Source: Vicugna vicugna (lineage: Eukaryota). Taken from it: 64,000 nucleotides of DNA. Within the stretch, counting starts at the first letter, position 1, and each line of letters opens with the position of its first letter. The position numbers and the translations under genes were made by a program. The stretch spans positions 4,243,668 to 4,307,667 of the forward strand of contig MU057887.1 in NCBI GenBank assembly GCA_013265495.1, read 5' to 3'. A model generated the notes under the pieces. It was not told where the DNA came from. It worked only from the letters and a program-made list of their open reading frames with translations, and searched no databases. Positions 1 to 64,000 of this stretch are shown piece after piece.

Positions 1-357
1 GAGCGTCTTCTCCCCGCGCCGACGTCGCGGCACAGCCTGGGCCCAGGCGCTCTGCCGGCCTGGCCCAGCCCAGCCCAGGCCCTGGCTTGGCTGACCACAC
101 CCTGGTCCCCTGAGGTGCAGTGGCCTCCGAGGCCTGAGGGGGCCCTGGAGCAGCAGGGGACCGGCCTGCCGGGAGACCCCTCCCAGCCCCCACCCCATGG
201 CTCTGGTGCCCCCTTGCTCAGCCCTCGAAGCCTACGGCGCAGGCACTCAGACCGGGGCTGGCCAGCACCGTGACCCACCTGGGGCCCTTGACCACGTCCT
301 GAGGCCCCGACCACCCCGGCCCAGCCCGGCCCTCAGCACCCCTGAGCTCCCAGCGCC

Positions 358-610
358 ATGAAGAAGTTTGCGTCTAGCCGCAGCCTGAACAAGATCCTGG
401 CACAGTGCGACTCGTCCTCCCGGGAGTACGAGGAGATCCAGGCGGTGGAGCGCAGGTGGCACCTGCACCTGGCCACGCCGCGCTGCCTGCTGCTGGACAG
501 GAGGTCCAAGGCCTCCCTCTTCTTTGCAGCCCCGCCGCCCCCCAAGAGGGCCCCCAGCACCACGCTGACCCTGCGCTCCAAGTCCATGACGGCAGAGCTC
601 GAGGAGCTTG
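358..610 (+). CDS. SHANK3: SHANK3 alternative first coding exon (intragenic-promoter, Shank3e-like N-terminus MKKFASSRSLNK...) running into the canonical exon
   Basis: gccATGa at 358 with an in-frame stop at 343-345. The frame stays open through the acceptor at 528-529 into APPPPKRAPSTTLTLRSKSMTAELEEL; donor gtgagc at 611. Confidence 0.65.
530..610 (+). CDS. SHANK3: SHANK3 internal exon (81 nt, post-PDZ; about human exon 17)
   Basis: tctttgcag acceptor; encodes (A)PPPPKRAPSTTLTLRSKSMTAELEEL; G|gtgag donor; phase 1/1. Confidence 0.95.
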
Positions 611-1729
611 GTGAGCGGCAGGGCAGACAGCGGGCAGATGACCTAAGGTGGGGGCCAGGCGAAGGGGGGCTGGGCCAGAGGGGAGGAAGACGGACAGATG
701 ACCGTATGAACAGGTCGGAGGTGAGTGGGTGCTAGAGTGGTGGAGGGGTTGGGTGAATGTGGGGCGAAGAGGGAGATGACATATGGATGGATGAGGGCTG
801 AGGGCTGAAGGAAGGAGATGGACAGTGGGGCAACCAGGACTGATGGTCAGGGAGCAGGGCCCCCGGTGTGCTTGCATGCGCGTGCACGTGCTGCCTCTGG
901 CTCTCCACGTCTCCAGTGTGACTGTGCTCCTTCGTTTCATCCAAGTGAGGAAAGGGGCCTGGGCTTTGCTCCTGGCTGGCTCTGCAGGCACCAGCTATAT
1001 GATCTCTGCATTTATTCTACCCTCTCAGCAACTGTTTATGCATCAGTTAAGCAGGGGTAATTACAGTGAGGGGCTGACTTCCCAGGGCTGTGTGAACATT
1101 GCTGGTACAATAATGGAATAGGCCCTCTTGAGTTGCAGGAGGCAAACAGGAGTCTGCTGGGGCTTTGATGGGGCATTTGGTGGACACGATCCCAGGATGA
1201 CCACCAAAGCCTCATTGTGGGCATGTGTCTACATATGTGACTGTTAATAGCCTCATCGTTGGCATGTTCAGCTATACATGAATATGTCCTGACATTTGTG
1301 ACAGTTAATAATGGTCATGCCGTGACTTAGAGTGACCATCAGCGTCTTCTTCATGGCATGTCCGAACACACATGGACTGTTAGCATGCTCTACCCTTCTA
1401 TAATCTGAGTCCAACCCTAGTTCTAAATTTTGCTCTGGTTCCAGCCATGGGAGGACCCCTGACTCTGGTCCTAGGCTGAGTTCTGACCCAGTCCTGGCCA
1501 CAGGAAGGGCCCTAATCCTGGTTCCAAAGCCACAAGCTTGATTTCAGGCTTGATTCTGCCCTGACCATGGAAAGAACCCTTACCTGTCCCGTAAAGTTAT
1601 TCCTGACCTCACTCATGGACTAATCCCAGACCCTGGTCCTTTGCTGAGCCATCCCCTTCTAAGCAGGTCCTCCTGACTGCAGTTTGATTTGGTGTGGAGG
1701 ACAGCCACCAAGACAGACTGAGCAGACAT

Positions 1730-2750
1730 GGTCAGGATCTTCATCCCTATAAATATTCTGAACAAAATAAAACTTTAAAAATACACTGCCCATTCAAAAC
1801 AAAGGAAGAGGAATTTCCCAGTTCTCAAAAATGAAGAGAGAAATGAGACCCAGGAGAGTGCGAGGAAGCTGATGCTTCCGTAGTCCGGGGGGCTTGGGAC
1901 AGGGTATCCATGCAGAGGGCAAGGGGTCAGGGCTCTGATGTCCCCACAAAGCCAAGAGCTGTGGCTGTGGACCCATGAGAAGTAGGAAGGCTAGAACAAA
2001 CCCAAGAACTGGAATTAGCATCAGAAGAACTGGAAATTATAGAATTACATGAAAGAGACAAGAAAAGGTGTTTAAACATGAAGTTTAAGAGGACTAACAG
2101 AATTCATAATGAAAGAGCAAAATAAAAATAAAAAGGATAAGCAGATTTAAAAAGGATCCCTAAAGAAATGTTATTGAAACAAAAACTGCAGTCACTGGGA
2201 TTTTTAAAATCTATGCATGGGAAACAGTATACTAGACCCACCTGAAGGAAGAAGCTGTTTCTAAAAGACAGATCTGAGGAAATTACCCCAAATGCAGATC
2301 AGAAAGATAAGGAGAAGCGAAGTATCAAAGAGCAGGTAAGAGATATGGAGAACCAGTGAGAAAATCAACCTAAATAGAGTCCCAGAGGGAACGAATAAAA
2401 AGATTGGGAAAGAGGCTATATTTGAAGAGTAAATGGCTAAGAATTTTCTAGAATTGAACAAGGGCATGAGATTCTAGTTTGCAGGAGTCTAAGTCTGAAT
2501 CAAGGAAATAAAAACAAATCCACCTCTAGACCTGTCATCGTAATATTTCACACCACCATAGTCAAAAAGGAAAATCTTGACTGCTGGAGACAGATGATTC
2601 AGAAAGGATCAAAGGTCAGGCTGACAGCAGACTTCTCATCAGCAGTAGCAGATGCTAGAAGGCAGTGGAAGAGTAGCTTTAAAGTCTTGAGTCCAAATGC
2701 CTTTCCACCTGGAATTTTATACCCAGTGAGCCTGCTCATTCAAGAGTGAG
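1730..2750 (+). mobile_element. Old L1 (L1M-type) 5'/ORF1 fragment in SHANK3 intron
   Basis: A-rich, ORF1-like text such as gacagcagacttctcatcagca...gctagaaggcagtggaa...ggaattttatacccag. Boundaries approximate. Confidence 0.65.
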
Positions 2751-4254
2751 GCAGAGAAGCTGGCAGACTTCTGGCCCCGGGGTCACAGGGTCCAAGGTTA
2801 GTCGGGGAGCTGATCCATCACACTGACTGAGGATCCTGACTGGCCAGCAGACCAGTCCCAGTAGGCAGCTGGGTCTGGCTAGACAACACCTCAGGCTCTG
2901 GTGGGTGGTTTCCAGGAAGCCCTTTCAGAGGCTGTCACATTGCCACGTTCAGCTGTTTGTTCTGAAGGGACCCTCCCTGTTCTACACAAAGAGGTGCTTG
3001 GGCAGCCTGATACCTGTAAGCCAGAGATCCAGGGACTCTGCCCTGTGGAAACAGGAGAATTGCCCTCTGCTCTCTGGGATGCTTCTGTCTGAAGAGACCG
3101 GCGAATGGAAGAAGAGCCTCCTTCCTCTCTGCTCTGGGCCTTCCCTCTGCTGCCGTGTGACAGGGTTGCTCTGCAGACCCTTGTCTTCCAGAGGGGCTCA
3201 CCCTTGTAGCCTCAGGCCAGCATCCTGTTCACCAGCGTTTCCCCCAGCAGAGTCTGGAGGAGGATGAGGGGACAGCTTAGTACGAGCCTCTGTCCACACT
3301 GCTGAGCGAGGGTCACAGCTTTTGTTGAACTGGACCCAGGCTCTTTCTGTTACTCTGTTCAGAGAAGGGCCTGGGCAGCCGGGAGCACAGGAGGCCTGCC
3401 CCACTGGCCCAGCTTCTCTAGAGACACCTGGTTGAAGGGAGCCAGGCCAGCATCAGGGTTTCCCAGGTATCTAAGCAACACGGGAGACCCCGTGTTTCTG
3501 CTTTGAAAAAAAGACGGTTCATTGCCAGCATAAACTTGCCAGGTTTGTGCCACGTTGTCGAGGGCTGATAGAACCCCCTTAGGATCTTGTAGTCTATTGA
3601 AAAGATGACCTGAACACCTGGAAAAAAAGGAAAATGTGAGGCAACAGAAAAAGCAGGGTGTAGGGGCCGGGGATGGGGGTCAACGCCCAGGTTGACTGCT
3701 GGCTGCTCAGAGGAAGAGGAAGAAAAATGTATCTTGGTGGGGGGGATGGTGTCCCAGAAAACGAAAGGTTGAGGGGGCTGGCAGAAATGAGATTGAGAGG
3801 AAGGGGTTGGGTGAGGACCCTCCTCCTGAGACAGCAGGGAAGAGGAGGAGGAAGGGGGGACAGCGCCGGTGCCCTGAGGCCCGAGGGGCCTGTCACAGCC
3901 ACCAGGTGCTCCTGTGATGGTTTGAACCAAGGACGTACTCGGACAGCAGGGGTCAGGCCAGAGAGCACCTTGGTGGGCCTGAGACCCTCCTGTTCATCCT
4001 CTTTCCCATAAGAAATCTGGAACTTCTGGTCCCTTTTTCTTTTGTGATGAGAACGTCAGGGCAGGTGTCACGCCAGTGTGTGGTCCCTAACCAGCCTTGG
4101 CCTGGCAAACACATTGACCTACCCCCTTTTTTGGAAACACACCGCAGGAATGCTCACCGGTGACCACCACAACCATCGGTGGCCTCTGAACTTGGTTTTT
4201 ATGGGATTTTGCCTTTTTTTCTGAACAAACATTTGATTGAACCAAGTGTGATTT

Positions 4255-4345
4255 AGCTGTGTGTCCACGTGTGTGCACGTGTGCGTGCACGTGTGCGTGT
4301 GGCTGCATACAAGCATGCCTGGGTGTGTGGGTGTGTGCATGCACA
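4255..4345. repeat. (GT/GC)n-like alternating purine-pyrimidine tract
   Basis: gtgtccacgtgtgtgcacgtgtgcgtgcacgtgtgcgtgt...gtgtgtgggtgtgtgcatgcacac. Confidence 0.75.
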
Positions 4346-4585
4346 CAAGCACTGTCTGTACTTGTGGTTGTTCCCACCTTGACTTGTGTTTATTGACTCG
4401 GCCTTTGGGCACATTTGCCACTCACAGTCTGATGGGGTGTCGGCCAGGGGTCGTGGGGGTCTGGGAGATCCTGGTTGTTGGGAGGCTGAGGATGGGAAAG
4501 GAGGGGTGGGAGTGGGGAGCGGGGGCCTGGTGCCAAGGGACAAAGCCTGCCACTTACCCCATTTACTCTGTTTCTTGATTCCAAG

Positions 4586-4609
4586 CCTCAATTCGGAGAA
4601 GGAAAGGGG
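4586..4609 (+). CDS. SHANK3: SHANK3 24-nt microexon (about exon 18), (A)SIRRRKG(E)
   Basis: tttcttgattccaag|cctcaattcggagaaggaaagggg|gtgagt; symmetric phase 1. Confidence 0.92.
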
Positions 4610-7600
4610 GTGAGTCATCTGCTATGCCTCAGGCCCTGCTTTGCCTGGTCCCTGGGCGAGGCCGTGCTGCTGTGTGAGGAGGGTCTAGCTCAAGTCAGGG
4701 GGTCTGGAAGCCTGGGCTGTGCCCCCTGTTGGCCTCCTCCCTGGGGATCTGGTGGGGTCACAGTAGACGGACCCAGAAAGGCTCTATGGGTCTGGGATGG
4801 TGAGCGTGGCCACAGGCCTTGAGGGCTCAGCTAAGCTGGAGGCTGGGGCGTGAGAGCCATGGAGCAGCTGACACAGCACTGGAGGAGCCTCCCGGTGGAG
4901 GCCGCAGGGTGCCGTGGCCGGAGTGGAGGAGGGAGGGTTCAAAGGGCCCCGCTGTGGAGCTCGCCTGGGGAACAAGGTGGCTGGGCCGGCACAGGCAGTT
5001 TTGTTGGGTGCTCAGCCCCAGACCGTGTTCCTTCTTCCTGCCTGTCCTGTTCCTGGCGTGGGGGCTCCATTTTTGTGCTGATCTGTTGTGGGGTCAAGCC
5101 CAGTGCTGACGGTCCTTTCAGAGCAGGGATCTGGGCCCAGTGTCACCCCGGCTGTTGACTTCACCATGCCCTGCTCCTGCCTTCAGGCTTCCCCTCCCGT
5201 ATCCTTTGAGGCTCCTTCCTGTGTGTCCTGTGTGTCCAGCCTGACTGCAAGTGGACAGCGTCTAGTGACACCTAGGGCCTTGCCTCGGCCAGCCTGCCCC
5301 ACCTGTCAGGTAGACAGGAGCCCCTTCCTGCTGTGCAGGAGTCAGTGCCAGACAGAAGCCTGAGGTGGCTTTGTAGTCCCTGGCGTGTGTTCATTCACTC
5401 GTTTGTCTGTGGGCTGGTGCCCACCCGCCCCTCACTCCAGGATCCTCTGGGCCGTCCCTGTGCTGAGGACACGCTTGCCCGCCCGTCTCAGCCCAGGCCC
5501 TCCTACGTGACCTGCGGCCCTGCCCTCTGGATCCTCCTTTCACCCTCGCCCCGGTCCCAGCGGAAGGGCTTTCCCCAGAGCCTTTTCAGGTGTAAGATGG
5601 GTGACTGGGGCCCCTCTAGGGACACTTGTCTTCACACCCTTGAGTGGACACACAAGCCATTTCTGGACTGTTTTGCTCTGTCCTCAGCTCACTAGCGGGG
5701 CTCCCAGGGTGCTGTGCTGTGGCCTGTGCGCTTCTTCCAGTTGTGGGGGGCTGCTGGCAGCTTGGCGCCCCCGCGGGCCCCTCATCCCTGCTGGGGTCCT
5801 GGTTCCAGCATCTGTGTCCCTGCCGCACATGGACTCCAACAGCCAGTGCGTGTGAGGTGATGGGCGTGCGCAGTGCCCGGTGCCCCAGGCCTGGTTCCTA
5901 ATGAGCTTCATTTCTATTTTTTTTTAAGTATTTAAAGTAATTTACTTAAGAATGTATTTTCTAATTTTGTTGGGGATTGATGTCAACTTCACCAGCTGAT
6001 GGTTTGCAGAGTTCTTGATTCTTTCCCTTTTGAAAGTAATTCTTGTTTGGCCTCAGCACCATCCCCCATGGGCAGTAATACTTGCTGTGCTGACTTCATG
6101 TGCACACTGCTTTGGGTCTTGGGGTTCAGTTCTCCTGGACCCACAGATGCAGCCTCCAAGGCCATAGCTCAGGTGAGCATGTGCCCTGTGTGTCCCACGG
6201 AAATATCTTCTCTCCACTCATGTCTTTATGTCTGTGGTTTCTAGATAATTTGGTAGTTAAGTCTGTGATCTGTTACTTACCGGATCTGTGATCTGGGGCA
6301 TTTTATCTGTCAGAACTTCAGGTTCTTCTTGGGTAAAATGAAGTCGGTAACAGTGTCTTCCGCACGTGGCTGTTGTGCGATGAGAGGGCGAACGCCCATC
6401 TCCTCTAACTCTGGAAATCACCAAGGACTTAACAAATGGCAGGGATGGTGATTTCAGCTTCCAAAGGGAAATTGCTCACTTTGTTACAAAAGCCAACAGG
6501 AAGGTCCCGAGTCCACACCTGGTGCTTCTGGGAGCTGTGCGCAGGCCCAGCAGGCTAGTCTGTGGATGAGTGTGTTTTGCTGGTTAGTTATGGCATCTGT
6601 TGAGCTCCTGTGTACTTGGGCCCACACTGGATGTTCAGGGAATGCGGGCTATGGTATTTGCTCTTCCTCTGAGAGCCCGTGGGCTGACTGGGGGGATGAG
6701 GCACCCAGACATGAAGAATTGTAGCAAGTGTGTCCTCCGTGCTTGCCCTGAGCCAAGTACAGTGGTGGCACTTCTGACACACGTGCTGATTCTCACAACA
6801 GGCACTGAAGCGGGTGCCTTTTTAATGCCTGTTTTATCAGGTAGGGAAGCCGAATCACTGAAAGCTTTGGTCAGGACAGTCGGTGTACAGGGTGGGTCTG
6901 GGCTGGTTGGGGCCGGACGTCTGTCTCAGGGGAGCTCGTCGCCTTCCCCACAGCAACTGCCGAGCAGTTGCACAGGTAGATCTAGCAGGTGCGGGTAGGG
7001 GGCTGACTGCCGTTCTCCAGCGCGGGGCACTCGCGGGGTAAAGGACCCCCGTCACCAGAGGCATGGTCCTCTGGTGCTGGCACAGCCCCTCAGTGCCGGC
7101 CCTAAGTGCACCCACTCTAGGCATCCAGCCACAGCTGATAGCTCTCAGACGCGGGTGTTTGTTGAACAAAATCTCCAAGTCCTGTTGTTAATCAGAAACA
7201 CCACTTTTAAAAACATGGAATAGCTTTAATAGAAACAAGCAAACAAAGCTTTTCTTTTATAACGGATATGAAAAGAATGCTGCCCGAGGGCGCCTGGTGC
7301 CATGCTCCCTTCCAGGCCCTGGTTCATGGCCTTGTCCCTCCCCTCCCAGCTCCTTCCTGGGGGCTGGTGGAAGGACCTCCAGCGTCACCCCTCCCCGCAC
7401 CCTGGGTGGGGCTGCTTTCCCAGGGTTGCAGGTTCTTCCCAGGAGACCTATCTGGTAGGTCGCTAGCCTGGGGCGGTGAGTCCTCTGTTCAGAAGGCACC
7501 CCGCCCCCCACAGTGGTTCTCGACTTAACACACGCACATCTTCCGGGCACTTCAGGGTCTGCCCTGGGGCTACAGCTTATCTTTCAGTGCAGTGGGGTAC

Positions 7601-8014
7601 AGAAGGGTTGGGGTGCTGCCTTGTGCTGAGGAGAAGAGTGAAGGGCAGAGGGAAGCAGGGAAATTCAGGAAGACTCTGGGCTCTAAACAGTGCTGCCCCA
7701 ACCCTGGTCCTCTCCCTAATGGTCACTCAGGCTTCTCCTGGGATGGGGTCTGTGGTGTCACCTAAAGCCTCCCTGAGGATGGAGAGGCCAGGGTCTGGGT
7801 TCTGCTGCATGAGGGGCTCAGATGGGGTGCAAGTTATGGGGCCTCTTGTCTTCCATTTGGGGAGTTAGGGGCCTGAGGTGGGGAGGGCCCCATGTGGCCT
7901 CTGTCAGCAGCACCAGGAGGACTAGCCTGGGGGAGGATGGGGCAGTGGGGCTACAGAGGGCTTTAGCGGACTCCAGGTCCCTGTGGCTGAGATAGCACCT
8001 CCTTGGCTGTGCAG

Positions 8015-8145
8015 AGAAGTTGGACGAGATCCTGGCGGCGGCCACGGAGCCAACGCTGAGGCCAGACATCGCGGACGCTGACTCAAGAGCTGCCACTGTC
8101 AAGCAACGGCCCACTAGTCGGAGGATCACCCCCGCGGAGATCAGC
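8015..8145 (+). CDS. SHANK3: SHANK3 exon (about exon 19)
   Basis: gtgcag|AG AAG TTG...; EKLDEILAAATEPTLRPDIADADSRAATVKQRPTSRRITPAEIS; |gtaag donor. Confidence 0.95.
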
Positions 8146-8486
8146 GTAAGCCAGCCTGGCCACTGGGGCTGCTGAGGGATGGGTGGGGTGTGGGGTCTGG
8201 GTGCCATGTTCCGTAGCTACTGGGCATTTGGGCATTTTGCGGGGTGAGGGTCTGGTGTTTGGATCCCACTCTCCAGGGGTGGGAGTGAAGGACCCCACAG
8301 CCTCTCTTGAGATACTGGGGGCCATCCCAGCCCCAGAGTGGCTGCAGTTCAATACATGCTGAGTTCTCCAGGCTGTGGCTTTTGGTGCCTCCTGCCTTAG
8401 TCCACACTCAGGACCACCCAGAACAAGCACCCCCACCATGCTGAGGCCACAGCACGTTGTGTCTCTGACCCCCCACCCCCTGCCCC

Positions 8487-8646
8487 ACCTTACTTGGCAC
8501 CTTCTGTGCTGCCCACCCCCCCCACCTCAGTCTCACCTGGCCATACCCAGGGCCACTGCCTGCTCTACCTTACTTTTCACCTTCTGTGCTGCCCACCCCC
8601 CCCACCTCAGTCTCACCTGGCCATACCCAGGGCCACTGCCTGCTCT
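8487..8646. repeat. 80-bp tandem duplication (2 copies)
   Basis: 8487-8566 and 8567-8646 match at 78/80 positions (only ggcac vs ttcac differs). Confidence 0.95.
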
Positions 8647-8892
8647 GACCCCGTCTGCATCAAGCCTGCTCAGTGCTGTCTCTGCCTGGGCTCCCACTGG
8701 CTATGGCCTTGCTCCCTGGAGGCAGGGCCTGAGTCTGATTCCTCGGTCAGGCACCGTGGGCGCCAGCACTGTTGGAATTAGTGCATGGGGTGTCTGATCT
8801 CAAACTCAGGAGGAGGATGGGAGGTGCTGGTTGGATAACCGGGGACCCCAGTGCTCTAGAACCTCCGGTTACCCCCCTCCCAACTCTCACAG

Positions 8893-8977
8893 TCATTGTT
8901 TGAGCGCCAGGGCCTCCCAGGCCCAGAGAAGCTGCCAGGCTCCCTGCGGAAGGGGATTCCACGGACCAAGTCTGTAG
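8893..8977 (+). CDS. SHANK3: SHANK3 exon (about exon 20)
   Basis: ctcacag|TCA TTG TTT...; SLFERQGLPGPEKLPGSLRKGIPRTKSV(G); |gtatgg donor. Confidence 0.95.
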
Positions 8978-9379
8978 GTATGGCTGGGCTGGGGGCTGCA
9001 TGGGGCTGGAAGACTGGGGCTGGGGCTGGGGTGGGTGTTGGGTGGAGGACCCCCTCTCCCCCCATCCTTCAACTGAGGTTTCCAGTTTCTCTCTGAGTCC
9101 TACCTCTCCCTGGCCCCAGCCCATGAATCTCATTTGTTTGTGGACACATGCAGGGGTCAGTCCTTCCCCCAACCCAGAGATGCTTTGCTGAAAGATATGC
9201 TGAGGCTTCTCCCACAGCCACCAGCATCCCTGTCCCTGGGTCTTCTATACCCTACCTGGCTGCTCCCTTGCAGCCTGAGTTCGTGTCACCTGTCTGATGC
9301 TAAAGTGACCCTCCCCTGTACCTGCCTCTTCCCTTCCCCGGGACACACCAGGAATTGCTCTGTATCTCTCCTCTCCTTC

Positions 9380-9780
9380 ACAGCCAGCTTTCTCCAAAGG
9401 TCATCTATACTTACTGTCTACCATTCCCCACCTGCCTCTCATCTTGGGGCAGGCCAGCTTTGTCCAAACCTAAAACTGAAATTGCTCCCACCAGGGTCAC
9501 CACTGCTCCCAGTGGACACATTTGATTTCCTGCTCCCTCCTCCAGGAAACTTTCTTCCCTGGTGCTTTTAGGACAACACTTCTTGGTTTTCCTCTCAGTT
9601 CTCAGGCTGGACCTGTTCAGTACCCTCCCATCCCAGCCAAGACGTGGGTCCTTCTCAAGGTCCTTCTCCTTAGCTTCTTTGCCTTCTGCACCTGTCTTCT
9701 TGGGGCCTCATCAGTCACACCTCGCACTTGGCCATCTCCTCTCTTGACCCTAGACTGGGTCATCTCGTAAGCCCTGCCCA
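9380..9780. mobile_element. Degenerate L2 LINE fragment
   Basis: L2-like text (ccagggtcacc...ctccctcctccaggaaactttcttccctgg...ggacaacacttcttggttttcctctc). Approximate. Confidence 0.5.
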
Positions 9781-9929
9781 CTGCCCATCCCTCTAGGCAT
9801 CCAGTCCCCCTTATCTGCCCACCTGTCCATCCATCCACCTATAGACCTGTCCAGTTTCTCTCCATCTGTCTACCCACTGACCTGTCCACTTGTCCACCTG
9901 TTTGTCCCATCATCTGCTAACTATCAGAG

Positions 9930-10085
9930 TAAATGCCTATTCAGCAGTTACTACATTCTGTTTTATACACACTGGTTTGTTTAATATGTACAGTAACCCT
10001 GCTAACACTATTAGCACCTCTTTGTTACAGAGGAGGAAACTGAGGCAGAGGTAAAATTACTTGCCCAAGGTCACACAGCTGCCTC
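9930..10085 (+). mobile_element. MIR SINE
   Basis: Core ttacagaggaggaaactgaggcagagg...acttgcccaaggtcacacagct. Confidence 0.8.
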
Positions 10086-11719
10086 ACTTGTCTTCTGCTC
10101 ACCCATCTGGCTGATCAGCTGCCCAGAACCCAACCCCTCATTCACCGCAGGACCCCTGCTGATTTGTGTACACTCTAGGCTGATCCCAGGCAAGGTCTAG
10201 GGGCTCAGCTGGGGAGAGGTGACATGTCTGCAGACAGCTCAGCTCAGCAGTTATGTGGTGAGTGTGAAGGCACATTTACAGGTGGAGCTGACGAGGGAGC
10301 ACCAACCATACCTGGGCACCAAGGAAGGCTGAGGTGGGGGTGTTTGGGCTTAGACATGCAGGATGAGCAGGGGTTTCTGGAAGATAATGGTGTGAATTGC
10401 TGACAGGCCATCATATGCAGAGTGTTCCTTCAGGGCCTGCTGTGGGTCATTTCTGTAGGTGGGAGAATGAAGAAGAGGGCAGATGAGATGGCAGCTACTT
10501 TGGAGCCGAGAAGTGCTCCTCCCTAACCTCCCTGGCCTAAGTCCTTGGTGTCTTCTGTGGTTTCCTCCTTGGCTTCCTCCTTATTCTCTGCCTCCCCCAA
10601 CAAATTATGGATGGTCTGCTTCCCACAACTTACAGCCAACTCCTCACTATCCTTGCAGCCCTGCCTGGCCCCAGGCCTCATTGTCTTGTGCCTCGACCAC
10701 ACCTTGGGTCTCCTCTTGGTCTCCTGCCCCAGCTTCACTGTCTAGCCCAGCTCTAGCCAAGGGAGGCTTTGTGAAGAGTAGAATCACCTCATGTCCCTAC
10801 AGCTGGCACCCGTGGGCTCCTCATTGCGTTGGGGTTCCTGGGGCCCAGCCCAAGCCCTCTCCTGCTTCATCTAGGGACATTTGCCTTGGCCTCCCTCTGA
10901 CCTATGTTTGCCAGGACTTGCTGTCCCCCACCTGCCCTCACTCTGCTTGGATGGCCTATCCCTCAGCAAGACCCAGTCCTAGTACTGACCATCACAGGTC
11001 CAGAGTTAAGTGCCTGTCCTGCAGGCTGTGGGCCTCTCAGTGAAGATTGCCAGCTCTCCTGCACTCATCCCTCCTGGACCCTCCTGTGCTCAGTGCATGA
11101 GTGAGCTAAGAGGGGTCACCTTTAATCACCCTCGCTCTAGTGTGTCACCCGTTGCCCACAGGAACACTGGCTGAAGTGTCAGACTCGGGGGTTCCCACCC
11201 CTGGTCCTTCCTGTGTGGCCCTGGTCTCAATCCTTGAAACCTCAAGGTCCTGATCCGTAAGTGTGGGGACCATCTCATACCTGCCTCCAAGGCCACTCTG
11301 AGGCTCGCTCAGGGGCTGCTCTCGCAGGCTAAGTGCCCAGCGACGGCTAATGTTAAATTTCGGTCCTGCATCTTGAGGCTGGTGCACAGAAAGTGCTGGA
11401 GAAATGCTCATGGCTATTATTTGGGCAGATGGCCCCACCTGCTCCATGTCAGAGCAAGTTCTCATTTTCATCCCAAGGCAAGCGTTCACCCTAGGTTAGG
11501 CTGTGGCATGCCACACCTGCACCCTTCAGGAGCACTGGCTTTTCCCTCACGGCGCCACCTCGTGCACAGGCTTGTGGATGTTGAGCCGTGTTTACATGCC
11601 ACACAAGAAACGCAGCAGGGCAGAGACCCAGGCTGAACCTGGCACAGATTCTGTGTCCAGTGGTGGGGGTGGAAGGCAGACTTAAAATTATGATGATGAC
11701 CTCTGCTGCCTTCCTGGGA

Positions 11720-11890
11720 CGCTTCTAGGTGCTTAGCCCTGTGCTGTGTGCTTTAAATGACTCTAGTTCACACAGCCCCACAGCAGGAGGGCGCAGTTCT
11801 CCTGAGATGAGGAAATTGAAGTGCCAAGAGGTTAAGGAATGTCAGACAGTAACTGGCAGAGCTGGAATTCAAGCCTAGTCTTTCACATAA
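11720..11890 (+). mobile_element. MIR SINE
   Basis: gagatgaggaaattgaagtgccaagaggttaagg...gtaactggcagagctggaattcaagcctagtc. Confidence 0.7.
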
Positions 11891-12279
11891 AGCCCCCCTC
11901 CCCTTGCTGTGCCCAGGGATACCAGAGCTGTTATGCAGGACAGTGTGGGAGGCCCGGTGAAAGCACTGTGGTGGCTGAAGGAGGAGGTGGTTGGGAACAG
12001 ACAGTCTGCATCCTCGTGAGTTCCTAAAAATGTGACCAAGCCCAGAAGGAGGCCAGGCATAGTTTCCCAAGGTACTTTACCAGAGACCCATGTGTCAGTA
12101 GGGAGCAGCCATTCATCTACTCACCTTGGATTGGGCCCTCTTACACCTGCAGCCTAACTGAACACACCTGCAGCACAGGTGTCTGCACTGTGCACAAGGA
12201 CACTGGGGAGGTCCTGCCAGGTTCCAGCCAGGAGGCATGATGGTGGTGCGCCCTGAGTACTCCAGCCCCACTCTTGCAC

Positions 12280-12440
12280 GGATCCTAATGACAGCTGAGT
12301 GAGGCAGGCAGGTGGGGTTCACTTAAGTCTGTTGTCCATGAGAGAACTGAGGCTCAGAGGGGCTCAGGGCCTGGCCTGGGATCACACAGCCAATAAGGAG
12401 TAAAACTGAAACAAGTATCAGGTGCCCAGCCTGCAATTCC
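12280..12440 (+). mobile_element. MIR SINE
   Basis: atgagagaactgaggctcagagg...cctgggatcacacagccaataag. Confidence 0.65.
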
Positions 12441-13329
12441 ATTTTAATCTTCCTTCTCTCTCTCTTACTGAATTGCAGCCACTAGGGTTACAGCAGTGAC
12501 CTCCTGGCAGCTTCTCCCAGTCCAGTGCCCGTGGGTCTCTCAGATAGAGCCTCTCAAGGCTTCTCTTTCACAAAGCAGTCCCTCTCCTGAGCATCAGCTC
12601 TCTCTCTGTCAGAGGCGTGGCTCCACTGGCCACAGTCCTGCTGCCCCTCTGTCTGTAGTCACTGTATCACTCCTGCTTAGGAGAGTTCCCTCACTTCTAT
12701 CTCCCTTACTCCCACCTCTGCTCACCACCAGGGCCTCCCAATGGTACCTGCTTTTTCCACTGCTGGTGGTTCTGAGTTGAGCCCTTGCTCAGTCTTGGGT
12801 GGAAAGGCCTACTCCAGCCACCCCTAGCAGTTCTGTCTCCACTACTAGGGTAGGGGAGTGGGGACAGCCCCTGCTGTGCTGGGCCCTCTCCATGTCCCAG
12901 GGCTTGCACAGATGTTGGCCCCAACCCAGGTAGTCAGAATTTGGGTCTTTTTACAGAGCCCCCACTGGTGGGGCTCTCCCCTCCCCGATATGGGAAAGGA
13001 TACCTCTCCCCAATCTCCATAGGACCCCTCCTGTGCAGCACAGGGCTGGCCTTCCAGGGATGAGCCCAGACTGGGAGCCTTTCTCAGATCCCCTGCTCTG
13101 AGCTCCACGTGTCACTTCTCGCTCTCCAACCCCAGCGCCCACATCCACCCTGACCCTGTCCTCTCACAGATTTCTAATACTGCGAATTTCTAATAAGCCT
13201 TTGTGTCTGGGACCTTGGCTGCTCTGGGGTGGAGCCGGGACAGGGCCGGCCTCTGTGGAGGGCAGGCACCGGAGTCCAGAGGGACCTCCTCAAAGGCCCT
13301 GGCCCCCAGCCACCTGGCCAGGCTCACCG

Positions 13330-14220
13330 GGGTCCCTCTGTCCGCAGGAGAGGATGAGAAGCTGGCATCCCTGCTGGAGGGGCGCTTCCCGAGGAGTACG
13401 TCGATGCAGGATACGGTCCGCGAGGGCCGCGGCATCCCGCCGCCGCCCCAGACCGCGCCGCCGCCCCCGCCCACTCCCTACTACTTCGACTCCGGGCCGC
13501 CTCCCGCCTTCTCACCGCCGCCTCCGCCTGGCCGCGCCTACGACACCGTGCGCTCCAGCTTCAAACCCGGCCTGGAGGCGCGCCTGGGTGCGGGACCCAC
13601 AGGCCTGTACGAGTCCGGCGCGCCCCTGGGTCCGCTGCCCTACCCCGAGCGGCAGAAGCGCGCGCGTTCCATGATCATCCTGCAGGACTCGGCGCCCGAG
13701 GCGGGCGACGTACCCCGGCCCCCGCCAGCAGCCACCCCGCCAGAGCGCCCCAAGCGCCGGCCGCGGCCGACGGGCCCCGACAGCCCCTACGCCAACCTGG
13801 GCGCCTTCAGCGCTAGCCTCTTCGCGCCATCCAAACCTCAGCGCCGCAAAAGCCCGCTGGTGAAGCAGCTGCAGGTGGAGGATGCACAGGAGCGCGCGGC
13901 CCTGGCGGTGGGCAGCCCTGGCCCGGTAGGCGGCAGCTTCGCCCGCGAGCCCTCCCCGACGCACCGTGGGCCTCGGCCCAGCGGCCTCGACTACGGCCCC
14001 GGGGACGGCCCCGGGATCGCGTTCGGCGGCCCAGGCCCGGGCAAGGACCGCCGGCTGGAGGAGCGGCGGCGCTCCACCGTGTTCCTGTCCGTGGGAGCCA
14101 TTGAGGGTAGCCCTCCTAGCGCGGACCTGCCCTCCCTGCAGCCGTCCCGCTCCATCGACGAGCGCCTTCTGGGGCCCGGCGCCGCCACCACCACCACTGG
14201 CCGCGACCTGCTGCTGCCCT
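13330..14220. promoter_or_regulatory. Intragenic CpG island over the 5' part of the large SHANK3 exon
   Basis: Visibly dense CpG and very high GC compared with the flanking introns; boundaries estimated by eye. Confidence 0.7.
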
Positions 14221-15607
14221 CCCCTGTCTCTGCTCTGAAGCCATTGGCCAGTGGCCCGAGCCTTGGGCCTTCGGGCTCCACCTTCATCCACCCACTCACT
14301 GGTAAACCCTTGGATCCCAGCTCACCCCTGGCCCTTGCCCTGGCTGCCCGCGAGCGGGCTCTGGCCTCCCAGGCACCCTCCCGGTCCCCAACACCTGTGC
14401 ACAGCCCTGACGCTGACCGCCCTGGGCCCTTGTTCGTGGATGTGCAGGCCCGTGACTCTGAGCGAGGGCCTCTGGCCTCCCCAGCCTTCTCCCCGAGGAG
14501 CCCAGCCTGGGTTCCTGTGCCCGCTCGCAGGGAGCCGGAGAAAGCTCCCCGGGAGGAGCGGAAGTCACCAGAGGACAAGAAGTCCATGATCCTCAGCGTC
14601 CTGGACACGTCCCTGCAGCGGCCAGCCGGCCTCATTGTCGTGCATGCCACCAGCAATGGGCAGGAGCCCAGCGGGCTGGGGGCCGAAGAGGAGCGCCCAG
14701 GCACCCCAGAGCTGGCCCCAGCCCCCACGCAGTCAGCAGTGGTGGCAGAGCCTCTGCCTAGTCCCCGGGCCCAGCCCCCTGGCAGCACCCCGTCTGATCC
14801 CGGGCCAGGCCAGGGCAGCTCAGAGGAGGAGCCAGAGCTGGTATTCGCTGTGAATCTTCCGCCGGCCCAGCTGTCCTCCAGTGATGAGGAGACCAGAGAA
14901 GAGCTGGCCCGCATTGGACTTGTGCCACCCCCTGAAGAGTTTGCCAATGGGGTCCTGCTGGCCACCCCACTCCCCGGCCCAGGTCCCTCGCCCACCACGA
15001 TGCCAGGCCCGGCCTCAGGGAAGCCCAGCAGTGAGCCGCCCCCTGCCCCGGAGTCTGCAGCAGACTCGGGGGTGGAGGAGGCTGACACTCGCAGCTCCAG
15101 CGACCCCCACCTGGAGACCACGAGCACTATCTCCACGGTGTCCAGCATGTCTACCCTAAGCTCGGAGAGCGGGGAACTCACCGACACCCACACCTCCTTC
15201 GCCGACGGACATACTTTTCTACTCGAGAAGCCACCAGTGCCTCCCAAGCCCAAGCTCAAGTCCCCGCTGGGGAAGGGGCCGGTGACCTTCAGGGACCCGC
15301 TGCTGAAGCAGTCCTCCGACAGTGAGCTCATGGCCCAGCAGCACCATGCCGCCTCTGCTGGGTTGGCCTCTGCTGCCGGGCCTGCTCGCCCTCGCTACCT
15401 CTTCCAGAGAAGGTCCAAGCTGTGGGGGGACCCTGTGGAGAGCCGGGGGCTCCCTGGGACCGAAGACGACAAACCAACTGTGATCAGTGAGCTCAGCTCC
15501 CGCCTGCAGCAGCTGAACAAAGATACCCGCTCCCTGGGGGAGGAGCCAGTTGGCGGCCTGGGCGGCCTGCTGGACCCTGCCAAGAAGTCGCCCATCGCGG
15601 CAGCTCG
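13348..15607 (+). CDS. SHANK3: SHANK3 large proline-rich exon (about exon 21), 2260 nt
   Basis: ctctgtccgcag|GA GAG GAT GAG AAG (GEDEKLASLLEGRFPRSTSMQD). Contains Homer ligand LVPPPEEFAN and cortactin ligand KPPVPPKP. Ends KKSPIAAAR at CG|gtgag; part of the 802-aa ORF. Confidence 0.98.
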
Positions 15608-18049
15608 GTGAGCATGGCAGTGTGGGGAGGGTTCTGTCCCATGTCCATGCCTGCCCCCCCGTTCTTCCTCCTGTCCATCTACCTCTCCCTCCGTTCCCCC
15701 TCCACGGCCCATTCTCTCCCATCCCTCACCTGTTTGTGGCACCCTCCCTGTGCTCCTGTCCGCCTCTCTGTTCTTTATCCAGCCTTGCTTTGTCTGAGAC
15801 AGAAGGCTCTTTCAGGGATCTGAAATTTCAGGGATGCTGTTCTCTCATTCCTATTGGTGCTGGGAGTGAGAGCTGGGCACCCATCAGAGACCCAGGCTGG
15901 GCCTGAGCACCCCCACAGCCCTCCGGGAGGTGTCCTGCCCCTGGGGTCCCTGCAGACTCTCACCCTCACTCCTGACCATAGCTGCCTCTACCATTAAGGG
16001 TTGTTCTGTGGTCCACTCTGAAGTTGCAGGCCACCTACGTCCCAGCTATTTGACTTCTCTGTGGCTCTGTGCACCCCCCCCCATACATCCTCCCTGTGAC
16101 CATGTGGCTGTCACATGTGGCTGGTGCCGTCTTTCCTGTAGCTGCCTCACTTCCTTTTGAGACTGAGAGTACACTGGATCCTTCTCCTTTTAGGACCCAG
16201 CACCAATTTCCTATTTTCTGCCCCAGAAACATTTCTGTCTCTCAGCACCACCTCAGAGTCCTTCAAACACGGACTCCTGTGTATGATTTTCAGAGTGCAT
16301 TAAGAAGCCATTCTTAGAGGGAAATCAGACCATTTCTCTGCACCTCCATCTGCTCTCTCTTCTTCCTACCTCATCCATTCCTCTGTCCTCCCCTCCTACC
16401 TCCTACCCAAGGTGGGGACTTGAAGAGGCCACATTGTGCCTGGAAATGGGGGAAACACTGGCTTGGGGCAGGGGACAGCAGGGGCTGAGGTGCTGCTCTG
16501 GCTAGGCAGAAGCTCCCAGAGCCTCAGGGCTCACCCCTTAAAGACCCATTCCCATGGCCTCACCCCCAAAGTGGACCCCCTTGGGCCTGTGGGCTCTGTG
16601 GACGCAGGTGGGAGAGTGGTTCCTGCCCACAAGTGCTGTCTGAGGCAGAGCTGGTCGTCCCCAGGCCGGTCCTTGTCCACCTTGCCTTCTGTGCCCTGAA
16701 GGCCCTTCTCCACTTCGAGCTTTTTGGGTAGCATGTGGTAGCCACTTCCTGGCTCCTCCTTCTGGCTACCTTGAAGACCAGCCTGGTGAGCCTTTCCTGT
16801 CAACCCTGGAAGGCAGAGTTCTCAAAGCAGGGAGGGATTCAGGTCTTACTCACAGGGCTTATCTGATCTACTTTGTTGCAGCTAAGAACTCAAATGATAA
16901 GTGGGGGCTTGGGAAGCTAATGGTGCCTCTCCTCAGCGGCCCAGGAGTGCCGCCCTCCAGCTCCTGTCTTCCCAGGCTTGCTCTGGGCCTTTCCCCCCTT
17001 TTTGCCTCTTCCAACTGACAGCTGAATGTGAAAGCGCTCTTCCCAGCAGGGCAATGTTTAAGGTGACCTTAGAGTGGGTGTTAGGGGTGAGGCCAGGGAG
17101 TCCCGTTGGGATGAGCAGCCCGGTCCTAGGCCTCTGAGGACTAGACCCCTGATGGTGAGGGTCCCTGACGTGGCCTGGACCAGCCCCCATCTTTGCTCTC
17201 TGCTTCTCCTCCCTCTGCCAGCCCTTCCATTCTTCTGTGCCCCTTGGTCCTGATGAAAATTAAAGCAATTTAAAGTGGGTAGCACAGTGCCTGGCACAGC
17301 GCAGGCCCTCAATAAAACATTCACTAAACGCGTGAAGGATGAAGCTAAATGCAAGTGCTGTCTTTTGTGATGTGAGGTCTAGGGAGGTGGCTTAGAAAAA
17401 ACACCACAGAGGGACAGACACTTGGCTGAGTTTTGCTGGTTTTCAAGCCTCACTGTGGAGCTCAGGGGAACCCAGGTCTTGTCCTTGGCTCTGCTGGCTC
17501 CCACGGGGCAGCTGGGCAGTCACAGGTCAAGAGATGGGGGCCACTCAGCTGGACCTTTCACCACCCCCCCCCCCAAGGTCATCCTCAGCGTTTCCCCTTT
17601 GTCACGGCAAGGCTCTCTTGTCCAGTGGCTCTGGGTTGTGCCAGGACCTGCGTTTGTTTCCTTTCCTGGATGTGTTGTGGGGGAGGGGCAAGTCCAGCAG
17701 TTCAAGCCTTTCCGTCCATCTGTTCTGTGGGCCCACCGGAGAGTGAGCCTCTTTCATTTAGGAGCCCCTGCAAATTTCCAGCTGGCTTCATGTGGATCCC
17801 TGCTTCCCCTGCAACAGCCACTGGGGTCAAGGAGATGTAGGGCTGCCACTGGCCAGGCCTGAGTCATGTGCTCTCCTAGGAGCCGGGGCATGGGGTCAGC
17901 TCCGTTACTAGACAGGTGCTGAGAGTGAGGGGAGTCTTCCACAGGAAGATCAGATGTTGTCACCAGAGGGAGCAGGTGCCAGAGAGCTTAAAGCAAGAGA
18001 CAACCCTTGTGACATGGTACTCACTGTGTCACAACTTGCTTTGTTTCCT

Positions 18050-18410
18050 GGCATCGGCTTGGGGTCAGATGGCCCTGGATTTCAACCTCCAGCAGTGGAT
18101 AAACCACTTAACCTCTGTGAACGTCACTCCCTCCCCTGTGAAATGGCGAGGGTGACACACAGCACCACCTGGGAAGCACCAGGCACTGAGCCAGGCAGGT
18201 AGGTGAACACTCAGAGTCCTCACAAGAAGATGAGTGCTGTGCACTAGAGGGCGTCAAGTCATATGATTTCATCCTCACAACCATTCTGTTAGATGGACAA
18301 TAATATAATCTTCATTATCCAGACAATAAACTTGAGGCTCTGAAGAGATGCCGTGTGTCCAGTAAGTGGTGGCCTCTAACCTCAAGCCCCACTCTCTGAC
18401 CACTGTAACC
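18050..18410. mobile_element. Two MIR fragments in opposite orientation
   Basis: ccacttaacctctgtgaacgtcactccctcccctgtgaaatgg (antisense) and tcatcctcacaacc...cattatccagacaataaacttgaggctc (sense). Confidence 0.6.
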
Positions 18411-21400
18411 CGGAGTCGTGAGACCCCTTCTGGTGACAGACACTGGATTTACGTGCAGGAATTCTCCTCACACAGAAATGCACGTTTTCGTCCTGCCGAC
18501 CGACCTCTGTATTTATCAGTCAGATGTGTAACAAACAGCACGTGTTCTGGAGTCACTTGCACTTGAGCCCGGCCAGTGCCGCCTGACAGGCCCGGCCACG
18601 TGAATTCACCCGCCTGCCCTGCCCTTCCTTTCCCACTTCCCTCCGCGTGCCCTTCTGCTCCTGGTCACAGCTCCTTCCTCCCTCCCTCTTACGCTCACCT
18701 TCTTGCCCTCAGACCTCTGGAGCTGGGCCGCCTGCCTGCACTGGACCCTTTACTTCTGACCACTGGCAGGCAGCTGAGCAGGAGATGCAATGGCCACACC
18801 CAGTGGTTTGCCCATGTGGCCGGCAGTGTCTGTGCTACCCATCCGAGCCACCACTGGTGGCTAGAGTCTGGCATTCATGTCTCTCGTAGGGATAAAACTG
18901 CTTGTGAAACTGTCTTTTAGAGAAATGGCCAAAGTGTGGGAAGTTCTGATGTCCAGGTGGGGCTATTTCCTTTCCAAGACCAGTTCTAGCAGAAGCCCCA
19001 GGACAATTGCCACAGCCACCCAGTAGGTCACATCCCTGATCCTTGCCCCCTGGCCCCTCATGTGTTCCCTCCCAGGCCCACCCGTCTCTTTACCCGATGG
19101 ACACCACAAGAAAGGAAGGGCCCTCTCTACCCACCTTCCCCACTGACGGCTCAGTCTAGGCTCCGGGGCCCTTTAGCCACAAGACACTCTGTGGCCTGAG
19201 ATCTTTCTGGGGGAGCTTACCCCTTAATGTCGTGGGCTTGAAGCTTGGTAACTTGCAGAAATGCCCCAGGGCCATCTTTGATTTCTGGGTGGAAGCACCC
19301 CAGCGTGTGTCTCTGGAAGGCCCGTGGCCTTTGGCTTTTTGGAACATTGATCTCAGACCATCCATCTACTCTATCCCTTTAGCTTTGAGTCTAGCCTGGT
19401 CAACAGAGCCCCACCACTGTCTCTGAGCTCCCTTTGTCTTCCAGACTCCATGGTTGGATCTGAGTCCCACATGTGGTCCGAGGACCGCGGCTCTGTGAGC
19501 CCCATGGCAATACTCAGTTTTGCTGTGGCTCCCGGTTTTATACCTATCTGACCCTCACATCTGATCTTACGGAAAATATTTCCTGGTGAAATAGCTTTGG
19601 AAACACAAAGTTAAAGAGGTTCCTCCCCTGCAGTACTTCTCAAAACCTTTGATGGCCAGTGTGCCGTGGTCTCAGACGGCTTCTTTAGTAGATCACTAAT
19701 GAGAGTCTCACAGAAGACACACTTTCTTCTGATGGTGGAGAAACCCTGCCCTGGGGTCCTCCTGTGAGCCTCTTGCTGCTGGTATGTCTGACGGATCTGG
19801 AAGGAGCCCTGCGTGACTGCAGGTGCTTCAGGCCAGCTAGGCTTGTTCTTCTGAGACCGGACTGACGCCTGTTGTGTGCCGGCCAGTGCAGGGGCGCAGG
19901 GGCCAGGGTGTGCTCTGTCCTTACAGGTCACTCAGGGTTGAGGACATGTGAGGTGTGTTCACAGGAGATGTGGTCAGAGCTTCAGGAGCTCTGAACTCTG
20001 CTGGGGAAGCAGGAAGGGGTCCCAGAGGAGGGACGACATGGAGGCACTTGGAGTGCATCAAGATCGGAGCCATGAGCTGGTGTGGGCAGTGAGAAGTTGG
20101 AGGGCTGGAATAGGACACCAAGACCAAAGAGAAGGCACCAGGACACAGACAAGCCCACGTCAGTTTGTGCTCTGGTTGGCGACTGTTTCCGTAGTCAGGC
20201 TCCCAAATCGCAAAAGGCCACAGGCCTTGACCTGCCCCATGTGAGCACAGCGGCAGGAGGTTCAAGGCAGCGGCTGGGGCCGGAGTGGGCTTTTTCTTGC
20301 CTCTTGGTACCAATGAGCTGACAGGCAGTGAAGTCTGAGAGAGACACGTCACCTTACTTTTGTTTCATGACATTTTTTCAGTGCCTGTTGTGTTCCTGGC
20401 TTTGAGCTCGGTCCCAAGAGTCTAGGAGAACAATTAGGAAGTGACATGAAAGGTCTACATCTAGAGAAAGCCAGGGGATGAGGAGGGGGCCTGGATTAGT
20501 GCTGGGAGGGGGTGACTTGTCAGCTGTGGGGATGAAAAGATGGAGCAGCTGATGGTGGCTCCCAGGCCCCAGTGTGGGAAGGACTCAGGGAGGGAGAACA
20601 TGTTTGGAGACCCCAATAGAAGTCTGGAGCTCAGGAGAGACTGGCTGGGCCTCACAGAGGGCATTTGTGGGCACATCTATCACAACAAAGGGACATGGCC
20701 TGGGAGAAAGTGCAAACTAAGGGGACCCCATCCAGGAAGGAAGGGAAGCAGATGGACAGGCCAAAAAGGGGGTCCTGCTGGCGGCCTTGGCAACCACAGT
20801 GGGTGGGGCGAGGGGCTCCTAACCTCGCTGGCTGAGGGCCCACGAGGAAGCAAGATTCAGACATTGGTGGAAAAGGTGCCGGGGGCCGTGGAGCCTTGCT
20901 GAGCCATCTGGAAAAAGGCTGCAAAGGCGTTCAAGGGTGATGGTGCCTGGTGAGGTACCATGTGTTAGAGGGTGGGTGGCCCAGAGGCCCTTTGGGAGGC
21001 TGCCAGTTGTTGTGACGTGGCCACACCATGGTTGGAGCCTGGCTGGGGAGGTAGTCAGACAGCTGAGAACAGTGACGGACAGTGATGGGTGTGCAGAGGT
21101 GGTGTGGAAACGTGGATCTTGACCATGGACACTGCTGGGGTTCCTGGCCTGGGTACGATGTGGATAGTTCCCTGTTCACCAAGAGGAAGGGGAGGAGGAG
21201 CAGATACCTGGGCCATGGGCACCCCTGGCCACTCCCTGCTGTGCCCTGGGGCCGTGGTAGGGCACAGCCATCATTAGGTCTTCGAGGCTGCCTGCCATCT
21301 CCAGTGTGCTTTGGGCAGTGCTGGGAGTGTGACTGGCCCCTTCTCCTGCACTCCCAGCCCAGTGGACCATGGCCCTTCAGTCCCTCACTCAGCCTCTCCT

Positions 21401-22690
21401 GGCACCAGCCCTTGCCTCTGGCGGGTGCCCACCTCCCCACACCCAGCATTACCCCTTGGAAGGGTCTCCCTGGGTGCTTCTGGAGCCAGCCTGCCCTCAT
21501 TCCTGGGTTTCCAGTTCACCCTGGGCTGGGCAGGAGGGCTCCAGTCCCTGCTCCAGGAGACCCTTGGGGCAGGGCCAAGCAAGACTCCGTCCTGTGATGC
21601 AGGTCCCCAGGCCAGGGTCATTGCATGAGGGCCCTGCAGGGGGAGCGCTATACTGGGCCTAGTCCCACAAGCACCATTCCCTTGGCGACTTCCCCAGCAT
21701 TGCCCCCTCTCCCTCTTCCTAGCAGTCACTACCACCTGGGCACCCACCACCCCTTTGGCATCCTCTCCCACCCCTCTGCTGCTGCCCCATTTTGCCCTGA
21801 AGCCCCGGTGGTACAATGGACGCCAGATGTGGTGGGAGCAGGGAGGGTTTCTTCTGATGATTGGTGCCTGTTCCTTGAGCCCACCAACCCAGGTGTCCTG
21901 ATGCCCCTTTCTGCAGGGGTGGGAGAAACATGGTCTGGCCTGTTCAAGAGGCCAGGGCAGACACAGCCTTGGGAGCAGTTGGGAGTGGCAGTAGGGACAG
22001 AGGCTGAGGATAGGGAGCCAGTGGAAGGCAATGGAAACCAGGTCGTGTAGGAGGGACAGAGCTGGATCTCCGGGGAGAGGCCGACCTTGCACAGGTGAGA
22101 GAGGAAAAAAACAAAACCTACTTTCAGGGGAGGAAGGAGGCTCAGGATGCCCCGTGCCATGTGGGACAGGCACCAGTCAGGATAGCACAGAGGTGGGTGG
22201 GGGAACCCAGGGGAGGGGTCCTGAGCCCAGATGAGGCAGGGGCAGGGAGAGGGAGGTGAGATGACAGCCAGAGAGAGGCCCATCAGACAGCAGTAACATA
22301 AGGGGACACAAAGCATCACCAGGTGCCAGGTGTCTGCTGTGCACTTGCCACACAGTGTTCCGAGTAAAGCTTGTGAATGGGGTCCACCGGGGTCTGCGCT
22401 TCACAAACCAGAGAACAGATCACAGGCACACCGGGAGCCCACCGGGCCTGCCCAGGTCTGGCCTGCACTGCCCCTCCCCCAGCAGCTCCAGATTTGTTCC
22501 CTCCCATTGCAACTGGGCCCACTGCCTCTGAGTTCTTCCCTTCCTGGGTATCTGGCAAGGGGATCCCTGCACCTGGCTGCCCTTACTGTGGCCGTGACTG
22601 TGGGCCATGTGCCTGCTTTGAGGGCCTGGGCCGCTAACACTCTCTCTCATTGCTCTCTCCTGCCCATCTGCATGTGGCTGCTCTGTCTAG

Positions 22691-22718
22691 CTGCGCGGTG
22701 GTCCCGAGCGCCGGCTGT
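22691..22718 (+). CDS. SHANK3: SHANK3 alternative 28-nt microexon between the proline-rich and SAM exons, (R)CAVVPSAGC
   Basis: Branch-like gctaac at 22633, pyrimidine tract, ctctgtctag|ctgcgcggtggtcccgagcgccggctgt|gtaagt (consensus donor). The CAVVPSAG peptide matches my recollection of a rodent Shank3 splice insert. Confidence 0.75.
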
Positions 22719-23747
22719 GTAAGTGAGCATGCCCATCCCATGCCTCTCACTGTCCATGTGCTGCACCTGCCCGCCTGGATCTCTGCTCTGCCTGGCTTCG
22801 TGGGGCTTTGGCGCCACTGACAGCCCCCTGAGGCTCCCTTTGACCACAACAGGGGATAGGGAAAGAAATGGGGTGGGGGTGGGGTGCCACATGGGAGTGG
22901 GTTTTCTCCGGAGGAGGTCCCCAGGTAGGCCTCCCAACTGTGGCTGTGCTGGGGAGGGGCTGAAGGCCTGGGGTCCTATCAGGTGATGTTGGGAAGTGAG
23001 GAACCGCCCGTGGGTGTGTGTGCGTGTGCGCACATGTGCTGCTGTATCACTGTCATCAGCAGGCCACTGCCACTCTTGCCACAGCTGCTGCATGCATGTA
23101 ACATGTGTGGGTGCTACTGCTGTTGTGTGCTGTCCTGTGTAGGGAGGCCTAGTGTCATGGGCGTGCTGCTGCCTCACGCCTGTCCTGCACGTGCCACTGC
23201 TCTGTGTGGGTGTGAACACTGCCTGGTGTCTGTCCCAGACCTCACAACTTGTTCAGTCTTGTGCTGCTGCCAGTCTTTATCACGACTCAGCCAGTCCTGC
23301 ACCAGCCCAGGTCTCTCTGGGTCCTCTCATGAGAACAGAGCTTTATGTGGGGAGTTGTGAGGGCATCGCGGGAGTTGTACCCTCCAGGGTACAGGTGGAT
23401 GGAACAGTGCCCAGAGCCGGTGTCCGAGGCTGTCAGAGATGAGGCAGCCGACCCTTTGCCCCAGAGGCTGCCTTCCCTCTTGGAGCCCCCGTGGGGTGGA
23501 GGGGGCCACCCGTTTTCCTACTTACATTCCATTCAGTCTAGGGGGCCCCCTCCCCCAGCAAGGCACTGGCTCTGAGTCTAGGGGCCAGGCCGGGGTAGCC
23601 ATAGGATCCTACCCTTCTTTCTTCCTCTAGTCCAAAGGCTACCCTCACCGTCCCAGCGTCCTCCTGGCCACTGGCCCTGCTCCCCTCTGCCTGCCCCCAC
23701 CTCGCCTGATGCCCCTCACCTGGCCTTGACCCCCTCTCCCTCCGCAG

Positions 23748-24339
23748 GCTCTTCAGCAGCCTCGGTGAGCTGAGCTCCATCTCAGCGCAGCGCAGCCCAG
23801 GGGGCCCGGGCGGCGGGGCCTCCTACCCGGTGAGGCCCGGCGGCCGCTACCCGGTGGCGCGGCGCGCCCCGAGCCCAGTGAAGCCCGCGTCGCTGGAGCG
23901 GGTGGAGGGGCTGGGGGCGGGCGCGGGGGGCGCGGGGCGGCCCTTCGGCCTCACGCCTCCCACCATCCTCAAGTCGTCCAGCCTCTCCATCCCGCACGAG
24001 CCGAAGGAGGTGCGCTTTGTGGTGCGCAGCGTGAGCGCGCGCAGCCGCTCGCCCTCGCCTTCGCCGCTGCCCTCGCCAGCGCCTGGCCCCGGCCCCGGGG
24101 CCCCCGGCCCGCGCCGGCCCTTCCAGCAAAAGCCCCTGCAACTCTGGAGCAAGTTCGACGTGGGCGACTGGCTGGAGAGCATCCACTTGGGCGAGCACCG
24201 CGACCGATTCGAGGACCACGAGATTGAGGGCGCGCATCTGCCGGCGCTCACCAAGGACGACTTCGTGGAGCTGGGCGTCACGCGCGTGGGCCACCGCATG
24301 AACATCGAGCGCGCGCTCAGGCAGCTGGACGGCAGCTGA
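23748..24339 (+). CDS. SHANK3: SHANK3 terminal coding exon with SAM domain
   Basis: ctccctccgcag|G CTC TTC (RLFSSLGELSSISAQR...); SAM WSKFDVGDWLESIHLGEHRDRFEDHEIEGAHLPALTKDDFVELGVTRVGHRMNIERALRQLDGS*; CpG-rich. Confidence 0.98.
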
Positions 24340-26285
24340 CGCCCCACCCTCACCCACTTCCCGGCCGCGCCCTGCGGGCAGGGCCCCCCACTTCTACCCC
24401 CGGGCCGCGGGCTCGGCTCGCCCCCTACCTACCCCAACGGCGCCCGGGCCAGGAATGTTGCATGAATCGTCCTGTTTGCTGTTGCTCGGAGACTTGCCCT
24501 GTACATTGCTTAGTGCCCTCCTAGGCCGGCGAGCCCCACCCAGCACTCGGTCAGGAAGGGCGTGGGCCAGGGAGGCTGGAGCGGGAGGGGGTTGGGGGCA
24601 GGGTGCTCCGGCCTGATCATCTCCCGCACAGCTCCTGGTGGCTACTTTCCCAGAGGGGGGAACCTAGTCCAGCATGCGAGGTCAGGATACACCTTGGTGA
24701 CTCGGGGGGAGGGGGGAGACATTGGGGTTCTCGGTTAGGGGCCAAGGAGCCCCTCTGTTTTGCATATTTTAATCCACTCTATATTTGGAACGAGAAAAGG
24801 AACAAATATCTCTGTCCTTAATAGCTTCCCTTTCCCTCCCCTCCAGCCCCCACTGGTTCCGCTGCGGCTGCCCAGTCTTCCATCTCTGGCCCCTCAACTG
24901 CCACTGCCACCCCACGTGGGGCGGGGGACGCTCCAGCTGGTCTGGGGTTGGCCAGGGTCCTAGTAACCCGCCCTGGGGCCCCAGCTGGGCACCCTCCCCT
25001 CGCTGAGGTACAGCGTGCCCCACCGACCCTTCAGGTGCTGCACGGAGGAGGGGCGGCGGGCAGCCAGTCCTGTTGGGCCCTAGCAAGGTCAGCTGGCCTG
25101 GGAGACCATTGCCCTGGGCTGTGGGGGGTGGGGTGGGGGGGCAGGACCCTAGCACCCGCCTCCAGCTATCTCCCTCACAGGGTCCCTCCCCAGAAGGTGT
25201 CTCGCCTCCTCCCCACTCTGTTGGGCAACTACAGCAGAGGGGCCTCCCCGTCTCAGACCCTGAAGTCTCCAGTTCCACCCTGCGTGTGTGCGCACATGTG
25301 CGAGTGTGTGAAACTCGGGGTGCGACTGAGTGTGTCGGAGCCCCGTGTGTGCCTGACTAGAGAGTGGTCCCAAGGGGCCGCTCTGGACTAGTGTAGGGGC
25401 TTCAGAAGCGTGCACAGGGTGCGTGCATGGGTGTGTGCCTGTGAAAGCGCCCCGTTTCCACTTCCAAAGAAAGTCAGAGGTCGTCTCGTACTCTGGGACC
25501 TGCTGTTTGCCCAGCCTGTCCTTCCGGAGCCTCGCCTAACCTGAGCAGGCCTTCTTGGTGAAGCCCTGCTGCTTGGGGAGGCCACCAAGGGCCCTTGGAG
25601 GTAGTGCCCCCCCATCGGGCTTCTGAGGGGATCATAGGGGCCCCCTAGAGTCAGGCCACCGCAAGCCCTGGGGGAGAGGCAAAGACCCCAGAGGGCACCC
25701 TAGCCCCCTTTACTGTGACTCCTCACACTCAGCAATGACCTGTGGGGTAGGGGGCCCTGGGACGTTTTTAAACCTAGGTTTTGGAGTCTGGACTAAGCTC
25801 CATCCACGTCACTCACAAGTTTCTGTTTATATTTCTAGCTTTTTTTAATAAAAAGAAAAAAAATCCAGAAAACAGAAGTTTTCACAGCCCAGGGGCCTGG
25901 CACACCGGTCTGTGCCCACCTGCCCCACCCCAGCCCACCGGCCCCATTCCCTGGGCAGAGTCACACCCAGTAACCCTTCCACCAACAGACCAGGTCACAC
26001 ACAGCAGCAGTCACTGTAACAGACTGCCACATACACACTTGTCTCACACTCACCTGTGGGTTTTTGGTTCCGTTCAATTTGGGTTTTTAACTTTACAGGG
26101 TCAGTTCCGCTTCACCCCTCCTTTTGTATGGAGTTCCATCTGGGGGATTTCACCCCTGCTCCAGTCCTGAGGCCTCCTGACCCTGACGTTGTGATACACC
26201 CCACAGAGATCTATGTTTCTTATATTATTATTATTGATAATTATTATAATATTATTATGTAATAAATTTATAAGAAATGAAGTCA
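24340..26285 (+). other. SHANK3: SHANK3 3'UTR
   Basis: Follows the stop; AATAAA at 25847-25852 and 26261-26266, the latter preceded by an AT-only block. The 3' end is inferred. Confidence 0.8.
26261..26266 (+). terminator. SHANK3 distal polyadenylation signal
   Basis: AATAAA preceded by tgta and an AU-rich tract. Confidence 0.75.
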
Positions 26286-28904
26286 CGTCTCAGTTGCCTG
26301 CTCGGGGAGGTACCGGGAGCACAAACTCCGCCGCCCCTTGGCCAGGTCTCACGAGCCTCCCCAGCCTTGAGTGAGCCCTCAGCGGTGCGGTGCTGACCTC
26401 AGTGCCCCGTCTCCGACTCAGTCTCTTTGCTGACCTCCACGCCCGTGTGTCTGACTTCTTTCTGCATCTCCGAGTCCTGCTGCACTTGAGTCTGTACTTC
26501 CTGAGCTGGAAGCTTTTCTCTCTACTCAACAGCTCAGTGAGTGACCCTTCCTGAGCTAGAAGTCCGGCTGTCCTCCATGGCCCCGTCCCCTTCTCCACCA
26601 GTGTCCAGATACTTCTAAATTCTGCTGCTCCTGTCTTTGAACCCTTTCACGTCTGTCCCTGCTGTTCTGCCCCCACAGTGTCTGCCCATGTTTAGGCCTT
26701 CTCCCTCCGAGCCAGCTTCCACCAGCAATGATGTGGCAAGTCCTGTGTGGTACCTGGTAGAGGGTGGCTGGCTCATAGGAAAGGCAGAGCACCTCAGTGA
26801 GTGAAAGGAGGAGGAACAGTGAGGCGAGTGGATGGACACTTTCCCATGAACGAGCAAAGGAGACCCAGAGGGAGCCATGGGAGTGTGGAGACTGCAGGGC
26901 CCAGGACTGAGAGAGGGCCAGGGCTGCAGGGATGTGACCTCAGACCAGTGGGGCTTGGGGAGGGGCAGTGGGTGCAGAGCCTGCCATGCTGGGCCAGGGT
27001 GGAGTGTGATGTGACACATGACAGATGTAGACCTCGATTCAGGTCATCACCGGGTCAGGGTGGGGCTGGGCAATGCCTCCAGGAAAGTGTAAGAGAGTAA
27101 GAATCGTTGATGGAATGAAGCCTTGTGGGCAGAAGAGGGATGGATTCAGGTGTCTTTGCCCAGAGGAGCTCTGAGGAGCAGATGAAGGCTTGGATGGCCT
27201 GCTAGGGAAGGCAAAGGCCCTTGTGAGGCTGGGATGGTGAGTGCCTGGCAGTGGGACCTTCAGAGAGGCTTGCCGCCTGTGCAGAAAGCCCACAATTTCA
27301 AATTTTCAACATATATATTTTTTTGTTGTTGTATTTTCAAGTTAGAATCTGTGGTCGTCATACAGGAGAGACCAAGAAGGAAGTCGAGGAATGAGGAGGA
27401 TCCAAGTGTGGGGGCAAAGGTGGAGCATGGTGGCAACTTGGGGGTTGGCCCCTCTGAGCTGCACGTGGAATCCTGGGTCTCCCTGGGACTGGGTCTGGAG
27501 CTTGGGGCAAGTCCAGCTTTTCAACGGAGGAGAGGAAGAGCACGGGCAGGGGGCCAGCTGTCCGTGGAAGTGCCATCTCGGCCCCCAGGGATCTGGGGAA
27601 GAAGACCATATCCCCACCCCAAGTCAGAAGCCACCCCCATGTCTCAGAAGATGACTGGAACACTCAAGGTGGGCCAGAGATGCCCACCAGAGACAGTGGA
27701 GAGATGGCTGAGGGACTGAGTGGGATGAGCCTCCAGATACCCCAGGGCAGACACTTCCTCACATGCGGCTAGGGACTCCCTTCCCCGTTCTGGCCTCACC
27801 ATGACCACACAGTGTTCCAGCTTTACCCTCTAGGGGCCCTAAGCAACTCAACAATCCTCTCTCTGGAACCTGGAGCAAAGGCTGTGGCTCCAGCTCTCCC
27901 TTACCACCAGCCGTGCCCACGGTCTTGTGGGAGACTCTGGGGTGGGGCCTGGTCATTAAGGCTGGATGGGCAACGAGGTTTCTGCCCTGCAGAGAGCTAT
28001 GCCCGAGAACAGCAGGGCCGGGTGGGAGTGAGCAGGAAGGGGAGAAGTGAGAGACAGACAGGTGGGAGCGGGCAGGGCTTAGGGATGGAGTGGGGGTTGG
28101 CCTGCTCAGGTGAATAGGTGGGGGATCCAGAAGTCAGCAGGAGCAGGGGGAGGGAAGTAGTGGACTAGAGAACAGGGAGGAGGAGTCTCATTTGGAGAAG
28201 GAGAGGGGCCCACGGTCCTGCTCCCTGTACTGGGAGCCCCACCTTGGCCTGAGCCAAGCCCCCAGCAGCCACTGAGACCCCCTCCTCTGGCCCTGGAACC
28301 CTAACTGTCCTGTACCTTCCCAACTCCCTCCTTTGCGCTTGGGAACAGCATGGAGAAGGCAAACAAAGTCACTCTTAGTTGAGGTGTTTGTTGCTTCCAC
28401 TAGGTTTGGTGACAAAATTGAACCTGCTGGTCTTGTGCCTAAGCTTCAACCCGTGACTGTGTCTGGGAGCAGGTACTGTCATCCCTTCTACAGTCAGAAG
28501 TGGGTGCTACTGTGCAGAGTCAAACAGTAATTGTCTTCTACAATCTAGACACCGTGAGTCTTTGACCTTTGCTCTTGCAGAACCCATAAGTGTTTTGAAA
28601 AGCTAGGTACCACTTTTCATTTTGAAGTTTATGTCTAACATCTTCATCCTATGTTTAATTACTTACGAAGGTTGTGATTTCCAGAAAACTAAACATATAA
28701 ATATTTAAAATAAATGGTTACATCATTCTATTACACGGTTCTCAAGGACCTAAATACCATATCAACTTTATGCCCATCGAAGTCCCATAAAAACACTTGA
28801 ATAATCTTTCCTTTAACAAAACTTTAATATCACTTCTGGAATTCTTGCTGTCATTTCTCGAACTATATCTCCAGAGTCTTTTTTGGTTACTTTATCAGGC
28901 ACAA

Positions 28905-30830
28905 TCTGACACTCAGTTGAAATAAACAAGGCCTCAGGTTGGTGAAATAGGACCCTGTGACCCTCAGAGGAGGTGAGGCCACCTGAGATGAAAGTAAAAG
29001 AGAGAGAGGGACACGTACACACACCTTGGACGTTTAAGTGGGGGGAAGAATCCTCCAGAAACTCAAATAGAAGAAACAAGCCCTGTGACACTGAGGTGTG
29101 GGAAATGAGAGACCCTAGCAGATAAAAGTACCCCAGAGCCCTGAAACTGACATGGGGGGGCGGGTCCTCCTTGCTGTCAGGTGGAGGAGAGAGGGGCCTC
29201 CTAACACGCAGTAGCAGAGGTAAGACTCTCGTGACACTCAAATAGTTGATATTCTTGAGGTCTGACTGCAATAACACAAGGGAAACAAGCCCTCCTGTTT
29301 GGCAGGAAGGGCACTAATGAGCACTGGACTCAAGTAAGGAGGTGAGATCATCCTGCCGCTCCCTGGGGGAGTGAGGCCTTGTCACTCCCTGGTGAATAAA
29401 GGCGAGATGTCCTGGCTCAGTAATAGGGAAGGCCCTTCAGACCTGCGCTGAGAGTAGACTTGGGGGCCGTCATGCAGAGAAAAAGAGAGCTTCCTGACAG
29501 TCAGTTACGAGAGGAGGTCTCTGGACACTGGAGAGGAAATGAGACGTCCTGACCAACAGGTGGAGGAGACGGAAACATCAGACACTCGGGGAAGATGCGG
29601 CCTCATGACGCTCAGCTGCGGGAGAGGAGGCACGCCTTCACTGATGTCGGGGAGAGGAGGCCCCCAGTCACTTGGAGAGAAGAGGTGGAGCCTCCAGACA
29701 CAGAGCAGGAGATGTGAGGCCCGTCAGGTAGAGACGAGACCTCCTGACACGCTGGTGGGAGGGATACCGTGGAGACACTCAGGACATGTAAGACTGCCTT
29801 GCAGTCAGAGGAAGAGATGAGATTTCACAACTCTCAGCTGGGGACGGTGAGACCTCAAGACACCCAGGAAGGAGAAAACCTTCAACAGTCAAGGAGCTGG
29901 GACACTTATGTAGAGTAGAGGACACCTCACGACACTCAGGTAGAGAAGATGGACGTACATGGCGTGCAGGTAGGGAGACCAGGGTACGCTCAAGCAGGGG
30001 ATGGGAGACTCCATGGCAGTGGGTGGGGGATATAAGAATTCCTGACACTCCAGCGCGGTGGTCGAAACCTCAGAGTGCTCACACAGGCAAGGTACAACCT
30101 CTTGGCACTCAGGTAAAGGATATGAAACCTCTTGGTTCTCAGGTAGAAAAGATGGGACAAAGTGACACTCAGGTGGTGGAGATGAGGCCTTTGGCCCTGA
30201 GACAGAAGGAAAGAGACATCGCTCACATTCAGGGAGAGGAGATGCTAGCTCCCTGATAACCAGGTGAGGTGTACGAGACCTACTGGATATTCAGCTGAGG
30301 GGGAAGGGACCTCCTGAAAGTTACATGGGCTGAGAGAACAGGACAGACACTTAGAGAAGATGCTCAGGGAGAGGGAGCAAGGCCATGTGGCAACCTGAAA
30401 ACTCGTGACACCCGGAGGGAGGACAGGAGGTGTCCTAACACTCTGGTGGGAGGGGGACCCGTGACACTCCTGTAGGTGGGCTCAGGACACCCCCATGGGT
30501 AAGCCGAGACCTCCCCCTCATGTACAGGAGCTAAGATGAGCCCCCAGCAGGTGGGGGTGCGACCTCCTCACACTCTTGCAGGGGAGGTCCAGCGTTTTAA
30601 CGTCCAGGTATGTGCGGTGAGCATTTATCTACTCTGGGCGGTGAGATGCTGTCTCCTGCCAGTCAGAAGAAACAGTACTTTATGATACTCACAGAACTGT
30701 GCCGAGAATTCCCGACACTCAGGTACAGGAGACACCACCCTGCTGCACGTAGGTCCCAGAGAGGAGACCCGGGACCTTCTGGTGGAAGATGTGAGACCTC
30801 GTGATACTCAGCAGTGGACAGAGGGTGGAC
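28905..30830. repeat. Decayed 30-bp tandem repeat array, consensus about gatgagacctcctgacactcaggtggagga
   Basis: Exact 30-nt register at 30031-30270 (e.g. ggtacaacctcttggcactcaggtaaagga / tatgaaacctcttggttctcaggtagaaaa / gatgggacaaagtgacactcaggtggtgga). The gacactcag core recurs across about 1.9 kb. Confidence 0.85.
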
Positions 30831-31229
30831 TTCGTAGTCCTAAGTTAGGGAGGTTCAAAATGGCTCCTTGGAAAGGATGCAGACAGCACACACTTGGAAG
30901 AAGGAAGGACAGTTTGTCCCTCACAGTGTTAAGGGTCTATCCACTTGGATAGCTTGACTCCCTTTAACTGCTGACTTATTGCACCATCTTGCTGCCGAGG
31001 GGCTGAGCTGCCCCTCAGTCTGTAAACTGGAATGGGACTGTGGTTACAGCTTGTGTGAGGGCCAGACCCTGACCTGCACAAAGCTGGAACCTCAGATGAT
31101 GTGGGACCTTGGAAGGTAGCTGGCATTGAAGGTCCTGGCCTTGGGACAGAGGGAGGGGACTGCAGGAGAGCCCGTCTGGCCGCACGGGTTGTGGGCGCCT
31201 ATGCAGGAAGTTGAGAAGTCACTTCAGCG

Positions 31230-31376
31230 TGAACTGGTTGAACTAACGGGGCCCTAACTGATGTGATTGCTGGAAGGTGGGGGTTGGGAGGTCACCTTGC
31301 TGATTGGTCAGGAGGCCATGGAGCTCTGTGAGGTCACTGGGCTTCTAGGCCAGGCTGGGGCAGGAGTCTGGTAGAG
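31230..31376 (+). promoter_or_regulatory. ACR proximal promoter (no TATA seen)
   Basis: MYB-type YAACKG at 31244 (taacgg) and 31255 (taactg); inverted CCAAT/Y-box ctgattggtca at 31300-31310; CRE-like tgaggtca near 31329. Confidence 0.55.
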
Positions 31377-31444
31377 ATGCTGCCAACTGCCGTTCTGCTG
31401 GTCTTGGCTGCGTCTGTGGTCGCCACAGACAACAACACCTGTGA
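31377..31444 (+). CDS. ACR: Acrosin exon 1 (signal peptide and light-chain start)
   Basis: MLPTAVLLVLAASVVATDNNTC(D); GA|gtaagt donor. Confidence 0.93.
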
Positions 31445-32411
31445 GTAAGTATCAGGGACACCTCTGTGGGGTGGGGTGTCTTCTGAGTAGCAGACTCCCT
31501 CAGCGCAGGGCCAGGGTGGAAGCCACAGTGGGGCCTAAGCGTTCCCTCACATTTCACAGCGCCTGTGACCCACACCCCCAAGTCAGACCCTCCCTGCTTC
31601 CAACATCATCAGCCCAGAGCCCCCCGGGCCCCAGACGCCCCGTTTCCTCCTGAGGCAGACCCCGGGCTCCCGCAGCACAGAGACCCGCACATCTTCCCCG
31701 CCCAGTGACTGCCTGCATGGCCTCATGGTATCAAGTCTCGACTCTCAGGAGCCCCGGCCCTCCGGCAGATAATAAGGTGCCCCACCCTGCAGCTGACCCA
31801 GAATGCCCCAGGTGTCGTCATGCGATACCTCCAGGACCTCCACGCCAGGTGTAGACTCCCAGAGCCCCCAGGTACCCCATGACTCCCAGACGACTGTGGT
31901 CTCTCACCAGCAGCACAGCACCCAGACCGCCCTCCTCTGGATCACCACTGCTCCCAGTGTGCCCCCTCCCCTGGGGTCGCTTTATCTGCCTATGGCTGCT
32001 CTCCTTCCATCACTGTCCACCCCAGCCCTGCAGCCCCAAGACCCCGGGGCTCGTCCCTGAGTGTCCCACCCAAGATAACCTCCGTCCACTCCCACCTTTG
32101 GCCTCCCCTCTGCCCAAGGATCTCCCATACGTCTAGGCCCTTACCTGTACTAGCTGCCTATGGCCCCAGCTCTGCCCACCTTGTAATCACACTCACGAGA
32201 CCCCAGAAATCTCACCCCTCAGAATCGTTCCCTGGAGGCTGTGGCTTCTTGTCTCATCAAACCCGCATGGCACCACCCCATGAGGCTGACCCAAGGCCCC
32301 CCAGCTCTTCCCTACCTCTGCCAGCCCCATCCCGACTGTGGCCCTGCTGTGGAGGTGCCAGGACAAGCTGTGCCTTTCTTGGCTTGAGCTGTGCCCCTGG
32401 TCTCCCCTCAG

Positions 32412-32618
32412 CGGCCCCTGTGGGTTACGATTCAGGCAGAGCCCGCAAGGGGGCATGCGCATCGTCGGAGGGCGGCCTGCGGCACTCGGGTCCTGGCCCT
32501 GGATGGTCAGCCTCCAGGCCTTCTCATATGTCGACAGCCGGAGGTACCACAGGTGCGGGGGCACCTTGCTGAGCTCCCACTGGGTGCTTACTGCGGCGCA
32601 CTGCTTCAGGAACAAAAG
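32412..32618 (+). CDS. ACR: Acrosin exon 2 (activation site R-IVGG, catalytic His)
   Basis: [20 protein letters not shown]...WPWMVSLQ...[18 protein letters not shown]; ag/gt ends. Confidence 0.97.
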
Positions 32619-32852
32619 GTACGTGGGGGACACGCGGAGGGGAGTCTTCAGAAAGGCTCTTCTCAGAAAGGGACGTTCTCCAGAGGTCTCTGTGCAGAGT
32701 GTCCCTGGGGCTGTGGACAAGAAGACCGAGTGGTTGAGCCAGACCTTGCTGGGGTGGGACCAGTGGGGGGGGGTCTGCGGGTCCCATTCATCAGAGGTTC
32801 CTGTCCAGCCAGGCCACAGTGAGAGTGACCTGGCTGGCCTCTGCGCTCACAG

Positions 32853-33136
32853 GAAAGTTGCTGACTGGAGACTGATCTTTGGAGCAAAGGAAATTGTGTG
32901 GGGAAACAACAAGCCCGTGAAGCCGCCCCTGCAGGAGAGATCTGCTGAGAGGATCATCATTCATGAGAAATACTCCCCTGGCTCAGAGGAAAATGACATC
33001 GCTCTCATAAAGATCACCCCCCCTGTTCCATGTGGACCGTTCATCGGACCAGGCTGCCTGCCCCAGTTTAGGGCAGGCCCACCCAGAGTTTCCCAGATGT
33101 GCTGGGTGACTGGCTGGGGATACCTAAAAGAGAACG
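32853..33136 (+). CDS. ACR: Acrosin exon 3 (catalytic Asp)
   Basis: [11 protein letters not shown]...[24 protein letters not shown]...[12 protein letters not shown]; donor gtgagt. Confidence 0.97.
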
Positions 33137-33628
33137 GTGAGTAGGGGCCAGGGCTCCCGGGGGAGAACTGCTGATCCTCCGCTTGGTGGTCTCTGAGGCG
33201 AAGGGGTCACTCCTGGCCCAGCCCCTCTCAGTCCCCATCACAGTGCTGACTGGAGTTTCCTCACATCGCAGCTGGTCTTCTAAAGCCCCCATCCACGTTA
33301 ACGTGACTCTTCAGCCGCACCCACCCAGCCTCCGTCTGCCCTCTGTTCACCGTGCGCATCCTTCCACTCTTCCTTCTCCTGTTTCCTCTCCCCATGCACC
33401 TGCTAGCACTCCTCCACTCCAACTCCCATCTCCCCCCTCTGCTCTTCCAGCCGTGCATGTCCTTCCCTCCAGGAGCATTCTAAGGAGAGGCCGGGGGCGT
33501 TGACTTTCATGGATCTCATGTTTAAGCAGAGCGTTAGTGGATGGTAGGGGTTCAGTGGAGAGAGGAAGGCAGGGCTTTACCAGAACACGTCTTCCATGAT
33601 CACTGACCTCTCAATCGCCTGGCTGTAG

Positions 33629-33774
33629 CCGCCAGGACATCACCTATACTGCAGGAGGCCCATGTGAACCTCATCGACCTTGACTTGTGTAACTCGACCC
33701 AGTGGTACAATGGGCGCGTTCATTCGACCAATGTGTGCGCGGGGTACCCTGAAGGCAAGATTGACACCTGCCAG
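33629..33774 (+). CDS. ACR: Acrosin exon 4
   Basis: (A)[48 protein letters not shown]|gtaac. Confidence 0.97.
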
Positions 33775-34306
33775 GTAACTTTCCTCCGTGTGCCCAGGCC
33801 ACTGCGGACGACTCTTTTTTGGATCCCTGAGCAAATTTCCCTGGTCCCACCTTCCAGCATCTACAGTCACACTGAGGATGGGAAGTGACACCCACCAGCT
33901 GCCCCGACGAAGAATCAGGCACCACACTCAGAACTGTATCGCACCCTAACACAGAGATCACATGCCGCAAACACTGCCCCTGAAGAGAATGTTTGTCTCT
34001 CTTCACCGGAAAGCAAAACAGCCAGGTCCACTGCACACACACACTCATGTAAGCATGTAAAGCCCCACGTATGGACACACAGGTTTGCTCATCTCCCTTC
34101 CTCACTGCAAGGAAACCCATGACAGGCCACACACTCCTCACATCCCAACTGAAGCTGCTGGTACCAGCTCAGACTTCAGCACCACCACTGTGTTCATGGC
34201 AGCAGGAAGCCACACGGCTCCAGCAAGTGTCCTCCTAGACTCTGTGGCCCTTCTGGGCAGGGGAAGTGGCTTGGGCCGAGAGTGACTTCTGTTTCCTTCT
34301 GGGCAG

Positions 34307-34828
34307 GGGGACAGCGGCGGGCCTCTCTTGTGCAGAGACAACACGGGAAGCGCCTATGTGGTCGTGGGAGTCACAAGCTGGGGGGTAGGCTGCGCTCGAG
34401 CCAAGCGCCCTGGAGTCTACACGTCCACCTGGGCCTACCTGAACTGGATCGCGTCCAAGATTGGTTCCAGCGCCTTGTACATGGTTCAGCCAGGCACTCC
34501 GCCCCCTCCTACTTCCCAGGCACCTCCAGCTAGACCTGCTTCTGCTCAGGTTTCTGGTCACCCACCCTGGTACTTCCAACAGCTTCCTCGACCACCTCCC
34601 TTCAAGCAACCCCAGCCCCAACCTCCAGCCGTGTACCGACCCCCACGGCCACCCTCACTGCCACCCCCACCCCGACCCCAGCCTCCCACTAAACCTCCCC
34701 AAGCACTTTCTTTTGCCAAGCGACTACAGCAACTCATAGAAGTCTTGAAGGAGAAGACTTTTCTTAATGAAAAGGGTTATTCTGAAATGGAGATCACAGA
34801 CCTCCCAGAACTGCCTGCCTCCTCCTGA
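34307..34828 (+). CDS. ACR: Acrosin exon 5 (catalytic Ser GDSGGP, proline-rich C-terminal propeptide)
   Basis: GDSGGPLLC...[16 protein letters not shown]...[16 protein letters not shown]...ASS*. The five exons sum to 1227 nt = 408 aa plus stop. Confidence 0.97.
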
Positions 34829-34886
34829 TCTGACACCATTCCCAATGGACCTAGCGGACCCCTCAAGCCTGGGGAAGAAAAGATGC

Positions 34887-34892
34887 AATAAA
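34887..34892 (+). terminator. ACR polyadenylation signal
   Basis: AATAAA about 60 nt after the stop codon. Confidence 0.85.
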
Positions 34893-36249
34893 TGAGTATA
34901 TACACGTAAAGAGATGCTTTCTGACTTCTCCCTGTCTACCCTCCCCAGCTCAATCCAAACCTTCCCCCACAGTCTGCCCTCCCTCCATGCACCCTCCAAC
35001 AAGTTGGAATTAATGTCAGTTGTGGTTTTTGTGGTGATCTGGGGCTGTGTCATAATTAGTGTCTCTGCACTAAACCAATGGGCCTCACAGCTCCTGTGAG
35101 GGGAGCTGCCTGGAAATGAAGGGGCGTAAGTCCAAGTCTCCTGGAGGCCACATTCTCCTGGTAGCAGGAAGAGACAGGCCCACGAGCGGGATCTGTCCTT
35201 AGTGTGTTTCTTTTCTCCTTGAGGTGGAACATTTTGCTCTGGGCCTGTAGTCTGGGGCTGACACTTGGGTCTCCTTCCTGGAGAGACAGGGCCTCTGCTC
35301 AAGGACTGGTCCACTGGGAGGCCATAGACTATGTGGAGCCTGCAGAGGCAGCGGTGGGCTCTTGTGCGCCTTCTGCAAGCTTCCCACGCACAAGCAGGTT
35401 CAAAATCTAGCCCCTCATTTCTTCACGACTCGTGTTGCTCTGTGACGGCATTTTTTCATTTAGCACACAGATGTCTCCGTATTAGCACACACAGACAGCA
35501 GGGACAGTTATGAGCCGTGGGTCCCATTTCCTTCCCAGGAGGGGATGTCTAGTTTCCCAAAGCTGCTTTCCCTGGATGTGTCCATTTCCCCAAGTCTAAG
35601 CCAACTGGTTCTAATCAGACTCTTCGGTCCTTACCAATCTCACAAGTGTTCTAGTTTTCACTGAAAAATTACGCATGCAGCAGTTTACAAGTGAAGCGAG
35701 ACGCTCTGGTCTGCCTTCATGTCGCGTGGATGCTCTAACCCTGAAGGTGGCTCACAGGTCCTGTCACACTGGGGCAGGAGGCACAGGGCGGGAAGGGAAA
35801 AGCTGTAGGTCGGACTAAGGCCAGAGTGCCTCCAGGCATCGGAGGGACAGGCTCACTCTTTCCTTGTGGGATCAGTAGGCAAATGTTAAATATTCAAGAA
35901 AAGAATTCATATGAATCATATTGCTAGGAAAGATAACAGAAAATCATTTAACAGAGGCTAAACCTGCACACGGTAAAACTCTGACAAGAGCATGGTGTCA
36001 GGAATATCAGATACACAGTAATGAGACTTACGGGGTGGAGGTTTAATTGTGCAAAATCTTATCATATTTGCAAGGAAAAACTGATTCCAATGAATATCGC
36101 TGTAAATTTTAAATGGAAGTGGAAAAAGATACAGGTAGTTAATTTTCACTGTGTAGAAAACTCATCAAGAAATAGAAGTTAGCTTGTTGGGGTTTTCTGC
36201 AGAAACTGCATTCCTGGCAAAGAATCATCAGTAACCTGCTCTGGTCACT

Positions 36250-36987
36250 ACAGATGAGCCTTTGTAGGGACATGTTCTTATGGGGTAAGTATTCAGAAGT
36301 GGAAGAGGGGGTATAGCTCAGTGGTAGAGCATTGGACTGCAGAAGCAGAATGGCTGGCTTGTATAGGAGGGCACATCCCCAAACCCTCAGTGCAATCAAC
36401 ATGGTGAACATACCCACCACTCCCAAAAGCTCCTTGTGGCACTTTGTAGTCCCCGCCCCTCCGCCCAAGGCAACCTCTGATCTGCTTTCTCTCACCATGA
36501 AGTTTGCATTTTTAAAAATTTTAAATTAAAGGAATCACACATCAAGTACTTTTTTTTAAGTCTAGCTTCCTTCACTGAGCATAATCATTTTGAGATTCAT
36601 CTATATGGAAGTGTGTTCAGCAGTTAGTTTATTTTTATTGCTGAGTATTTCATCATACGGCTATACCACTATTTTTCTATTCACTGTTGATGTTTGGTTA
36701 TGTTACAAATAAAGCAGCTATGAGCATTCATATACAAGGCTTTGTATGGACATATGCATTCATATCTCTTAGCCGAATAACTATTGTGGAATGGCTGGGT
36801 CATATGATAGGTGTACGTTTAGTATTTTTAAAAGCTGCCAAAGTGTTTTTCAAAATGGTTGAAACTTTTCACACTCCCACCCACAGTGTATGAGAGTTCC
36901 AGGCCTCTAGTCCCTCACCAGCACCTGGCATGGTCAGTCTACTTTTAGTCATTCTGGTAGGTGTGTGGTAATATTTCACTTGTGGAG
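36250..36987 (-). mobile_element. L1 3'-region fragments (antisense); the element resumes at about 43220
   Basis: acaaataaagcagctatgagcattcatatacaag...cactcccacccacagtgtatgagagttcc...gtgtgtggtaatatttcacttgtgg. Confidence 0.8.
36307..36343 (+). pseudogene. Tailless retropseudogene of the tRNA-Cys(GCA) 5' half
   Basis: gggggtatagctcagtggtagagcattggactgcaga matches recalled tRNA-Cys nt 1-37 with one mismatch; stops just after the GCA anticodon; no B box or A-tail. Confidence 0.8.
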
Positions 36988-37372
36988 TTTTTTCCATAAA
37001 CAAATGTAGTTATGACTAAGTTTACAGCATTCTGAAAGAACACATTTCAGATTTCTTATCGGCGGTGTAACAGGGCAGTAACTTGATAGTAACAAAATGC
37101 GGAAGGACACCTAGGGGAAAAGAGGTAGGCAGAAAGAAAGAAGCATGAAATAAATGTATCTGAGCAGACTTTGGATTTTTCAAGCATCACAGACATCAGT
37201 GGAAAGCAGAAAGAAATACCAACAGCAGTTCATAGAACAACTTCTCCACTGAACTGCAGCTCATGCCTCTGCTGCACTAATTCCAGAAGCAACCTGCTTA
37301 AGAAAAAGGAGGGCTATTTCCTATATAAAATACTCCACAATTTTCAGTCTCTTGGAACCTGTTTGCTGATGT

Positions 37373-37818
37373 TGTGAAGGAAAAGCCAGGCTGGGCCTAC
37401 TGGTAAATCCAAGTGTAACAAGTGTCAGTCAGATCACTGATCTGAGTTCTGCTGGGCTAACTCGTAAACCTAAGTTAATAAGTGCTGGTTTGCTGATTCT
37501 CTGCTCATTTTTTTTTTTTTTTTTTTTTTTTTTTCATTTGGATGGATTTTCAGAGAGACATATCTGGCCTTGGAATGTCAGTTTGCTACCTCCCTGCCTC
37601 TGCTTTTGTGATAATGATGCTGCTAAAGCTGTTCCGTGCCTATTGGCTGAATACCCCAAGCTTGCAATTAACCCTATAAAACCTCATGCACACATTTTGG
37701 AGGTGCTCAGAGCCTTGGAGCAGAAGCCCCTCTGAGCCCGCCTAATAAATCTGAGTACTCCAACCGCCCCCCCCCCCAGTGGTGCTTGTTTCTTGGCTGG
37801 CCTGTCATTTCCATAACA
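37373..37818 (+). mobile_element. Solo ERV LTR (class I-like)
   Basis: TG...CA ends, 4-bp TSD atgt (37369-37372 and 37819-37822), attgg then TATAAA (37675) and AATAAA (37744); internal poly-T run. Confidence 0.85.
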
Positions 37819-40800
37819 ATGTCACTACATTCAAATAACAGTACTTTAAAACAAAATTCTCAGATGTTTTATAATGCTATACATTCTTCAAGGTGAACAA
37901 AATTGTGTTCAGGTCTCAATTAATTTGCAGGTTAAATTAGAAATAACATCCAAGCAGGTCTTTGATCATCACACTCATGCGTCTATTACACAAAATAGAC
38001 AAAAGCTATTTTGTGAACTAAATTCTTCTAGATACGGAGCAAAACTCAAATGTTACACTCAGTACTCTTTATGATATCTTTCTTAACATGAGTCTTTAAA
38101 GTGTTGCATGGAACCTTAAAAAGCCATTTAGTGTTTCCCTTAATATTTAAATTCTTTATTTTCTTAAGAATAAAGATTTCAAATAGAAGACTTCATGACA
38201 ATTCCTGCCTAAGAAGTTCTTAATCTCAAACGTTTCACACTGCCTTTTAAAACAATGACTAAACAGATCCTTATTCCCTCTTGTTCTGTCCTCACAGGAG
38301 ATGGAGAACAACTAATCACATTACTTCTTACTTTGAATCCTTTAATCAAAGTCCCAATAACTTAAAACTTAATAAACCACGTCAACAGCTTTTTCCTCCT
38401 CAGAGTAAAAGGATGTCAATTTTTTAAACTTTTTCTCAGAGGTCTTATTTTACAATCTGTATTTTATTCCTTCTTATTTCTGCTGCTGCAGCTCCTGCGT
38501 GCCCACGGGGCCCTAAGACAGCACACTAGCAGGAGCTGAGTTAGTAAAAGGGATGCTTTTTCCCACCTCCTAGTTCTCACAGAACTAGGCTTCTGTTAAA
38601 TTATTGCTAATAAAGAAAAACAGCTGACTCACTTCCTGCTCATCATAATAACAAATAAACACAAGTCAGCAACTTGGCCACAGTCAGTTTACTCCCTACT
38701 TTTGGAGGGCAGGTAGGTTTGTCCTTCGCAGGAAGCGTTTCCTGTGAGGCCTCACTGACCTTCTGTTGCTTGTCTGCACTTTTAGTTTCCAGTGTGTGCT
38801 TTGGCCTTGCCCCACTTGTTTTTCCCTTTTCCCCAAACTCTAGAAAATTTGAGTTTTGATCTGCATGCTCAAGAAGCATTCATTCATTTCCATGATATCA
38901 TTCCTCGTGGAAAAGATAAACAACATGGAGTCCAAGGCTGAAACTTACTGGCTAGTAGCACTGGAGTCTCTTCTGGCTGGCTCGGGTGATCGCCGCGCTT
39001 TCTTGTCAGCCAGGTGTGGGGCTCCGCCAAGCTCTTGCTAAGCATCACTCAGGCTCAGAGCTTGGCTGGAACCAAGTGATTCCTCAGTCTACATACTTCG
39101 GGAATGTTTGTGAGATTCTGTTTTTGATTTTTTGATTTTTAAATTTTTGAGATAAGAATCCAAGCTTCAATAACTTTTTACCTTCATTAAGATGTTAAAT
39201 AGTAAATATTGCATTATATTAAAGCACTCAGATAAAACTGTTTTCTTCATGTAGAATGACACTGAGGACATGGATTAGTGACCATGAATGGGCTGTCACA
39301 CCATTCAGCTCCCCTTTGTTCTTCAGGCACCAGAACACAGATACTCAAGCCAAATACACATACTTTTCATATGTAGAGTATTGATCATACCTTTTGGAAA
39401 AATAAAGGCTATTTCCTAAATGACGATCTACATCCTTAAAAACAAGTAAAACAAACAAACAAAAAAAACCCCTACATATTTCTCCAGTGCAAAGCCTTTG
39501 AAAACAAATGCATTCCAAACAGTGGTGCTCTGCATTTAGCTGGCTGTCCACTGTCTAAGTCACACAAGACCCAGCTGTCGGAAAGTAAGGGAGGAACAAA
39601 TTGGCGATAGTGGAGACACAATGACTAGAAAGTTATATTTAGATTATACGCATTCAGCCAAATGTTACCTGCAACAAACAGAACCATGATTTATGAGCAT
39701 TCTAATCAGTTCAAACTTTGTGTTATTATCATTATTATTGTAGAAAATAAGCTCTCTAGTGCCGCTGCCCTCCCCCACAGGCAGTCTGCTTGGGGTGGTC
39801 ACATTCAAGGCCTTGAGATCGCTGCCTCTTCACTACACCACGTGCGTTTCAGTGCTTTGTGAAACACAGGGCAGAATACACTTTGAAAAGATTAAACAGC
39901 ACTTCTCTACTAAGTTATTATTCGGAAGACCACAGAGTCTAGCAAAAATGACCTTCCAAGTTTTTTTCCACATTAAAACTAATATACGGTTCTCATACGA
40001 TCAGAAATTCTGTAGAGGTCAGCAAGATGTTAGAATAAACTGGAATTTTAGTGTTTCATAACACCCCAAATCTGTTTGTTTTATATCTTAATAACAGCAT
40101 AATAAATCTACTTACAAAAATATAATTCAGAAGTTGGACTTCTAAATAAATTCAGAGCGCCTTTTTCAGTTCAGATTTTTTTCCCCGTAAACCAGCAAAC
40201 CCATTTGATGTAGAGGGAAGTACCTACACAGCAGGAAAATCTTCTCCAGTCTAAACATCAGCTGATTAAATCCCACCCAGTGCAGGAGCACCAGACACTG
40301 AGAAGGTATCCAGAAATTCGACAAGAACAAAGCCACTGGGAGTGTTGCCTACTGTTTAATGTTCAGTACATGCTAGGATTTTTCATGCATACCATAAATG
40401 TATGCTGCACTAAGAGCATCTTTAAGAGAGGTGCTGAAACTACACATTGAAATGCTAAATGCCCTATTTCAAATTTTCTAATTTGGAAGTAAATACTGGT
40501 GACATAACAACATGCTTCCACTGTGATCTGGGAACAGTGTCGTGTTCTTGCCAATTTAACGGGTTAATTCCCTTAACTAACTCTACAATTAAATACATGA
40601 CACATGCCTTTAAAAAATGTGCTATACACAACTACAAGACTCTGGAACTAAGCTTAATCATATTTTAATTAGAAAACTCACTTTTGTATTGCTATGTTTT
40701 TGTTAAAGGAAGAATAACATGTTGCTATGATACTTTGAGTGTAATGACTTTTGTTTGAGATTACGAAAATTTTGAATAATTTCCCCCAGACCATTTCATT

Positions 40801-41028
40801 TCAAATTTATACAGTTTGCTTAGTCAGCTAACCAAAATACAAGACAACGAAGGGACTAAAGACACTTGGCAGATGAGGTGGAGACAGCGCCACCGCAAGT
40901 CCACTGGTCGCTTTCTTGGTGGCTCTGTTCCCTGTGCCCGTGAGAGCAAGGAGGTCAGGTGAACGAACGCCTTCATAGGCACCGGGTCAGTCCACTCCTA
41001 CTTGACTTAAGAAAATTTTTAATCAGAG

Positions 41029-41431
41029 TGATGACGTAAAATTCATATTTCATGGCAAGACAGGAAAAAATTAAACATACAATTTTTCTCTGCCTGTTTG
41101 GGCCTCGTCCTTCTCCTTTCGCGTGCACCGTGCATCTGTGTTAACCAGACCTCCTTAGGAGAGAACCTTCCTTCTTAGCCTTGTAAGGAGTCTTGACGGC
41201 CCACTACTGGCTTTTTATATACACAGAACTGGGCTGTGTAAGCTGTCAATATATTATTTGATATATCACCCTTTGTCTCAAAAGAGTATATATAACTGTT
41301 CTTTGAACTCTAACAGGTGCAACAGTCCTCAGAGCTTTCTGAAGGTCTATCTCCCAGGCTATAATCCTCAGGTTGGCTTGAACAGAGTTTCCCATTTCTT
41401 TCTTGGGCCAACTATGATGACTTTTTCATCA
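41029..41431 (+). mobile_element. Solo ERV LTR interrupting the PGM2L1 pseudogene C-terminus
   Basis: Terminal inverted repeat tgatga...tcatca, TATA-like gtatatataa near 41286, PGM2L1 homology on both sides; TSD not resolved. Confidence 0.7.
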
Positions 41432-43064
41432 GCAAGTGCTTTGGTGAGTGCCTTTCGATTCTTCCTGTAAGGCAGTGTCGCTCTGGTCAGGTGATGTGCA
41501 CATCTCTGTACAGAGCTCTATCTTTGGTTCTGTCCCACTTGTCTGAGGAGCAGCAACACAGCCAGTTTTAAAAAGTAAATATAATCTTTGGGTTATCTTT
41601 AGCTCACAGGCCGCACTGATGCCTCATTCGATTGTCTGCTGTCCTCTTCAGAGATAATGTCCCGTGTATGCAATGTAACAGTGATCTCACAAAAATTTGG
41701 GTATTCTTTAGGAGAATCAAAGTTGTGAAGCCTTTCAAATATATTTTTGTTGGTAGTTGGATCATAACACAAGAAATATGAAGCTTTTGAAAGATGATAA
41801 TCCAGCCTCAATCAGTTGCTGGCCCAGTGCTCTGTCCATGGTTTCTAGTTAAGACATCATCTCAGCAACAACAGTGGCTGTGCTCACCCCATCTTTATTC
41901 AAAGGCGAAGTTCCACACAGAAAACCAAGGGACTCTTTAAGTGCAAAAATGACTTCTTCTACATTTTCCAGGTCTTTTATTCTACTCCAATCCATTTAAA
42001 ATCTGGTAATGTTTCTTCAAACTAAAATCCTTCTTTACATGCAGTTGGACTCAACATTTTGGAAGAGACTGTGAGGGCTAACATATAAACATTACTCACA
42101 TCAGCATTTCTTGATTTATTTTTTCTTCCAACAATTAAATATCCACCCTACCAAACAAAGCTGCCAGTTCATTCCCAGTGGAAACTTTGCGTTGACCATC
42201 CTCCTGCAGTCCTGCCATTGCCATTGGTCTGCACCAGGATCTGTGACTTGCACAACCTGAAGATTTTCTTTCTCGGCCAGTCTCAGAGAAAGTTCCAGCA
42301 CTTTTCAGAAGAAGAAAGGTCCTTCTTCATATTTGGGCATGTATTGGCAGAAAAGTCTGGATCAAGATCTTTCTGTTCTGGTAATGGAATTGGAGGCTTA
42401 AAACCCAAACACCTGAAAAGCCAATCTCACACAGTCATGACCCCGTGAAAAGAAATATACACAAATTTCAAGGTGGTCTTGGGGTTTGATTCCCCGTGAA
42501 AACAGGTCTTTCCCAGTTCTTCCACGTTTCTCCTCCAGTAGGTCAGCATCCACCAAATTATCATTCCAGGAACCATGCCAGGGTTCCACACAGTCTTCTA
42601 TACGTTTCAGACTTTCTTTGTCATGAGGAGATGTGGCCTAAACACCAGTTTCCCAAACCGTGTCTGGTGTCTTCCTTGCAGTTGTGAGAGGCAGTAATTA
42701 TCACCCCTGCAACTATTTTGAGTTCCTGGACTGCATATGATAGAAAAGGTGTAGGAACTTATCTTGAAAAAATGTGCACAAGAACATCTTTAGCCAACAA
42801 GTCTCTGGCTGCTGCGGCTGCTAGTTACTTGACCTGAGCCATCGCACTCAAGATAAAGTTTCTCTGTGTGAAGTCTGAGAAACATCTCTCTAGGTATCTG
42901 TGGATCCTCTGTGTTGATTGTGTAATAAGCAAGGTAATAAAGCAAAACCCCTCCACCAGGGCAGAACCAAGTCCTGCAGTTCTAAAAGTCATTCAGCAAC
43001 AAAGAAACTCTTCCATTGTCCCATTCAGTAACAGATTTTCACATTGCTCTTTCATTTTGGGATT

Positions 43065-43218
43065 GCTTACCGGCTTATTAGAAAGGATACAACTAAAGAA
43101 CAGCCAAAGGGAATTGATGAACAGGGCAAGGTGTGCCGGGGAGTGGGTCATGGAGCTTCCCTGCCCTCTCTGGGCCCACCACTCTCCAGGACACGTTTAC
43201 GAGTTCCCCAGCTGGAAA
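43065..43218 (-). mobile_element. MER21-like LTR segment
   Basis: Minus strand: gcccagagagggcagggaagctccatg...accttgccctg...ggctgttctttagttgtatcctttctaataagccggtaagc, similar to recalled MER21 consensus. Confidence 0.75.
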
Positions 43219-43219
43219 T

Positions 43220-46200
43220 GGAGTGGTTTTAGTTTACATTTCCCTAGTGGCTATGATGTTAATCACCCTGCCATGTGCTGATTATCATCCATACATCTTC
43301 TTTGGTGGTCTGTTCAAATCTTTTGCCTCTTAAATTTTTGTTTGTTTGTTTCTTTTATAGAGTTTTGAGAGTTCTTTTTGTTTGTTAAACATAAGTCCTT
43401 CATCAGGTATATGCTCTGTAAACATTTTCTACCAGTCAGAGACTTGTCTTTTAATTCTGTAGTGTCTTTTGAAGTACAGAAGCTTTCAATTTTGAAGTAA
43501 AGTTAATCAGTGTGTTCTATTATACATCATGCTTTTAGTGTCATAGCTAAGAAATGACACCAATTAAGAAATCCTTAACCCAAGGCCGCAAGTGTTTTCT
43601 TGTATGTTTTCCTGGAGAAGTTGTAGAGTTTTAAGTTTTACATTTAGGTCTATGATCAATCTTGAGCTCATTTTTGTATATGGTATGAGCTATGGATTGA
43701 AGTTCATTTTTTGTATATGGATAGTCGATTGTTTTAGCACCGTATGTTGAAAAGACTCTTCCTTCTCCACTAAATTGTCTTTGTGCTGCTGAAGCAAATC
43801 AGTTGTTCATATACGTATGGCTCTACCTTTGAGCTCTGTGTTGTTCTTTTGATCTATTTGTCTATATTGGCATAGATACCACATTGTCTTACTATATGTA
43901 GCTTTACAATAAGTCTTGAAACTAGGTAATGTACATCTTCCAACTTCATTTTTCTTTTTCAAAGCTGTTTTGGCTTTTCTAGGTTCTTAGCATTTCCGTA
44001 TGAATTTTAGAATCAGCTTGTTAATTTCTTTTAAAAAAATTCCTGCTAGAGTTTTTATTGTGACTATGTTGAATCTGTAGATTACTCTGAGGAGATATGA
44101 CATCCTAACAATACTGATTCCTCTGAACTATAAACACAGTATACCTCTCCAATAAAACTTAGAACTTGTTTAATTTCCAACAACGTTTTATAGTTTTGAG
44201 TGTGTAGGTCTTTTGCATGTTTTGATACTATTGTAAATGGTACTTTTACTTAAAATTAAAAAAAAAATTTCAATTGTTCATTGTTAGCATATAGAAATAT
44301 AATTTTCTCTGTGTTAATTATGTATCCTGAAACCTTGTGGAACTCACTTATTAATTCTAGCAGTCTTGTTGTAGCTTCTATTGGGTTTCTACACAGAAAA
44401 GCAAGTCATCTGTGAATAAAAAGTTTTATCTATTTTTCCAGTCCAAATGCGTTTATTTCTTTGTCTTACTTCACTGGCCAGAACCTTCAGCACAGTGAAT
44501 GCAGGTAGTGAGAGAGGACTTTCTTGTCCTGGCCCTGATCTTAGGGGCATATAATTAAACAATTAAGCCTTTCACCATTAAGCATGATGTGAACAGTGAA
44601 GTTAACTGTTAAGTATAATGTTTTTCACAGATATTCTTTATTAGGCTGAAGATGTTCCCTTTCATATCTACTTTGTTAAGAGGTTTTTACTTATTTATTT
44701 TTAATATAAAGAGAAAATGTCGTATTTTGGCAGAAGCTTTTTCTGTGTCTATTGAGATGGTCCTATAGTTTTTCTGTCTTCGTTAATCTGGTGAATTATA
44801 CTCCTTTCTCTTAAAAAAGAAAAACAACCCTTTTATTTCAGAGTAATTTTAGATTTACAGAAAAGTTGCAGAGTAGTATAAGGGACCCACATGCCCCTCA
44901 CCCAGTTTCAGTTTCCTGCATTGTTAACATTGTGCATTACTATGGTACGTATATCAAAATCAAGGTGTCAACGTTGGCACGTTGCTATTAGCCAAACTTC
45001 AGACTTTATTTGGATTTCACCAGTTTCCCATTACTTTTCTTTTTCTGTTGCAAAATCTAATCCAGAACCTCATTGCTTCTATTTGTCAGATTTTTGTCTC
45101 TTCTGTTTGGTGACAGTTACTTAATGCTTTTTTGCTTTTTTCTGACCTTGACAGTTTTGAGGAATGTGGGTCAGATATTTTGTAGAATGTCCTTCGATTT
45201 GAATTGTCTGTTAATTTTCCTCATGATTTTGTTGGGATTATGAGTTTTTGGAAAGAATCACACAGAGATGAAGTGTCCTCATCACATCCTATTAGGGGGT
45301 CCACGACATTACAGGACAACAGTGATATGAACCTTGATCGCTTGGTATTATGTTCCTGGTTTCTTCACTATTTCCTTTTCATACTCTATTCTTCGGAAGT
45401 GAAATGCTCAGTCTAGCCCACCCTCTGTGGTTGTGGTGGTGAAGTGTCAGCTCCCACAGGGTGCAGTACCTAACTATATTATCAGGAATTCTTCTGTAGG
45501 GGAGATTCATCTCTTCTCCCCTCTTTACTTATTCTAGTAGTGTAGCCCCACATTTATTTAGTTCATAATTTGGATTACAATCCAATATCACATTATTTAA
45601 TTTGTTGCTCATATTATTCTCTCTTTAGTCATCCGGAGCCCTTTAATGTTCGCACCCTTTCGTGCGGCCCCATCAGTTAATGTTTTGAATACATCTTACT
45701 TTCTAATACTACAAGGTGCTCCAGGCTCATTTGTATTTTCCTTGCCTCGGTCCTGGAATTGGCCATTTCTTCAAGGTGACCTAATTCCTTTTATTGGAGA
45801 ATAGGGTATTTAGAAACCAAAATCTGGACCCTGGGCTTGCTCATTGCTACTGGGATGTCACTGTCTTTAGGCCCTCTAAGTGAGGTAAGATGAAGCCAGG
45901 TATATATCTTAACCTATGTATACATGCATATCTATTATTGTTTCTGTACCTATCCATTTGCATTTCTTTCTTTCTTCCTTCCTTCCCTTCCCTTCCCTTT
46001 TTTCACAAATGGAGGTGCTGGAAATTGAACCAAGAACTTCGTGCATGCTCAGCATGCAGTCTAACAACTGAACTATCCCCCACTCCCTCCAACTTTAATT
46101 TGGTATCAGAGTTCATTTGATTCTTCCCCTTTTTGTTTATATTGAATAAGAATAATTTTTGAATGTTTAACTGACATTGCTTTCATGGAATAAATTCCAC

Positions 46201-47110
46201 TATGATTATAAAGTTTTATATTTTTCACATATGCTGGATTTATTTTGCTAACATCTTTAAGAAGTGCATTTGTGTTCATGAAGCACAGTTTCCTTTCCAT
46301 GTAATAGCGTTGTGTTAATCTTGCTATCAAGAGAATTCTGGCCACATAAAATAATTTGTGGAGTATGTCCTATGCTCCAGTTTTCTAGAAGAGTTTGTGT
46401 AAAATTGGTATTATTTTTTCCTTGAATGTTTGGTAGAATTTACCAGTGAAGCTAACTGGGCCTGGAGTTCATTTTGTGAGAGGTAGGTAATTGAGAATTC
46501 AATGTCTTTAATAGGTCATCTGTCTTCTTGAATGAGCTTTGGGAAGCTTTACCTTTCAAAGAATTTATCCATTTCATCTAATTAGTCAAATTTACAGGCA
46601 TAAAGTTGTTCATAGTATTCCTTTGTTATCCTAATGATTGCCTATCTGCTGTGTTTGTAATGATGTTATCACAAGCACAGCAAATACTTCTAACATTTTC
46701 CTAATTCCTGATATTGGTAATTTTAATCTTTTTTTTTAATCCTTGATTAGTCTGTTTAGAGAATAACCCGGGTTTATTTATCTTCTCAAAGAAGCTTTTG
46801 ATTTCAGTCTTTTTTTTTTAATTTCATTGATTTCTTCTCTGATCTTTATTTGTTCCTTTCTTCTACTTACTTGGGTTTAATTTATTTTTCTTTTTCTAAT
46901 TTCTTAAGGTGGAAGCTGAGGTCATTGATTTGAAATCTTTCTTCTGTTCTATTATAGATATTTAACACTAAATTTCTCCCTAAATATTTCTTTAGTGACA
47001 TCCCACACATTTTTATATGTTGCGTTTTCATTTCTATTTGGTTCAAAATCCTAATTTCCCTTTTGATATCATATTTGACCCATGGATTATTTAGAAGCAT
47101 ATTGTTAGTT
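43220..47110 (-). mobile_element. Antisense L1 (L1M) ORF2 remnants with nested L1 3'-end fragments
   Basis: Typical antisense ORF2 text (gttgaaaagactcttccttctccac, aattttagaatcagcttg, tggtagaatttaccagtgaagc); ORF 46882-47100 LLNNPWVKYDIKREI...INDLSFHLKKLEKE. Confidence 0.85.
46005..46090 (-). mobile_element. tRNA-derived SINE (Vic-1-like), diverged
   Basis: ggaggtgctggaaattgaaccaagaacttcgtgcatgctcagcatgcagtctaacaactgaactatccccc. Confidence 0.8.
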
Positions 47111-47458
47111 ACAAATACTATATTATTCCACTTATATGAGTTATCTGGAATAGGAACTTCATAGAGACCAAATGTAGAATAAAGGTTACTAGTGCCCAGG
47201 GGTGGGCAGAATGGGGAGCTACTGCTTCATGGTTGGAGTTTCTGTTTGGGATCACGAAGATGTTCTGGAATTGACAGTGGCGATGGTTACATATGCGTGC
47301 TCTTAATGCCACTGAATTGTACACTTAAAAAGTGGTTAAAATGATAAGCTACGTTGTTTATGCTTAAACAAAAGTGAAAAAAGTTACTCTATTAAAAAAT
47401 CAACTAAATCCAAAAGAATGCAGGAATGGTGAAAAAGAGGGACAGAAAAGTATAAGAC

Positions 47459-49967
47459 TGGCTTGTTATTGGCACTGCTGGCTCAGTTGTGTGCCCACAC
47501 ATGTGGCTGGTCACCCACAAGTTATTCTGAATTGGGACTGGACCACAGCCCAAGCCTTGAGTGGGAGGCGTCATGAGGTGCTTGGCACATTTCTGCCGTG
47601 TTCAAGTTGTGTGGGGCTTCGGTGGCAGCTCCAAGTAGATAGGCATCTCCACAGTTAACTCTGCACAAGCAGTAACCTTCCAGTTTATGTGTCTTCTGAC
47701 ATTTATGATTGGACCAGTGTTGGAAGTGCAGATGTCCATTAGATGGTGGTGAGCGTGGGATAGAACCCATACTACAAGAATGTGGAAACGCCCATGGAAA
47801 CTGACATTAGGCATACCTTCAGAGTAGACTTGTGTGGGGAAATCCTCAACGTGTTCAGCTCTGGCTATCTCAGATGGGAAAAGAAATTTGCTTCTTTAGA
47901 TTCACTTATTTCAGCAATTCAGGGAGATACTGAGTAAGTTAAGAGACAACTAGATTTGAAACTCAATGAAGATAATGTCTTCCAGGCTCCTTAAAGCAAA
48001 CTAATGAATGGCACCTGATGAAAAAAATCACCTTATTTATTCATTCATTGTTTGCTAGCATTTTACTGCTCAAAACTATGCAATCTCACCTTGGTTATAT
48101 TTTTAAAAGCAAACATTTTCCTAAAGCTGTGACTTAGTTTAAACAGTATAATGTAGTTACCATATATCATCCGTCAACTGTTAAGCTAAATACATCATGC
48201 GACAGTACTAAAAAGACTCCATCGTGAAAAATCCAAATTGTTTAGGTATTATGTTAATTAATATCTCTTTCAAAGCTTTCTAAAATATACCACTAGAAAG
48301 GTCTTAAATGGGTCTTATGAGAGAAATAAAATGTATGTAAGTATGGGTGAGAAGGCAAGGCACTAATTTGAGATGAGAATTATAATTCTCATGGTAAAGA
48401 AGCCAGTATGTATGCACTTGTACAGACTGCGCTGCTAGACAGAAAAGGCTTATAAAAGTAAAATCATTGAATAAAGGTTTGAAGTTTATTATAAACCCAA
48501 GGGGAAAAGTCCAGACTTTGTATTTTTGATACATTTTGCCTTAAACACATTTTATTATTGACATAAAGACTTGTGAAATTTTCATTTTAATTAGTCATTT
48601 CCTTCATGAGGTCAAATTATTGCATCATGTTCCATTTCTGGATAGATTTGCCTCAATTCTAAATAGTCTAGATTCTCCCCCTCCAACCATTTTTGGTTTG
48701 ACTTTGAGACAAAGTAAAATGAATGTTTTTCATATCTATAGGTCTCATTTTCGTGTTGGGTAACATTTCTCACTCCTTTTTTAAGAGTAGATATTCTTGT
48801 TCTTCAACACTTTTCTTGACTTTGCTTATGTTTTCTTTAAACTGTGTCAGTTTTTTTCCACTTAGGATACCTTACAACAGATTGAATCTGTTTATATCAT
48901 TCCATCCTTTCACTATATGAACAGTGATTAGCATGCATAACTGTATTGCATTTTTTGACAGAAAAATCTTCATCTTTTGGTTCCCTCAAGATTTAAATGG
49001 ACACATAGCAGTTCATTTATCTATCCAGTTTCTTAAAGAACACAAAATAGTTTCCCCTAAGAAAGTATTTAAGAGCCAATTAAACTATAAAATACTTAGA
49101 AAGCTATTTATTTTAATGTGATTATATGTTCCAGAGCAAATATAAACTGTTGTAGTTGTGTATGCACTGTAATGTAATAATAGCTCACAGAATGCTTGTA
49201 CCTTGGGGGAGAGGCATAAAGTCTTAGCTAAATGATACTCATACGTACACAGTTTTCCTCTAACTAGCTATACGACTTTTGACTACTTGCGTCTTTTTGC
49301 TTTGGGCTCTCGAAATGGTACTTTGCATCACTGTGTGCCTTAGCAAACTATTTGGTGGGGGTCTTGGGGGAGAGAAGTATATAAAAGATAATTTTAAAGA
49401 TGACAACATTATAAACCACTTTCCCTAATTTACATAATGGGATGATTATAAAAAAGTATTTACGAAGTATATAGGAAAAAATCTAAAGCTGACGTTGGAG
49501 AAGCAGGGGAACATAAACTCATTTGGACTGTGTTTTGCTTTTTGCTGTATGAATTTGTAGCAAACAAACCAGTTTCTGGTTTTCACTTCTTTATAAAAAT
49601 ATTTAGAAATCCCTATACTTGAAAGAAAGATGCCTCAATTATCAGTGACTTTATGAAGCAAAGTTTAAAATACACATGCAAAGTGTAAAAACAAATTTGT
49701 GTTTTGTTTTGTTTGAATAGCTTGCTGCTGATTATGTTCTCAGTAAGTATAAGAAAGTTCTTTGATATTTTATTGCCACCTTATTTTCTGAAATAGCCAA
49801 TGCTTTTGTAAATCTTATAGCTTGCTGTTAGGGGTTTGGTAATTATGTTTATATTTTTAAAAATGTTAAGTGTTAAACTATTATAAGAAGTTAGTTATAG
49901 TAGGACCATTTTGATTTAGCCTAAATATTTTTAGTGTTTGAAATAAATCTTGGCTTAGTGAAAAAAA
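47459..49967 (+). pseudogene. RFK: RFK (riboflavin kinase) processed pseudogene; decayed CDS 47573-48018 and about 1.9-kb 3'UTR
   Basis: MRCLAHFCRVQVVWGFGGSSK*IGISTVN...WTSVGSADVH*MVVSVG*NPYYKNVETPMETDIRHTF..GEILNV..GYLRWEKKFASLDSLISAIQGD...SKLMNGT*; intronless; AATAAA at 49942 and A7 at 49961; splits an L1. Confidence 0.92.
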
Positions 49968-51452
49968 CTGACATACAGAAAACAAATACTAAATGGCTGA
50001 AGTAAGGCTTTCCTTATTAGTAATTACTTTATATATGTAAATGGATTAATCTCACGAATTAAAAGGCAGAGATTGGCTGAATGGATTAAAAGACATGATC
50101 CAACTATATGCTACCTACAAGAGATTCAATTTAGATTCATGACACAAATAGGTTTAAAGTGAAAGGATGGAAAAAGATATTCCATATAAATAGTAACCAA
50201 CAGAGAGGCAGTGACTATACTAATATCAGACAAAATAGACTGTAAATCAAAACTGTCATTAGAGACAAGGACATTAGACACTGGAAAAAAGAGTCAATTC
50301 ATCAGGATAAAGTCATAACCATAAACAATAAATATAAACGTAGTTATAAACATATATGCTCCCAAAACATGTATATATGTGTACATATACATATATATAC
50401 ACACCAGACAATGAAACCCCAAGATATTTGAAGCAAACATTAACCCAATTGAAGGGAGAAGCAGTGCAACAGTATTATTTGGAGATGTCAATATTGCACT
50501 TTCAATAATGGCGATCACATCTAGACAGAAGATCAATAAGGACATACAGGACTTCAACAATATAGTTAGTCAACTAGATGTAACAGACATACACACAACA
50601 CTCTACCCAACAACAGCAGAATACACATTCCTCTCAGACACACAGAGAACACTGTCTAGGACAGACCATATGTTAAACTACAAACAATTCTCAATAAATT
50701 TAAAAACACTGAAATCACACAACATAATCTTCTCTGACCACAATGGGTAAAGCCAGAAATCAATAACAAAAAGAAAACTGGAAAATTTGCCAACATGTGG
50801 AAATTAAACAAATGCTGTTAAATAAATTAATCAAAGAATAAATCACAAGGGAAATAGAAAATACTAAGAGATGAATAAAAATGAGAACCCAACATATCAA
50901 AACTTACAGGATGCACCAAAGGCAGTTCTTGGAGGGAAATTTATAGCAATAGATGTCTATATTAAAAAAGAAAAAAAGATCTCAAACCAGTAATCTAACT
51001 TAACACTTTAAGAAATTATAAAAAGAGCAAAGTAAACCAAAGCTAGCAGAAAAAGGGAAAGTACTGAAAATGAGAGATAAATGAAATAGAGAATAGAAGC
51101 ACAATAGAGAGAATTAATAAAACCAAAGATTGGTTCTTTGAATAGGTCAACAAAATTGACAAACTTTAGCTATAATGGGAAAGGAAAAAGGGAGAAGATG
51201 CAAATAGCAAAATAAAAAATGAGAGTTGGGACGTTACTACTGATTATATACAAATAAGAAAACACTATAAACAAACACATGCCCCCTTAGATTATATAAC
51301 CTAGATAAAATGGACAAATCCCTAGAAAAGCACAAATTACCAAAATGGATTCAAGAAGAAATAGAAGAAACTGAAAGTTTGAACAGATCTATAAAAAGCA
51401 AAGAGATCAAATCAGTTAAAAAAAAAAAAAGTCCTCTAAGAAAGAAAAGTGT

Positions 51453-51574
51453 AGGGGGAGGGTATAGCTCAAGGTGTAGAGCGCATGCTTAGCATGCCTG
51501 AGGTCCTGGGTTCAATCCCCAGTACCTCCTCTACAAATAAAATAATAAACCTAATTACCTCCCCCCACCAAAAA
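51453..51574 (+). mobile_element. tRNA-derived SINE (Vic-1-like) with 15-bp TSD
   Basis: ggggagggtatagctcaagg...ggtcctgggttcaatccccagtacctcc; TSD aagaaagaaaagtgt at 51438-51452 and 51575-51589. Confidence 0.92.
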
Positions 51575-52734
51575 AAGAAAGAAAAGTGTGGTGCCAGATG
51601 ATTTCACTGGTAAATTCTACCAAACATTTAAATAAGAATTAACACTCCTTCCCAAACTATTCTGAAAAATGGAAGAGGAGAGAATACTTCTTAAGTCATT
51701 CTGAGGGCAGCATTACCTTGATACCAAAGCTACATCACAAATAAAGAAAATTACCACAAATACACACAATACCCCTTATGGCTATAGATACAAAAACCCT
51801 TAACAAAATCACAGCATATTAAAAAAGATTATACACCATAAACAACTGGGATTTATCACAAGAATGCAAGGGTGGATCAATATGAAAATCCATCAGTGCA
51901 ACTCACTACACTGATAGAATGAAGAGGAAAAACCACACAGTCATCTCAATTAATGCAGCAAAAGCATTTGGTAAAATCCAGCAGGCTTTCATAATGAAAG
52001 CACTCAGAAAGTTAGGGATAGAAGGGAACTTCTACAGCATGGTAAAGGCCATACAAAATATCCATAGTTAACGTCATAATCAATGGTGAAAAAGTGAAAA
52101 CTTTCTCACTAAGATCAGGAAAAAGACAACGATGCCTGCTTTTACTACTTAGTTCAACATAGTACCAGGATTTCTAGTCAAGAGAAGGAAATAAAAGGCA
52201 TCCAAATTGGAAAGGAAGAAGTAAAACTTTTTCAATATGCATGTGACATGATTCTATTTACAGAAAACCCCAAAGTATCCACAGAAAAACTGCTAGGGAG
52301 TTAATAAATGAATTCAGGAAAGTTTCAGAGTACAAGACCAACAGGCAAAAATCAGCAGTTTCTATAATCAGCAATGGACAAATAAAAAAGTGAATAGTGT
52401 CCAAAAATATTTAGAAATAAACTTAACCAAGAAGTGAAAGATTTGTACATGAAAATTACAAACATAAGATAGAAAAAGAAGATAAAGATATAAATGAATG
52501 AAAAGACATCCAGTGTTCATGTACGGAAAACAATATTAAGATGTCAAAACAGTCTTTAAAAAGAACAAAGTTGAAGGACTCACACAAACCAAGTTTAAAA
52601 CTGTATTACCAAGCTACAATAATTAAAACAGTGTGGTACTGGCATAAGGATGGCCATCTAGACCAAAGGAGTAGAACTAAGTGTCCAGAAATAAACTCAT
52701 AGAATTTTTGACCAACTGATTATAAATTAAAAAA

Positions 52735-52857
52735 AAATTTTTTTTGAGGGGGGGGATTAGGTTATTTGTTTATTTTAATGGAGATACTGGGGATTGAACC
52801 CAGGACCTCATGCATCCTAAGCACATGTTCTGCCACTGAGCTATATACCCTCCACTC
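52735..52857 (-). mobile_element. tRNA-derived SINE (Vic-1-like)
   Basis: actggggattgaacccaggacctcatgcatcctaagcacatgttctgccactgagctata; flanks tgaccaactgatt / tgatcaactgatt. Confidence 0.9.
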
Positions 52858-52917
52858 ATGATCAACTGATTTTTGACAAGAGCAGCAAGACTATTCAAAG
52901 AGAAAATAGTCTCTTTG

Positions 52918-53009
52918 GGGTGGTGGGGGGTGGGGAAGGGTACAGCTCAGTGGTAGAGCACATGCTTCGCATCCATGAAGTCCTAGGTTCAATCCACAGT
53001 ACCTCTGTC

Positions 53010-53055
<46 letters not shown>
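52918..53055 (+). mobile_element. tRNA-derived SINE with pure A45 tail
   Basis: gggtacagctcagtggtagagcacatgc...ggttcaatcc; A-run 53011-53055; TSD aatagtctctttg. Confidence 0.92.
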
Positions 53056-53057
<2 letters not shown>

Positions 53058-53755
53058 ATAGTCTCTTTGACAAGTAGTGCTGGGACGACTGGGTATCTAT
53101 ATGCAGGTGTATGAAGCTGGACCCCAACCTTACACCATATACAAAAATTAACTCAAAATGGACCAGTGACTTACATATAAGAGCTAAAACCACAAAAGTC
53201 TTAGAAAAGTCGTAAGGATAAATCTTCATGATCTTGGATTTGGCAATGGATTCCTAGATATGACACAAGAGCACAAGTAACAAAAGAAAAAAAGATAAAC
53301 TGGATTTTATCAAAATTTGCATTAAAGACATCAAGTAAGTGTAAATACAACCTAGAATTGGAAAAATATTTGTAAATCATAAATGAGGATTTAATATCCA
53401 GAATATATAACTCATAACTCAACAACAAAAAGATAACTCAATTAAAAAATATGCAAAGTACTTGCATAGTTATTTCTCCAAATAAATATACAAGTGAAGA
53501 GGTGCTCAGCATTAATCATCAGGGAAATGTATCTCAAAACCACAGTGAGGTAGCACTTTATAACCACTAGGGTGGCTAAATTTGTCTCTAAAAATAGAAA
53601 ATAACAAGTTAAAGCAAGGATGTGGGGAAATTAGAACATTTGTACATTACTTGCAGGACTGTAGAATGGTGGTTCCACTTTGGAAAACCGATTGGCAATT
53701 CCTCAAAAGTTTAAACATAAAATGATCTTGTAATCCCACTCCTAGAGACACACTG

Positions 53756-54161
53756 TGCTATAGACTTACCTATGTTGCCCCCAAACTCCTGTTGAAGCCC
53801 TAACCCTCATGTGATTGCATTTGGAGACAGGGTTTTAGGAAGTAATTAAATAGGTTAGAAGAGGTCATCAGGGTCAGGCTCTAATTATGATGTCAAGATG
53901 GGGGTCATAAGACGTGTGATCTTTTAAGACAAAGAGAAAGCAATCTTGGTCTCTCTGCTCCAATAAATACAAAGAAGCGGTTATATGAGCACAGGAAGGG
54001 CAGCTGCCTACAGGCAAAGAGAAGAGGCTTCAGAATGAAACCTACCTTGCCAGCACCTTGATCTGAGATTTCCCAGCCTCCAAGACTGTGAGAAATCAGT
54101 ATCTGTTGTAAGCTACCCAGTCAGTGCTATTTCGTTACAGCAGGCTGAGCAGAACAAGACA
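53756..54161 (+). mobile_element. MaLR solo LTR (MLT1/MST-like) inside the L1
   Basis: tgctatagac...gttgaagccctaacc...gcaccttgatctgagatttcccagcctccaagactgtgagaaat...cgttacagcag...aagaca. Confidence 0.85.
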
Positions 54162-56045
54162 CCCCAGAGAGCTGAAAACAGGTGCTCATAAAAGCACATC
54201 TACAAGCACGTCACAGCACCACTATTCCCAGCAGCTAAAAGGTGGAGACAAATATTCATCCATGGATGCAGGGATAAACAAACACAGTGTACACACACAA
54301 TGGAACGCTACTCAGCACAGAAAGAATGAAGTGCATGACATAGGGATGAATCTTGAAAATGTGCTAAATGAAAGGCAGACACAAAAGGTCGCATATTGTT
54401 TTATTCCATTGATATGAAGCGTCCAGAATAGATAAATCCATAGAGACGGATTATAGATTATTGTTTACAAGGGGCAAGGGGAGCAGGTGTTGGAGAGAAA
54501 CTGCTTCATGAGGGGTTTTACTTAAGAGTGACGGACATGTTTCAGAGGTGACTGCTGCACAACCGCGTAACTGTACTAAATGGCACTGCATTGTGAACTG
54601 TAAAACGGTTAATTTTATGTTATGTAAGTTTCACCTCAATACATTATTAAACAAGATTTGGGTGGTGTTCCTGTATGTCAGGATGAAATGAACTTTAAGA
54701 AGCAGGTGGATCTGAGCATGACAAGGTGGAGGCCGTGGCTGTTGGGCTGGCACCCTGCCTGAGAACTCACCCCCTAGCTGCTTTAAGTGTCGATGGATAA
54801 AACTCATAGGTGCCCTTCCCTCAGAGAACTGCCCTTGCGAAAACGGGAGCCACTTTGCCCATCCCTTCCACCTCCTCCTCCTCACACTTGGCTAACTGGC
54901 ACGAAAGCCTCCTTGGTCTCAAAGTGGGACCAATTCTGTGGGGCAGTCTGTCTTCCCGAGCTTCCCCAGGAAGTGGGAAGAGAGAGTGAAGCTGGCCCCC
55001 AGCAGTGACAGAACTGCCCCAGTAAGTCATGTGAGTAAGAACTGCCTTCTCAGGGTCTGCTTCTAGGGAACCTGATGCAAAACGATTACATAAAAGCAAT
55101 ACTGATCGTGAATTTTATGGTATTTGAATTGTATCTCAATAAAGTCATTATATTTAAAAAATGCTTATTAGGCATTTATAATAACTGAAGGTTTTTGTAG
55201 CTGTTGTGGTTGTTGTATTTAAAAGCCCACCTAATCAGGGCAACACATTCCTGAAATTTCCTGGTCAGGTTAAACCTCTGAAGTTAAAATTGTAAGCATC
55301 AGTAATTTCAAGGGTAAAAATATGTCTTCTTGACTCCTAAACAAATACCCATTCTTTTAAAAACACTAAATTCCACTGAAATGGTCTCTGTCACAGTCAG
55401 TCGAGAGTCAATCTGGTCACCCTCGCGTGACAGATCAAGGCAGTCTCCCTTCATGAATGTGGCTGATGATCTGCAAAGTCCTCTTGTGACTTTGTGCTAA
55501 AAAATCCACACCCACAGAGCATGTACACTACTCAATGTTTATGTAATTCAACCTTTACTGTAAATAGAAAGTAAAAATAAAAAATAAATAAAGGTAAGGA
55601 AAATGATACACAAGATGATCATAAAAACACCCTAGTGAACCACAAGTCCTGTAGAAAACGGAAAAGGCAGCAGGCAGTTCCTGGCAGCCTTTGCCACCCA
55701 AGGAGTACAGTGTCACACTAGTCCTCAAAAAAAAAAAAAAAAAAAGCCTCATATGCTGAAATTGGGGTATTAAAGGAAGCTTTCTTAAAGTCAATCTCTT
55801 ACGATGCAAATGGGTATGGCCTGAGGTGCGGCTGCATTGACCCTTGAGGTTTACAATAGTGACACTGGTGTGTCACTAAGTGTGGCCAGACCTGTCACCT
55901 GCTGTCACCTGATTTTCACAGCAAACTTGGGCCTGTGATCTTGGCCTTGCTGTTCACCAATGTCCCAGCCATACCTAGAAGAGCTGCTGAAAAACGTGTG
56001 GAATGAACAGGTTTCTGGACAAAACTATTTCCTTACACTGGTTGG

Positions 56046-56051
56046 TTTATT
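56046..56051 (-). terminator. Candidate RABL2 polyadenylation signal
   Basis: tttatt on + is AATAAA on -, about 460 nt past the stop. Confidence 0.55.
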
Positions 56052-56513
56052 TGGAAGATTAAAGAGGAAAATAGTAGTCAGGAATCAGAAACCGTTCCCT
56101 TGGGGGAAATGCAATGAACAGGGCCACGGTCAGTTCTGGGAGGGAAAGCACTACCGACAGTGCCCCTTCATTTAAGATACACGCACAGAACGTTCCTGAC
56201 TCTCCGCACTGTCCCACAGAACCTGGGGGGAGGTTATGATACTGGTCCGTCCTAATTCTGCCTCATGCTGTGCTGTGGGTCTCTTACCCGAGCTGACCCC
56301 ATCTCTGTGCTTGGCAATGGTGGGGTTCAACTGTGGAAGGGTCAGGTACCAGGGGTCATGGAAGCTGGGGAGGCAAATGGGATGGGTGGTTTTAGGGGGT
56401 GTAACAGGGGATGGCCTGGAGGAGTTTCTCAGTTGAGAGCTGAAAGACTGCTGAAGGGAGGGGTATTCTGAACGAACACCCCCTGGCCATGGAGAGAGCC
56501 CTCCTCCTGTGAC

Positions 56514-56594
56514 TCAGGAGGGAGACGGACTCTCATTGCTGCCATGCTGCTCTTGGTCCGGCACATCTTCCTCCTTCTGCTCCAAGTCAAAGTT
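56514..56594 (-). CDS. RABL2: RABL2 last coding exon
   Basis: ttcacag|NFDLEQKEEDVPDQEQHGSNESPSPS*. Confidence 0.93.
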   Translation of the reverse strand, partial: NFDLEQKEEDVPDQEQHGSNESPSPS

Positions 56595-56765
56595 CTGTGA
56601 ACAAGGCTGCAGGTGAGGCCTGCCCTTGCATCTGCCCATCTGCAGCTCTGACACCTCTAGGGGCAGCACCCACATGAGCATGTGTTGTCTGCAAAGCCAC
56701 TCTGTTGGGTTATGTTCTGCACCCCTCTGAAGAGGAGCCGTTTTCTCTATTTGGGCCTGACCTAC

Positions 56766-56849
56766 CTCAAGTTCCTGCAAGACCTCGTCCATGAAGTCCC
56801 GGGAGTTCTGTTTGTAAGACACAGCTAGTCGAATTGCATCATTGAAGAG
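56766..56849 (-). CDS. RABL2: RABL2 exon
   Basis: LFNDAIRLAVSYKQNSRDFMDEVLQELE; ag/gt ends. Confidence 0.95.
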
Positions 56850-57243
56850 CTGGAGGTAAGGTGGAGGTGGTGGGAAGGAAAATAGGGGTGTGGATGCCAG
56901 TGCCTGGACTCTGCCTGCCCTGTATCCACTGCCCCTATCCCCGTCATTAAGTCCACAGGATAGTCCACCCTAAAATCAGCAAGGTCACCCCTCAACTCAC
57001 CTTCCCCCATCATCCCTACCGCATGCACGGTCAATGCACAATTTCTTCACCAAGCCCAACCCACCACCTCCTCTACTGGCAATGCTCACAATGCCCCTTC
57101 CTGCTGCCACATGGTCACCGTGACCCGCGCAACATGCCCGGCCTGTCACCATCCCTGTGGCCAGACCTTTTTATTCCTTCCCTGAAACTTCAGTACCAGC
57201 ACTTCCCCAGCCTTACCAGCCTGTCCTTGCAGTCTACCATTAC

Positions 57244-57341
57244 CTTTACAACGTTGGTACCATCAGCAGCTGAGACGAAGTACAGGGGCAGGGAGAACTT
57301 CTTGGCAAAATTGAAGCTTTTTTGGGTCACCTTTATGTCTG
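57244..57341 (-). CDS. RABL2: RABL2 exon (G5 SA motif), NAGNAG acceptor
   Basis: ctgcag|cag|ac; (A)DIKVTQKSFNFAKKFSLPLYFVSAADGTNVVK. Confidence 0.95.
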
Positions 57342-57685
57342 CTGCAGAGAGAAGGGAGCACATTGGCCTGTCTACCAAGGGAAAGGGAGAGAATTTTGCA
57401 GGGTGGGTCACTGGAGGTCCCTATCTAGGAAGTGGGATGAGCAGGGACAATCAAGGGACATATCTTAGAAAGAGGTCATTCAGCAGGGATCTGTGTCTCG
57501 ATCAAAGGGCAGGTTAGCTCAGTTGGATCTTTCCTGGGAAGGGAGTGATGGCAAGCAACCAAGGGCTTTATCTTGGGAAGGAGAATGGATCACTGAAGGT
57601 TCATTGCCCCAGGAAATGAAGAGGAAACATGTGATGGTGGGTCCCCTCATGAACTGCTGGCACCCAGATGCAGGGATGGCCTCAC

Positions 57686-57797
57686 CATCGATTTTATTTG
57701 CCACCACAATGCACGGGATCTCTGGCCTGAACTCTCGAAGCTCTGTATACCAGGTGCTCAGGTTCTTGTAGGTGATTTTCCTCTGCACATCAAACAC
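57686..57797 (-). CDS. RABL2: RABL2 exon (G4 NKID)
   Basis: VFDVQRKITYKNLSTWYTELREFRPEIPCIVVANKID; donor gtgag. Confidence 0.96.
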
Positions 57798-59021
57798 CTG
57801 CAATGAGCAGAGGAAGAAGATAGCTCAGGTGCATCGAGGTCTCTGCATACCACCCCCAGGTGATAGACACACAAGCTGTGAGCGTGGGTGTGTGCCACAG
57901 GCTTGGGAACTCGGAACGCGCACCTGCTCTGGGCTGCAGCCCCTCTGACCACAAAGGCTGTGCCTTGCCCACCCTTCTCAGGGAACTGCTCTAGGATGTT
58001 TACATTATCACCTAATCTTACTTACCTATTTTAACCAAATTGTATCATTTTATTCACCAGTAAATCTGTTACAAATTGTAAGCTTTTTGTTTTTCTCTTA
58101 GTCTAATCTTATTATTGCTTAAACTTTGTTTAAAAACTCCTTCATAATAATTTTAAATGTTTCTAGAATTTCCTCTTATTTTGGTTTACTTTTAGTTTTA
58201 ATCTTTAATTTCATATTTTAAACTTTTTTAAAAGTAACTTTTGTATTTTACTATTTTGTAGCTTACCACAGTTTTATTAACTTTTTATAATTTATAGTTT
58301 TTGCCTATTTAAAAATATCAGTAAGAAGCAGGAGCCCTACAACTAGCTCTAAGGGCAGGGAAGCCAGAAAGCCTAACTAAGATGCTTCAAGCTGCTCCAG
58401 GGATCCTCAAGCCCCTCACAGGAGCCCCTCACAGGCCAGCTTCCTGCTTCCAAGCCATCCTCCAGAATAGACTCACAGGCCCAAACTGCCCCAGTACAAC
58501 AGTGGACTGAGACAGACAACCTTGTAACCTGCTGGAGTGGCAGATCTTACTTCTGAACAACCCAGTCTTTCCTGGGAGCAGCCACGCCCAGAGCCAGGGG
58601 TTTGCCCTGCATGTCAGTGGGCCCCGGCAGCAGCTGTTCCCTGGGAACCACAGGGCCATTCAGCCCCAGCATCTGCCCTAGAGAACAGTGGCCAAGGGAG
58701 GCCTCAGGAGCTTATCTGAGCAGGCAGGATCCACTAGGTTCTGAGATGTTATCCCCAATGTTGAAGCCCTGAACTTGCTCCTCCCCACTGGAATGGTGGC
58801 TCCATACAACTCCCCACCTCCCCACCTCCCCCAGAAGAGCAGCTCACCCTGGCATGTTCTCACTTGGAACCTCTGGGGAGTTCATGCAGCCCAAAGCCTA
58901 CCCCAACCCTTCCCTTCAGCACCCACCCCAGTGAGAAGGGCTCAGTCCTGCTTGGCCCTCTGTCCCTTTGCCCCTCAGGCCAGACTTGCCCAGAGCCTCT
59001 GCCTCCCAGGTGGTTTCATAC

Positions 59022-59101
59022 CATGATGCAGGCGTGGGCCTTGTGGTAGTAGGAAGCGTGCATGCTCTGGAACCGCTCTTGGCCTGCTGTGTCCCAAAAG
59101 T
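59022..59101 (-). CDS. RABL2: RABL2 exon (G3 DTAGQ)
   Basis: (D)FWDTAGQERFQSMHASYYHKAHACIM. Confidence 0.96.
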
Positions 59102-59764
59102 CTGCAATATGAACACAGCTCTGACTGCATGATGAGGGCAGGTGGGCAGAGAGCCCCAACACTCTGAACATCTCTGTGTAGCCCTGTGTTCAGAAACACA
59201 GGCCCACGTGGGGAGCACAGGGAGGAACGGAGACCACACAGCTCGCATACGTGTCATGCCACGAGAGGTGTGTGTATGCCTGTGTCCATGGAGATGGGTG
59301 AGAAGGAGGACAGGGCCTGGGCTGTGAGGAAGAGGAATACAGACGGAAAGTCCTAAGAGGGAGAAGGTAAGTGCCCTCCTTCCCCCCACCCACAAGATGC
59401 AGAACCCTCCAAAGTCAAAAGCAGGCCAAATCCCCATGTGTGATGATCACAGATGGTGGATGCAGTCAGGCTGGATGTGTGGCCTGGCCAAGGGGAAGGT
59501 TGTGACCCAACTGAAGGTCAAACCCCTTGTGGAAGACAATATTCAGCCTGCATCTGCTATGCTTTCACGCTGGCTGAATTAGAGCGCCAGGTCAGGACAC
59601 AGAAGCTGAGCCCCTGTCCTGTTCCCCACCCTCCCCTGGCTTTCCACGCTGCGCCTACCACCCCTCGTCCACGTCTGAGGCCTCATTTCCCCCTGCTTGA
59701 CTCTCTCCCCACCCCCTTCTCCTCCCTCTTGAGCGTCGGTGCGGCTCAGCATTGGGCTGCTCAC

Positions 59765-59844
59765 CCACAAGGATAGTCTTGCCGTCTACTGTGGCCGTGT
59801 GCTTGTACAGGGTTAGAGCGTATGTGGACAGCTGCTGTGGCTGA
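59765..59844 (-). CDS. RABL2: RABL2 exon (switch I)
   Basis: (F)QPQQLSTYALTLYKHTATVDGKTILV. Confidence 0.95.
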
Positions 59845-60994
59845 CTGCACTTAGGTTAAGAAGCAAAGATGAATAAAAAGAGAGGTAAGAAAGGTGCTGA
59901 GTTGGGGGGAGCGAGTTGTTGGTGTGATGGAACAGGCCCTCTTTCTTCTTTTTTATAAAGGGTTATTTACACTTTAAACCGAATAAATATGGCAGACAAA
60001 GGATCAGCTTCAAACACACCCAATACAAGCACCATGGAAAGGTGAGGGGTGGGAGAGGCTGGGATTGCGTCCTGGCCATTCAAGTCCGAGGGAAAACATG
60101 GGATGGAATTTTACAAGCATCACGTAGTTGGCAAACGCAACTGCGGATGCCCCAGCTCCTTACGATGGGGCCCGTGCAGGCCAGAGAGGAAACCCAGCCA
60201 CAGGAAGCAACATGACAGTTCCAGGGAGGAAAGCCTCCATAAGCCAGACAGCTGACAAGCGTTTACACACTGGAGTTTGCCTGCGTATGAAACGCTAACA
60301 ACAACACTTTCTGAAGCTGCAAGATGCCGCATGGTTTAATCATCAGAGCTGGGATGACGCAGGTGGGTGGGTGCAAAGGAGAGCCTGGCAGAAGGTGAAG
60401 GAAGATATATTTAGACTCTGCTTTGGGGGTTTGGGGCTCAGGGCATGGAGCAGGAGGCTCCAGGGCTCTTCTCCCCCATGGTTCTCGGTGGGTTCACTTG
60501 GGAAGCTTTTAAAAACCACCCCAGTTGCCAGGGAAGGTCTCATTCCAAACCTGCACACGTGACAATTCATGGAAAGAGGGTGGGGCTGGCAGTTCCTATT
60601 TTACAAAGTTGATTCATACCAGAGAATTTCTAAATATTACAGAGCCCAAGCTTTGAAATCAGAGAAGTTAGGGTTAGGGACTTGTCCAAAGCCAGAGCTG
60701 CTAAGAAGGAAGTGGTGGGGTTTGAGTTGAGGCGTTTGACTAGGTGCTATCAGCCACTCTCCTGCCTTCCTAATAATGTAAAGCAAATCCAAATGTAAGT
60801 TTCAAAATATTCAGCATCAATTACATGTGATGCCATGTGGGTCAGCTGGTGAGAAACCAGTATGAATGAATGCATTCACTCACTTATCCCTCCTCCCTGG
60901 TCCCCTGGAGCAAAGAGGTGAGCAGTGAGGGTGAGCTGACATGAGGGTGGGAAGGGCCACAGGAACAAGGAGCATTTCAAACCTTGAAGGATAC
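59845..60994 (-). other. RABL2: U12-type (minor spliceosome) GT-AG intron of RABL2
   Basis: Donor GTATCCTTC; branch site TTCTTAAC close to the AG with no intervening pyrimidine tract (ttcttaacctaagtgcag). Confidence 0.88.
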
Positions 60995-61024
60995 AATCCA
61001 TCCATGAGAAATCTCTCCATAAGT
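60995..61024 (-). CDS. RABL2: RABL2 30-nt exon (K)LMERFLMDG(F); the start and P-loop exon lie outside the window
   Basis: ccttacag|acttatggagagatttctcatggatggatt|gtatcc. Confidence 0.92.
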
Positions 61025-61299
61025 CTGTAAGGAGAACGTGCAAGGTGGTCAGGTGCATCCCCCAACGCTCCTTGTCCCTCTGCACCACCCAACAGATGAA
61101 ACTTGAAAGCCAGCTGTGGCTTCGTCCCTCCCACTCCTGTCACAGCTACACAGCTCCCTTTCAAGGACAATGCCCAAGGACCGCCACCCACCCTCTTCCT
61201 GACTCTCCTTAGGTTCCTGACACCCTTCAGCTGCAACACCGACCCAGCACCTACAGACACTTTCCCTGCAGGTAGGGGCCTCAGCTTGCTCCTTTTAGG

Positions 61300-62610
61300 G
61301 AGTAAACAAACTACGGTACCTCTATACCATGAACCACTCAGCAATCAAAAGGAACAAACTATGATATACCCAACAATTTGCATGGATCTTAAGGGTGTTA
61401 ACGCTCAGTGAAAAAGGTCACATGCTGTAGAACACCGCCAAGATGACACAATTATGGAGATGAAGCGTATGAGCGGTGACAGGGGTCAGGCATGGTAGGG
61501 GTGAAGTGGAGTGGGTGTGACTCTAAGTGGGTGGCATGACCAAGACCTCTGCAGTGATGGAACAGTTGTGTATCTTGCTTCCAGTGATGCTTATACAACC
61601 TACACGCATGACAAAATGACACAGCATCATAGACATGCATTGAACTAATGTCAGTTTCCTGACTTTGACATTGTACTGCAGTTATGTGAGGTGTAACCTT
61701 TGGGGAAACTAGGTGAAGGGCACACAGGTACTCTCTGTGCTCTCTTTTCAACTTCCTGTAAATACGTTATTTCAAAATGAGAAGAAAAAAAAAACACATA
61801 CTAGGAGAAGATATGTGCAATACCAGTTATGGACAAAGAGTTAACACACAGAAATTATGAACAGCTCTGATACATGAATAACAACCTGTGTACTAAGAAT
61901 ATGAACAGGCAATCCACGGATGAATGGCTAACAAACATATGAAAAGATGCTTAATACGTTCATTTAATGATTTCAATGTAAATTAATTATTTTAATGCGA
62001 ATTAAAATAAAATGAAGTAGCACACACACCCTTCAGATTAGCAAAATTGAAAAAGTCATATGACACCAGATGTTGGAGATTTTGTGGAGCGACAGAAACT
62101 CTTGTAGTGTCCTGGTAGGAGTGCAAATGTGATATAACTATTTTGAAGAGCAATTGGATTATCTCAGACTTTGAGTTAATCCTAAAACTTGGCAATTTCA
62201 CCCCAAATCTAACAGGATGTGTGCCCAGGATAAGAAGAACAAAAATATTCACCGCAGTATTGTGTCTAATATAAAAATGATAATTTCATAAATGTTCTTC
62301 AATAGAAGAATGGACAAATACATTTAGTACAATTTTTTTTTAATTTACTGAGTGATTGTTATTTGCCAGATACTGTGCTAAGCACCATGAGATAACACTG
62401 AACAAAACAGATGAAAATCCGTGTCTTCATTCAGTTTCCACTCTAGTGAGTGAAGATAGACAAACACGCTCTTAAAATATACACTGCCACATGTATGGTC
62501 ACTGGATTTGAAACAAGAGCATTACTGCAATTCAGCGAGGTAAAGGATTGTTTTATAAATTAATGTTGTGGAAACAACTGGATATCTGTGTAGGGAAAAA
62601 TGAACCTTGA
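61300..62610 (+). mobile_element. Cluster of old L1 3'-end, ORF2 and L2 fragments
   Basis: caacaatttgcatggatcttaaggg...tcaacttcctgtaaat; acaaacatatgaaaagatgc...; L2-like tactgtgctaagcac...gaacaaaacag. Approximate. Confidence 0.7.
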
Positions 62611-62619
62611 GGACATTAC

Positions 62620-64000
62620 ACAAAACGGTGGAGTAGGAAGTTCTAAGGATCACTCCCTTAACTGAAACAATGAGTAAACTAGAAAAAACTATCAGAATCA
62701 ACTATTTCAGGCCTCTAGAACCTGACCGCACACAACCAGGAGAGTGCTGGATGAAAGGGGAGGGCTGACCCAGTGCAGAACAACGTGCGCGCGCACCAGC
62801 ACCACCGCCTGCTCCTCAGCCCACGGCAGCTGTATGGTGCCCTGTTTCCAAGCGTCTGGCTGAGCAGCAGAGATACTGTCCTTGGAAAGTCAGGCCTGCA
62901 TGTTTTGATCAGTTGGGTAGATCCCCGAGGAACAGGCCTCAGCTCTCTCAGGCTTCAGAGGCTTCCCCTGATGGCATCTATTGGGAATTTAAAGGGATAG
63001 GAATACCTCTTTTTTTTCTTTCCCTTTTTTTGGAGCCGAACACTTAAAAAAATTGGAGGGGGGATTAGATTTTTATTTATTTATTTATAATAGAGGTACT
63101 GGGGGTTGAACCCAGGACCTTGTGCATGCAAAGCACGTGCTCTACCACTGAGCTATACCCTCCCCCCTGGAGCTGAATATTAAAGGAAACCTTTGTCAGA
63201 TCCCTGTCTGACCACAGATAATGGAACAGAAATGTCAGTGACCACACACAACAAGGAATACACGCTTTGCAAAAATAGTTAGAAAGAGTTACAAATGGAC
63301 ACTCCAGCACTGGACAAGCTGAAATTAGCCACCCTGGAGGAGTGGGAATGTCTGAATTCCAAAGTGATCACGTTAAAATACTCAGAATTCTAATTCTCAA
63401 CCAGAAAATTACAAGGCATACGAAGAAACAGGAAGGTATAGCCCATTCACGTGATAAAAAGAAGCTGACAGAAACAATCAATGAAGAAACCCAGATCTTG
63501 GAATTACTAGTCACAGACGTCAAATTAATTATCTTAAATATGCTCAAAAAGCTAAAGGAAATCATGGACAAAGACCTAAAGGAATTCAGAAAACAATATG
63601 TAAACAGAATGAGAGTGTTAATAAAAGATAGAAATTATGAAAAGAAACCAAACAGATATTCTAGAGCTGAAAAGTACAATACTTTAAATAAAAAACTCAC
63701 TAGAGAGTCAACAAAATATTTGAGCAGGAAGAGGAAAGGATCAGCAAACTTGAAGGCAGCAGAAATTATCCGGTCTGAGAAGGAGAGAAAAATGAGTAAG
63801 AATGACCAGTGCCTAAGGAGCCTGTGAGACAACATAAATCTCATCAGACATCACTGAGATCAGAAGGCAGTGGAATGACATATATAAAGACCTGGAAATA
63901 AAACCTGTCAACAAAGAATTCTATGTTCAGCAAACTATCCTTCAAGAATGAAGGAGAAAGTAAGACATTCCCAGATACGCACAAGCTGATGTAGACCTAC
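62620..64000 (+). mobile_element. L1 5'UTR/ORF1 remnant (L1M), continues beyond the window
   Basis: ORF 63342-63827 (QKITRHTKKQE...ETQILELL..NMLKKLKE); ends with ORF1-like aagaattctatgttcagcaaaactatccttcaagaatgaagg. Confidence 0.8.
63055..63167 (-). mobile_element. tRNA-derived SINE (Vic-1-like)
   Basis: gaggtactgggggttgaacccaggaccttgtgcatgcaaagcacgtgctctaccactgagctataccctccccc; flanks tggagccgaacac / tggagctgaatat. Confidence 0.9.

Follow-up and report, generated by a model that had tools for sequence, protein, structure and literature searches.

A dead PGM2L1 retrocopy whose LTR-derived leader probably records an LTR-started, spliced RNA

The PGM2L1 retrocopy and its setting

The window (the whole 64,000-nucleotide stretch of DNA that was analyzed) holds the 3' end of SHANK3, and ACR; a further gene end, near 56.5-57 kb, is presumably that of RABL2. 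Protein identity marks the genome as that of a camelid. Between ACR and this presumptive RABL2 lies a retrocopy of PGM2L1. It is read from the minus strand, on which parental exons 2-14 and the 3' UTR follow one another in order from window position 43064 to ~36993. Alignment to the parent divides it into spliced exons 2-13 with the start of exon 14 (41443-43064), a later insertion of ~410 nt within exon 14 that is not in the parent (41029-41442), and a copy of the remaining exon 14 and 3' UTR (36993-41028), into which a later element breaks at ~37845-37378. All 12 internal exon junctions are joined, 11 of them gaplessly and one within an 11-nt deletion. No Rfam match was found in window 36000-45000. 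Four RNA runs contributed nothing on the copy, which weighs neither for nor against its transcription.

PGM2L1 homology begins at 43064, which corresponds to C3191:199573, the first base past the AG acceptor of parental exon 2, and no counterpart of parental exon 1 is present in window 36500-44500. The preliminary description had noted the start of homology at this position without the normal N-terminal coding exon and had taken it as the start of exon 2; the match to the parental acceptor is indeed exact. The junction between exon 2 and the LTR-derived segment that precedes it is placed at 43064/43065, on the minus strand, by alignment to that acceptor.

The retrocopy is dead and is not under coding selection: its coding part stands at a K2P distance of 0.21 from the parent and carries 20 indels, and change is about equal at the three codon positions (0.18, 0.16 and 0.20 at positions 1, 2 and 3). 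Every frame contains stop codons. The 3' part (the rest of exon 14 and the 3' UTR) has diverged from the parent by 19-26%. The copy ends inside the parental UTR, ahead of a G/T-rich tract; six A are left of its tail, overlapping the target-site duplication, and the 150 nt upstream of this point in the parent are without AATAAA.

A single insertion, probably made by L1

The LTR piece and the PGM2L1 copy together interrupt an L1 element that is also read from the minus strand. Its upstream side (43223-43700, running on past 43700) has 67-74% identity to other L1-type copies; its downstream side (36500-36985) is recognized by its contiguity with the 43223 side on other L1 copies. On one unrelated L1 copy, 43307-43223 continues straight into 36985-36694, the two overlapping by 4 nt. 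The flanks overlap in register in 4 of 19 further L1 copies, 1 more pair is out of register, and 14 copies yield no pair.

Sequence and empty-site comparison also locate a likely target-site duplication. Its left copy (AAAACCAC, with a T/AAAA start) lies at 43223-43230 and perhaps extends through 43222-43219; a short A run and the right copy (AAAAAACTCCAC) lie at 36982-36993. The duplication is degraded, 8-12 nt long, and it spans the LTR piece and the mRNA copy together. T/AAAA is the site that the L1 endonuclease prefers. The copy shows these features of an L1-made processed pseudogene: introns removed, a duplication at an endonuclease-type site, and coding constraint lost. At its 3' end the UTR passes directly to the A run and L1, with none of the LTR sequence that LTR-mediated retrocopies have there. 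That the LTR piece and the PGM2L1 copy arrived as one L1-made insertion, as the preliminary description proposed from their common location within one split L1, is supported by the contiguity of the flanks on other L1 copies and by the single duplication that encloses both.

The LTR-derived leader

The segment between the duplication and exon 2 is a 154-nt leader (43065-43218, minus strand), which repeat copies and motif positions suggest to extend from a transcription start to a splice donor. The element from which it derives is MER21-like, a putative assignment. Of the 40 scored matches of segment 43218-43065 in the genome, 39 are at other loci, with 72-83% identity; the segment belongs to a dispersed repeat. 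Its copies are mostly 500-860 nt long. The element measures ~780 nt, and the leader is an interior segment of it: the element extends about 340 nt further on the upstream side and about 280 nt further on the downstream side. Many copies start at a TGTG-like end ~490 nt ahead of the position of the leader's end; duplications around them are few and unconvincing. The length of ~780 nt compares with 868 and 938 nt given for MER21B and MER21C in a supplement of PMC5538554.

Both ends of the leader fall near motifs that occur in part of the 29 best-hit copies. Ten of these copies have a TATA-like motif at a distance of 28-34 nt ahead of the leader's 5' end (background, 0.0019 per base), and decayed forms of it are seen in some others. 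A GT[AG]AG donor motif follows the aligned end of the leader by 1-4 nt in 15 of the 29 (background, 0.0027 per base). Across the whole element each motif forms two clusters. AATAAA shortly precedes the donor in 17 of the 29 copies; its decayed counterpart in the leader is AATAAG (43074-43079), 9 nt ahead of the junction, in the place of what is likely the LTR's poly(A) signal. With a TATA-like box ahead of its 5' end and a donor motif beside its 3' end, the leader looks like a whole first exon, from LTR start to donor, the 5' end being assigned to the start by a motif test. (For comparison, starts 25-32 nt behind a TATA motif have been mapped for another LTR family in PMC1781489, a study that was unable to confirm the MER21C start described for NAIP.)

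The chance expectations, all of them rough and post hoc, are as follows: 0.25% for a breakpoint that coincides with an exon start, of which there are 13 in ~5.2 kb, ~1.3% for a break within 2 nt of one of two donor-like clusters, and ~1.8% for a 5' end 28-34 nt behind one of two TATA-like clusters.

The proposal that a strong donor lies exactly where the leader ends survives in part: the motif is beside that end in just over half of the compared copies, but its offset is 1-4 nt and depends on subfamily, being 2 nt past the leader's end in some copies and 4 nt in others. A tree of 33 copies, in which only 1 of 30 inner branches is well supported, groups the leader (support 95/89) with copies that have the donor 4 nt on; a column test of the 2-nt against the 4-nt donor group gives a log2 ratio of 1.3, which does not decide between them. 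Descent from the 4-nt group would require the loss of 2 nt at the junction. An exact search with a 14-letter end motif was uninformative: it matched at 7 sites, one of them directly before GTAA, and its reversed control matched at more. The leader also contains a donor-like GTAAGC, 6 nt ahead of the junction; it occurs at that place in 1 of the 29 copies and is probably a later change.

The parental locus

Parental PGM2L1 lies on the minus strand of C3191 and has 14 exons and 622 codons, 587 of them identical to bat PGM2L1. Its exon 1 (C3191:212232-212122; 37 codons) is 12.5 kb upstream of exon 2. The region read, C3191:130001-524422, is free of N and reaches 325 kb upstream of exon 2; within it, C3191:177000-524422 was searched with the 29 copies as queries, in this genome only and with an empty reversed control. 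No same-strand copy with the matching segment and a donor was found in the 325 kb upstream of exon 2, and the same queries found no LTR copy in intron 1. The preliminary description had looked to a same-orientation LTR near the parent as the best genomic match, followed by a donor, and from it to an unannotated, living LTR promoter of PGM2L1; the first expectation fails over these 325 kb, and no such promoter is present intact in this genome.

Three pieces on the same strand turned up in this search, besides one copy on the opposite strand and two weak matches (at 473.6 kb and 491.3 kb). The nearest same-strand piece, C3191:219813-219692, lies 7 kb above exon 1 and 20 kb above exon 2, flanked by L1-like DNA and another high-copy repeat. 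It covers element positions -141 to -26 only, without promoter and donor. Its identity to the leader, 70% over 119 aligned bases, is below that of all 29 best-hit copies, a ranking biased by the choice of those copies as best matches; it has 1 of 20 rare states in common with the leader (the maximum seen is 4) and does not group with it in the tree. This sequence comparison disfavors the fragment as a remnant of the source. The true source would itself be expected to differ from the leader by ~19-26% (the figure for the UTR), so that low identity does not of itself disqualify the fragment. The fragment falls entirely inside the leader's span.

The other two same-strand pieces, at 286.7 kb and 398 kb, are beyond KCNE3 and LIPT2; the former ends ~20 nt into the leader span and the latter differs internally. 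A weak signal in intron 1 at 207.0 kb is A/T-rich and is equaled in the reversed control. The best genome match to the leader (83%) lies on another contig; having been picked out as the maximum, it is no evidence of a source. Above parental exon 1 the region shows deletion-like joins between repeats, and the source LTR has likely been lost or eroded at the parent gene.

Age of the copy

At nine camelid-specific PGM2L1 sites, picked by eye, the retrocopy has the non-camelid state at 5, the camelid state at 1 (residue 468) and neither at 3. It has T190, the older state, where camelids, pig, cattle and yak have N190. Its T498 is common to camelids, pig, ruminants, dog and one of two bats; baboon, gorilla, mole-rat and marsupial have P. 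These single sites suggest that insertion would have followed the Laurasiatheria split and preceded the camel-pig-ruminant split, which lie roughly 80-60 million years ago. Against this dating stand the N190 of galago, residue 580, at which the retrocopy has this genome's own (and the alpaca's) state, and the camelid state at 468. A retrocopy of pre-artiodactyl age would make loss of the source LTR probable, there having been ample time for a neutral loss.

Origin of the chimeric RNA

The reading that we favor, with a probability of roughly two in three (0.68), is that the dead retrocopy was made by L1 from one spliced, LTR-started RNA whose source LTR stood near the parent gene and has since been lost or eroded. 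Transcription would have begun at the LTR's own promoter, near parental PGM2L1; the LTR donor would have been spliced in cis to the exon 2 acceptor, skipping exon 1; the RNA would have been present in the germline or early embryo, since the retrocopy was inherited; L1 would have reverse-transcribed it into the L1 at the present site; and ordinary deletion or erosion would later have removed the source. This scheme accounts for all three coincidences (exon start, donor and transcription start) with ordinary deletion as its only extra need. The claim of an LTR-promoted chimeric transcript, made in the preliminary description, is supported in part: a single L1 insertion, an exact acceptor, a donor motif beside the junction and a 5' end at the position expected for the start are all in place, whereas no intact same-strand source LTR was found in the 325 kb above parental exon 2. 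That the leader's ends mark a transcription start and a donor, and that splicing was in cis, is deduced from sequence.

The alternative that fares best is that an LTR exon from another locus was trans-spliced to the exon 2 acceptor before copying by L1. It would account for every feature of the junction and for the missing source as well, and it has a precedent: among 17 mRNA/L1 chimeric insertions, 15 of them without L1 in the gene, six end precisely at donors, and trans-splicing was proposed (PMC11838501). These chimeras resemble the PGM2L1 copy in that their first exon is complete and stops at a donor, that a single duplication is present and that a source in cis is missing; unlike it, they have the gene exon 5' and L1 3', where the PGM2L1 copy has the LTR 5' and the host mRNA 3'. 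Mammalian trans-splicing is itself debated (PMC13690279). Also against it, neutral LTRs are ordinarily lost in the course of tens of millions of years, and the region above parental exon 1 has the deletion-like joins between repeats. We consider it unlikely. If it were true, the retrocopy would be a fossil of germline trans-splicing of a complete LTR leader from another locus onto PGM2L1 exon 2, itself a doubtful proposition, and young MER21-type LTRs would be portable spliced leaders for host mRNAs.

Slightly less plausible is a switch of template, or RNA ligation, during L1 reverse transcription, with a jump at the exon 1/2 boundary onto a short LTR RNA that was then copied to its cap. Chimeras of this type, formed by switching or ligation while L1 reverse-transcribes, are reportedly on record. 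No parental source would be needed, and a 5' end at the transcription start is equally expected. The leader ends 9 nt after the position of the poly(A) signal, and so comes near to a start-to-poly(A) RNA; AAG is common to the end of exon 1 and to the AAGC at the end of the leader, a possible microhomology. The difficulty is that it takes a break no more than 3 nt off an exon start (chance, 0.25-1.5%) and next to a conserved donor (~1.3%), with insertion of one base, whereas a single transition is enough for splicing from a copy whose donor lies 2 nt on.

The LTR might also have supplied a cassette exon within intron 1, downstream of the normal exon 1, to an RNA whose retrocopy was 5'-truncated inside the LTR. 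Truncation of this kind is frequent in L1 copies, and MER21 internal exons are listed in bovine data (PMC5538554). An acceptor-like TTTCCAG is included at the start of the leader, which does not, then, begin past that AG; the 5' end coincides with the TATA-predicted start; and intron 1 holds no LTR copy. These observations make a cassette exon very improbable. That an LTR was inserted independently before or after the retrocopy, and was then trimmed by deletions, is scarcely credible: two later insertions did hit the retrocopy, but the leader lacks both LTR ends and any separate duplication, it lies within the L1 duplication, and of the two deletions required one would have had to stop at the start site and the other at the donor/exon boundary.

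Relation to known systems

The notion that processed pseudogenes are archives of transcript isoforms is established (PMC4772013, citing Shemesh et al. 2006). The PGM2L1 copy resembles those archives in keeping an exon structure that is missing from the parent's annotation; unlike them, it has an LTR first exon, great age and no intact source. ERVL LTRs can contribute a promoter, a start and a donor, and in some cases an AUG as well; the truncated Dicer1 isoform driven by MTC exemplifies such co-option of a 5' exon in oocytes and embryos (PMC5538554). For Cnot2, tables of the same study list a full MER21B 5' exon in both mouse and hamster; for cattle embryos they give 9 MER21B/C 5' exons among 30 of the 50 bovine MER21 rows. 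The likeness to the PGM2L1 leader is close (one LTR with promoter, start, a donor by its poly(A) signal, an optional AUG and splicing to a host exon), but those loci are living and expressed, whereas the retrocopy is a fossil that is known from sequence alone. N-terminal truncation is the usual outcome of LTR chimeric transcripts in the bovine embryo (bioRxiv 10.64898/2026.05.25.727629).

MER21A, given as primate, provides placental promoters of CYP19A1, HSD17B1 and ST6GAL1 (PMC4419796). The leader is like these in the use of an LTR of presumably that family as an alternative promoter; unlike its source, they remain at their genes, and the placenta yields no inherited retrocopy. Retroposition mediated by LTRs likewise fuses an LTR to an mRNA copy (PMC5470649, PMC5408686), but its products have LTR on both sides and are often partial; the PGM2L1 copy carries LTR sequence at its 5' end alone, and it has the full series of exons, an A run and an insertion site of L1 type.

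First exons from LTRs (among them MER21) and retrocopies that archive isoforms are both published already; a pairing with PGM2L1 was not found in the literature searched. The literature search returned no paper joining PGM2L1 with MER21, and one paper only, unrelated, for PGM2L1 with isoform and alternative promoter. The readable supplements of PMC6102241 and PMC10113160 do not name the gene; those searched of PMC5538554 name it once, for a mouse MTD element, the bovine table giving gene ids without names.

As a record of an LTR-driven isoform that is probably extinct, the retrocopy is unusually complete: start, donor and the full exon series can all be read. It marks the likely start and splice position of an LTR family in a non-model lineage, and it shows that retrocopies are a place to look for LTR promoters no longer present at the parent gene. 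It offers no living promoter, new enzyme or new mechanism, unless the source is intact in a relative or on another chromosome.

The predicted protein

Splicing to exon 2 drops 37 residues. The next Met is residue 53, Pfam domain I begins at 65 and the TASHN motif is at 173, so that truncation to Met53 would be mild, with all Pfam domains kept; its effect is judged from Pfam alone, no solved structure near PGM2L1 having been found at E 1e-20. The leader offers a second start: an ATG at 43149-43151 (minus strand) that is in frame and whose reading frame stays open over 29 codons and on into exon 2. An in-frame, open ATG is present in 4 of the 15 donor-bearing copies of the element, and the one in the leader may or may not be ancestral. 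Its use could give a product with a swapped N-terminus, in which 29 largely hydrophobic, LTR-coded residues replace the first 37; an N-terminus of this kind is absent from all 204 proteins compared. The LTR-started RNA would accordingly have encoded an enzyme from Met53 or one with the swapped N-terminus. The N-truncated isoform foreseen in the preliminary description would be a mild truncation or such a replacement: a Met53 start is available, and 570-residue isoforms from Met53, their first exons not seen, are predicted in five mammals (tree shrew, macaque, hare, squirrel and chinchilla).

The retrocopy of PGM2L1 ends at window 36993-37000, at a point that falls within the 3' UTR of the parental gene (G000:C3191:177269, on the parental contig of the same genome). 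In the parental sequence a G/T-rich tract lies behind this point and AATAAA is absent from the 150 nt before it, which hints that PGM2L1 had an old site of alternative polyadenylation here. The 3' UTR part of the retrocopy also holds a younger, LTR-like element of ~465 nt (window 37378-37845); its ends read TG...CA, it has an ACAT duplication, and ~27 consecutive A lie in its interior. The ~410-nt segment inserted inside exon 14 (window 41029-41442), which is missing from the parent, looks like a later solo LTR.

Upstream of parental exon 1, on the minus strand and behind L1-like DNA, lies a composite (L019:9480-9813, equivalent to G000:C3191:219480-219813) in which an LTR fragment is combined with part of a different high-copy repeat, AATAAA and an A-rich tract. 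This composite may have arisen on its own as a small retroposed RNA, or it may be a deletion scar. Far upstream of the parent, six of the 29 best-match genome copies of the LTR give a weak match (E 0.009) at G000:C3191:491265-491311, minus strand, through the stretch just behind the splice-donor motif.

PGM2L1 isoforms of 570 residues beginning at Met53 (P0128, P0159, P0160, P0162 and P0187) are predicted in five euarchontoglire mammals, namely tree shrew, macaque, hare, squirrel and chinchilla; their 5' exons may be other alternative first exons.
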